Assembly: GCF_023055435.1 (NCBI RefSeq)
Contig: NW_025963857.1
Location: forward strand, 17,546,001 to 17,610,000
Length of the DNA stretch: 64,000 bases
Origin: Haliotis rufescens
Lineage: Eukaryota
Direction of reading: 5' to 3'
Position numbers and translations under genes: made by a program
Notes under the pieces: generated by a model
Seen by the model: the letters and a program-made list of their open reading frames with translations, nothing else
Told to the model about the DNA's origin: nothing
Database searches by the model: none
Part shown: piece after piece, positions 1 to 64,000 of the stretch
How positions within the stretch are numbered: position 1 is the stretch's first letter
Layout: every line of letters starts with the position of its first letter

Positions 1-409
1 TGTCTCTCCCTGCTCTGTGAGAGAACAGTATACACACATACATAGTGATATATGCTATACATACAGGGCTTGGGCTCCTTAATTAATTCACATGGCATCA
101 CAGGAGGTTGGAAATTGTACCCCTAACATGTTTGATAATCAAAATGAACCAGGAGTAATGTGACATTGTCAGGTTAAAGTGTAACCATGTTATACAGGGA
201 GTTAAGTGCTGTTGAAGGATAATAGGGGGTACATGCATGGTATTGGGGGAAGGGGGACATAGGCCTATACATAGCATATTAGTCATTGAAAAGTAGATTT
301 CAAGAGTACATATGGCATTGGAAGTTACTGATGGGCATTGGACCCTACATACAATAGAGATGGGTAAAAAGGGTATTGGATGGTACACATGGCATTCGAG
401 TGCACAGGA

Positions 410-480
410 AGTGAGTGAGTGAGTTTGGTTTTACGCTGCTTTTAGCCATATTCTAGCAATATCACGGCGGGGGACACCAG
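410..480 (-). mobile_element. 3' fragment of tRNA-derived SINE family A ((CTCA)n tail)
   Basis: gtgagtgagtgag tail plus ...gcaatatcacggcgggggacaccag, matching the full copy at 55453-55623. Confidence 0.75.
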
Positions 481-507
481 GGTCCACTTGCACAAAGCGA
501 TCTTAGC

Positions 508-730
508 ATGGGTGAATGGGTGGGGTGGTACATGAATGGGTGGGGTGGTACATGAATGGGTGGGGTGGCACATTAATGGGTGTAGTGGTACATGAATGGG
601 TGGGGTGGTACATGAATGGGTGGGGTGTGACATAAATGGGTGGGGTGGCACATGAATGAGTGGGGTGGCACATTAATGGGTGGGGTGGAACATGAATGGG
701 TGGGGTGTCACATGAATAAGTGGGGTGGGT
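508..730. repeat. 20-bp G-rich minisatellite (catgaatgggtggggtggta), ~11 copies
   Basis: Direct tandem repeats visible in the sequence. Confidence 0.95.
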
Positions 731-736
731 TGTTTG

Positions 737-2898
737 TCACTGAGTCTGACCATCAGATCCATTTAGTCACAGAGCAAGACCACCAGATCCATATAATCAC
801 CGAGCCTGACCATCAGATCCATTTAGTCACCAAGCCTGACCATCAGATCAATTTAATCACCGAGTCTGACCACCAGATCCATTTAGTCATCGAGCCTGAC
901 CACCAGATCCATTTAGTCATCGAGCCTGACCACCAGATCCATTTAGTCACCGAGCCTGACCATCAGATCAATTAAGTCACCAAGCCTGACCACCAGATCC
1001 ATTTAATCACCAAGCCTGACCACCAAATCCATTTAATCACCAAGCCTGACCATCAGATCCCTTTAATTACCGAGCCTGACAACCAGATCCATTTAGTCAC
1101 CGAGCCTGACCACCAGATCCATTTAGTCACCAAGTCTGACCAACAGATCCATTTAATCACCGAGCCTGACAACCAGATCCATTTAGTCACAGAGCAAGAC
1201 CACCAGATCCATTTAATCACCGAGCCTGACCACCAGATCCATTCAGTCACCAAGTCTAACCACCAGATCCATTTCGTCACCGAGCCTGACCATCAGATCC
1301 ATTTAGTCACCAAGCCTGACCACCAGATCCATTTAATCACCGAGCCTGACACCAGATCCATTTAAACACCGCGCCTGACCATCAGATCCATTTAGTCACC
1401 AAGCCTGACCATCAGATCAATTTAATCACCGAGTCTGACCACCAGATCCATTTAGTCATCGAGCCTGACCACCAGATCCATTTAGTCATCGAGCCTGACC
1501 ACCAGATCCATTTAGTCACCGAGCCTGACCATCAGATCAATTAAGTCACCAAGCCTGACCACCAGATCCATTTAATCACCAAGCCTGACCACCAAATCCA
1601 TTTAATCATCGAGCCTGATCATCAGATCGCTTTAATTACCGAGCCTGACAACCAGATCCATTTAGTCACCGAGCCTGACCACCAGATCCATTTAGTCACC
1701 AAGTCTGACCAACAGATCCATTTAATCACCGAGCCTGACAACCAGATCCATTTAGTCACAGAGCAAGACCACCAGATCCATTTAATCACCGAGCCTGACC
1801 ACCAGATCCATTCAGTCACCAAGTCTAACCACCAGATCCATTTCGTCACCAAGCCTGACCATCAGATCCATTTAGTCACCAAGCCTGACCACCAGATCCA
1901 TTTAATCACCGAGCCTGACACCAGATCCATTCAGTCACCGAGTCTGACCATCAGATCCCTTAGTCACCGAGCCAGGCCACCAGATCCATTTAGTCACCGA
2001 GTCTGACCACCCGATCCATTTTGTCACCAAGCCTGACCACCAGATCCATTTAGTCACCGAGTCTGACCACCAGATCCATTTAGTCACTGAGCCAGACCAT
2101 CAGATCCATTAAGTCACCAAGTCTGGACACCAGATCCATTTAATCACCGAGCCAGACCACCAGATCCATTTAATCACCGAGCCAGACCATCAGATCCAAT
2201 TAGTCACCGAGTCTGACCACCAGATCCATTTAGTCACCAAGCCTGACCACCAGATCCATTTAGTCACCAAGCTTGACCACCAGATCCATTTAATCACCGA
2301 GCCTGACCACCAGATCCATTTAATCACCGAGCCTGACCACCAGATCCATTTAATCACTGAGCCAGACCATCAGATCCATTCAGTCACTGAGTCTGACCAT
2401 CAGATCCATTCAGTCACCAAGTCTGACCACCAGATCCATTCAGTCACCGAGCCAGACCACTAGATCCCTTTAATCACCGAGCCTGACAACCAGATCCATT
2501 TAGTCACTGAGTCTGACCATCAGATCCCTTAGTCACCGAGCCAGACCACCAGATCCATTCAGTCACTGAGTCTGACCACCAGATCCATTTAGTCACCGAG
2601 TCTGACCACCCGATCCATTTAGTCACCGAGTCTGACCATCAGATCTATTTAGTCACCGAGCCTGACCATCAGATCCATTCAGTCACCGAGTCTGACCACC
2701 AGATCCATTTAGTCACCGAGTCTGACAACCAGATCCATTTAGTCACCGAGCCTGACCACCAGATCCATTTAGTCACCAAGCCTGACCATCAGATCCATTT
2801 AGTCACTGAGTCTGACCATCAGATCCATTTGGTCACCGAGTCTGACCACCAGATCCTTGTAGTCACCCAGTCTGACCACCCAATCCATTAAGTCACCT
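737..2898. repeat. 30-bp minisatellite (agtcaccgagcctgaccaccagatccattt), ~72 copies, with a 569-bp higher-order duplication; derived from retroposon family D
   Basis: Tandem units; the variant catcagatcaatttaatcaccgagtctgac recurs at 841 and 1410; the array runs out into family D sequence (cctcttatgacaagcat...). Confidence 0.95.
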
Positions 2899-2992
2899 CT
2901 TATGACAAGCATATATGTTGACCAACTCTAACCTGGAATCCCCACTGTGTAGGCCTACACAGTGGCACCAAAAGATGGAGTGTGGTACATTG

Positions 2993-3230
2993 TCCTGTGA
3001 AGATTCCAGGTTAGAATTAGTCTTCAGCAACCCATGAAGCGACTAACAGGATCGGTTTGTCAGGCTCTCTGACTTGGTGGATCATGTCATCATATTCCAG
3101 TTGCTTAGATTGATGCTCATGAAGTCAGTCACTAGATTGTCTGGTCTACATTTGATTATTTATAGACCATCGTCATAAAGCTGGAATATTGCTGAGTGTG
3201 GCATTAAACAACAACCAAAACAAAACATAA
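2993..3230 (+). mobile_element. Short retroposon family D, diverged copy
   Basis: tgtgaagattccaggttagaattagtcttcagcaaccc head and gctggaatattgctgagtgtggcattaaacaac tail. Confidence 0.85.
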
Positions 3231-5199
3231 AATGAATGTTTGGCTTGAACATAAAAGTTTGAAAAAATGTGCAAATAAATTGTCAACAATGAAGGTGTCG
3301 TGTCATTGAACATTATAATTTCGCTCATCATAAAATTAGCAGCCTTTGATAGACAAGGGAACCTTGTCATAGAAGTAATGTTAAAAGATTTAGAGTGTCC
3401 CTAGATTCAAATACAAAAAGGGAATACCTCTAGGACCCCAGGGCCCCCTTAATTATTAACACTGAATTGTATTGTGCAGGATGAGAGATAATGTAGCAGA
3501 TGATCTGGCACAGAGACGAATTAACGCTGTGGAGAGGTGACTAGCATATGGGTCATATCAACTACTGTGCATTGTGACTTGTTAGATTTTCACCCTGTTT
3601 CACCCAGTGATTACCTGATACATCATAACAGTATACACCATGTCAGGACATACAAAGATATGTGACCAAGGCTTGATAAATATTCATTACATTTCTTGGT
3701 ATGTTTAACCATGACTGACATGTGATTAGCATATTAAGGCACTATGTAAATGTATGGCAGGATATGAGGAATGGAGATTTCAAAAAAAGCTCTGCTCATG
3801 TTTAAACATGATGACATTTGACACATGTTGATTAATTTCACTGTAATTCAATTAACAACCATTTATAAAGAAATAAATTGAATAAATCAAAAACTGAAAT
3901 TCAACATGTTTGTTCCATGGTTCAATCCACTAGAAATTAGCTATAACTAGCTTTGACAACTCGAGCAAAAAAATCAAATTGGAAAATATAACATTAAAAC
4001 ACCCCATGTAAGCTGAGACTATACTTAATAACCCAAACACCAGTCTAACTGTGACCATGTCTCAGGAGGAATGTAGGGCCGCTCACAGCTGGACATCAAA
4101 ATCACCATGACAACACCTCCCCCATAACCATAGAAAACCCCCTCCCTACCCCCTGGGTCAGGTTGTGTTCAATATCCCCACCCCAGGGGTTTGCGCCAGG
4201 AGAGGAGAGAGGCTATCACTTGGCTGATACTGCCAGCGGGGTGCCCTGTTCCTCACTTTATCACAACCAGCACAATAGCTGATGAAGGCACCCCTTGGTA
4301 ACTGGCAACATTCACCTAGCTGAAACAGGTGACAGTCGGCTGTAGAGATATTGATCAACAAGGCCATGTAATATAGAGAGACCATAATGAAAGACACAAC
4401 TGACACATAGAGTGGTTGACCATATTTAATTCACTACTGTGACACTTAATTCTGACCTTATCAAAATGAATTGTCTCAACACATTATGAAAATGATGAAA
4501 TAAACTCATACAAAAAATATATCCCTAAAATTTCTGTTTTAGTTTGCAACAGAATATCTGAATATAAAGAGGGAATATATTTTGGACAAAAAGAAGTTAT
4601 TGTAGGGAGGTAAATCATATTGTGATATAATGCATGAATGATTCGCTTGGTGTGTTGTGTGGATGAGAGAGAATCAGATACATGATTCAAACTTGAACCT
4701 ATCCTGACATCTGACAGCATTAAAATCATTTTTTTAACTGACAAATCAACGAGTACAAAAATAATCAATATTCCATTCATTACTATCACTTCGCCGATAG
4801 TACCATACGATCTGACTGAACGATGAACATCATAATTCAGAATCAAATAAATAAACGGAATTTGGTAATCTGGTTAAGTGAAATTTGTCATTTCCTTAAG
4901 ATTTCACAGCAGACATAATGTAGAAATCTTATAAAACGCCATATGAAAAGAAAGTCCAAAAACGTGTTACTTCCAATCTAGTTCGACTCACTCGTTCACT
5001 TCCAGGAACCAAGCCCACCGCCTCTCTCTCAATCGTGAGACCCCATGTGACAGTCATACCACTCAACGCGACACTATTTCCTGCAGTGTCAGACTCCCAA
5101 CAGCTGAGATTTCACTATACAAGAAATTCTGAGTACTCACACATACAAAGCACTGACAACAATCACAGCACATTAAACATATACATTATCTTTACTTAC

Positions 5200-5239
5200 G
5201 TTTGCAAGATTTAGGTCGTGCTTGCTTTCGGCGCGACAT
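5200..5239 (-). CDS. First coding exon (40 nt) of a NuRD-recruiting C2H2 zinc-finger factor (ZNF423/ZNF521, FOG/ZFPM, SALL or BCL11 class); gene continues beyond the left edge
   Basis: Minus strand ATG TCG CGC CGA AAG CAA GCA CGA CCT AAA TCT TGC AAA C|gtaagt = MSRRKQARPKSCK, the known N-terminal MSRRKQxxP NuRD-binding motif, followed by a perfect donor site. Confidence 0.85.
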
Positions 5240-6696
5240 TTCAGACCTTGGTTTCCCAACGCAGCTTGTCTGAGAGAGCGCACGGCGCTGTATTCCGCTG
5301 TTGAAAGCTAAAACCCAGCATGTGGGCCCAAGCTACGTCATGAAATGAATATTGAATTGCCCTGAAACTAACTGCGCCCAAGGGGGCCTCTCCCCCGGGA
5401 CCCAACCTTTCCCGTACACCCCGAGTCCGCCACGAGATGCAGTCGCCTGGGGGATGAGGTTCGTGGTATATTTAGCTCTGGCGACGTGCAGGCCTCGGAG
5501 ATAACACATGTGAATAGTTCGGACTCCCTGGGGAGCAGAAAAACGCCGACTTCTCCCTCCAATGAGCGAACTACTTCTAGTTCGTGGTCCCAGTGGGGTT
5601 CCCAATCTGCCATCTTTCACATGGCAATGGCTCGATGTAAACATAACGAGTTGTCTACTACGCATGCGTTGAAGAGCGTCTGCTACTAGGAAAAGATAAC
5701 TCTGAATAGATTCAATCAAGTTTCCCACTAAAAAGAAGATAATAGTTTCATCAAATGAACACAATCAATCTTTGTTGTTTTATAGAAATAGTTATCACAA
5801 TCGGTAATAATGTACACACACTAATAAGAACACTAACACACATACACACACACTAACTCTCTTATACTTGTGTAAATATTTTGATCACACTTTTCGCGTT
5901 CAACATTTATATAGCAACATTATTAGGGCAAATGAATGCCAGTGTCGTATTGTCTTTTTTAAAATGGTATGTTCTTTCATTTTAGCACCTAAATTAATCG
6001 TTACGCTTTTAAACATTGATTTCATTACAAGATAAGTAATGCCCCAATTAATAGCTTAATCAATTCATGAATAAATTCAAGCACTGACAAATATGATTCT
6101 TCGTTAATCCATTCTCAGATAAACAGAAGTTTTGGAAGCAATGTCACTCATTGTCCGCCCGCTTACTTGTAGCCCACAAAAGCAGAAAATGTAATGTAGT
6201 TGGATTTGACATTTTCACACCTCCGTCCAAACATCAAGTACTAGATCTACCTATTAAACACATGTGCGCGCATCTTGGAAAAATCCCAACCAAATATATG
6301 CTTTTGTGTCACTTTTCATGATACAATTATAGCATCTGACAAACTATGACTCATCCGCAGTTCTTGAATTCCACTATTCGGCGGCTTAGTACAAGGAAAT
6401 GTCAATCACTGGATTGTCTGGTCCAGACTCGATTATTTACAGACCGCCGTCATATAGCTGGAATATTGCCGACACACAAACAAACAAAACAAAACAAAAA
6501 ACTAGGAAATGAAAGAGAAACAATCTCGTAGTCAACCATATTAGTGACACACCCAATCGTGTTACACTTGACTGCTGATTCCATTCTGAGCAAGGTGTGC
6601 AATCGGGATAGCTTCATCTCGTGAAATTAGCGCTGCATTTCAAAAACAAAACAAAACAAAAAAACTTATGCCCAGTGCACAACAGTTTCAGCAACA

Positions 6697-6782
6697 GAAA
6701 TGATTCCCTTTCATGCGGTGGCGTTCTCCCATATACCTGTATTTATAGGGGTGAACGCCACCGCATGAAAGGGAGTCATTTC
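6697..6782. repeat. 86-bp near-perfect hairpin (39-bp arms, 3 mismatches)
   Basis: gaaatgattccctttcatgcggtggcgttc... pairs with ...gaacgccaccgcatgaaagggagtcatttc. Confidence 0.9.
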
Positions 6783-7052
6783 CGTAAAGATTCCGGGGTA
6801 GAATAGGTCTTCAGCAACCCATGCTTGCCGTAAAAGGCGACTATGCTTGTCGTAAAAGGCGACTAACGGGATCGGGTGGTCAGGCTCGCTGACTTGGTTG
6901 AAGCATGTCATCGATCCCAATTGCGTGGATCGATGCTCATGATATCAATCACTGGATTGTCTGGTCCAGACTCGATTATTTACAACCGCCGTCATATAGC
7001 TGGAATATTGCTGAGTGCGGCGTTAAACAACAAACCAACCAACCAACCAACA
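6781..7052 (+). mobile_element. Short retroposon family D (~270 bp, no tRNA head, (AACC/AAAC)n tail)
   Basis: Near-consensus copy. Other copies at ~9135-9300(-), 10211-10460(+), 13955-14140(+), 14480-14720(+), 29465-29730(-), 35666-35895(+), 36280-36525(-), 45031-45170(+), 49695-49930(-). Confidence 0.9.
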
Positions 7053-8041
7053 ACCTGTATTTATTATCATACAAAGCAGGATATATCGCTGCAATGAAAT
7101 GGCTTCGGTTACCATGACGTCACAATCAAATGTCATCACCAATGGCTGCTACTGAAGCTGGTTAGCGGTACGTTTTACACTCAACCCACTTCTAATTACT
7201 GTTTAAAAACTAAACATGATGGAAGGATGATGTTGAACGACAAATAGAATCCCACCCTCTATTGATGAAATATATAAACACTCGTCGATAAAAATTTAAA
7301 ACTCACCGACAAGCCTCTGAGTTTAATACTTTTATCGACTCATGTAGATATAGATCTACATATGTTTAAGAACTAAACAAATCGTTGTTTATCGTACAGT
7401 GAAGCACTGCAGTGAGAATAAACCATGAGTATATATTCCATTCAGGGAGTGATCATTATTAAAATTTGGGTAAATATTTTCTAGCTTGTACATTTTATCA
7501 ACATCCTCCATGAGGCTGTAAATATTGTTGATATCTCGTATAAAAAATAAACCACTCGTGGTCGTCGTTAATCGTACAATAACACATTGCAGGGGGAATA
7601 AACAACTCGGGACTGGGCCCCTCATGGTTTATTCTCTCTGCAATGTTTTATTGTGCAATAAACAACCCCAACTTGTATATTTCTTAATCAAAAGACACTC
7701 GGTGAGATTCTCTATACCAAGCTGGCTTCCACAGGAGGTGTCGCTTGTGAAGGATCAAGCGATATCTCATATGAGGTATCTTTACAATGAAATTACATCA
7801 CACTGTTTTGTATATCATTGTTATGTCATCACTTATCATGACGTCACAATCAAATGACATGCACTAATCACTCTGCCACTAAAACTGGTTAGCTCTACAT
7901 TTTACACTCAAGACACTGGTTATTCTGTTTACAAACTTTAAAAGTTGAAAGAATGAGTTGGGATGATAAAAAGAATCTTACCCGAGTGTCTTTTGATATC
8001 AACACGATTCGATAAAAGTTTGAACTCCGAGGCTTGCAGAG

Positions 8042-8324
8042 TGAGTGAGTGAGTGAGTTGGGTTTAACGCCTCTTTTAACATTATTCCAGTTATATCACG
8101 GCGTGTCAGCTTAATGTGGGAGGAAAGCCCGAAGTGATGCAGGTCTCAGACGTTTACCACTTCGGTGAAACCCACGAGCACGGGTATGGTGCTGACAAAC
8201 CTAGAAACATAATCGGGGCGAACCGGGATTCGAACCCACAATCATAGGTTTCTGGCATGTCCAAGGGACGCAACTCTGCACAGCGAATCGCGGCGCCTCA
8301 GACGATTGGGCAATCCGTGCCCCC
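8042..8324 (-). mobile_element. tRNA-derived SINE family B
   Basis: Reverse complement of 17010-17290; TSD ggcttgc(a/c)gag. Confidence 0.9.
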
Positions 8325-8662
8325 GGCTTGCCGAGACATATAAAGATGATCTGTATATCTGAAGAACAATACTCTAGTTGTATCATTCATTCTGATGTAT
8401 AGCCAAGATGGAGACTGACGCTGTGTATGATAAAGCGGCAGTTGAAATGGTAGATGATGGATATCTGCTGTAATTCCTGAAGTTTTTTAGAATACATATC
8501 GTTTTACCAACAATCATGACGATAGTGCAAGGTGCCGTTCATTTCCAGCGTTTTTATTTATTGACTTCAACTCTAGAAACCCTGAAAACATATCGACAGA
8601 AACGCCCTGTTTAACCACCACCACTCCTCCTAAAAAGAATACAGGAACATCGGATTTGACCT

Positions 8663-8900
8663 TTAAACGTTATCAAAACGTGAATGGTCTGGACACAGTC
8701 GCCGAAACACCTCAAACGTCAGTTCCACAAAACACAACAATGATGCCCGTATAAAAAAAACACCATCGAATAACCATTTCTTGTTTGTCTCATTATTAGC
8801 TACTATCAAACATGGGTGTATGCTTTCTTTTCGTTCATACCAAATTCTAAACTCAAACACTAGTACCGCTTTCGTCCTCAAATCTAAAGCAGTTTATCTT
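8663..8900 (-). pseudogene. Frameshifted coding fragment of an unidentified protein, paralogous to 15630-15880
   Basis: KESIHPCLIVANNETNKKWLF aligns with KETIQPSLMVAKSEINRKWLF; TGII is shared after a frameshift. Confidence 0.5.
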
Positions 8901-9307
8901 TGTTTGTTTTTTGTGTAACTCCACGTTCAGCAATATTTCAGCTATATGACGACGAGTCTTTGAATGGCATTTAAAAGTGATACACATATTAAGAGAGAAC
9001 TTATGGATGTCAACTTCTTTATTATGACGAACACAACGCTTCGGAATATATGCTTACTTCGTTATCATTCACCTGCTAAAGGAATAAGTATATACTCCGA
9101 AATGTTGACTTTCATAAATTCTCTTTCTTAAAGGACGGCGATATGTAAATAATCTAGTCTGTCTGGACCAGACAATCCGGTGACTGACATCATAAGCATC
9201 GATCTATGCAATTGGGATACGATGACATGCACCAACTAAGTCACCGAATCTGTCCACACGAACCTGTCAGTCGCCTCCTTCGACAAGCATGGGTTGCTGA
9301 TGATCAG

Positions 9308-9787
9308 ACCGACTCCGTGGTCTATTGGTAGAGCGTCCGCCCCGAGAGCGGAGGGTNNNNNNNNNNNNNNNNNNNNNNNNNNNNNNNNNNNNNNNNNNNN
9401 NNNNNNNNNNNNNNNNNNNNNNNNNNNNNNNNNNNNNNNNNNNNNNNNNNNNNNNNNNNNNNNNNNNNNNNNNNNNNNNNNNNNNNNNNNNNNNNNNNNN
9501 NNTCATATCAAAAGACGTTAAAAGATGGTAACTTGTTGTTACCCTGACTGGCGCTCGGCATTAAGGGGCTAAAACAGGTCGGCATACTGTGTCAATATAC
9601 TGTGTCTGAGTTGGGTATTCATTTTAAACTGCGGCATAGTATCTCAGTGAGCTAGCACTATCAATCTGCATCAGCCAGGACTAGTATATGTAGCCACACC
9701 CCCGCCACACACACACGCGCGCATGCACGCCGCTATATAACTGCAATAACATTGGACGCGACGTTAAACCCAATTTCACCTCACCTC
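9308..9787 (+). mobile_element. tRNA-derived SINE family C ((CACCT)n tail), spanning an assembly gap (N 9357-9502)
   Basis: gaccgactccgtggtctattggtagagcg head; body matches 57508-57872. Confidence 0.85.
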
Positions 9788-10210
9788 ATCTGAAGACCAA
9801 TTCACGGTTAAAGCATTTAATGACAGAAATGCAACGATCGTATCAAACGTGTTCACATTGTTCTATTATTCCTAATATGCACCAGCACAAGGTTGGCCGT
9901 GTATTATACATGTGACTTGCCTACGGCGGGACGTCAGTAATACATTGGTCAAGGCATCGACGGTCGGCACTGTGGGCTGGTAGTTATCGCCACAAACAGG
10001 CTGTGCAGTGATGCAGAAACCCGCTGATCATCTCACGGTCCTTAATTAGCAGCATCAATGTAATTTGCTCCGTCAGCTTCGAGGTGTGAAACAATTAACG
10101 GTACCCTAAATCCCAAGTATCTTTTGCACCTGCCAAAGCTAATTAAGTCTGGCCTAGATTGTCTGTCTTGTGCTTAGTTGATGCTTGTTTATAAATCCGG
10201 GTCTACCAGC

Positions 10211-10460
10211 ACGTGAAGATCCGGGGTAGAATTGGTCTTCAGCAACCCATGCTTGCCGTAAAAGGCGACTATGCTTGTCGTAAGAGGCGACTAACGGGAT
10301 CGGGTGGTCAGGCTCGCTGACTTGGTTGATTCATGTCATCGTATCCCAATTGCGTGGATCGATGCTCATGATGTCAATCACTGAATTATCTGGCCCAGAC
10401 TCGATTATTTACAGACCGCCGTCATATAGCTGGAGTATTGCTGAGTGCGGTGTTAAACAT
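10211..10460 (+). mobile_element. Short retroposon family D
   Basis: cgtgaagatccggggtagaattggtcttcagcaaccc... near consensus. Confidence 0.9.
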
Positions 10461-10976
10461 CATGACATGATAATATTTGATATTTGGACATGCCTTCAGT
10501 CAGAATGATATTCAGTTAAATGTTGGGTGTCTTTTTTAATATTGTTGAAATTTGACAGAATAAAAATATGGAAAAAATAATGCATATGACTGATTGCCTG
10601 GTCCAGACTCGATTATTTACAGACCGCCGTCATACAGCTGGAATATTGCTGAGTGCGGCATTATTCCATTAAACAACAACCATAGATATATACGTCTTTG
10701 TGCGACAGCAGCGATGGTTGGAAGCATTCATAAAATATCTACCTTGTAAGTCGCGATAAGGACTACACATTTACACATAACATTTAACTGAAACACAACA
10801 ACATGGCGACGTGCCCAAGCTTCCAGAACCAGCGCCAACTATAATGACTGCATTAAACAATAGGGTAACTATTGTAGGCATAATAAACACTGCAATAGTA
10901 TTGCAATTTTTGAACACTACTTCGATACTTTTGCAAAGCTGCATGTGTACATGTATCCATACTATGTAATGGTATG

Positions 10977-11151
10977 AGGGGCGGTCGGGTAGCCTAGTGG
11001 TTAAAGCGTTCGCCCGTCACGCCGAAGATTCGGGTTCGATTCCCGACGTGGGTACAATGTGTGAAGCCCATTTTTGGTGTCCCCCGCCGTGATATTGCCG
11101 GAATAATGCAAAAAGCGGCGTAAAACAATACTCACTCACTCACTCACTCAC
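10977..11151 (+). mobile_element. tRNA-derived SINE family A, full length
   Basis: A box tagcctagtgg, B box ggttcgattcc, (ctca)n tail, 12-bp TSD tgtaatggtatg. Other copies ~11485-11655(+), 14302-14463(+), 18087-18190(-), 18218-18385(+), 23614-23776(+), 43130-43303(-), 44302-44460(+), 50460-50560(+). Confidence 0.95.
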
Positions 11152-11710
11152 TGTAATGGTATGGTAAACCGTTTACCTTTGTCAGTTCCCACAATGTAGA
11201 TTTCCATACATAATTCGACAGGATGCTAAACCCTGGATTTCTTTATTCCTGTAGAATACCAGAGAAGCTTACGTTTGTGCGTAATTGTTCCGAAGTCTCT
11301 TCAGACAGAGTTTATTTTCGAAAGAAACGAACGGTAAAGTAAATTATTATAATAATTATTTTCATTTCTGTCATAAGCGGAGAACGAGATTGATTATAAC
11401 TACTGACATGCTACTTGTAATCCATGTGTGCGTAGACCTATACCGAACATTGCAGTTCGAACAGTCGTAACACCCCTATTACATAGGAGCCGTGGGGTAG
11501 CCTAGTGATCAGAGCGTTAGCTCGTCACGCCGAAGGCCCGGTTCGATTCCCCTCATGGGTACACTGTGTGGAGCCCACTTAAGGAGTCCACAATGGAGCC
11601 CCCGCCGTGATAGTGCTGTAAAATTGCTAAAAGCGGCGTAAAATACTTACTCAACTAGGGATGACCACACGAAACTGTTCTGCAATTTAACAATGTATTG
11701 TTCTGCATGG

Positions 11711-11968
11711 TGAGTGAGTGAGTTGGGTTTAACGCCGCTTTTAACAGTATTCCAGTTATATCGCGGCGTGTGGGAGGAAAGCCCGAAGTGATGCAGGTCT
11801 CAGACGTTTACCACTTCGGTGAAACCCACGAGCACGGGTATGGTGCTGACAAACCTAGAAACATAATCGGGATTCGAACCCACAATCATAGGTTTCTGGC
11901 GTGCCAAAGGGACGCAACTCTGCACAGCGAATCGCGGCGCCTTAGACGAATGGGCCACCCGTGTCCCC
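11711..11968 (-). mobile_element. tRNA-derived SINE family B
   Basis: 12-bp TSD tgttctgcatgg; homologous to 17010-17290. Confidence 0.9.
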
Positions 11969-13123
11969 TGTTCTGCATGGAGTTCTTTGGATCAGTGGGT
12001 GTAACGCCGCTTTGGGCAGTGCTTTAGTTATAACCCGAAGTTACTGCGTAACACTGGAGGCAAGCCAATACAGACGAAGGCCACAGACATTGCAAGTGAT
12101 TTCAAAGAATTTGATTGGTTTACCAAGCACTCCTTTGGCCAAAAATATAAATATTGCCACGCCCTCTAAGTACTGGATAACTATTGCCTGATTGGCTTAT
12201 AATAAAATAGGCAGGTCTTTTTATTGCGCTGAATAATGTCACTGATTATTGTTTTCTGCAGTTTTTGTGCGTCCATTTGCAGATAAACACACTGTGTTTA
12301 AAATGTAGAGATAGACTATACATGAAGATTTAACCGCGCTAAATTGAATTTGGAACCGAACGCGTAGCATAATTGTAATATAATTATTTAAATATGCCTA
12401 CCGATAGTGACCGTAAAAGAAGTACTATTCTGAAAATAATAGTTTCTGCGGTTTTGCGCCCTCAAATCGGTTGTTTCAATCAGAAGGAGTTTAGTGTGAT
12501 TTGATACCTCTGACTGACCAATCAAACTCGAGTATTTACCAACTTCATGGTAGAATGACTGAATAAGCAGCTGTGAAGCTGTTTATTGTTGATGGAAGTA
12601 TTTAAAAGAAATGACCTCACTATGTTTTTGTTACGTGGATTTACTTACTTTGCACACTGAATTTTACATTTACACTTCCATAATCGCAAAAAAACACTAT
12701 TGAGGATCATTGAAGTCAATTCTTAAATAAATAAATTGCATGTGATTGGCTAACCAAGTTATTCTTTTTGCGTTTACATAAACAATTTGACCACGTCCAC
12801 TACCGAACAACTTTTTTTTATTAGCTGATAACAGATTTGGCGGGGCTTATATTGTATTATTGCACTGTACTTCATTGTGTGTGTTGATGCCAAATAAGCA
12901 GCCTGGCAAGTTATTATTGTTGACTTATATATTTAACAGAAGTGTCTTCACTATATGTTTTATTAACGTAAATACCGGTGTGCACACTTTGCGCAAATAA
13001 CCTACGCGGATTTCTACAGTATGCACACTGGTTTTTAAGTTTATACCTCCAAAATCGGCCAAAATATTGACGTCAGTTGATAAATTTCCACGGGTACTGT
13101 CGTCATAAGAATCAAACATAATC

Positions 13124-13649
13124 CATCTTCCCGAGGCAAGAGAGTTAACTGACTTTAACAGTCCAGTTTCCACCCTTGCCGAACTAGGCTGGAATTCATG
13201 GGCTCGATCGTAGCGCCACCAGTGGCTATTAAGAGTTATGTCCCTTCTATGCCTCTCCTATGGACCAATCAGATTCCACTTCTCGTATCACATGCATTTG
13301 CTTCAAACAAAATTGCGGCGCCCAGACAAGAAAATCTGGTCGATAATCAAGATCTATACTGTGATAAAACGGGTCTTACATCGCGAAGTCCATCAAATTA
13401 CGTGAGCACCTTGATTAAAAACATGAAATGATAAGGAAAATATCTATTGACAACAGGTTGGCGGTGCACATGCTTTGCAAATCCTGCAATCGACAGAAAT
13501 CTGCATGACAGTTTACGAACCGGATTTTGATTGGACTTTGCATAGACTCGTTAGTCCAGCCAAAATCTAACTCCATAATACAAGCCTAGTTCGGCAAGGG
13601 TGGAAACTGGACTTTTATAGTCAGTTAACTCTCTTGCCTCGGGAAGATG
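13124..13649. mobile_element. Non-autonomous DNA transposon (MITE) with ~66-bp TIRs and 9-bp TSD
   Basis: TIR catcttcccgaggcaagagagttaactgac...; TSD aacataatc at 13115-13123 and 13650-13658; related ends near 34935 and 52218-52450. Confidence 0.9.
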
Positions 13650-15351
13650 AACATAATCAGGCAGGGAGAATCTGGGAATCCCGGCAGTGCTAAGCAATGA
13701 AATCTGTCACAGTGAATTTGGCGCCTTCCACCAGTTGCCCATCTCAGCCACCGGCAGCGTGTATCGCCCCATTCATTCAAAATTAGTCCGTCACCCAGGT
13801 TCACTCTCATTCTGCCTACAGGTAAATCTGTCTGCAGTTTATAACAAACACAATACGTTTCATTAGGGGATCAGTTCCAGACTGATTGCATACTGAATAC
13901 CTGTCTCCCCTTTCTAACACAAATTGTAAATACCTGTATATTAAGAAATGTGAAACCGAAGATCCGAGTAGATAATAGGTCTTCAGCAACCCATGCTTAC
14001 CGTAACAGGCGACTGCTTGTCGAAAGAGGCGACTAAAGGGATCGGGTGGTCAGGCTTGCTGACTTGGTTGATGCATGTCATCGCGGATCGATGATCATGG
14101 TGTCAATCACAGGATTGTCTGGTCCAGACTTGATTGTTCAAATTCAATTATTAGATTCTATTCATATTAAAAACCGGCTGGTTTCAATTACGTAAATACA
14201 TTGATTAATATAAACTGCAAGTCTACTTATCATACAAACACATCTAGCTTGGCATGTACATCGGTTGTTTACAGTCAACCTTCACTGATGTATTAATTGT
14301 AGGGGCGGTCGGGTAGCCTAGTGGTTAAAGCGTTAGCAAGTCACGACGAAGACCCGGGTTCGATTCCCGACATGGGTACAATGTGTGAAGCCCATTTGTG
14401 GTGTCCCCGTCCGTGATATTGCTGGAATATTGCTAAAAGCGGCGTAAAACCATACTCACTCACTATTAATTGTATCCTACCCGTGAAGATCCGGGGTAGA
14501 ATAAATCTTCAGCAAACCATGCTTGCTGTAAAAGGCGACTATGCTTGTCGTAAGAGGCGACTAACGACTTTATTGATGCACGTCATCGTATCCCAATTGC
14601 GCGGATCTATGCTCATGATGTCAATCACAGCATTGTCTGGTCCAGACTGAATTATTTTCAGACCGTCGTCATATAGTTGGAATATTGCTGAGTGCGGCGT
14701 TAAACAACAAACAAACAAACTTATCATCTATACACATCTAGCTTGGTATGTACATTGCTTGCTTCACCAACCACACCGCAACACCAAAGATCTAATGTTA
14801 ACGAGATTGTTTATGATAGTGATGTTTTAAATCAACAGTTTTCTAAATGTTATAGTGATTCCATTAAGCGGCTTGAGCTTCGTGATTTATGAAAAAACCG
14901 TGATACTGCTGCAACGAATTTATCTTACCGACATGTTTGAAACAATTAAAACAAATTAAAAATTGATTCCTGTTCGATTGAGCTGAGGTTAACTTGTGCT
15001 CGGTCACGTGACTTTCGTTGACTCGTAAACAACGTGCGGCTTCTTGCTTCCTAATGGGTGCACAGATTAATAATCCCCGATCAAAAATCCACGTGCACGT
15101 GTTTTCTTCGTGACGGGGTATAAGGGATTTAATCTCCGCTCAGAAATGTATTTCCCTTCCAAGCGGGAGACCAGTATTTTATCAGATCACGTGAACCAAT
15201 CAGATCACAATATTCTGACATGGAAGTAAGATAAAGTATACACTATATTCTTCTAATACACTACATGAATAAACTTAGTAACGGTTAAGCTCTGGAACAT
15301 CAGGATCAGCTTCACATACATTGACGGACAAAAGAAAGTATACACTCAATT

Positions 15352-15616
15352 TTTGTTTGTTTGTAGTTTAACGCGCACTCAGCAATATTCCAGCAATATG
15401 ACGGCGGTCTGTAAATAATCGAGCCTGGACCAGACAGTCGAGTGATTGATATCACGAGCATCGATCCACACAATTGGGATACGATGACATGTATCAACCA
15501 AGTTAGCGAGCCTGACCACCCGATCTCGTTATAGTCGCCTCTTACGACAAGCATAGTCACCTTTTACTGCAAGCATGGGTGGCTGGAGACCTATTCTACC
15601 CCGGATCTTCACAGGG
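15352..15616 (-). mobile_element. Short retroposon family D
   Basis: TSD tatacact(c/t)aatt on both sides. Confidence 0.9.
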
Positions 15617-15629
15617 TATACACTTAATT

Positions 15630-15880
15630 GAAATGTGGTGAGGACCAAAACAGTAAACAAACGTTGTAAAAACGCTACTAGGCTGGCCTGTTGTGAGACG
15701 CTCATTGATATGATGCATGTAATATTGCCTATTATACCCGTATCAAGGACATCATCAGCGAATAACCATTTCCTGTTTATTTCACTTTTAGCCACCATCA
15801 ACGATGGTTGTATAGTTTCTTTTCCCCGGCATATATGGGCCACGCCCATGCCCCCCTCGTCTTAACAATCTGTGCAGGTA
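15630..15880 (-). pseudogene. Coding fragment of an unidentified protein, paralogous to 8663-8900
   Basis: C..C*DEGGMGV...KETIQPSLMVAKSEINRKWLFADDVLDTGII; in-frame stop upstream; interrupted by a family D insertion. Confidence 0.5.
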
Positions 15881-16401
15881 TAGCTCAGTCACATGACATT
15901 ATCGATCCGTATATTCCAGGGGGCATTCCGATGTGATCGTTGTGGCTGTTCACGGGGATTCATTCAGCCTTGGCATGTTGGGGTATTTGTGATACCCATT
16001 TTGTACAGAGTAAACCGTTAATTATTTATAGTACACCTGTTTTTCAATCTGTTGTAGTAGTATGCTCACGTATGTTATCCCGGACGAGTGGGACCACGTA
16101 CTTAATGTAGGTCTTCACGAGAAATGTAACCATACTCCCGAACATTGCACTCGGCTCGACTCAGACCAGCAGGTGATCTCGGAGGGCATTGGGTGGAATC
16201 CATATTGAAACTGGACTTAAGTGACTATCGCATTACACGATACAATCTGGCCGAATGTCAGCCATACGTCTTGTACAGTGTTGTTGGGTATTATAGTGTA
16301 TATCTTATTTCTGTTAACCATAAAAATGTGAATCACTCGCACCAGGCGCTACAATAACAATTCTCGTCGGTTTCATCTGACCGGTGCTGACACATGCGCA
16401 G

Positions 16402-16637
16402 TTGGTTGGTTGGTTTGCACTCAGCAATATTCCAGCAATATGACGGCGGTCTGTAAATAATCGAGTCTGGACCAGACAATTCAGTGATTAATATCATGAG
16501 CATCGATCCATGCATCAACCAAGTCAGCGAGCCTGACCACCCGATCCCGTTAGTCGCCTTTAACGACAAGCATAGTCACCTTTTACGGCAAGCATGGGTT
16601 GCTGAAGACCTATTCTACCCCGGAATCTTCACGGGTC
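16402..16637 (-). mobile_element. Short retroposon family D with intact 5' end
   Basis: 13-bp TSD gacacatgcgcag; 5' end gacccgtgaagattcc. Confidence 0.9.
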
Positions 16638-17009
16638 GACACATGCGCAGAGCTCCAGATAACTTTTAGAGCAACTGAGTTTTTACTCTAGTGTTTCTAT
16701 TTTATTGGGTTATTACATTTTTCATTGGGTAACCAATATTCATCTTCTTCTATTCATCACTCTATTGGATTTTCCCCAAAATTAGTGAACATTTTAAGAT
16801 TTATGAAAAAAAATGAAATAATGTTTTAGATGTACATAACCATGATAACTGTTCTAAATATATAGGCTTGACTCGGAAATTAAATTAGTTCGTAATTGTG
16901 TTTCGGAAATTAGCTCCTTTGTACGCATACTGAAAAAGCTTCATTTTACGCGTGCTGTTTTTATACATTTGCGTTTTTCATTTAATGCATGCGTTTCTGA
17001 ACGCAAGTT

Positions 17010-17290
17010 GGGGGGCACGGGTGGCCCAGTCGCCTAAGGCGCCGCGATTCGCTGTGCAGAGTTGCGTCCCTTGGGCACGCCAGAAACCAATGATTGTGGG
17101 TTCGAATCCCGGTTCGCCCCGATTATGTTTCTAGGTTTGTCGGCACCATACCCGTGCTCGTGGGTTTCACCGAAGTGGTAAACGTCTGACACCTGCATCA
17201 CTTCGGGCTTTCCTCCCACATTAAGCTGACACGCCGTGATATAACTGGAATACTGTTAAAAGCGGCGTTAAACCCAACTCACTCACTCAC
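17010..17290 (+). mobile_element. tRNA-derived SINE family B, full length (V-domain-like central motif)
   Basis: A box tggcccagtcg, B box ggttcgaatcc, gggctttcctcccac motif, (ctca)n tail, TSD acgcaagtt. Other copies ~18435-18665(-), 29180-29440(-), 42496-42764(-). Confidence 0.92.
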
Positions 17291-18724
17291 TGTACGCAAG
17301 TTAATTGAAAATAATTGGGTTTTGAATATTTGTGGGGAATAGTTTACGCAAATACGCTGCTTATCTGTAACCCTGCTACGCCATTTGTCAATTTTGGCTT
17401 TCCTGGAACCATCTCCGGAAAACTATTGACTCTCAGCGATATCGTGGAGTTGCATGATAATAAAATAAAAATGAAATATCGCAGAAAATGTCTTTAAACC
17501 ATCTCCCTTACTTCTTAAAATATTTGAACGCAAATGCAAATGTTATCCACGTAAACGCGGTCACATCAATATAACAAGTGACAGTGATAGATAGTATTGC
17601 AAGACAACAGAACAGCACGAATTGGGAAAATTAAAGACATCAAGAGTTACCCCCCTTAATTACCCAAGCTCCCCCCGGTGTCACTGTATAGAGAGCTCCG
17701 CGAGCGGGGAATCGCTGTGAGGAGCGTGAAGGGGGCCATGGCGTCATGCGTTGTCACGACGACGCTTATCAATTGTCTTTGGAATGGATGGGTTTCTGCG
17801 ACTCATGACTCATCGTTTGTGTGTCAGATTCCACAATCAAGGCCAATTTAGCACAGGTTTCTCTTGGAACGGATCAGGTATGTGGAGAGTTGACGAGTTG
17901 CTTTACAACAGCCTATTAGAAATAGATTTAGAAATAAGTTATTATTATTCTCTGGCGTTGATGTTTCCTATTTACAGGAACTAAGGAAACATCAGTAACG
18001 TCATAATAAAGCCAAGTCTACTATTTATTACACGCTTAACTAATGCCTATATCATAAACAAATAGGAAGGCCATTTCTAAAGTGTAGTGAGTGAGTATGG
18101 TTTTAAGCCGCTTCTAGCAATATTCCAGCAATTTCTCTTCGGCGTGACAAGCGAACGCTTTAACCGTTAGGTTACCCGACCTTCCCCTTTAAAGTGTAAC
18201 GATTCACATATCCTCCTGGGGTGGTCGGGTAGCCATGTGGTTAAAGCGTTCGCTCGTCACGCAGAAGACCCGGGTTCCATTCCCGATATGGGTACAATGT
18301 GGGAAGCCCATTTCTGGTGTCCCCCGCCGTGGTATTGCTGGAATATTGCTAAAAGCGGCGTAAAACCTTACTCACTGACTGACTGACATATCTTCCTATC
18401 TTTACCATGTAACCTTGACGACCTTCTTGTAGTAGGTGAGTGAGGTTGGTTAATCCCCTGTCAACAGCATGTTAGTTATATCAAGGGGTATCAGCTGGGA
18501 GGAAAGCCGGAAGTGACGCAGGTCTTAGTTTCTCACCTTGGTGAAACCCATGAGCAAGTGTATGGTGCTGATAAACCTAGAAACATAACCGGGGAGATTA
18601 TGAGATTCAAACCCACGATCACGACACGTCTAAGGGGCGAACTAAGACGACTGAGCCACCCGTACCCTTCTCATCAAGAGTATAATCAACTTTTTTCAGG
18701 TAAAAGAGTGAGAAGATTAACAAG

Positions 18725-21712
18725 ATGAACTGGGTTCCCAGAGACTTTACGGAAAAGGATAATCAGCCATTATCTGCTCTTCACGGAACAGACTTTAAGC
18801 TGCAGGAATCATTAATGAGCCTCCGGTTTTCTCAAGGCACCAGCTCCGACTCTGCGGCAGCGTGCAGTGAATTAACCAGATGGAGAATCGAGTCGTCAAG
18901 GTGGGGCATAGAGTCGTCAAGGTGGGGCATAGGGTCGTCAAGGAGTGGAATTGAGTTGGCAAGGTGGGGCATTGAGTCGTCAAGGAAGGGCTATGATCAT
19001 CACCAAACAACACCTTGTTCTACAGTTGATGCATCACCACCTCCACGTATATCCCCCTCTACACAGAACAGCCAGCAGCATCTCCCGTCATCCTCCCGCC
19101 CTGCGTCATCAGCCCGCGGGGTGGCCAGGCAGGTAACGGAATTCATCAACAAAACTTGTGTATTACATTGGACAATGAGATCTTTTATTTATCGCGGTAG
19201 GACCTTTGTCAGCTGTTATCCTGTGAGGGGAATCCGAGTACTCCGCGATGCATTATCAGAGTGAGTGAGTGAATGTTTCATGCAACAGTCAGCAAAATTC
19301 TGTCTATGTCCGCGGCCTGTACATAATGAAGTTTGGACCAGACAAACCAGTGATTGAAACATAAGCAAAGTAGGCTGACCACCCGATACAAGCAAAACGG
19401 CATTAGCCACTACTAACTCACTCAGTCACCTTTAAGCAGCTTTCAGTTAGGTGAATATGGCGTTTATATGACAACGGCATGCAATATTGTATTCCATTGT
19501 TGTATTAAAGAAATGCATGTTCGTGATCAGGTGAGGTGAAATGGGGTTTAACGTCGCGTCCGAGATTATTGCACTTCTATAGCGAAGTGCATGCACGCGC
19601 GTGCGTGCGTGCGTGCGTTTGTGTACGTGTAGTAGTCCGGACTGATGCCGATTTATAGATATACTCAAGCAATGTATATTCGTGATAACGTTATACATGA
19701 ACTTGTATTCCAGAGAAGTAATCAAGCAATGCATGTTCATGATGAAGTTTTACATGTGTTCCAGATAATATTCAAGTAATGCTCGTTCCTTAAAAAGGTT
19801 TACTATAATTCCATAGTGTACCCTAGCAATGCTCGTTCGTGATGAAGGTTTACTATTATTCCACAGATGTACTCAAGCGACGCATATTCGTGATGACGTT
19901 ATACTTGTATTCCAAACAACTTGTACTTCTTGTTTACAGGCTCCATCATGTGGTGTGTCTGTGAAGACGTGTCAAACTTCAGATTTTCCAAATGACGACG
20001 AGCGTCACCGAAAACAGATTAAAGCTGTGAGTGAAAATATAAAAGAGTGCAAATTTTCGGACTTCGGTCGCCCGGGAATGAATTGGAACATGGATTTGAA
20101 ACTCTCCACGAAGAAAGGGATAATGCCTTACCTCACAACAGGGGAAATGTTATTGGAATCTCAAACAGACAATCAAGACAAAATACGTTGTGCTGCTGCC
20201 AGAGAGGAACTGGAATTAGGCTCTCCTGTTGGACCTGAGCACGATGAATCCGGTGAAACCGACCTAGATCTGTTCTCCATTCATCCTGAAATATGTACAG
20301 ATACTCGTACAGCCAGATCTACCATTGACCTAACATCAGACACATCTGGATCTGCCATTGACCTTACGTCAGCCACATCTGGATCTGCCTTTGACCTAAA
20401 ATCAGACACATCTGGATCTGCCATTGACCTAAAATCAGACACACCTGGATCTATCATTGACCTTACGTCAGACACATCTGGATCTGCCATTGACCTAAAA
20501 TCAGACACATCTGGATCTGCCCTCGACCTAAAATCAGACACATCTGGATCTGCCATTGACCTAAAATCAGACACACCTGGATCTATCATTGACCTTACGT
20601 CAGACATATCTGGATCTGCCATTGACCTAAAATCAGACACATCTGGATCTGCCCTTGACCTAAAATCAGACACATCTGGATCTGCCATTGACCTAAAATC
20701 AGACACAACTGGATCAAGGTGTGGCACATATAGATCTGCCATTGACCTTACGTCGGACACATCTGGATCTATCATTGACCTTACGTCAGACACAACTGGA
20801 TCTGCCATTGACCTAAAATCAGACACATCTGAATCAAGGTGTGGCACATATAGATCTGCCATTGACATCACGTCAGTCACAACTGGATCTATCATTGACC
20901 TTACGTCAGACACAACTGGATCTGCCATTGACCTAAAATCAGACACATCTGGATCAAGGTGTGGCACATATAGATCTGCCATTGACCTCACGTCAGACAC
21001 AATTGGATCTGCCATTGACCTCACGTCAGACACAACTGGATCTGCCATTGACCTCACGTCAGACACAACTGGATCTGCCGTTGACCTAAAATCCGACACA
21101 GCTGAATCATCTATTAACCTAACACTAAGCACATCTGGACGTCATATATCAGTTTTATCGTCATGGTGCCGGAAGGATGTAACGCTGTCAAACACCAAGG
21201 AAGCGTTCAATGAGAGGCCGCCATGTCGAAGAAACCCAGCAACAATTTTAACAATTTTGTTTCGTTATCATGATTCTCGAGAAATGACCAAACCATATAT
21301 AGAAGCAAGAGCAAGAGACTCCAGTTCACCGTCTGCTGTGGAACCATCGAGAGCCAAACACCCCCAGCTCAAAATGGAAGGTGTTTGTCAACATAAGAGA
21401 AAAACTGCGGAATCGGAAAATCCACATGGCAATACCCCGGCCAAGAAAAGGCAAGGTAAATGTCACAGTGTAAACCCTTGGACCAGGAAGTACATACGTG
21501 AGGACAGAGAGCGTAGTCTCACATCAGGAGATCTGTGCTGTGGACAGTCTCTGGAACCACCCCCTGCTCCCCGGAAAGATCCCTCCCGTGCAGCTACTGC
21601 CAGGAGGGCTATTGGTCAAGGCGGGGGTGGGGCTAGTCCACCAGTGTCCAGTGGGGGCAAGTCCGACGGTGCTGCTGTTGCATGTCGGGTTAGGAGGAGT
21701 CTTTTTGTGTAG
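18725..21712 (+). CDS. Predicted ~726-aa low-complexity protein with tandem SUMO-interacting / SUMO-acceptor repeats; join(18725..19132,19940..21712)
   Basis: Acceptor ttttttcag|g at 18700; ATG at 18725 with an in-frame upstream stop; donor CAG|gtaacg at 19132; acceptor ttgtttacag|GCT at 19940, phase 0 matched; 1773-nt open final exon; 23 frame-preserved 33-nt units; basic KRK...PAKKR NLS-like motif. No recognised homolog. Confidence 0.62.
19480..19915. repeat. Degenerate ~40-bp intronic tandem repeat (caagcaatgcatgttcgtgatgaag...), interrupted by a SINE-C 3' fragment (19529-19660)
   Basis: Repeated caa(g)caatgc...ttcgtgat...tattcca units. Confidence 0.7.
20315..21140 (+). repeat. 33-bp coding minisatellite, 23 units (SGSAIDL[T/K]SDT), with three 21-nt in-frame inserts (RCGTYRS)
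   Basis: Unit tctggatctgccattgacct(aaaa/tacg)tcagacaca; no frameshifting indels. Confidence 0.95.
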
Positions 21713-22402
21713 TTCCCCTTCTCCTGGACACGAGGACCACCATGTGGTTACATCAGGATCTCTTAAGACGCCTTTCCTTAACTTGTATTCAACCTTCTAT
21801 ATGATACAGAACAATGAATAATCCAACAAACAGGTTAGTTTGTGTTTTTTTATTGGAAAATGAAGGCATTGCGAATACTGATTTCATAAAAGCAATCAGC
21901 TAGCATAATGTGCAAAACATTAAATTCGACTCGTACATATATTCGAATATATTTATTCTTTGAAGTTAAAATATGTTGACACATCGGCTGTACATGTGTA
22001 TATAACACACAGAACGCCCTCATCTTTCTACTTTATCTACCTTGGGCGGCGAGGACACGAACTGAAACTTCTCTGGCTGCTTGAATAGAAAAGTAATGGG
22101 AATATACAGCACAGGGTAATACGGGATGTCATGAACGCAACACCAAGAAATAGAGCCACAAAGCTCTGCAGCTCACCTGAATTATGTAGAAATAATGGCG
22201 GATATGTTTAAGGTCGGATTGGAATTACGTGTGCAGTGTTTACAGACACCATAGCTGTCATTCATTCAAAGTTTCAGCTCCACGTGCCTTGTAGTTTCAG
22301 AGATGTTGAAATGCAGTCACCTTAGAACAACGGGGCTACCTGAAGGTCAAAGGTCGTAGCTTAATCCAAAATCAGTACGAACCCCGAAAAGCAACAAAAG
22401 TA

Positions 22403-22950
22403 TTTTTTTTTTCTTTTATTGTTTATAAAAGGAAGCACCTGTTACATAAAATGGTCTTCCGCCCAGGGTAGCAGAAAGCACATGACACATTACACAACCT
22501 TTTTTACGGATATCTTACATTAATGTCTTAAGTAAAACTAAAATTAAAGTAAAAGCTCCTCTTCATTAATGATACAGCATCCAAGCATTCTGCTGATTAC
22601 CTGTCTCGAAAGCAATATCTTTTTCAATCTTGTATCGTGAAAAGGCCTCCTTTTTATGAACATTAAAATAAGATTTTGAAATTTTCATCTAAAAATATAG
22701 AATTTTGCAACAAGTAAAAGTAAATCGAACTTTATATGTTTTTATGTTCTTTTTAACTCCAAAAAGTATCAATTCTGCATAAAATGTCATATTATAAACA
22801 TGAACACACTGGTCTATCCAAACTGACACTTCATCCCAAAAGTGTTTTATTACAGCACAGTCCCAAAACAAGTGAGTAATTGTTTTCTTTTCATTGAGAC
22901 AGAAGGAGCACAGATCATTTTGAACATAACTAAGTATAAAAACAAACGTA
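22403..22950 (-). mobile_element. 3' fragment of an L1/Tx1-clade LINE
   Basis: LCSFCLNEKKTITHLFWDC...FW...ELILFG zinc-binding motif C-terminal to RT; aataaa plus poly(A) tail at 22403-22420 on the minus strand. Confidence 0.8.
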
Positions 22951-23844
22951 TTATTGTCCCGCATATCACACCTCCTAATGCTACATGCACAAGGGTCTGA
23001 GTAATGGACAAAATGACATTTCAATATGGCCGCCGTCGGAATTATGTGAGCAAGTTTTAGACGCCATAGCTGGGATCATTCATGCAACATAAGCTAACTC
23101 GACTTTAAAGGTGAGCTACACATATTTCCGGCGTTGTGAGACATGGTTGTCAAGTGATATAAGGAATGGCCGCAATGGCGATATCTATGAAGTATCTTGA
23201 CACGTCTCAGTTGTCTCACGTCTTCACATGTCTTCGAAGTTGTCTGTCACTTCACCGTAGGTACCTGGAGGAAAGAGAAAGCGACGTCGATGACAACATG
23301 ACTCAAAGACGCCTGGTCATTAGTATAAGGATTTGGTCGGAAGGCGAGGGAGGGGGAAATTCAGCAATATGGCGTCCGTGGGGACACATTTTTTGTGTGT
23401 GCATTTAGTTGAACAACGATGAAAAACAAAAAAACAAAAACAACGTTCACTAGTATTCGAAACAGATTGTTCCTTCCCACCAATCGAAACACATTGTTCC
23501 TTCCCACCAAGCGATCTCAGTGATCCAGACATTACATGCACTTTTACTACCACAGTTTGACGATTGTTAAGATCACTTTGTGGAACGGGACATGTATGTT
23601 TCCAAATATACGCGGGGCGGTCCGGTAGCCTAGTGGTTAAAGCGTTCCCTCGTCACGCCGAAGACCCGAGTTCGACTCCCGACATGGGTACAATGTGTGA
23701 AGCCCATTTCTGGTGACCTCCGCCGTGATATTGCTGGAATATTGCTTAAAGCAGCGTAAAACCTCACTCACTCACTCCAAATTTACGCCATTGTGAATAC
23801 CTGGAAAAACCTTGCACACGTCCCACGTGACGTGACATGAGGTG

Positions 23845-24108
23845 AGTTTGGTTGGTTGGTTTGTTGTTTAACGCCGCACTCAGCAATATTCCAGCAATAT
23901 GACGGCGGTCTGTAAATAATCGAGTCTGGACCAGACAATCCAGTGATTAATATCATGAGCATCGATCCACGCAATTGGGATCGATGACATGCATCAACCA
24001 AGTCAGCGAGCCTGACCACCCGATCCCGTTAGTCGCCTTTTACGACAAGCAAAGTCGCCTTTGAGGGCAAGCATGGGTTGCTAAAGATCTATTCTACCAC
24101 GGATCTTA
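23845..24108 (-). mobile_element. Short retroposon family D
   Basis: 10-bp TSD acatgaggtg. Confidence 0.9.
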
Positions 24109-24169
24109 ACATGAGGTGGGGAGAGGAGGGATAATAATGCTGACGGGATCAACTACACCTGTCCAGTCA

Positions 24170-24892
24170 CTATCTAGCATGAAACAATAACTCACCTTCC
24201 AGGTAAAACAATCGGTTTCTCAGTATTTCCCATCTTGTTGTTGGGTCGAGCTGCTGGAAGGCCGCAGTGCGTCGTGTTGGTGTGCCACCATCCTGCTCAT
24301 GTGCCTTTGTGCTATAATAGCATTTTACTAACTTATTCATACATCTTTTCCTTAATTCGAATAATTCATTCTTATGCGCCAACACGAAGTATCGCATGAG
24401 ACGATCCTTATTCTCCTTATGGTATCTTTCAGAAGTTATTTCCATCCTTGTTGGCAAGTAGATATACGTATTCATATTCATGCCAGGTAACTCTTTTTCT
24501 ATCAATGTTTTACACGTTTCCAGCAGAAACAACAGCTTGTACTTCGCAGCCAGTGGGAGTAGATACTCGACATTGTCTTCATCAACAACGTTGACGCTCC
24601 TGAAGTTGGGGTAGATGGAGGTCAGCATGTCCACAATGTGGTCAACACGTCCGTCCAACTTGGCCACGGCTTTGTTGGTTTTCCTAGGAGGAGACTGGTG
24701 GTCCGGGCGTTGCTGGAACTCACTCGCCAGTGTCGGGGACATCAGAGAGATTATATTCAGGTCCACGTGAAGCTCGTGGTCTTCCACCTGTATGACGGCG
24801 TCTGATTTCTTATTCCCCTCTGTAAAGAAGGTTTTCACCTCTTTTAAACGATCCTCGGGCCTTTCGTTCCCAAACGTCGCAAACAAGGACAT
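24170..24892 (-). CDS. BTB/POZ domain-containing protein (240 aa from the first ATG; single coding exon, possibly extended 5' through an acceptor near 24953)
   Basis: SDAVIQVEDHELHVDLNIISLMSPTLASEF...MLTSIYP...VDEDNVEYLLPLAAKYKLLFLLETC is a canonical BTB motif, followed by a BACK-like helical region; ORF is intact. Confidence 0.85.
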   Translation of the reverse strand: MSLFATFGNERPEDRLKEVKTFFTEGNKKSDAVIQVEDHELHVDLNIISLMSPTLASEFQQRPDHQSPPRKTNKAVAKLDGRVDHIVDMLTSIYPNFRSVNVVDEDNVEYLLPLAAKYKLLFLLETCKTLIEKELPGMNMNTYIYLPTRMEITSERYHKENKDRLMRYFVLAHKNELFELRKRCMNKLVKCYYSTKAHEQDGGTPTRRTAAFQQLDPTTRWEILRNRLFYLEGELLFHAR

Positions 24893-24996
24893 GTTCCTAT
24901 GGATTACTGTAGCAGATGACTTTAATTTGCTGCTGGTCTTGCTGTCCGTGTTCTGGAAATAAGAATTATCCAGTGGACAAATCACCGTACACTACG

Positions 24997-25026
24997 TTCC
25001 GAGAAACACGGAAACATTTCTAGGAA
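24997..25026. promoter_or_regulatory. Two tandem GAS-like (TTCN3GAA) STAT motifs upstream of the BTB gene
   Basis: TTCCGAGAA at 24997-25005 and TTCTAGGAA at 25018-25026 (inside the palindrome acatttctaggaaatgt). Confidence 0.35.
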
Positions 25027-25989
25027 ATGTGCAACACAAGGTCGTCCTACTCGGCTACGGCGCACTGTTGATCAGCGAACCCTTTGAGTTTGTGCAGGGA
25101 ACCCTCGACCAGAACATTGCTTAGTGAAGTGGGTAGCACATGTCATGACGTTTCTGTTGTGGCCCCGAACTGACCCAGATCAATACATTCAGGAGGGTAT
25201 AGCTTAAGAAATATCATCTTACCATACATGTCTCTGAAATCCTCAAAGTGAGGAACAGCTAACTGCATTCCAGTCCCCCCAAAACTCCCGCTATCAGCAG
25301 GGGCGCTCTTGCCAGCTTCCCTGGTGTGTCACATCTGATTAGTGACCACAAGCTATTCTGTAGCAGACGACATGTATGTGAGTCCAGAAAATAATTGTCT
25401 TCTTTTAAAATATTGATATTTGGTTATTTTAAACTACTTTGAAACATTTAAATGTTCTGCAGATTAAAAAAATGATATTGGTCAACTTGTAGACAACCAA
25501 TTTAAATTTAAATTTATTGTGCGTAACATAATGGCCTTATTAATGCTTCCAAAAGCAGGCAAGACATATTACAAAGTATAACTCTTTTGCCATGAAACAT
25601 TTATCTAGTCAGTTGTGTAAGAAAATATCAAAAGTACAGTAGACATTGATGAATAATTAAAACAAATGTTCATAATTAACAAATCAAGTGGGTTTTTTAC
25701 ATGAAGCAGAAACAGTATTTACTAACTGGATTCAACATTTGACATAATAAGAAATATCTTTCAAGGGCTATAAGGGTGTTCATAAACCTGCAGGTGCAAT
25801 GGACATCATGTTACTGACCAGTACATGTGGTGCACGTGGTCTTCTGGTGACATTCATGTAGATGCGAGAAGTTCAGTTGAACAAGCTATATAGAAATAGT
25901 TTCATCTTGGTTTTCCTTTCATGTAAATACCATAGTCACCCCTATTTCTTCTAACTTTGATGGCAAAGAGTATTTAAAACATAAATAAG

Positions 25990-26985
25990 TACAAAGTAAC
26001 CAATGTCATATTTGGGATAAAACTTCCTCTGTAAAGTGCAAACCCTAGTAATTTTTGGAGTTGACTCCCATCTGGGACAAAAATGGAAGTTTGACAAATG
26101 GTACTCACAAGCTTCGTGTACCACTCTGACAAGTGTATATTGGCACGGGTACAACTTTGCAATATGTTCGCTACTTTTTAAACCCACTAATTATAAAGTT
26201 TAAAATTTTACCCATCATATTATTCTCAAAAAGGTTTGAGGAACCATTCTACATTGCTACGTTAGATTTTGAGGAGGTTATTGAGGCATATAATATATCC
26301 TTTTAATAATTTGAAGTGGCAGTCAAACATACGAAATGTTATATTTGGGATAACACTTTCTTTGCAAAGTAGTTTCTCCGGGATTCAAACCAACACTGCC
26401 AGAGTGAGGCACAAATCGCCAGCACACAAAGTCAGCGATCTAACCCACTCAGCCACCGAGGCTTCCACAAAAATAAAAGTCCGACAACTGGTAGTCTAGA
26501 TCACGTACTTTGTGTACCCCCCTGACAAGTGTAAATTGGCACTGCTCCCATGACCTGAAGCTATGAACACACAATGCCATTTAGAAAGTGGTCAAATGTA
26601 ACAAATGTTATATTTGGGATAACACTTTCTTTGCAAAGTACAGATACTCGTACTTTTTCGGGTTGAGTCCCGTCCAGGATTCGAACCCACACTGCCAGAG
26701 TGAGGCACCTAATCGCCAGCACACAAAGTCAGCGATCTAACCCATTCAGCCACCGAGGCTTAAACAAAAATGAAAGTCCGACAACTGGCCATGGGAGCCC
26801 TGCCAATTTACACTTGTCAGAGGGGTACACAAAGTATGTGATCTAGACTACCAGTTGACTACCAGTGTTATCCCAAATATAATATTTGTTACATTTGTCC
26901 ACTTTCTAAATGGCATTGTGTGTTCATGGCAGTCAAACAGTTTTGAACATTATTTGTAGTGGCGAACATATTGTAAATTTGCCCC
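25990..26985. repeat. Cluster of tandem and inverted copies of a tRNA-like-module repeat
   Basis: aaatgttatatttgggataacact recurs at ~26003, 26333 and 26603, and inverted at ~26865; tRNA-like modules on the minus strand at 26380-26463 and 26677-26760. Confidence 0.7.
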
Positions 26986-27950
26986 AGTATAAATCCATTT
27001 TTCAATTTTTCACTGAAAGAGCAAGTTGAACAGAATACTATTAAAACACTAGTCTGCCTCACAGAATCTCAAGCTTTTTAGTTTCCTTTCTGCCTTCCCC
27101 TTACTGAAATGGTATAGCCCTAAAACATGAAGCAAGTGTAAAATTTTCTAAAAGCTGAATCTCTCATCTCAATGTGGCTCTTTTTCAATTTATTGGCGTT
27201 ATTGGTTTTTATCAAAATTATATAGACTAAGGGTTAGTCTACTAACATACCTATGAGTATGAGCCTAACCCAAAACTACCATCATTAGTAATGGCTAATG
27301 AATTGCCTAATTGGGTTTAAACCCGATATATATAAATGCTTACCACATTGAACATGATTTAAATATTGGTCAAGGGATGTCAGTTTCCAGTGAATAGACA
27401 CTTTATTATAATTATTACCTCCAAAACGTTTTTCAAAGAGTTGATTTGGTCACTGTAGTTTCACTGTTTTGTCTTGGAGTGTTATGTTTCAATCCTTGAG
27501 TGTCAAGCTGGCCCATGCCATCAGTGCCCTAAAGTAAACAAACTTGGACCAGCTTGACCGTGTCTGCTTCACTGGAGCAGGGGAACAACTGATAAGATCA
27601 TGGCTAAAGAGTATCAGATTCAGTGAGAGGGGGGATGCTGACAGGGAGAGTTTGGGCTTATGCCACTAAGTGTTTCGATAAAATTCATCTACGCCCTAGA
27701 GTCCAAATGTACAGCCTAGTCGAGGCTTGCAGACACATGTTTGTATACACAAACCATGGCCATATCTATGGCGGGGCGTAACTAGGATTATTTAAATTAT
27801 AAGCAAATGAATGCTGCATAGCTTGACATAAGACTACCCGATCTTTACTGCGTTGTCTGGAAAACGTTAGTACTTTCAAAGACCAATGTGTAAATAAGGA
27901 ACTATCAGACGAAACTCCAGTAGTGAACAGTTATGCTAACAGACACAAAG

Positions 27951-28310
27951 GTGAGGTGAGGTGAAACGTGAGGGGTTTAACGTCGCGTCCAAGATTATTG
28001 CACTTATATAGCGACGTGAATGTTCGTGTGTGTGTTTGTGTGGCTGCTTGTACTAGTCCGGACTGATGCCGATTTATAGTGCTATCTCACTGAGATACCA
28101 TGCCGCAATTTAACATGAATATCCCACTCAGCACAGTATTCTGACTCCGAGCCGACCAGTCCTTGTTTTAGCCCCTTAATGCCGAGCACCAGACAGTGTA
28201 ACAACAAGTACCATCTTTTAACGTCTTTTGGTATGACACGGCCGGGGATCGAATCCCGGACTTTCCGCTCTCCGGGCGGATGCTCTATCACTAGACCACA
28301 GAAGCGGTCT
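27951..28310 (-). mobile_element. tRNA-derived SINE family C, full length
   Basis: 12-bp TSD acagacacaaag; reverse complement of 57508-57872. Other copies ~37070-37396(-), 37610-37760(-), 58575-58896(-). Confidence 0.92.
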
Positions 28311-30637
28311 ACAGACACAAAGACAAGGCGAACCAAACAGAAGTAGGTTCCAGTAATAATGTTTTCAATACTCATTCCACAGTGACATATTGCAAACTTA
28401 TAGCTCACAGTACAGGGCCCTGTTCCACACAGCTATCTTAGTGCTACGTGTAAACCTATGATAAAGTATGGGAGTTACGACCACCTTAGCACTAAGATCC
28501 CTGTGTTGAACAGGTTCCAGGTACCAACCCACGTCTTCGGAGTCAGTCATAATCGCCAGCTCTGAATTAATGTTATAACACCTTATCCACTTTACATATA
28601 TGCCTTGAGAACAGAGTATTGAAACAAGGAAACTGCTCAGTCACCCATTTACAATGAAACAGACTAGTCTAAAGAATGTTTTTAACCAGGTCAGTTTGAA
28701 AAAAGAATCTGCAACTTTAAATACACTTAGTACACAACAGTTCAAGTAGAAATGGAAAATGTTTTGCGTACATTTTGTGATGCTACAGTAGTGAAACTAT
28801 TGAAGATGAATGTACATTTCTCCATGATTATTTAAGTGAAAAAGAAAAAAAGAAGAGTTTGGAACCTAAGTCCATCTTGTTGCCATGGAAATGTAAAAAA
28901 TAAAAATTTCTAAAATTTCTAAATAGCAAAAGGCACCAGTTCAGCATGAACTTGACAGACCTGCAAAGTTTCATGAAAAAATATTGAACGGTTTCTGAGT
29001 TATGCTCCGGAAATGAATCTTTGTTGGGCGGGGGATAACAAGTTAAAGAACAGCCACACTTGGAAGGCTGTGTGTTACAATACCCACCAGCCATGCCAAA
29101 AAAATCAGGTGTTCTTTAACTTCTTTTGAGTAGATTACAACACTAATATAAATGTTTTCTAAACTTGGCTACAAGCCAGTGTGAATGGGATAGTGTGTGT
29201 TGGGTTTATCACCCTTTTGAACAGCATTTCAGTTACATCACAGCCTGTCAGATTGAAGTGGCAGAGAGCCTGAAGTGATGCAGGTCTCGGATGTTTTCCA
29301 CTTAGGGGGTACCCAATAAATGGGTATGGTGCTGTCAAACCAAGAATCAACAGGGCAAATCTGGGTTTCAAACCTGTGAACTAGGATACTGGCACACCTA
29401 TTATAGGAAGTGAAGTGCTCAGCAAACTGAGCCCTGGGCAGTCCTAACCCCCCTCCACCAGCTATGTTTGTTTTGTTTGTTGTTTAACGCTGCACACAGC
29501 ATCAATCCAGCTACACGACAGTGGTCTCTAAATAATCGAGTCTGGCCAAAACAATCCAGTGACTGACATCATGAGCATTGATCTATGCAATTGGGAAACG
29601 ATGACATGCATCAACAAAGTCAGTGAGCCTGGCCACCTGATCCCATTAGTCGCCTCTTACGACAAGCATAGTCGACTCTTATGGCAAGCATGGGTTGCTG
29701 TAGACCAATTCTAACCTGGATCTGCAGGGTTTCCGTAGCTGTGAACCTAATGAGTAGAAATGAGGCCGAAGTTTCTGTTCTATTGGACATTATCTTTAAA
29801 ATTCTTCAATAAAATGTTACATTTCTTCCACTGCTTTCACAAACTGAGGAAGGACAGATGCATAGCCGCAGACATGAACATATGCATGATACGGATGTGA
29901 TCTCAAAAGACAAAAACGTTTGTTTACAATATTTATTCCATATTTAACAAAGCATACGCTCAACAAAACAATACAGAGAAACACAATTCCTATCTGCCCA
30001 GACCACATCTAAGTCAATTAAAAAGTAAGCAAAACAAAAACAATTCTAAAAGTCAGTTTGAATGGCTCATTCCAAATTCAAACTTAAAATTTAAAGATAA
30101 AATTGAGTTCCTTACAATAAATCTACACAAAGAAGCACCAGGATTTTACTTCTAAGTGATGTCATTACACAGGAAATTGTATAACTTTCCTAACATAATA
30201 AGTATTGGCTCATTAGATGCAAAACTGTGCTTGTTCTTTTTAATTTGAGTAAAATGCACATCATGGATCTTACAAAAGGGATGTTTGTTTCATTTTCAAA
30301 TGGACAAAAATAACCTTAATGTTGTTATAAATAGGAGTTCCCTGGAACTTCAAACTTTTCTCATCCACTTTCTAAACAGTTGGTCAACAGAAGAATAACA
30401 ATACACATCATTGTAAACTGTTTCAAGGCTTGATATCATAAATGCTTTTGTTAGTGAATTTGTGTACAAAAATACAACATATTATCATAGTCAGGCACTA
30501 GAATCAAGTATGTTTATCAATTTCACTTTGACGAATACAGAACAGCATTGTTATTATCATTATTTTCACAGTTGGGAAGCGTGTCCAAAAAAAGGATAAT
30601 CCAGTACGAGTTCACAGTATTACAACCATTCAAAGGT

Positions 30638-33600
30638 TCATGTTTGGTTTTTATTCATTGCAGTCTTGTCCCGAATTACAAAAAAGTTTTTGGCAAGGGA
30701 GTTGACTTTGGCCAGATGAGATGGCAGTGGCAAGGATGCGAGGCCAGCCTTGCCCAAATTCCGGACACCCTCAAGCACCGATGGTCCTTCAAACTTGATG
30801 CGGCAGCGGAATGGTCTGTCTTTGTTGGCCATCATGGGGACAAACTTAGTTCCACGAAATTTTACATCCATCTGAAAAACAAACACTGGTTGCTATTGCT
30901 ATACATGTGCTATACTCTCATGATTTGACAACAGTGTCGGTATTGAGGGTGATCCTGGGGTCCTAGACCCACTTGCACAAAGCAATCTTAGCACTACGAC
31001 TATCTTAAGTCTATATTAAAGTATGGCAGTTATGATCATCGTAGCGCTGAGATCGCTTTGTGCAAGTGGGTCCTCACGTCTGCTCCTATAGTATTGTGAT
31101 GCAACTCAAACTGAAAAATGTACCAACTGTTATAATGATAATATATAGAGAAACGCCCAGAAAAGGCCAACACTGTAATAGCCCTGAGGATACCTTTAAC
31201 ATTAGACAAACTGACTGGTTGGGCTCGTGCAAAGTTGCATCTTGAGTACAGGGGCCCATCTGACCATGCTAAATGAATATGCAGAGATTATGAAGATTGT
31301 GAGTAATTGTCTCATAGCATAAGCATTCGTCAGACGGTCGGCCTACTGATCTTTTGATGAGCATGTGGAAATGGGCACACATTAAGACTCATGGGGTCTT
31401 CAAGGCCATCCTCGAATATCCAGTGAATTTTGTTCCCATTTTCACAACATATACCATCGACCCTTCACCACTACAGCATTGCTTAAGAAGTGATGTCACC
31501 ATATCCATCAAAGAATATCACTTTGGCATAAATCTACATTCAAAATTTCACCCTGACAAGTGAGTTCTGAGTTGTACGAAACAGTCCCAAATCCATTTAA
31601 CTTGCATACATAAAATATGTTTCAACAAGAGGCTTGAGTGTACTGAACAGCTACCTTGTATTCCAGCTTCTCCAGAGTTGGCTGGTCAGCACTCCCAAAT
31701 GTGTGGTCAAGCAACTCCATCCGTTGTTTCTTCTCTTCTTCATTCTCACCTCTGAGTCGCTTGTCGAAGTCCTTCACTGGTTCAGATGACGCTGCAACAT
31801 TTGGCCAAACATCACAGCAGGAGAAACAAACAAACATCACAGCAGGAGAAACAAACAAACATCACAGCAGGAGAAACAAACAAACAAGGTGGTGAGGTGA
31901 AATGGGGTTTAACGTCGCATCCAAGATTATTGCACTTATATAGCGACGTTACAAACAAACAAACATCACAGCAGGAGAAACAAACAAACATCACAGCAGG
32001 AGAAACAAACAAACAAGGTGGTGAGGTGAAATGGGGTTTAACGTCGCATCCAAGATTATTGCACTTATATAGCGACGTTACAAACAAACAAACATAACAG
32101 CAGGAGAAACAAACAAACATCACAGCAGGAGAAACAAACAAACAAACAAACATCACAGCAGGAGAAACAAACAAACAAACATCAGAGCAGGAGAAACAAA
32201 CATCAGAGCAGGAGAAACAAACAAACATCAGAGCAGGAGAAACAAACAAACATCACAGCAGGAGAAACAAACAAACATCACAGCAGGAGAAACAAACAAA
32301 CAAACATCACAGCAGGAGAAACAAACAAACAAACATCACAGCAGGAGAAACAAACATCACAGCAGGAGAAACAAACAAACATCACAGCAGGAGAAACAAA
32401 CAAACATCACAGCAGGAGAAACAAACAAACAAACATCACAGCAGGAGAAACAAACAAACAAACATCACAGCAGGAGAAACAAACAAACAAACATCACAGC
32501 AGGAGAAACAAACAAACATCACAGCAGGAGAAACAAACAAACAAGGTGGTGAGGTGAAATGGGGTTTAACGTCGCATCCAAGATTATTGCACTTATATAG
32601 CGACGTTACAAACAAACAAACATAACAGCAGGAGAAACAAACAAACATCACAGCAGGAGAAACAAACAAACAAACAAACATCACAGCAGGAGAAACAAAC
32701 AAACAAACATCACAGCAGGAGAAACAAACATCAGAGCAGGAGAAACAAACAAACATCAGAGCAGGAGAAACAAACAAACATCACAGCAGGAGAAACAAAC
32801 AAACATCACAGCAGGAGAAACAAACAAACAAACATCACAGCAGGAGAAACAAACAAACAAACATCACAGCAGGAGAAACAAACATCACAGCAGGAGAAAC
32901 AAACAAACATCACAGCAGGAGAAACAAACAAACATCACAGCAGGAGAAACAAACAAACAAACATCACAGCAGGAGAAACAAACAAACATCACAGCAGGAG
33001 AAACAAACAAACAAACATCACAGCAGGAGAAACAACCATCACAGCAGGAGAAACAAACATCACAGCAGGAGAAACAAACAAACATCACAGCAGGAGAAAC
33101 AAACAAACAAACATCACAGCAGGAGAAACAAACAAACAAACATCACAGCAGGAGAAACAAACAAACATCACAGCAGGAGAAACAAACAAACATCACAGCA
33201 GGAGAAACAAACAAACAAACATCACAGCAGGAGAAACAAACATCACAGCAGGAGAAACAAACATCACAGCAGGAGAAACAAACAAACATCACAGCAGGAG
33301 AAACAAACAAACAAACATCACAGCAGGAGAAACAAACATCACAGCAGGAGAAACAAACATCACAGCAGGAGAAACAAACAAACATCACAGCAGGAGAAAC
33401 AAACAAACAAACATCACAGCAGGAGAAACAAACAAACAAACAAACATCACAGCAGGAGAAACAAACAAAAAAGTCTAAATATGGTCTCAATATTGTCAAG
33501 AACGAGATTGCAGTAGACAATAAGATATTTTTTTCAGCTTGAAATTTCTGCCTATAATTCTAGAGAATGGAACGACTAACGCAAAGTCGCATCAACATGT

Positions 33601-36600
33601 GGATGGCCTGTCAAATGTCCATCCAATTTAGTTCGCCTGTCATGTGATGCTGCCCCCCATACTGATCATGGTCCAGGATTGTTGCCTTGGCATAGTGCAT
33701 GCCGCTACATTGCCAAATACGTTTTCTGCCATCTGTGAGTCGGAGGCAAACCTTTATTTCATCTGCATTTAAAACATGGTATAAAACCATTGGTTCACAG
33801 TTCATCACTGATGTTGCCTGGCCCACCCAATCTTTGTCGCCTATGGTGAGCTGTTAGGGCCACACCCTCACAAGATGCCTTGCTTTCAGGCGGGCTGTAT
33901 AGAGCCGGTTTAGTTGTTTCAAATTTGCCTTCCTGTTATTGTACAGAACTCTCTATTGATAACAGGAGCAGATTTAAATCTATTGCGTAGCACAATTAAT
34001 GTAATGAGATGACCTTGTGTATGTGTTGTTTTTTATGTCCTTCCACTCCCAGATTGCATTGTAACCCCACCCGTTTGACTATACTCGTCCCACAGTTGAG
34101 CAATTACACTTCTTGATTTGCCAAACATTCAGGCAACTTGGGATACTGTTGTCCCCTCTCTATCATACCCACAATTAGCCATTTGTCTGTTAAATTGCGA
34201 TACTGTCTCACAAAACTTGAATGAGCTTGGGAATCAAATCTGCTGTCTATAAACTTCCATTCATCAATGTCACATTAGTTTTTTAAACATCAGATATATG
34301 AGAGGTATGAACATGTTTGAACAAAAGCAAAATTTATGAAATAAACGACGAGTGGGAGTAGTTTATCGTACAATAAACACTGCAGGGAGAATAAACCATG
34401 AGGGCCTGAATTACCGCAAGTTGATTATTATCAACATTACGCACAGCCTAAAGGATGTTACAAAAAATGTTGAGCTTTAAAAATATTTACCCGTATTTAA
34501 ATAATGATTACTCCCTGAATAGATTCTGACCTCGGCAATGTCGAACATGTCCGTTTTACGAACAGGTGGGTTGGTTAAGTTTGGTATTTCCTGCATATTG
34601 TCACAATCCTCACGTCGATTATCTGTGCCTTTGCTCGCTTTACCATTTGTCATATCTGTCCTACTTTTAGATGTGATCATTCGGCTGTACACTGTGTATG
34701 CCCAGACACATTTCTGAGGAACAATGAACTATACACTTCCCTATAAAAAACAACGTCATCCAATATATGACGTCATCAAGTTGCAAGCTCATATTCAAAT
34801 CTCCAGAAATGATGACATGATAGAACAATGCCTCAACGTGAAATAAACCATGCTTAGTTCTTCATTGTTCTTTTTGATTTATCACATAGCTATTTTACAT
34901 ATGACAATAAAAGAAGGAAATCGCTCTTGCCAGTATCTTTCCGAGGCAAGCATGTACACTAGCTTGTATCAAAGTCAAGTTTTCACCCTTGCCATTTCAA
35001 GCCTACTATTCTCGGCAAAAATATGATAGGAATATCGCACAAGCAGATAGTTGTATCAGAGAAAGTTTGACAAAATCAACACCAGGTTTTGAAATTATTC
35101 CAAAAAATTAAGCGAAGACAAATATTTCTGAAGTGATTCAAAGTTTTCAATGAACTCGACCAACTACTTTTATATATTCAAGTGCAAACGTCATTGATTT
35201 TTAACTAAAATGACTGAAGGTTTATCGGAGTGACTGAGATACAGTGCTATTTTTAAGACGATCCCTGCTGTGTGTTCCATGTTACCGTGATGTGCAGTGT
35301 TACTTGATACTGTGCAATCTGTATGCCTCTCTCAATGTGCAGCAGCAATAAGTATCTTTACTGTGGCAATCTGTCATTTTGTTTGGCTGTCAGGGATGAT
35401 ATCTCAAATTGTTTCGGTATCTAATCCACCAGGTTGTCTGCTATAGTCGTCATCTTTGTGAAGCCATTTGAAATAGGAACAGCAATCTGATCGGATATCT
35501 CATTTTCATCACAAGGGACACAACTCTTGTTTTACACGAGGTGGAACCACAATCAAGCCAAGAACAGTAGCCTTAAAATGGCAATGGCAGAAACTAGGCT
35601 TTCAAATAGGCTAGTGGACAATCTGACCTCAGGGAAGATGTCTTGCCAGTGCCATTACCATCGCTATAAGATCCAGGGTAGAATAGGTCTTCAGCAACCC
35701 ATGTTGCTGTGAAAGGCGACTATGCTATTTAGGAGGCGACTAACGGGATCGGGTGGTCAGAATCGCTGACTTGGTGGATGCATGGCATCGATCCCAATTG
35801 CGAGGATCGATGCTCATGATATTAATCACTGGATCGTCTGGTCCAGACTCAATTATTTACAGATCGCCGTTATATAGCTGGAATATTGCTAAGTGAGGGA
35901 GTGGATGTTGTTTTGTTTTTCGATACCTTTTGAATCCACAGTACAATGCAAAATAAATGCAATATGAAGGGGTTTTACTGAATCTCCATGTTCATATCAA
36001 TTTTTTGTACAGCTAACAGATCATGAAAATTATCTTTGTGAGTTTGTTATTATTTAATGGCGCATGCAGCAATATTCCACCCTTGTGACGTTAACCTGTA
36101 AATAATCAGGCCTCAACCAGATAATCCAGTGATTGTTATTATAAGCAATATTCACACCATTTGGGTACAGGAACATTTAATCAACCAAGTCACCGAGTCC
36201 GTCCAAAATTATTTTTGTTGCCTCGTATGACAAGCATGACAAGTTGTGGACCTGTTGTAATACAGAATCCCCACCGAATACTGTTGTTGTTGTTGTTGTT
36301 TGTTGTATGATGCCGCACTCAGCAATATTCCAGCTATATGACGGCGGTCTGTAAATAATCGAGTCTGGACCACACAATCCAGTGATTAATATCATGAGCT
36401 GATGTCCACGCAATTGGGATCGATGAAATACATCAACCGAGTCAGCGAGTCTGACCACCCGATCCCGTTTGTCGCCTCTTTTATGGCAAGCATGGGATGC
36501 TGAAGACCCGGATCTTCACAGGTCCTGAACACTTTGGGAATCACATAGAAAGGTATAAGGTTTCATGAAAAGTTCACCAACTTTTGCCATGTGAGTGTAT

Positions 36601-39600
36601 AACTTTGAAAGAAAACAGGATATGAACACAGGATAAGCTTATCTTAGTAAACACACCTTTACGCTTTCTGTTCGACTTCCTTGTAAGGGGGTTTTCCCTT
36701 TCTTCAATGCTCCTGTACTTCCCAAATGATCCCTGAAATAAGACAGAAACTACATACTACTTTCCTTTAAACAAAAAGGCATGAAAATGAACGGGAAAAT
36801 TGAATTTTTTTACTTCTTTAGCCATTGTTAGTTTAATCGATGCAATGTGTAACAACAGCTGAACCATACGTATCACTTATATCAGTATCCACTTGACCTC
36901 AGTCTGGACAGACAATAGGCTAGGCCATGCATCTTACCTGGCTGTGTTTGTTGAGAGCCAGCTCTACCAAGGAGGGGACGTGACTTCCAACCAGCTGGAG
37001 GCTGTGAACCTCGTCTGTCTTGAACACTGGTAGCAGGGCCTGTAGCACATCAATGGTGTAGAGGAGAAGAGAGGTGAGGGGTTTAACAATGCGTTCAAGA
37101 TTGTTGCACTTATATAGCGACATGCATGCACGAATGTGTGTGTGGGGCTGCTTGTAATATTTTGGACTAATGTTTATTTTATACCATGCCGCAGTTTAAC
37201 ATGAATACCCCACTCAGACACAGTATACTGACTCCAAGCCGTCCAGTCTTTGTTTTAGCCCCTTAATGCCGAGCGCAAGATTGGGTAACAACAAGTACCA
37301 TCTTTTAACGTCATTTGGTATGACACGGCCGGGGATGGAACCCCGGACTTTCCGCTCTCCGGGCGGACGCACTACCTCTAGACCACGGAAGCGGTCCTTT
37401 CCACTTAGGTGAAACCCAATAAATGGGTATGGTGCTGTCAAACCAAGAATCAACAGGGCAAATCTGGGTTTGAAACCTGTGAAGTAGGATACTGGCACAC
37501 CTATTATAGGAAGTGAAGTGCTCAGCAAACTGAGCCCTGTGCAGTCCTAACCCCCCTCCACCAGCTATGTTTGTTTGTTTGTTTTGTTTGTTGTTTAACG
37601 CTGCACAGAGTTTTTGTTTTAGCTCCTTAACTTCGAACACCAGGCAGGGTAACAACAAGTGCAAATTTTAAAGTCTTTTGGTATGACGCAGCTGGGGATC
37701 GAACCCCTGACCTTCTGTTCTCTGGGTAGACTTTCTACCTCTAGACCACAGAGGTGGTCTTTACCACAAGACCACGGAGGCAGTCTCTACTCCCAGACCA
37801 CGGAGGCTGTCTCTACCACTAGACCACGAAGGCCGTCTCTACCACTATATCACAGAGGCGGTCTCTACCACTAGACCACGGAGGCGATCTCTACCACTAG
37901 AAAACGGAGGCTGTCTCTACCACAAGACCACGAAGGCGGTCTCTACCACTAGACAACGGAGGCTGTCTCTACCACAAGACCACGAAGGCGGTCTCTACCA
38001 CTAGACCACGGAGGCGATCTCTACCACTAGACAACGGAGGCTGTCTCTACCACAAGACCACGAAGGCTGTCTCTACCACTAGACCACGAAGGCAGTCTCT
38101 ACCACTAGACAACGGAGGCTGTCTCTATCACTATATCACGGAGGCGGTCTCTACCACTAGACCACGGAGGCGGTCTCTACCACAAGACCACGAAGGTGGT
38201 CTCTACCACTAGACCACGAAAGCAGTCTCTCCCACTAGACAACGGAGGCTGTCTCTATCACTATATCACGGAGGCGGTCTTTACCACTATATCACGGAGG
38301 CGGTCTCTACCACTAGACCACGGAGGCGGTCTCTACCACTAGACAACAGAGGCTGTCTCTACCACAAGACCACTAAGGCGGTCTCTACCACTAGACCACG
38401 AAGGCAGTCTCTACCACTAGACAACGGAGGCTGTCTCTATCACTATATCACGGAGGCGGTCTCTACCACTAGACCACGGAGGCGGTCTCTACCACTAGAC
38501 CACTGAGGTCTCTACCACTAGACAACGAAGGCGGTCTCTACCACTAGACCACGGTGGCTGTCTCTACCAATAGACCACGGTGGCTGTCTCTACCAATAGA
38601 CCATGGAAGCTGTCTCTACCACTAGACCATGGAGGCTGTCTCTACCACTAGACCACGGAGGCGGTCTCTACCACTAGACCACGGAGGCGGTCTCTACCAC
38701 TAGACCACGGTGGCTGTCTCTACCAATAGACCACGGTGGCTGTCTCTACCAATAGACCATGGAAGCTGTCTCTACCACTAGACCATGGAGGCTGTCTCTA
38801 CCAATAGACCATGGAAGCTGTCTCTACCACTAGACCACGGAGGCGGTCTCTACCACTAGACCACGAAGGCGGTATCTACCATTAGACCACGGAGGCGGTC
38901 TCTACCACTAGAACACAGAGGCGGTCTCTACCACTAGACCATGGAGGCGGTCTTTACCACTAGACCACGAAGGCAGTCTCTACCACTAGACCACGGAGGT
39001 TGTCTCTACCTCGACAACACAGAGGTGGTCTCTACCACTTGACCACGGAGGCGGTCTTAACCTCTAGACCACAGAGGTGGTCTCTACCACTAGACCACGG
39101 AGGCGGTCTCTACCACTAGACCTCGAAGGCGACTACTACTAGACCATGGAGGTGGTCTCTACCACTAGACCATGGAGGCGGTCTTTACCATTAGACCACG
39201 GAGGCGGTCTCTACCACTAGAACACAGAGGCGGTCTCTACCACTAGACCATGGAGGCGGTCTTTACCATTAGACCATGGAGGCGGTCTCTACAACTAGAC
39301 CATGGAGGTGGTTTCTACCACTAGACCATGGAGGCGGTCTTTACCATTAGACCACGGAGGCGGTCTCTACCACTAGAACACAGAGGCGGTCTCTACCACT
39401 AGACCATGGAGGCGGTCTTTACCATTAGACCATGGAGGCGGTCTCTACAACTAGACCATGGAGGTGGTTTCTACCACTAGACCATGGAGGCGGTCTTTAC
39501 CATTAGACCACGGAGGTGGTCTCTACCACTAGAACACAGAGGCGGTCTCTACCACTAGACCATGGAGGCGGTCTTTACCATTAGACCATGGAGGCGGTCT

Positions 39601-42600
39601 CTACCACTAGACCATGGAGGCGGTCTTTACCATTAGACCACGGAGGCGGTCTCTACCACTAGAACACAGAGGCGGTCTCTACCACTAGGCCCCATAGGCG
39701 ATCTAATGGCGGAGTTTATAGAGGAGAAAAAGATGGAAAGGACAGCAATGGTCTTGGGTGAAGAGAAAAGTTGTTTCGCTCTCAGATCACACTTTTTATA
39801 TGGACCATCGCTGCTGTCATGTGACCTTGATGAAATATCACCTATCACATTACTACCTGTCTCCCAAGCTTAATTGTTTTTGGTATTTGGAGGTTTCTGA
39901 AGGTTTCTGAAGGAAAAGTGGGGAGGCATGTCTGGTCCTTAGTCCTTAAGTGGGTCCTTAGACGTAGAAATGCAGGATAAGTATACTTATCCTGCATTAC
40001 TCCTTAATGCATCTGTATCAGATGGTATGGAGGCGGGAATACCTTCAGATGTCTAGGAAAAAAAACTCGATAACTCACACCCAAAAGAAGACACATGTTT
40101 TCCAATTAACCGTAAGGCGGGAAAAGCATAAAAACACCGTAACTGTTGGGTAAGTTCAATCTTATTTACAGACGGAACATAAGAATTGAGAGAACTGTGT
40201 ACACACATGGTAATAACGGATGATAGCGAAAGCTAAAATCTTTCCCAACTGTATTACCGAGCCAAAGCTGATAGAAGCAATTCTTTTCACTGGGAGTGGC
40301 TTAGACAATACCGCGCAGGAGGGAAACTGGCTCCAGATAGGATGACTTCATTATTTGCGTCGGTGGTTGGTTACCTGCGCCATCCTTCGTCTTCAAGAGC
40401 CACATCTCAAAGATAATGACTTGCGAAAACTGTGTCGGACCTCCAAAAATGCTGACAGAACAGTTACTATGTAAAGCCATGGTAGAGGCTACCGCTCTGA
40501 TTTTGTGAAAATTATTCGCTCTTGGAGCATCAAGTTTGGCGATATCGTAAGCCTGTTGGATGACTGTGTGTAACCATAGAGATATGGTTTTGCAAGGAAC
40601 TTCGGTCATGGATGTATGGCATACAAGGATGAAAAACTAGTTTTTGAGTGGCGGATGAAAACTCGTAGCGAACAGGGCACAAGATGAGTTCACCATCATC
40701 TTCAACTCCTACAGTCGTCGAAATTGGTGGAAAAGTGAAGGAACAATCGTGTTGGCCTTGTAGTTGATTTTTCGCTATAAAATGCCAGCACAACCCGAGA
40801 TGTACTGCTCCCTGCATGCCATGTTCAAACCAGACGGGTGACGTTAAGTGTGTGTGACTGAGGTCATAAAATTAGGATGCGTTGAAAGACTTGAAGGGCG
40901 CCCCTCGCAAACCTCAAAGTACCGCATTCAATTCCCAAGCAGGGGGACAGAATTTTGTCTTCTGGTCCTCAAGCCTAAAAGAGCGTAGTATGGCCTGTAG
41001 TTGCGGAACCTTGGTCACCTTACAATTCTCCAGAACGGCCAATACTGAATTGAGCGCAACCAAGTACGGAGTAATGGTGCTACCCTTTAAGTCTCTTTTG
41101 GTATGCAAGTGTAAGAGGTGTTCGGCTAAGAGTTGTGGTGACATGGGATCTTGATTTTTTGGCCTTGCAAATGGTTCTAAAAGATCACCACTTGTAATCG
41201 TATAAACCCCTGGTAGAGAGACGATGCACTAATGCAATAGCTTTGGCAGCTCTTAGCACTTTAAGCCTTTTTAAGACGAACCAAGTGTGCAGATGAAATC
41301 TGCCTGGCCTTGGGTGAGGCAATTTGCTGTGAGGGTGGATGAGTATATTGGACCACTGAGGGAGGGGTAGAGGATCATTTTCTGCAAGATTTCTGAGGTC
41401 AACAACACCCCCTTCGTCGGCCACCACGGCGCATCCAAGTCAGAGAAAGGTTCCTTGTCTGTTTGATCATTTGTATAACTCTGGGAAGTAGAATAGGTGG
41501 CGGAAAAGAGTACGCTCTCAGCCCTACCCAGGGGATGCTGAATGCGTCCACTGCCCAAGCCTGCGGATCCGGTAATGGGGAGACATACTAGGGCTGGGAT
41601 GAGTCCAAATTTACTACCCGGGTACCCACCCCCTTATTACCCGACCCTACCTTGGTACCCGCTGTTGGTCTCAAGAGGTAGGTACAAACTGTCCGATTGG
41701 GAAAAGTTTGACCGTAGCTCTGGTAAAATCATTAAATGTGTTTAGATACATGTATGAACCGATCTGGTGTATACGCTGAAGCTGACTGCAGTTTTAATTA
41801 TATTCAAGCATATAAAAGTCAGAAGGAATGGGCATAGTAGTCAGAAAGAACTGCGAACATTAGTTTAAACATAGAGTTTTAGATACTTTTTGTTATTAAA
41901 CAATATATCACGTGATGAAGCACGGGTCTGGGTAGTCCTGTGGGTACCCAGGTCCTACTCAGTACCCACCCGACCCGAGTACCTGGGTTACCCGTCCCAG
42001 ACCTAAGACATACGTCTTAATCTTACCTCAATGAAGTTGTCTTCATCTTTAGCCTTGATCCTGGAGATGACTACAAACTGGGTCTTGGGGTAGTGCACCA
42101 TGTAGATGACATCGTTAGGCTTGTACACCGTGGGGTGCTTCACATCTACGATGTGAACACGACTCCAGAGGGCGCCACCAAACATGTTCACATTCACATG
42201 CTGTCAACAGAATGCATATGTTACTGGCCACAAACAACAGCCATTGTTAAAATTCCAATTGTCTATATGCTAACAGTCCATTACGAAATATATGAGAAAA
42301 AAACGTGTCATGATTCACAGTATGTTTGTGCATTGAGAATTTGAATTTGACGATATGATACACGATAAACAATGATTCAAGGTTTAATTCTGTATTGATT
42401 TCAATATTTACTTATCTTAATATTTACTCATTTTGGCAATTAACCAATATCTACTCAGGTCATCATTGTCTTAATGACCATCATAAAACAATGAGTGTGA
42501 GTGAGTGAGTTGGGTTTAACGCCGCTTTTAACAGTATTCCAGTTATATCGCGGCGTGTCAGCTTAATGTGGGAGGAAAGCCCGAAAGGGATGCAAGTCTC

Positions 42601-45600
42601 TGACGTTTACCACTTCGGTGAAAGCCACGAGCACAGGTATGGTGCTGACAAACCTAAAAACATAATCAAGGCGAACTGGGATTCGAACCCACAATCATAG
42701 GTTTCTGGTGCGCCCAAGGTACGCATCTCTGCACACCCTAGACAACTGGGCCACCCGTGCCCCCCATGAAACAATGAGACGATCTGATCCGATAATAGCA
42801 AACACTGCTAGAAGAGACCAAGATTACATTAGTATAAACAAATCATGCAAGTTGACACAAACTTTGATCACTTTGTAAAATAACATGGTTCAAGGGCAGT
42901 AACTGTATATGCTAAAAATCTAAAAACATGTAGCTGTAGCAAGGGAATTAACTCTGGAAAACAATAACTTACAGGACCAATTTTCGAACTCAGTCATGAC
43001 AAGTATCTCTCAGATACCGGTAAGCATGCAAACTTTCATTCATGTAATTTCAGTAGTTTCTGTGTAAAGTTATCCCACTGCAGTCACTTTGAAAAGCACA
43101 GAGCAAGGGCCATAACTCTGTAAAATATGAGTGAGTGAGTGAGTAAGTGAGTATGGTTTTATGCCACTTTTAGCAAAATTCCAGCAATATCATGGCAGGG
43201 GACACCAGAAATGGGCCTCACACATTGTACCCATTTCGGCAATCGAACCCGGGTCGTCAGCGTGACGAGCGAACGCTTTAATGACCAGGCTACCTGACCG
43301 CCCCTCTGTAAAATATGAATTAAAGACACCAATATTCCAGCTCATTGAAGGTCATGACCAGTAATATCAGTGTGTAAATTTCATTTCTCTAACTTATATA
43401 GTTTTTTGAGAAAATGTGTCCCCTTTGAGAAGTGGACGGACGGAAATAGGAAGGACAGACAGATAGACGAACTCCATTTCGGTGGAGCAGGGGATAAAAA
43501 TAATTTGTTGTCCCCATACCACTTATTATATGAAGGGGTTCTGCTATGTTTAGCGTGTTTAGGGTAGGTGTGCTTCAATTATTTTCAAAACTATGGAGTA
43601 ACAGTGTTTGGAATGTACTTCCATGACATACTTGTCTGATATCAGTTTAACCACAACTCACCACGTCATCGAAGTACAGTTTCATTTTGGACACAATCAG
43701 CTTCCTGAATGCATTTGGACTGGAGATGAAATGGACCTTATCTGAAAACCACAGAACCAAATTCTTCATTCCCAAAGTTCAGGGCATCATACGGTCATGC
43801 GTCATACATTATGCAGAGATAGAAACTAACCATTGCTAACTGTTTCAGTCTACTAGTCCTTATAATGATAAGTTTATAACATATACCAAAACCCTTAAAA
43901 ACAGCAAATTTCTACCAGTCCTTATGATACCTTAATTATTGGGCAGTTTGGCAAGGACTTCAGGTCTAGTGCCAATATCTGATGCTGTTATGGTGTGCAT
44001 TTTGAAAACCTGGTCTAGAAAGTCTAGACAATACCCTGGCTTCTGTGTGAATTGAAAAGTTTCAAACAGTGCTTTTAAAATGAATGTAAATAATGCTGAT
44101 CTCTATGATCAAAGGACAGTACCTTGACCTCGGAGTTCGCAAACACTCCATTTTCTACTCTCTGAATGGATCTGGCTGTCTGAAATGATATGAATGATGT
44201 ATAAGACATGATGAAAATCCAAGTTGTCAAGCAGCCTACTTCTTATCAGACCCAGACCTGTGTTTGTTATTTAATGCCATATTCCAGCTTCAATGACCAG
44301 ACAGGACGGTCGGGTAGCCTAGTGGGTAACGTGTTCACTCATCACGCCGAAGACCTGGGTTTGATTTTCGACACATGCACAATGTCTGAAGCCCATATCT
44401 GGTGTCTGATATTGCTGGAATATTGCTAAAAGCGGCGTAAAACCATACCCACTCATCACTCATGACCAGACAATCCACTCCATGGGGATACGAAGCTAGG
44501 CAACAAACAAAGTCACAAAGTCTGATGACCCAATCCATTTAGTCACTGCTTACAACCAGCACAGGTCAAGGATCCCCATTGGGGATCAGACACTGGCATC
44601 AGAATAATCATTTATATTATGCCTCAAAGTAAGATTGACCAATCAGACAGCAGAACTACTGACCCCACATGAGCCTGTGTACCGTCAGTAAAAATCCAAG
44701 ATGGTTGTTACTGATCCATTATGAGACTATACCATCAGCAACAGCCATCATGAGACCGTATACCATCAGCAACAGCCATCATGAGACCGTATATCGTCAG
44801 CAACAGCCATCATGAGACCGTATACCGTCAGCAACAGCCATCATGAGACCGTATATCGTCAGCAACAGCCATCATGAGACCGTATACCGTCAGCAACAGC
44901 TATCATGAGACCGTATATCGTCAGCAACAGCCATCATGACACCATATACCATCAGCAACAGCCATCATGAGACTGTATACCGTCAGCAACAGCCATCATG
45001 AGATTGTATACCGTCAGCAACAGCGATCTGTCCCGTGAAGATCCAGGGTAGAATAGGTCTTCAGCAACCCATGCTTGCCGTAAAAGGTGACTATGCTTTT
45101 CGTAAGAGGTGACTAACGGGATTGGGTGGTCAGGCTCGCTGACTTGGTTAATGCATGTCAATCACTGGATGTATTATATTTGTTTTTGATTTGTTCATAT
45201 CAAACAGCCAAAAATGATACAAGGATTCATTAGAAACTATAGCTTTATCATGTTTAATACAGTTTTAATTTTGAACAAACATTACATACTATGTACATGA
45301 TGTATAGTCAGCATGGTTAGATAGTCTGTCTTACCATGCTTACAGACCCTGATACAAATATATATCAAATACAGCCCATGCAAGTCTATAATGTTTGGAA
45401 AGTCTGAAAATGAAGAGAGTCTCTGGGCTCACTTTTAATATATTTTTTATTAAGATAATTGAACAACTGTTTTTTTCTGTTCGAACTGTTCATTTCAGAG
45501 ACTAGATGTTAGTCTAATGGTTAGGCTGATGTCAGAGATTGTACTTACAGATGAGATCAAGATCTCCAGCAGCCTGAATGTCAACATCTTCTTCCTGCAA

Positions 45601-47217
45601 ATTGATAAGCTGATTATGTTACAAGCTAATCAAGCTTATTGTTATGTGAATGACTATTGCTGATTGAAACTACATAATATGTCAACATGATACACTGATC
45701 ACATTTAAGTGTTCCCATTTTCTCTGAACAAGTAGAGAAATACTTATAACGAAATTCATACACAAAAATATGCTGGCTAAAAGGTAGGGCTTGGGAGATA
45801 CACCAACAGTACGATCCGATAACTACTACAATACTATGCTCATGATCCAACACGTATCTTGACACTTGCATGAACTCTTATCAGTGGTGCCTAAGCCATC
45901 TTTTTCATAAACCAAATACCTGGCACACTGATTATTTACAGTTGTGTCAAGTATGGCTTAGTGTATGTACATTTTCACAAATAATTAGTGTTTGGTGCAA
46001 AAATTATGAAAGAAAATGTTTACGGCAAGAATAGATATGTTTTGCTTTGTGGGCGACTATGATCGATACTTGTATTGAGAAGTAAAAAAATCACAATACA
46101 TAGATGTATCAGTGTATTGTCCCACTGCCACTAAAAAGACCCCTTGACATGATGAGCCCATATCTTGATGGCAGAAATGGCCCCAAATAGGTGAAAACAG
46201 ACCAGTTAAAAAAAGACAACAAAATTGAAAATGAGGTGTTTAATTATGTTAACGGTAGTCAATATTTCAACTAGTGATCATGGTAATAAAAATAGCATAA
46301 ATCATAAGACCATATTAAAAACAAAATCGACAAATGTTACAAATACTACATTATAAAAAGCTAAATTATACAGAGATCATTAGTGGAATGTTTTTTCATA
46401 TAATATATATCATATGTTAGGAATAAAAATTGTATTGTGTTGAGGTGAAATGATACATCGATGCATTTATGGCATAAATCGTATACCGTAGATGTAAAAA
46501 ATGCATATGATCATTATGAACGAGTCAAATGCATGTATATTATGTTGAGTTGACAGGGACAGACACCATTTGTCATATGAAACTCGTCCTCAGCGCATTT
46601 CAGAATAGTGGTTTATGTAGAATAACTGTTTCAATAGTCACTGGTCTCGGACTAACAGACTCATGGCCTAAGCCTGGTTGACTTCAGGGACAGAAAATGG
46701 CACTAGTGCTATAGGTCTAGACCTTGCCAAATCAAAGGACGAGTGAAAAGTTGCCATTTTAAAAGGGTTTTGCTATACGAAAGTATTATAAGGATTAGTG
46801 GATTAGATATGTTAGTTTTTATCGCTGTTATGTATTATATAACACATTACTATTCCGATATGTTTCTTTTGCAACAACGTGACACAAGCCTGAAATTTGA
46901 TTACTGCGTAAAAAAAAGTTAAACCGACTGGCTTCATTTTGGGAAGGTAATGCAAAATTCTTGAATCATTCAGCAGTTCGAATGTTATGGTAAAAACATG
47001 GTATTTTGTCACAAATTATGTCTTAACAAATGGATGTAAAAAGCAAACAACGCACTTGACAACTTTCGTAAACATCTTCTGCAATCCGAATTTTGGGTTT
47101 CTTGAGGTTTATCTGTTGCAGAGTTACTTCGGGGAGAAAATTCCACTTCCTACAAGTATCAATAATGTCATTTTTGGTACATCGACAAATAACTCGAAAG
47201 ATTATCTGTTTATCCAT
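30638..47217 (-). CDS. CENPN: Centromere protein N, 355 aa; complement(join(30638..30871,31655..31791,36657..36732,36938..37039,42027..42200,43662..43741,44123..44179,45549..45594,47056..47217))
   Basis: Nine GT-AG exons, all phase-compatible, 1068 nt in total. N-terminus MDKQIIFRVICRC...KWNFLPEVTLQQINL; LDLIY..H...KW; TFGSADQPTLEKLEYK; C-terminus RPFRCRIKFEGPSVLEGVRNLGKAGLASLPLPSHL...KNFFVIRDK, recognised against recalled vertebrate CENP-N. Confidence 0.93.
30966..31073. mobile_element. ~110-bp hairpin MITE (cccacttgcacaaagcgatcttag TIR)
   Basis: Terminal inverted repeats; copies at ~480-508 (partial), 28413-28520, 52678-52790. Confidence 0.75.
31808..33468. repeat. Compound minisatellite catcacagcaggag(aaac)n, ~55-60 units, containing three copies of a 63-bp SINE-C tail (31888-31950, 32017-32079, 32545-32607)
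   Basis: Direct observation; lies in CENP-N intron 7 next to the exon 8 acceptor. Confidence 0.95.
33560..34210 (-). mobile_element. Decayed Tc1/mariner transposase remnant
   Basis: VLNADEIKVCL..DGRKRIW...ATILDHDQYGG resembles the Tc1 VLFTDES..DGR.RVW...D.YGG motifs. Confidence 0.7.
37735..39688 (-). repeat. 26-bp minisatellite equal to the first 26 nt of SINE family C (GACCGCCTCCGTGGTCTAGTGGTAGA), ~75 copies
   Basis: Unit identical to 57508-57533 on the opposite strand; array is continuous with a SINE-C body at 37610-37760. Confidence 0.95.
39900..41588 (-). mobile_element. Decayed DIRS-type tyrosine-recombinase retrotransposon (3' part)
   Basis: YVSPLPDPQAWAVDAFSIPW and PWWP (DIRS pol C-terminal region); PPAWELNAVL, LCPVR, ISLWLHTVIQQAY and HKIRAVAS (YR HxxR); multiple frameshifts. 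Confidence 0.85.
41589..42005. mobile_element. hAT-like MITE
   Basis: TIR tagggctggga.../...tcccagaccta; 8-bp TSD agacatac at 41581-41588 and 42006-42013. Confidence 0.88.
43814..43987. mobile_element. MITE with CAG...CTG ends and 5-bp TSD
   Basis: TSD ttatg; sister copies 48160-48311 (TSD gacca) and 60555-60711 (TSD ataac). Confidence 0.85.
44718..45024. repeat. 31-bp minisatellite (cagcaacagccatcatgagaccgtataccgt), ~9-10 copies
   Basis: Direct tandem repeats. Confidence 0.93.
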
Positions 47218-47420
47218 TAGTATGACGTGTCGGGTAATCTATAAAATATCTTGAACATGTTAGATCAGCCTGTAGTTTCTAAAAGATTCTAAAAGAAATC
47301 GTTGAAATCGGCGCCGCAGTGTTTACAACAAAAACTGATGACGTATCGTGGCAAGCACTTTACCGGATATGGAATGACGTTTCAAGCCAACTGCACAGGA
47401 AGTGTTTGTCTGCTATTTAT
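47218..47420. promoter_or_regulatory. Probable bidirectional promoter of CENPN and CMC2, including a likely non-coding first CMC2 exon ending at the donor at 47421
   Basis: Lies between divergent genes; three TGACGT half-CRE sites (47223, 47339, 47375), ETS-like CAGGAAGT (47396), GGCGCC, donor TAT|gtaaga. Confidence 0.55.
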
Positions 47421-48481
47421 GTAAGAACGTGCATGCTTTTATCTTGTTTGTGGTGATAACGGTTTTATATTTAATTGGGATGATTAAGCCCGTGATTATG
47501 CTTTATTCGGGGACCATCATCCTAAAAGCCTGCAAACCGGGTCCGATAATTTGCAGGGAACACAGGCTTTACCCACAAATATCAGATTATGTGTAAAGGT
47601 CTTTACTCGGGTTTGGTCACTTGTCTTTGACTTTGGATTTTTGAGGTTTTTGTTTCCAGAAAAGTAATCATTCTAATTTCAATCGAACATAAGTTAGAAA
47701 AACCTTTAGTTTGTCCCATATTAGCTGATACTAGATAATTCATAGTGTATGTTGCAACAACCAGCAAGGAGCCTCATTAAATCATTATCTGCATGTTAAG
47801 AGATATGTTGTCATTAACTTCAGTTGGCCTGGGCTATTTACGAAATGTTTGTTTATCATGTTTATTAACACCACATACAGCAATATTCCAGCTATATGAT
47901 GATAGCCTGTAAATAATCAAGTCTAGACCGGACAATCCAGTGAACGATATCCCATGCATGAGGGTATGGTGGCATATACAATCACCAGAATTACTCATGG
48001 AAGAGCATCTAAGTGACCATGACCAAGTTACATACTTTTGTAACATATGACTTCATTCAAATTGTTTCAGTTCAGTTACGTGAACTCGAAGATGGACTAG
48101 GCTTTTGCCAGTTGGCCAGCCCGGCATGTTTGCCGTTGACTTGAATTGGCAACAGACCACAGTGGTAGAAACAGTTTCAGTCCCCTAGTCCTTATAATTA
48201 TAACATATAGTAAAACCCTTAAAAGTTGCACATTTCGAGTAGTCCTTATGATACCTCCACTATTGGGCAGTATGGCAAGGATTACAGGACTTGTGCCAAT
48301 TTCTAATGCTGGACCATAGAACACCTGAACACATGTCCCCTAGGTGGCTATACTGTGGTCATATACGCCTCAGACCCTAACTCATTTTAGCGATTAGACA
48401 CCAGGGGCTCTAATCTATACATATCCTGTATTTAGTATATTAATTGTTGTTTCAGCAGGAGCCAATAATTCAAGTGTTGAG

Positions 48482-51400
48482 ATGCATCCTGATCTCTCAT
48501 CTCATCTTCATTCTGCTGAATGTAATGAAATAATAAATGCATTCCAGCAGTGTCATGTTGATGTGAGTAGTATTTTTATGTTTTTAATTAAATACTGCAA
48601 ATCTTGAAATTAATGTGTCTCCAAATTAATATGCCTGCAGACAACAGATAACTTGAAATTTGATGCCTATCTATATCTGACAGTGACATCATATATTTTT
48701 TGTGTCACAATGAGCAATGTGATGTCATAATAGTGATGTTTGGTGTGAAACTAAGCCTTGCACGGCTTGATTAATTTTCTGTACGGATGTCCACCTAATG
48801 TTGGCTTACAGAGCGGGGTGCTTCATGCTTCAGTGCCTCTCATATATGCGATAAAAGTACAATGTTTTTAAAAAAGCAATGTTTGAGCATTTAATGTGTC
48901 ATACTTTTTTTCTGAAGATTTATCTGTAGTTCCTTAAGTCTTGAGATTGACAGCAAACTCATTACATCGGACTTCACTTGATATCTTCACTATCTTCAAA
49001 GAATTCATATTTAGTTTAATTTTTGTCCATGTTTTCAGTGTAGAACTATGTTATCTGTTGATCTAACTGCCCTTATTTTTACCATTTGGCACCTGATGCT
49101 GCATGTTTGGTTCCAAATTAAATTTAACTCAGTTGAATCTACAGGATACCTAGCTCTACATTGATAAAACTGTACATCTATCTCCAAATTGAACAACAGT
49201 CTGAATTAGTAGCAACAGTTGAAGAAATGAGTTTAAATCAAACTTATTTTATAAGCTGACTCAATTCTGAATCTACCTTTCAGCATCCAGTTCGTAAATT
49301 CATGGGACACTGCAATGATCTGGATAGAGCACTGACCAGGTGCTTAAAGGCAGAGGTAAGAATGATGATAAATCTAACTAATCTAATCTAATCTGACTGA
49401 GGAGGAGTGTTTTAATTAATTTATAAACCATCTAAACGCAAGAACTACCTGAAAGAGTAAGAAAACATCGGGATACCTTATAGTAAAACAATACAGTGTG
49501 TCGGGGTATTAAAGGAGTTCGATGAACGCGTGCGAGACAAAGACTGTGTGCTGCATGCACACAAATGAAGTCCTGACATATAAGATTGAACTCTTATTTC
49601 TCACCTGCCCAGATGGCACAGTAGGTAACAATGCTCAACACAATATGTGAGGTTGCTTGTTCAAATAACATCATGGAATTTTCAGGGGAAACAATTTTGT
49701 TTGTTTGTTGTTTAACGTCGCACTTAGCAATGTTCCAGCTATATGACGGCATTCTGTAAATAATCAAATCTGGACCAGACAATCCAGTGATTGAAATCAT
49801 GAGCATCGATCCACACAATTGGGATATGATGACATGCATCAACCAAGTCAGCGAGCCTGACCACCCGATCCCATCGCCTCTTACAACAAGCATAGTCGCC
49901 TTTTACAGCAATCATGGGTTGCTGAAGACTTAACTAGTCAAAAATCAAACTAGGTCTTATAATTAAATTGTAAAACCTCCAAGTAGGTCCTACAATTCAA
50001 ATGGAATACCTCTCAGCAGGTCTCACTTGAAGGTTGTACCTCTCACAAGGTTACCTTGAGATTGGGAGATACCTACAATTCTATAGAAAACAAGCGGCAG
50101 TAGGTTTATAGATCCAATCCGCACTTCTCAATTAGATTAGTCAGGTCATAAAATGCCTCGACCCTCGTGTCACACTTACATTGGTACAGCCAGCCTTCTA
50201 GAAACTGTCCCATCCTGATACTTCTCAAATGATCAAGCCTTCCATGTTTGTTAGCAACAACCAGGTGAAGAAACTCTACCATCCACGCACTTCCTGACAC
50301 AAGCCCTTGACATTTTACTAGTGCTTCAATCATTTGCTGCCACTGACAAACACTACAAACTTACAACAATCTCTACTGACACATAATAATCTTACATGCC
50401 CTTTAGTGAGAATGCTTGACTTCATATAAGTTTCAGTTGGTGAATGTTGTCTAATTATGTGTGTGTGAAGCCCATTTCTGGTGACCCCCGCCGTGATATT
50501 GCTGGAATATTGCTAAAAGCGGCGTAAAACCATACTCACTCACTCACTCACTCACTCACTCTAATTATGTGTTCTTAGTGAATCAAATCATGGAAGTGAA
50601 ATAGTTTCAAATCAGCAAGATTCAAAATTGTCTTTAATCACCACCTGGACTCGCAAGGTTGACCCTTTGAGTAACATGTGACTGGTCCACTGCTCATTTA
50701 TGACTAGAGGTTTATGTAACATATCTGTAACTATATTTTGGTAGGTATACAAGTCCATCCAGACTTTTCCAAGGCTGTGGCTGTATTGGATAGTGATGGA
50801 GTAGTGGCAGTGTCTATCCCTGTTAAGAACAAGACACTTTAATATACTCAGAAGTTCAGAAATAAAAGGGGTTTCAGCTTGTATAATTCTAGACAGAAAT
50901 TTCTGTGTACCAGAGCTCCAGATAAGCTTTTGGTGTTGTGGGTATTTTACCCATGCATTTTTATATCATTGGGCATCAGTAGTTCTATCTGGGTATTCAA
51001 ATTTCTGTTACCCACTATTATTTACACATGTAGGTATCTAAGTTAAATGTTTAAAAACACTATTTTCTAGTCCCTGCAAACTGGTGTCGTGTGGGTTCGA
51101 GAGCTTTATAGGACTCAAAAATACCACGATACTTCCACAAGAAAGTGTGATGGCAAATGATCATGATGTAACTGTCATCGTGGAGTTTGGCAAGGTTGAC
51201 GGAATGCCCGTTTCTATAATTTCAAAATAAGTTGCTGATTTGCTAATCGAATACGCAGGGTTACTTCACAATATTTTGATGATACGCACAAGTTTTATTT
51301 TTGTAGCTTATTTGTAATGTTCGTTGCGTATTGGATACGCTTTGATTTGATTTGATTTTTGCATTCTGATGTGTATTTTACGCAGATATGCAGCTTATCT

Positions 51401-51895
51401 GGAACTCTGGTGTACAGTCCCATTGCTTTTGAAAATGCCAGCAGTGACTGAGGGAACTGGTTAAAGTGTAACAATAGATCATTGAATTGAAATTGCATTC
51501 ATTGATTGGATCATGATGAGAATTGAAAAATCATACTATGTCACACAGCAATTAAAAACAAGTAAAACGAAAATATGTTTGTAAACAGTATTTTACCACA
51601 GCATATTTACTACATTTCAACAGGTCTTGAATGTTCCCTTTTCATTCTTTTGCAGATGTAAATAAATTTTATTATCCCTTGCAAATTCAAAAATCGTAGC
51701 TTTCATGATTCTTTGGTTGGGAACTGAAACAAGTCCAGTCATCTCTGAAATCAATCTGTTGGTAGTGTCAATAATGATTTCATTTCAACTTTATTGTTAA
51801 TTTAATTTCAGAGGAAGAAGAAACAAGAAGCTAACTTTGCAAAATCAAGAAGTTTCCAAAAGCGTACTCAACAGAATCCGGAGCAGTCACAGTAG
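48482..51895 (+). CDS. CMC2: COX assembly mitochondrial protein 2 homolog, 78 aa; join(48482..48562,49284..49355,51812..51895)
   Basis: MHPDLSSHLHSAECNEIINAFQQCHVD|HPVRKFMGHCNDLDRALTRCLKAE|RKKKQEANF...; twin CX9C motif; GT-AG phase-0 introns. Confidence 0.93.
50911..51409. mobile_element. MITE with TIR cagagctccagataagct and apparent 6-bp TSD gtgtac
   Basis: Terminal inverted repeats; a related end near 16648. Confidence 0.75.
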
Positions 51896-53285
51896 CAACA
51901 GAACTCTTAGATACAAAGGGAAAATATTTTGTTATGGACTTTTCTGTTCACTGTATCTTCTGGGTGAAATGTGAACTTTCAGGAGAGCCTTGAAGAGTGG
52001 ACGTATTCAGGTGGTGTATCAATCACAGTGTGATATTGTGCTTCAGACCATCAACTGTGCACAGACTGGTTGGGAGGGTTAGTGCATATTGCTTTCTTCA
52101 CTCTTGGATGTGTGCTATGAGAAAGACGGGCCAGAGGTATGAGGTGCCACATTTGCTGTGCAGAGTTGTGTCCCTTAGCCTTGCCAGGATCAGTTGGCCT
52201 TTCCCCCAGACATTATGCATCTTCCCAAGGCAAGGGAGTTAACTGACTGTAAAAGTCTAATTTCTGCCCTTGCTGAACAAGGCTGGAATTTTGTGGCTCA
52301 GTCATAGTGCCACCAGTGGCTATTGTTACTGTAAACAAAGAGAAATGCCTATATATAAAATAATGCATCTTCCGGGGGTAAAAGCGTCCACTAGCCTTGT
52401 TTATCAAACTAGGCTTTGATATAGGCTAGTGAACGTGCTTGCCCCGGGAAGAGGAAAATAAGGGGAATTAAATATCTAATAATGGGAACAGGCATTAAGT
52501 AGACTTTGATGCCTCCTCTCTTGAAACGTCAATTATGTTGATTTAAAAACACAACATTTCTTCTGGCCTTTAGATTGACACAGTCTAGCTGGATGAGAGC
52601 ATTAGTCTATTCAGAAGATCTTTGCATTATTTTGTGTGGTGGTTCAAGAACGAAGATTTCTTGTCATCATCACAGTCCTGTGCCCACTTGCACAAAGCGA
52701 TCTTAGTGTTAAGACTATTGTAAGCCTATGTTAAAGTATGGGAGTAAGCATCATCTAAGTGCTAAGATCGCTTTGTGCATATGGCCCCTGCTCTCCTCAT
52801 CCAACTCATGTTGATTCAGTGTTAGAGTAGGCCTCCAGCAACCAATGCTTATCCTGCTAGGTGACAATGACTCTGATGGTAGTCTTTGTGACTTGGTTGA
52901 CTTTGTACCTCACAACGTGGGACATTGCTTATAATATCAATCAGTGGAATGTCTAGTCCAGACTAAATTATATACAGCCTGCTGTTATATGGCTGGAATA
53001 ATATTAATTTAGGATTGAACAACAGAATTTTCATCCTCTAGCTTGCCTTCTCTGAATGTACATGACTGTCTTATGTAATTACAGTTTATATCCGCCACAG
53101 TGAATGTTTTTATAGATAATATATCCATGTATAGCCAACTTCCTTTTGATAAAAAGTCACATAAAACATTAAAAGACATTTTCATATTGATATTGTATCT
53201 GTTTTCTGTTTCATTGGAAAACATTCATTCTCTCCATCAATCTGCCATTACTTTCAGGGTTACAGTATTAACAAATCACACTTGT

Positions 53286-53452
53286 CAGGGGCAGATCCAG
53301 GATTTTAAAAAGGGGGGAATTCCACTTACTTCAGTGGGGACAAAATTCCACACAATATGTAAACCAGTATTGATTTTTTTACTTTAACACCAAATCAATA
53401 TTTTAATCATGCTTGGACATGACCCCCCCCCCCCTTTCTGGATCCGCCACTG
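53286..53452. mobile_element. MITE (caggggcagatccag...ctggatccgccactg) with 5-bp TSD cttgt
   Basis: TIRs and TSD visible in the sequence. Confidence 0.85.
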
Positions 53453-53664
53453 CTTGTTTAATACCTCCAAAGTGACAAAACACTCATGATAATTTGGACA
53501 CTGCCCAGGAAGAAGACCAGATCAACTGCTATTTCTGGAGTGATGGGTTTTCCCCACTATCAGTACACTTCAAGCATGTGGCCACTTATTTGTTAACTGC
53601 TTATTACTGTTGTGTAGTATTAGGAAATAATATTACAAGGAAGGTATAGTATGTAAGTATTATA

Positions 53665-54141
53665 TACACAAAGAAAAGGGTTAAGCACACCCTAATATAT
53701 TTCATTTTTGTATGGTCCCAATATTTGTAAGTCATGAAAGATATAATTACGGGAAGAATTATGTTTTCTCGAAATGATGTAATCAGTCATGCGTGACGAA
53801 AGCTCACGTGCCATGCATGGTATGTCTTGCAATGCCATTGGTCGGAATTTGGGGTATCACCACACTGTTTTAAGTCGTTTAGTTGAGAAACATGCTCAGA
53901 CCGGTGATGTACAGGACCGTCCCAGATCCAGAAGACCTCCTGTGATGACACATCGCAAAGACAGGGACCTTCTTCGTCTCATACGCCGATAACCCTTTTT
54001 AACAAGTACTGGTCTGAAACAGCTGTTCTATCCGATGACATTGGTATCACCCAGCTCCTGTGGTCAGTCATCCCATGCCATGATATTTGCCATTTGTCAT
54101 GGTTCAGAAATAGGGGTGTGCGTAACATTTTTCTTTGTGTA
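53665..54141 (+). mobile_element. Internally deleted Tc1/mariner element
   Basis: TIR tacacaaagaaaa...; TA TSD; HTH fragment GMSCNAIGRNLG...QTGDVQDRPRSRRP. Confidence 0.85.
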
Positions 54142-55113
54142 TACTAGTAGTTGAAGCTGGCATCAGATTTTATCTTTAACAGATCCCCATAGAGCTAGAT
54201 GAGAGTCGATTACACTCCTTTTATTTTGGTTATCGTAGAAAGTTATGAATAAGAAAATATTCAAACAAAGGCTAAAAGATGTGAACCAGCAAATGTGGAA
54301 AATCTTTGTTCAGTGGTGCAGGGCTCTAATTTGTTGATTTAGTTTGACCTTTGAAAACTTTTGAACTAATGTAGTAGCTTAAACTAAATGAGATTAAGTT
54401 CACATAACTTACTGACAGAAGAAAGCTCCATTGAATAGACCTAAAATGCAACTTAATGAAAGGTTTGTTCCCGCTTTGTGAAAACGATTAAGATAATGAA
54501 TAAATATTGATTATTAGGCAAGTTTGTTTCCTCATAATCACTATATATCAGGAAAATAAGTTGCAGTATGAATACATATTTTATATTCCTATTAAATGAT
54601 ATTGGCAATACTGAAATAATCACTTTATCATATAATGTCATTGTTAAAATCATGGATGTCGAATTTCACTGGTTGAAGTAGGTTTAGAAACGCGTAATAC
54701 AGTGTTTCAGTGATTCACCAATTAGTGCCAAGTGACTTAAAAATTGTTCATCCACAGAAATATGGCGACACATTGGGAAGCCCCTGTCTACTAGGAACAT
54801 TAGTCGATAGTATAGTTATTGAGAAAGAAGGTCACAGACCCAACAATCTAAACAACCACAAAAATTAGTCGAAAGGTAGAACAGGTAGAAATCGAAATAA
54901 TAAATGAATGTAACAGTGAATGATATCCATTGTGAGCAGGATGTGTAAGAAGTACATGTTAGATGTAGATTACCCCAACTGCCAGGCGAAAACGTCACCT
55001 TGGTTTTCAAAAACAAGAAATAAATGAATTTATATTCACATGTTCAATTACAAACACAAATAATTGTGGAATGTTAATGGCCTTAAAACATGTTTATATT
55101 AGAAACTAAAACA

Positions 55114-55268
55114 TAGAGGTTATCACGCGAGTGTGTTTGGTGATTGTAAATATCCTCTATTAGGAATAAACATTGTATTTAGCCAGCCTTGGCGAGCTGA
55201 ATACATAGTGTATATTCCTAATATAGTATATTCATCATCGTCAAACACACAAGCGTGATAACCTCATA
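55114..55268. repeat. Palindromic (hairpin) interspersed repeat
   Basis: gaggttatcacgcgagtgtgtttg pairs with caaacacacaagcgtgataacctc. Confidence 0.7.
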
Positions 55269-55452
55269 TAATGTCATTCTTCAATTCTGTGCTCGAAAAA
55301 TCTCTTTCCATCTCTCAAAAACATTACCTGAACATTGCAAGTTTTCCTGAAAAGTGCGCATTAATATATGTAACGTCAGAAGGTTAGTGATAACGGTCAA
55401 TATGGTTACACCCCAAACCTGTTTCTTTTACAGTAGCGTAACTACAAATAGA

Positions 55453-55623
55453 AGTGAGTGAGTGAGTGAGTATGGTTTTACGCCGCTTTTAGCAATATTC
55501 CAGCAATATCACGGCGGGGGACACCAGAAATGGGCTTCACACATTGTACCCATGTCGGGAATCGAACCCGGGTCTTCGGCGTGACGAGCGAACGCTTTAA
55601 CCACTAGGCTACCCGACCGCCCC
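55453..55623 (-). mobile_element. tRNA-derived SINE family A, full length
   Basis: TSD aactacaaatag; intact A and B boxes. Confidence 0.93.
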
Positions 55624-56504
55624 AACTACAAATAGGCAAAACAACACTTGCCCAAACAATATTCGCGGCAATCCATCAATCTGTCCACTAGAGTAACTGC
55701 CCTTAATCAAAGGGAAGTTACTCTTACCCTAGTCCGTGAGACGTCACGTTTGTTTAGAGTCTCACACTGCGACAACACGAAACATGGTAACAATTCGTAC
55801 ATATTTCGGCTAAATCCAACTGTTTTAATTTGGGGAAAAGGTTCCAAGCCGTAAGGATATGGAAACTGATCGTGCTAATGGTGCTAGGCTTGTGTCCTCG
55901 CTAAATTGTTTCGCATTAATTAGGCCTATATCTCCCGAGTTGCTAAAACTTGTTAATTAAAAAATGCCGTAGCTACGTCACAGTCAGACAATGTGCTTTA
56001 GTATATCATAGTTTTCTTTTGACAATAATAGCAATTTTCCCAGAAGTTTCTCCAGATTCCCGATGGTTAATTCTGACTCGATCGCCGAGCAACGCCATGT
56101 GTAAATATTGTTTTATTGTGAGTATGTGGGCAAAACGTTGTATTTGGCGGGAGATTATCTCCCATGGCGTGATAATATAATTGTGTCATTGATATAATTT
56201 ATGACCGTTACTATTCTGTTATTGTTTCAGGGCCATTCATTTCTACATGTCTACATCTCTGAATCTCTGATTAAAACCGATCACAACCCCACAGCGAGTC
56301 ATGTTTCACCCTTGGCGTCTAATCAGCTGTAACAATATTATGACAGCATGATGTACATGCATAACCTACAATATTTAAATATCCTAACCGTCTTGATTTC
56401 CAAACCATAAAAACGCACATGCCAAAAATACATACGAGTATGTTCACCGAATTACCGAATATTATAAAGATGTTGCCTAAGTTAATCTATAGAAATATTT
56501 CCAG

Positions 56505-58120
56505 GTGTGCACTGTTCATGGAGAGAGTTGTATGGCAGATGTCTTGTCATCAAACTTCAACATCATCATGTGTCATCCAGAGGGACTCTTAAGAGGGATG
56601 AATGAGTTAAGAGACACCGCATTCTGTACCAAAGAAATCAAGGCAGTGTTCATTGGTGAGAGTCATGTTGTTGAAGAATGTCAAGTAACAATGATTTGTT
56701 TGATTAAATATTTATCAACTCTAAGTAATAGCAAGATAACCAAACATGTTAATGTTAAAATATAACAAACATAATAATGGACTTTAAACACATTTATTCT
56801 CATTGTAATGAAGTTACAATTAAAATACTCATAAAGTAATAAGAGTCTGTCCTAGTACATGAACCATAATTTTACCTTCTTTATTAATTTGACTTAAACA
56901 TATTTCAGTTGTGTTATTTGTCTTTTGCCATAAAGGGACAGCATAAAAAGTTAACATTATTAATCTTCTAATACAGGGTATCATTCCCTGAAGAATTTGC
57001 CAGCCATATTCACCAATGCCATGTTCATTGGTTTGAGTGGAACTTTGACTGTTCTACAACTGCCAAGACTTCCTTCAGTTCTTGGAATGGTTGATCCTGC
57101 AATAATCCAGGAAGTGCCGGATCGCCCAAACATCTACTTTTCCAAAATATGCAAGGATAGTATTTATGAGTGTGGAGATGTTGGAGTATTTGAAAATATT
57201 GATGTACCAGAAATTGACAAATTGTATGCCAATCCTGATCTGTACCCAGTGACCCTCATGTTTCTGCCTTTGAAATGCATGGATGAAGCAGTTCGCTACA
57301 TAACCCAAATGTTTGGTTAACAAACAATTCATGCATCAGGGTATTCATGTTTATATTCTACCCAAGACAAGGAAATTACTGACCAGACCCCAGAATTAGA
57401 CTAATATTAGCAACATCTAGTGCTGGTATGGGTTTTGACACTGTGAACATAACAAGAGTCATTCACTGCCCGCCCAGATGCATTTCCAGATATCTTCAGG
57501 AAATCGGGACCGCCTCCGTGGTCTAGTGGTAGAGCGTCCGCCCGGTGAGCAGAAGGTCCGGGGTTCGATCCCCGACCGCGTCATACCAAAAGACGTTAAA
57601 ACATGGTACTTGTTGTTACCCTGTCTGGCGCTCGGCATTAAGGGGCTAAAACAAGGACTGGTCGGCTCGGAGTCGGAGTCAGTATACTGTGTCTGAGTGG
57701 GGTATTCATGTTAAACTGCGGCATGGTATCTCAGTGAGCTAGCACTATAAATCTGCATCAGTCCGGACTAGTACAGGCAGCAACACATACACACACACAC
57801 ACAAACATGCACGTCGCTATATAAGTGCAATAATCTTGGACGCGACGTTAAACCCCATTTCACCTCACCACCTCAGGAAATCGGCAGAGCTGGGCGGAGA
57901 AATCGGCAAGCTGAAGCCCCTTCTTATTTTGATAACAATGACATTAAAGCCAATCTGCCAGGCATACAACAGGATATCAAAGAATACTGCAAAACAACAT
58001 CATGTATGAGAACATTTATGTCAAATGTGTTTGGATTTGAACAAAATGACAAGTCCAAAAGGATGTAGGTGCTGCGTTAAATGTCGCTTCTGCTGTAAAT
58101 GTAGCTCATGCTGTAATTAA
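56505..58120 (+). pseudogene. Decayed RecQ-like (SF2) helicase gene of an AcademH-type transposon
   Basis: HPEGLL, AVFIGESHVV (degenerate DEAH), GLSGTLT, PDRPNIY, LATSSAGMGFD, YLQEIGRAGR (split by a SINE), C-terminal CCxxC; stops and frameshifts. Confidence 0.82.
57508..57872 (+). mobile_element. tRNA-derived SINE family C, full length, inserted into helicase motif VI
   Basis: 12-bp TSD tcaggaaatcgg; A box tggtctagtgg, B box ggttcgatccc, (cacct)n tail. Confidence 0.95.
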
Positions 58121-60759
58121 TCTGAAGAAAACGGATGTGCTCAACATTTCTGCAACTCTCAAACATAGTTACACACCATTATTGTAGCTATGTGATATAT
58201 CTTTGACCTCCTTTATAATAATATAGCCATGTTAATATATGTAAAGCGGAAAAAGAACCAAGCAAACACAAAGATATTGGATCAATGTTGGAAGATAGTG
58301 TTGGTCCGATGTAATTTTGCACAGTAATTTCATGTTGGTCCTGTCAACAACATGGCCCTATTGTCAAACATTGGCCAACATTTGGCCAATATTTTCCATT
58401 ATTAGGTGAGGTGAGGTGAACTTGGGTTTAACGTTAAGGATTATTGCACTTATATAGCGATGTGCATGCGACTATTCTCAACATCTGGTTTCACAAGGTG
58501 ATTGACCATTCAGAAAGTCCATAGTGATACGGAATCTGCCATGTTCTGACAACGGCAGACCTGTTACACTTTTGTGAGGTGAGGTGTAACGTCACGTCCA
58601 GGATTATTGCACTTATATAGCGACATGCATGCATGTGTGTGCGTGATGCTGCATGTATTAGTCCGGACTGATGCCGATTTATAGTGCTAGCTCACTGAGA
58701 TACCATGACGTAGTTTAACCCACTCAGACACAGTATACTGACTCCGAGCCAACCAGTCCTTGTTTTAGCCCCTTAATGCCGAGCGCCAGACAGGGTAACA
58801 ACAATTACCATCTTTTAACGTCTTTGGTATGACGTGGACGGGGATCAAACCCCGGACCTTCCGCTCTCCGGGCGGACGCTCTACCACTAGACCACGTGAG
58901 CATTTTATCGTAAACAAAATATGTACTTCACTGGACTTCTATCCTCATGGTAGAATAATGTAAGAATGTGGTACATATACTTCAGTAACATTATGTGAGA
59001 AAATGTTACTAAATCATGGAATTATAGTGTAGCTTTTGGCTATCACACATTTCAATCCACTTAAATAAGATTTGCATACAGAACAGATCTGTTAGCATAA
59101 TGTTCTGTTAACACTGCTGTTGTTCTTGGGCAGATATAAAGCCTAACTTGGCCAGTTTGTGATTTTTTTATATAGATGAAATTGAATCAGTTAATTTGCA
59201 ATTGATAATAAGTTTAACAATACCTTTCTCTAAAGCAAGAGAACAGAAATTCTACCATGTATTTTTAAATTACTCGATTCAGATTGGTCAATCATAGGTT
59301 GTCAAATCACAATGAACCCCTTCTACTAAAAAGAGCCTATCATCGGTAAGCATATTTAAATAATTACATCTACAATTATAGATTACAAAATGCAAAATTG
59401 CGGTTACTACAATATTCAAAGGATGTGTGGCAATACATTTTGTAAAAAAACCAACATGATATAAATGTTCAAAGAGAATTGTATTTAAGTTTTGGGGACA
59501 ACAGACTTTGGAATGTGACGTCATATCTTTCGGTGATTCCGTAATTCAGATCGCCAACCCACTCAAAACAGTGGACTCAACTCATGCTGCTTAACTCAAT
59601 ATATTTGCTAACACCAAAGAGTTCGCGTTTTATTTAGTCATTGTAGAATGGAGATAAACATACTGTGTTTTCAATGTCGAGATGCGCATTGGGTTCCACT
59701 TCAATTTTGCGCCATTATCTACAGGTAACCTAGCTCTACATTGAAAACATAGTATGTCTCTCTCCTAAATATAGAGTACATTTTAGCATTAATAATTTTT
59801 CACAACCAAGAGATATGTTGGTACAATATGTCCACTGAAATCACAGCTTAAAATCTTTCAAATTATTTCTGTGAAATATAGACGTATTCTTAAAGATGAC
59901 AATTTTATAATATAAAATGTGATATTGATATTTTCAGTTATCCTCTAGTTCCAAGACAGCCTTTCTATTAAGGCTCATATGCATAAAATAGTATTCACTT
60001 CTTCTATTGGTTGTTCACTGCTGTTAGGCCATAGGTTTGTTACATGTCTTTCATTGTTACATACAATCATATTTATGACGTAATTAATTCTTTAATCATT
60101 TCAAGTGACTTGTCTCATGCAATTGCATTTTTACAGGCTAACAGATGGATTGTTTCAAGTTTGTCATATTGCTGGGATCGCAACACTTCAGAACCTAAAA
60201 TAAAATATAAGTGTCGATATACAAGGATAAGTTATACATTAGATCATTATGTTTAGGATAAATTTATGAAGACTAAGATGCTTGAAAGGGGTGTACCTTT
60301 TTTAATAGAAAACAATCTAATACATACAAGCAAAAAGTGAATTTCATCTTCTATTTTAGACTGACAACTTTTGACAAGGACTGGTAAGATTTTCAAGTAG
60401 TCAGTCCTGTGGTCTTAGGGAAATTTAATTGAAGTCTGCAACAATGTTATTACTTTCTTACCTTCAACACCTAGTTTTGGCAAACGTTTTCAAACTTTTC
60501 CTCTATCTGCATAGGTGGAAGTCACTCATCACTATCATTAGGGATTAGTATAACCAGCGTTAGAAATTGTCACTAGTCATGTAGTCCTTGCCAAACTGCC
60601 CAATAGTTAAGGTATCATAAGGACGAGTAGAAAATCTCCATTTTAAAGGGTTTTGCTATATCATTATCATTATCAGGACTAGTGGACTAAACATGTTAGT
60701 TTCTACCGCTGATAACATTTTTGTCACACTAAATACACAGTATAATATTTTGACAATAA

Positions 60760-62390
60760 CTACACAGGTGGAAGTTCATCATCACTATCGCCATCATCAT
60801 CAGCAGCAACCGAATCACCGGTATCATCAGACTGATTACACCTGTCATCCATGTCAATATCATCACCTTTCATCACTCTGAACACATTATCTTGGACTCT
60901 GAGGAAGACTACATTTTGTGAACTTTCTGAACGGGGATGATACAATGACCTTAAACCCATGACACTTTCTTCCTGCACAATAATGAAATGGCCTCAATTC
61001 ATTTAGTGATTTTTTTAATTGACTCTGAGAAATACAAATCCGTTTGGAATGTCTGGTTGACTGTCGTTTGACACCAAGAGATATCCTCAGATTGTCACAA
61101 ACTTTGAATATTGCACTTGCTGCACCTGTTATGGCGTTTTTGGTCTTGTTGGCACCAAGTTGTCTGAGCGCCTTCTGATTCTTTATTCTGACCAGCGCTA
61201 GGTCAGCCTCAACACAATTTGAAATTCCTCCCTTGGTGTTGTCAAGGACAAGCTGTGTCAAGGACAAGTTCTTTCATCATCGGAGAGAGCAAGAAGCAGA
61301 CTTTAATGAGAAAGTCAATGTTCTCCACAAAATATTTACTCTGTGAAGAATGGGCAAAAAAGAATGGAATGTTCATCTTGGCATTATGGATTAGTTTATC
61401 ACTGTCTCCCTCTTTGGCTGTGTCATCAAGCTCCATTAAATGGAGAGCCCAGTGGGATAGTTGCTGGCAATAAATGTAGAATTCATCAGGTTCAAACTGA
61501 GACTTTTCTTCCACCACTGTACCAACAGCATTTACATGAAACATCATGGACATTTTTTCACAAGAATCCTTGAACGTAAAATCAAGGTATCCATAGTCGA
61601 CAAGAAAAGCTCTTAAAACTGCCTCTGACGATGTGGTCTTCTCTTCCAAAGATAGGTTGATGACAACAGGAATATTCTTCAAACCTGTGTTGTCATCAGT
61701 GATACCAAAGTATTCACGTGCCTGTTCCACAAGAACCGCTTTTCCAACATGAACAAGTAGGCCATGATGAGATTGAAAATTCCTCTTAATATTCCCATTA
61801 ACATTTGTCATGTTAAACTTGGCTTTGTAGAAGTATAGCGTCCCTGGCTGTCTAATTGACTTTGGGCTGAACAAAGCCTTGTATGCCTGCTGTGAAAACG
61901 AATATACAGTGTCGGTGTATTATATACACATATCGGATGGCATTGTTACAAAGCTAACGAGCAGTCAAAAGTTTTAATACTAGACTTTCTGTATTAGAAT
62001 CCTGACATTGAGGTGAAATACAAGTTGTTATATCATAAAGAAATATAATTTTTCTTTGCCTTCATAAAATGTCTCTGTTGGCTATCTAAATATTTTCGTT
62101 TTCATAAATATGTCTAAATGAAATACAAAGGCATATGGCATGAAATTGTGACAATACTGATAATTTGATTGGTTTAATGTGAACAAATAATGTTGGAAGG
62201 TCGAGTCCAGTCAAGATGAAATACTTCCAAAATGTCCTGCTTGTTGTGCCACCATTCAATAACAAATGATCTAAGATCAAATCTTTTGGCAGGTGTAGGA
62301 GAAAGTGCTCTGAGACTCTTGGCTCCCTCAAGCCTTACCCTGGTGAGCTGATCCCAACCGACTGGAACATGAGGTTTCTTAGCGCTGATC
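60760..62390 (-). pseudogene. Decayed Academ-type transposase (DUF6589-like), spliced, convergent with the helicase
   Basis: VPVGWDQLTRVRLEGAK (GDQLT motif), GTLYFYKAKFNMTNV, DTAKEGD, SKYFVE, EADLAL...LGANKT; frameshifts. Confidence 0.78.
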
Positions 62391-63628
62391 GGTCACCTGT
62401 ATAACGAGAAAATATATCAGAGCTCCGCGAACGAGATATCGCATTGAGGAGCCTCGAGTGTTAGCTGTAATCACGTGACAGCGTTTATGACTTCATAGAG
62501 TAATGACGTCACCTGCATTCGACAACCACAAGACAATCACCACAACGTCCTGTGTCGTTCGTGACTGCAGTCTCGCTAACATTTTACTGAGTGTCAACTC
62601 GTTTAGTGATCAACAATGAACCTGTCAGCCATCAGAAAACTCCGTAAGTTCCACTAGCAGACAAGCTGCCGTCTGGTCAAATAATCATTATATAAAATAA
62701 CTGAAATAAATGTCACTCTATGTGCACTCTGTCTCTGCTATTACAGTCTAGTAACGGGGTTTAGACAACTTCACACATTCCATCACAGGGTATTGTGACG
62801 TGTTTGTCAATTGTGTGGTACTGAACACTAGAGAAAAGCCTGTATGGGTTTTAGAATAAAAACCATATTTGTGTTTCAGAAGAGGATTTTGTTCTGGGTG
62901 GGTTTTACCAAACTCTGAAGTCACTCCCAGGAAGTTCAGGAATCATTGACAGACTTGGTATCTCCCAACTCTTCCTTATAACGAAGAAGGTAGGGGCCTA
63001 TTGTATTATTCTAAATCAGATGAAAATTTATACTTTTTATTTTATTTCTCTATGTACCGGTAGGTACAAGTTGTAATAAATATTTTTCTCTAGTTATGAA
63101 AGGAATCAGATATAAAAAGTTCATGGTGAGGCGAGGTTTAGTTGTCAGGTTACAAAGAGCGTAACGTGAGGTCCACTGATCGAAGAAATCACTCGTGACC
63201 AACTCGTCGTATTCCGGGACAAGCCGATTGTGGGTTACGGAAACATGCGAGTTGTGGCGAATGCGTATAGAAATAAAAGCGCACAAATTTGACCATTCGT
63301 CACCACTCGACTCTTTCCGTTACCTGCAAGAAGACTCGTCCCCGTATCGACGAATTTTATGTGCGAAAATACGACAAACCAATCAGAGTGCGCGTATGAC
63401 TTCAATTACTTCCATCAAAGAATCCCTCAGGAATAGTTTTTGATTTTACCCATGTCTTGAATCTACAAATATACCCGATACAGTAACATGTGTTCAATCA
63501 TACTGTATAAATACCGTAAGTCCCGATGTGTGTTAAATAGCATCTGGAATATATATGACATTGGAGAAATATACGTAAATTGTTATGCAACGAGTTGACA
63601 ATTCTTTTAACTACACCCGTTTGCGCTT

Positions 63629-63823
63629 TGGTTTGTTGTTAAACGCCGCACTCAGCAATATTTCAGCTATATGACGGCGGTCTGTAAATAATCGAGTCTG
63701 GACCAGACAATCCAGTGATTGATATCATGAGCATCGTTCCACGCAATTGGGATCGATGTCATGCATCAACCAAGTCAGCGAGCCTGACCACCCGATCCCG
63801 TTAGTTGCCTTTTACGACAAGCA
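63629..63823 (-). mobile_element. 5'-truncated short retroposon family D
   Basis: 10-bp TSD gtttgcgctt. Confidence 0.9.
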
Positions 63824-64000
63824 GTTTGCGCTTAGACGAATCCAAATCGCAACACTGAACCCAGAATAACATGAGTTGGTCACGAATGTAATTTGACTTG
63901 TCGCAGGTGAAAATGAGAAGTGTAAGAGAAATGGTCATTTATGAACATCTCTGAATAATGTAATATAAATAACGGAAGTCAGTTTAACCCACACAAACTA

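Follow-up and report, generated by a model that had tools for sequence, protein, structure and literature searches.

The window analysed here, 64 kb of red abalone DNA, carries on its plus strand a tandem array (20315–21140) whose translated units contain strings resembling SUMO-interacting motifs (SIMs) and SUMO acceptor sites. Does this array belong to a real protein and, if so, does it bind SUMO, become SUMOylated, or both, as in the original prediction of an alternating reader/acceptor toggle? The array makes up the middle of a large exon in a real, transcribed and spliced gene, which is single-copy and, as far as found, restricted to abalones (Haliotis). The best reading of its product, which we hold tentatively and at somewhat short of an even chance, is a fast-evolving, genus-restricted disordered protein that would display a multivalent SIM-like motif. 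Its function is read from motif resemblance alone and is offered as a modest lead, not a discovery.

A transcribed, spliced gene restricted to abalones

The coding part, counted exon by exon, consists of 136 codons in an exon at 18700–19132 and 590 codons in an exon running from 19940 to about 21828, both on the plus strand. The first coding exon was delimited from the sequence, from contigs of runs X3 and X4, and from the homology of the N-termini of both orthologues; it lies between an acceptor (ttttttcag|G at 18699|18700) and a donor (CAG|GTAACG at 19132|19133), and carries in frame both a TAA (18701) and ATGs (18725, 18815). The X3 and X4 contigs cover 18696–19063 and extend by a further 158 and 109 letters, respectively, at their 5′ ends; a putative 5′ non-coding exon precedes this one. 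A second coding minisatellite occupies 18890–18985 on the plus strand (TRF: 21 nt, 4.6 copies, SRWGIES-type heptads), and its copy number is variable, with 21 nt absent at 18973 in X3/X4 and more heptads in the orthologues.

The intervening 807-nt intron (19133–19939, plus strand, GT..AG) contains a high-copy dispersed repeat (~19516–19642) and a 50-nt tandem repeat (19704–19914), and is skipped in both the X3 and X4 contigs. The joint of 19132 to 19940, predicted earlier, is therefore found in these two runs, which were taken as RNA by guess from their RNA-like pattern, and it is not seen in the DNA-like run X15. X3/X4 depth falls to zero in the repeat-free bins of the intron and in the bin 21929–22055, past the transcript end at about 21830.

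On either side of the array the large exon stays open in the same frame through unique sequence, as had been claimed. The N-terminal part (19940–20314, plus strand; 375 nt, 125 codons), defined by its open frame and by orthologue alignment, includes a conserved block (MNWN-DLKL...PY) and shows 48% identity to the orthologues. The C-terminal part (21141–21712, plus strand; 572 nt, 190 codons) remains open to a TAG at 21710–21712 and is 55% identical to H. rubra LOC124262423 (E 1.5e-40) and 51% identical to the H. asinina orthologue. Transcript contigs end at 21827–21830, delimiting a plus-strand 3′ UTR at 21713–21828 with AATGAA at 21813. In the +1 frame, 21714–21818 encodes an SPSPGHEDHH tail that both orthologues keep in frame and that the red abalone genome has lost via a frameshift and the stop at 21710.

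The search for orthologues in relatives yielded two annotated proteins, both gene predictions, from H. rubra (LOC124262423) and H. asinina, that share the exon join of the red abalone gene and carry an array of equal, 11-residue period between alignable flanks. These two were the only relatives among 1.84 billion representatives; a third match was rejected as a bacterial perfect-repeat protein. Pfam, queried with each exon and part, returned no family at cut-off (sub-threshold low-complexity matches only), a PDB sequence search gave no match and the ESM Atlas no usable one; searches with residues 401–590 and 1–125 alone were without a match but missed even the known orthologue LOC124262423 and are uninformative. 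The 1.33-Gb red abalone genome yielded no paralogue: the single DNA-level match was weak (69%), and all 134 protein-level matches were confined to the repeat part of the query. Three of these matches (L002, L005 and L008), read in six frames, were rejected as paralogues: each is a minisatellite unrelated to the array, either interrupted by stops or open in several frames. Spliced RNA-like contigs, together with orthologues in Haliotis only, agree with the earlier view of a lineage-specific gene.

Of the 39 differences listed between divergent transcripts, 34 are nonsynonymous and 5 synonymous; the gene thus evolves fast, and nothing in this ratio suggests that purifying selection acts outside the motif. 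Length differences among X3/X4 contigs in the coding part amount to 21 and 6 nt only. An AlphaFold2 model has a mean pLDDT of 31 and no confident fold, which, with an alignment of only three sequences, is weak evidence of disorder; it agrees with the intrinsically disordered protein that had been proposed and that we infer.

Classical bipartite nuclear localization signals (NLSs) consist of two basic clusters with a spacer of about 10–12 residues. By pattern match alone, the NLS claimed for this protein corresponds to a bipartite-like KRK-13 residues-KKR at 21395–21451 (plus strand). Aligned across the three species, its basic residues are invariant (K486 R487 K488 ... K503 R504), and the spacer measures 13 residues in red abalone, 11 in H. 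asinina and more in H. rubra. The protein is probably nuclear.

Composition and reading frame of the array

A recount of the array by TRF and unit counting reproduced its described composition: 23 units of 33 nt, of 11 residues each, the first starting at 20315 and the last ending at 21136, with the consensus G-S-A-I-D-L-[T/K]-S-D-T-S. Twelve carry T (four IIDLT, five AIDLT, plus single TIDLT, AIDIT and SINLT units) and eleven carry K (DLKSD). TRF periods are 33, 66 and 120 nt. Three 21-nt inserts, at 20711, 20831 and 20951, each read [G/E]SRCGTY, and every length variant is in frame, as stated before.

The open frame had been taken to mark the array as coding. That conclusion stands on the unique sequence at either side, on the spliced transcripts and on the orthologues, but not on the open array frame, which is weak by itself: two of the six frames are stop-free across the array, and in other, non-coding minisatellites of the red abalone genome three of six frames are open for more than 1000 codons. 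The second open frame includes an antisense 283-residue ORF (20281–21132), rejected as a gene because it is limited to the array, where the repeat gives rise to it as a side effect. The features of a coding minisatellite are present, namely lengths in multiples of three, open flanks, transcription and splicing (in runs guessed to be RNA) and orthologues that keep the frame (as gene predictions).

The three Haliotis species have about 10, 12 and 23 units per array. Their common motif is S-x-x-D-L-T-S-D-T, usually with one or two aliphatic residues before the D-L-T, and positions S2, D5, L6, T7 and D9 of the unit are near-invariant in all three. Between species the aligned repeat region is 59–66% identical and the flanks 48–54%.

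A single origin for the lysine units

The two unit types do not alternate. Their actual order, TTKKTKKKTKKK-TTK-TTK-TTTKT, arises from higher-order duplications. At 20447–20710 (plus strand) a 132-nt repeat, made of an IIDLT unit followed by three K units, is present in two copies, and a distance matrix places the matching units (5–8 versus 9–12) 0–1 nt apart. At 20711–21070 (plus strand) the same matrix and TRF (3.9 copies, 91% matches) identify about three copies of a 120-nt repeat in which a 21-nt insert precedes a pair of T units and a single K unit; copy three is altered.

All 11 K units read CTA-AAA and lie 0–3 nt apart, and neither orthologue has a K at unit position 7 (each has one R there). 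On these grounds the K units are a young, single-origin unit lineage specific to red abalone and spread by duplication. The claim that one base separates the T and K states is right for the first and last units (CTA-ACA) and wrong for the other 10 of the 12 T units, which read CTT/CTC/ATC-ACG and are 3 nt away. The K lineage derives from a CTA-ACA unit by one C→A change, followed by the 132- and 120-nt duplications, its members being added atop 12 T units, a T count near that of the orthologues (about 9–11). A recurrent toggle, as originally envisaged, is contradicted by a K state that arose once, spread within the two higher-order repeats and is absent from both orthologues. We infer that the array as a whole, a coding minisatellite, gains and loses length through unequal exchange, and that every such step is a multiple of 3 nt.

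How closely the units match SUMO motifs

The SIMb pattern, [PILVM][ILVM]DLT (Vogt and Hofmann, quoted in PMC3395311), is matched by 4 of the 23 red abalone units (all IIDLT), by none in H. rubra and by one in H. asinina; the 19 red abalone units outside it include AIDLT, TIDLT and the K units. Because the four matching units differ by only 0–2 nt, they represent a single event. Elsewhere in the 64-kb window, a reading in six frames gives one chance match. The essential SIM element has also been given as a core of four residues, three or more of them hydrophobic (Val, Leu, Ile) (PMC12751080), for which only the four IIDL units qualify, and 0 and 1 units in the orthologue arrays. The assignment of the units to the high-affinity SIM class is thus weakened, with only 4 of 23 units, all of one origin, fitting SIMb. 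What the genus conserves is S-x-x-D-L-T-S-D-T and not a three-residue hydrophobic core; in H. asinina, Thr precedes D-L-T in 6 of 10 units.

SIMs typically have acidic or phosphorylatable flanks of the S/D/T type (PMC12751080), and in nearly every unit G-S stands before the core and S-D-T-S after it, in a chain whose disorder comes from a weak model. SIM-like strings also occur in translated, plainly non-coding minisatellites of the red abalone genome, so that motif matching after the fact is weak. As regards a STUbL (SUMO-targeted ubiquitin ligase) of the RNF4, Slx5 or Arkadia type, Pfam and PDB searches gave no RING domain, and membership was rejected.

The inverted SUMO consensus, [E/D]-x-K followed by a hydrophobic residue, had also been invoked; the units read D-L-K-S, with Ser after the lysine, and do not fit it. 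PMC3395311 names this motif, that of Matic et al. (2010). The direct consensus psi-K-x-[DE] does fit, as claimed, the LKSD of 11 units, with D as the acidic residue. The acceptor lysine is not conserved in either orthologue. SUMOylation of the K-unit lysines is improbable.

Discussion

In the reading we tentatively prefer, the array would display one short linear motif many times, and its units would act as many weak RNF4/PIAS-type SIMs of the DLT class with Ser/Thr/Asp flanks. Avidity, not single-site affinity, would then hold multi- or poly-SUMOylated nuclear partners. Considered separately, SUMO binding by the array is plausible from its motifs, although we lean against it.

The array could instead bind a non-SUMO partner or be a phosphorylated acidic spacer in a fast-evolving, reproduction- or immunity-like protein, its likeness to SIMb being coincidental; we regard this as possible but on the unlikely side. 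Such a role would suit the conservation of S-x-x-D-L-T-S-D-T in place of the hydrophobic core (4, 0 and 1 strict SIMb units), the presence in every unit of S-x-x-D, which is a CK2-type pattern, and a Pfam result with no SUMO-pathway domain (RING, SP-RING), while the 34:5 ratio and an identity of ~50% between congeners are typical of rapidly evolving proteins. However, an aliphatic residue followed by D-L-T is the SIMb hallmark, and the 11-residue spacing, flanks that are acidic or phosphorylatable, the disorder and the NLS-like pattern are each consistent with SIM arrays. To our knowledge no other short linear motif matches the unit better; the CtBP motif PxDLS requires a Pro, which is absent from the units.

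A neutral origin, in which the locus is transcribed and the protein of a young or decaying frame has no selected function, open by chance and by repeat period, would have to accommodate ~315 unique flank codons that are open and through which the orthologue proteins align at ~50% identity, transcript contigs with in-frame length changes only, a conserved spliced structure and motif positions conserved well above the flanks. This account is decidedly improbable, even though there is no synonymous excess, no homologue outside the genus and no fold, the C-terminal tail of both orthologues is lost here, and repeats of the red abalone genome are often open by chance.

Least credible is a selected reader/acceptor design, with T units binding SUMO, K units SUMOylated by Ubc9 and a T/K switch tuning the valency of condensates or of a poly-SUMO sponge: 11 LKSD and four strict SIMb units suit it, proteins that combine multiple SUMO sites with multiple SIMs can form networks and condensates (PMC12751080) and an engineered 10-unit polySIM phase-separates with polySUMO (PMC10859935), but the K units are one lineage spread by few duplications and absent from both orthologues, which gives no indication that switching recurred or that a T/K mixture was selected, their acidic residue is D where [IVL]KxE is the commonest of the mapped sites (PMC3395311), they lack the hydrophobic residue of the inverted motif, and most T units are sub-consensus SIMs.

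A natural poly-SIM scaffold in the full sense would be a genus-specific, nuclear, disordered protein of 10–23 tandem DLT-type SUMO-binding units that in red abalone alone has recently gained 11 psi-K-x-D units, and that could be both multi-SUMOylated and SUMO-binding and self-assemble; we consider this highly unlikely. If true, its 10–23 units would lie far above the 2–5 SIMs of known readers, and the protein would parallel in nature the engineered polySUMO/polySIM condensate system. Should the array bind SUMO at all, no natural SIM display known to us would surpass it in valency, and the species series (about 10, 12 and 23 units) could be used for testing valency in SUMO-dependent assembly. 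Even without SUMO, the locus offers a taxonomically restricted gene with a constant short linear motif in a protein otherwise ~50% diverged between congeners, and an example of higher-order duplication carrying a novel unit type across an array.

Comparison with known systems

Among natural SUMO readers the closest likeness is to SIM2 (IVDLT) and SIM3 (VVDLT) of RNF4, 12 residues apart from start to start (PMC4083429), and to PIAS-type SIMb: all share x-[IV]-D-L-T, acidic or phosphorylatable residues after it, a disordered region and a spacing of 11–12 residues (PMC4083429; PMC3395311). Unlike RNF4, which combines four SIMs with a RING, the array has 23 units and the protein neither a RING nor any further domain; in 19 of the 23 units the first hydrophobic residue or the T is missing, and there is no sequence homology.

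Engineered polySIM (10 PIASx SIMs with GGS linkers) and SUMO-traps (tandem RNF4 SIMs) likewise place many DLT-type SIMs on a flexible chain, and multivalency gives them avidity and phase separation with polySUMO (PMC10859935, PMC3631770, PMC12751080). They differ in being synthetic, of full consensus and of measured binding, whereas the abalone array is natural, mostly sub-consensus and putative in its binding. PML and SLX4 are nuclear and combine several SUMO sites with SIMs (PMC12751080), but their SIMs are few and their valency is multiplied by structured oligomerization domains, of a kind not seen in the abalone protein; the putative SUMO sites of the array, moreover, are not conserved.

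Coding minisatellites of fast-evolving, lineage-restricted disordered proteins share with this one a multiple-of-3 period, higher-order repeats, copy numbers that differ between species as well as between transcripts, units that evolve in concert and flanks that diverge rapidly. The abalone array departs from them in that its unit motif is better conserved across species than its flanks, which speaks for a short linear motif under selection and against a simple spacer.

Results

A spliced gene with an in-frame array

Contigs of four public sequencing runs (X1, X3, X4 and X15) were compared over 18500-22300. In X3 and X4, whose run type is recorded only as a guess ('RNA?'), one contig each skips 807 nt with GT..AG ends and a cut at 19132/19940, the very junction put forward in the original prediction, and depth is zero in the intron bins without dispersed repeats. 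The 3' ends of these contigs lie at 21827-21830; X1, which matches the window almost perfectly with 1 difference over 779 nt, stops at 21828. All bins, including introns, are covered by X15, which lacks the 19132/19940 joint and behaves as DNA. The locus is a real, spliced gene. Over 18696-19063 the X3 and X4 contigs carry extra 5' letters (158 and 109, respectively), and the sequence has a splice acceptor, ttttttcag/G, at 18699/18700; therefore, an upstream non-coding exon exists. Given an in-frame TAA at 18701, translation must start at the ATG at 18725 or that at 18815. Coding-part length differences in X3 and X4, of 21 nt (a heptad unit, 18973) and 6 nt (21672), are both in frame. The exons were searched separately, the sum of 136 + 590 codons being arithmetic only. 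A further coding minisatellite, made of SRWGIES-type heptads, lies within the first coding exon (18890-18985; 21 nt, 4.6 copies), with one unit fewer in X3 and X4 and more than twice as many in the Haliotis rubra orthologue.

The frame of the 627-codon ORF at 19829-21712 divides the array (20315-21140, plus strand) into 23 units of 33 nt starting at 20315, and reproduces exactly the unit counts proposed before: position 7 is T in 12 (four IIDLT, five AIDLT, TIDLT, AIDIT and SINLT) and K in 11 (DLKSD). Three 21-nt inserts (20711, 20831 and 20951) encode [G/E]SRCGTY, TRF finds periods of 33, 66 and 120 nt, and the reading frame of the array stays open through both unique flanks (19940-20314 and 21141-21712). 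Stops across the array number 0, 14 and 27 in the plus frames and 22, 38 and 0 in the minus frames; because one minus frame is stop-free, an antisense ORF of 283 aa was rejected as a by-product of the repeat. Elsewhere in the assembly, a minisatellite (L002, G000:C556:48807823-48811599) has 1000-1259 codons open in three of six frames, so that an open frame within a repeat proves nothing, a useful warning against taking repeats for genes. Proof of coding comes from the flanks, RNA and orthologues, not from the openness of the array.

Relatives found only in Haliotis

Searching the large exon against 5.8 billion proteins returned two relatives: P0001, 'uncharacterized protein LOC124262423' of H. 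rubra (53% identity), and the partial protein P0002 of H. asinina. HMMER with the unique C-terminal 190 residues against 1.84 billion representatives recovered the same two (E 1.5e-40 and 1.2e-18); a third match, a bacterial repeat protein, was spurious. In both relatives the heptad-repeat exon joins the large exon at the residue matching 19132/19940. Within the 1.33-Gb assembly, all 134 protein-level matches are limited to the repeat part of the query, the three of them that were read in six frames (L002, L005 and L008) proved to be unrelated minisatellites, and the only DNA-level match is weak (69%); the gene is single-copy there. No Pfam family, PDB relative or Atlas neighbour was found for the product, and its AlphaFold2 model has a mean pLDDT of 31 with zero confident segments. 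As far as these databases show, the gene is confined to Haliotis.

Conservation and a lost tail

In the unit profiles, S2, D5, L6, T7 and D9 are near-invariant in each of the three species, and T10 is so in two of them. A, T, I and V all occur at position 3; the window and H. rubra have Ile at position 4, where 6 of the 10 units of H. asinina carry Thr. Identity between species is 59-66% in the aligned repeat region versus 48-54% in the flanks; the motif is more tightly held than the rest of the protein. X3 and X4 share the organism label of X1, yet their transcript differs from the window by about 4%; either the allele is a highly divergent one, or the sample was mislabelled or hybrid. Among the best-supported differences listed, 34 of 39 are nonsynonymous, a rough figure, against about 77% expected from site counts (binomial tail 0.01-0.09, by assumed synonymous share). 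Purifying selection on the flanks is not apparent from these differences, and selection there is possibly diversifying.

Relative to both orthologues, the window's product is truncated C-terminally by a frameshift and the TAG at 21710, where its frame stops; the orthologues run on for some 17-20 residues, a conserved tail (SPSPGHEDHH...) that the window encodes in its +1 frame from 21714 (region 21700-21820). The truncation is real, since the transcript contigs are gap-free there and agree with the window. In X15, whose organism label differs, one of two contigs lacks 1 nt at 21658.

Surrounding repeats

In all four runs the bins 18500-18626 and 19516-19642 have a summed contig depth orders of magnitude greater than that of adjacent bins (maximum about 2.4 million, X15), and loose contig ends there share a tRNA-like consensus, GGGATTCGAACCC; these repeats are probably a tRNA-derived SINE family. 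A 22-nt motif with core GCTTGCCGTAAAAGG forms two-copy tandems (6821, 10249, 14519, 15531, 16551, 24031, 29647, 45071 and 49874; both strands), has 18 matches at up to 2 mismatches within the window and marks a dispersed element, to whose type low-scoring Rfam tRNA matches at 10989-11047 (plus) and 55547-55618 (minus) may belong. Convergent to the repeat gene lies a 271-codon minus-strand ORF with a BTB/POZ domain (24170-24985; E 2.2e-07). Weak minus-strand zf-RVT (reverse-transcriptase zinc-binding) and DUF6589 fragments (22689-23024 and 61242-61874) are likely transposon remnants. Large minisatellites occupy 736-2897 (30 nt x 72 copies), 31806-33438 (about 25-29 nt x 52-63), 37734-39688 (26 nt x 75) and 44716-45028 (31 nt x 10). 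In three of the four, any ORF lying wholly inside the array is shorter than 130 codons; the 25-29-nt array contains one of 145 codons (31812-32249, minus strand). An N run of 146 nt spans 9357-9502.

Discussion

The view that a disordered, genus-restricted and probably nuclear protein presents many copies of a conserved DLT-type motif is well founded, and this part of the original prediction stands together with the gene itself. The SIM function assigned to T units fares less evenly. RNF4 SIM2 (IVDLT) and SIM3 (VVDLT) start 12 residues apart (PMC4083429), and the D-L-T signature, which in most units follows an aliphatic residue, flanks of S/D/T, a spacing of 11 residues, disorder and the conserved KRK...KKR pattern (21395-21451) all favour a SUMO partner. 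SIMb is defined as [PILVM]-[ILVM]-D-L-T (PMC3395311); the essential element of a SIM is a core of four residues, three or more of them hydrophobic, and acidic or phosphorylatable residues beside it assist (PMC12751080). However, SIMb or the three-hydrophobic rule fits only 4 of 23 units in the window, none in H. rubra and one in H. asinina, and translations of non-coding arrays also yield SIM-like strings. SUMO is the array's best candidate partner, at a probability well below even.

As to the SUMOylation sites ascribed to K units, LKSD does match psi-K-x-[E/D], but the lysine is not conserved in the orthologues, and the inverted SUMO motif includes a hydrophobic residue that D-L-K-S lacks. 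Also counting against LKSD, [IVL]KxE is the most frequent of the mapped sites (PMC3395311).

The proposed T/K alternation is not borne out. CTA-AAA encodes positions 6-7 in each of the 11 K units, which differ mutually by 0-3 nt; 10 of the 12 T units have CTT, CTC or ATC followed by ACG, and CTA-ACA is confined to two edge units, which places the K type one step from an edge-type unit. This type had a single origin, with later copying. Higher-order repeats of 132 nt (units 5-8 against 9-12, 0-1 nt apart) and 120 nt (20711-21070; insert, two T units, one K unit) are present, and the four IIDLT units, differing by 0-2 nt, likewise belong to a single lineage. The orthologues have zero K at position 7, only T units plus one R apiece, and T-unit number is alike across species (12 in the window versus about 11 and 9). 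K units seem to be a recent gain of this lineage. The 'toggle' therefore amounts to one mutation plus a few duplications, and a selected reader/acceptor switch seems quite improbable.

At present, the gene product is an addition to the broad class of disordered proteins encoded by minisatellites. Multi-SIM proteins known so far have few SIMs each, RNF4 having four (PMC4083429), and an engineered polySIM has 10 (PMC10859935), whereas the array described here has 23 units, mostly outside SIMb; if these bind SUMO, such a valency would be unusual.
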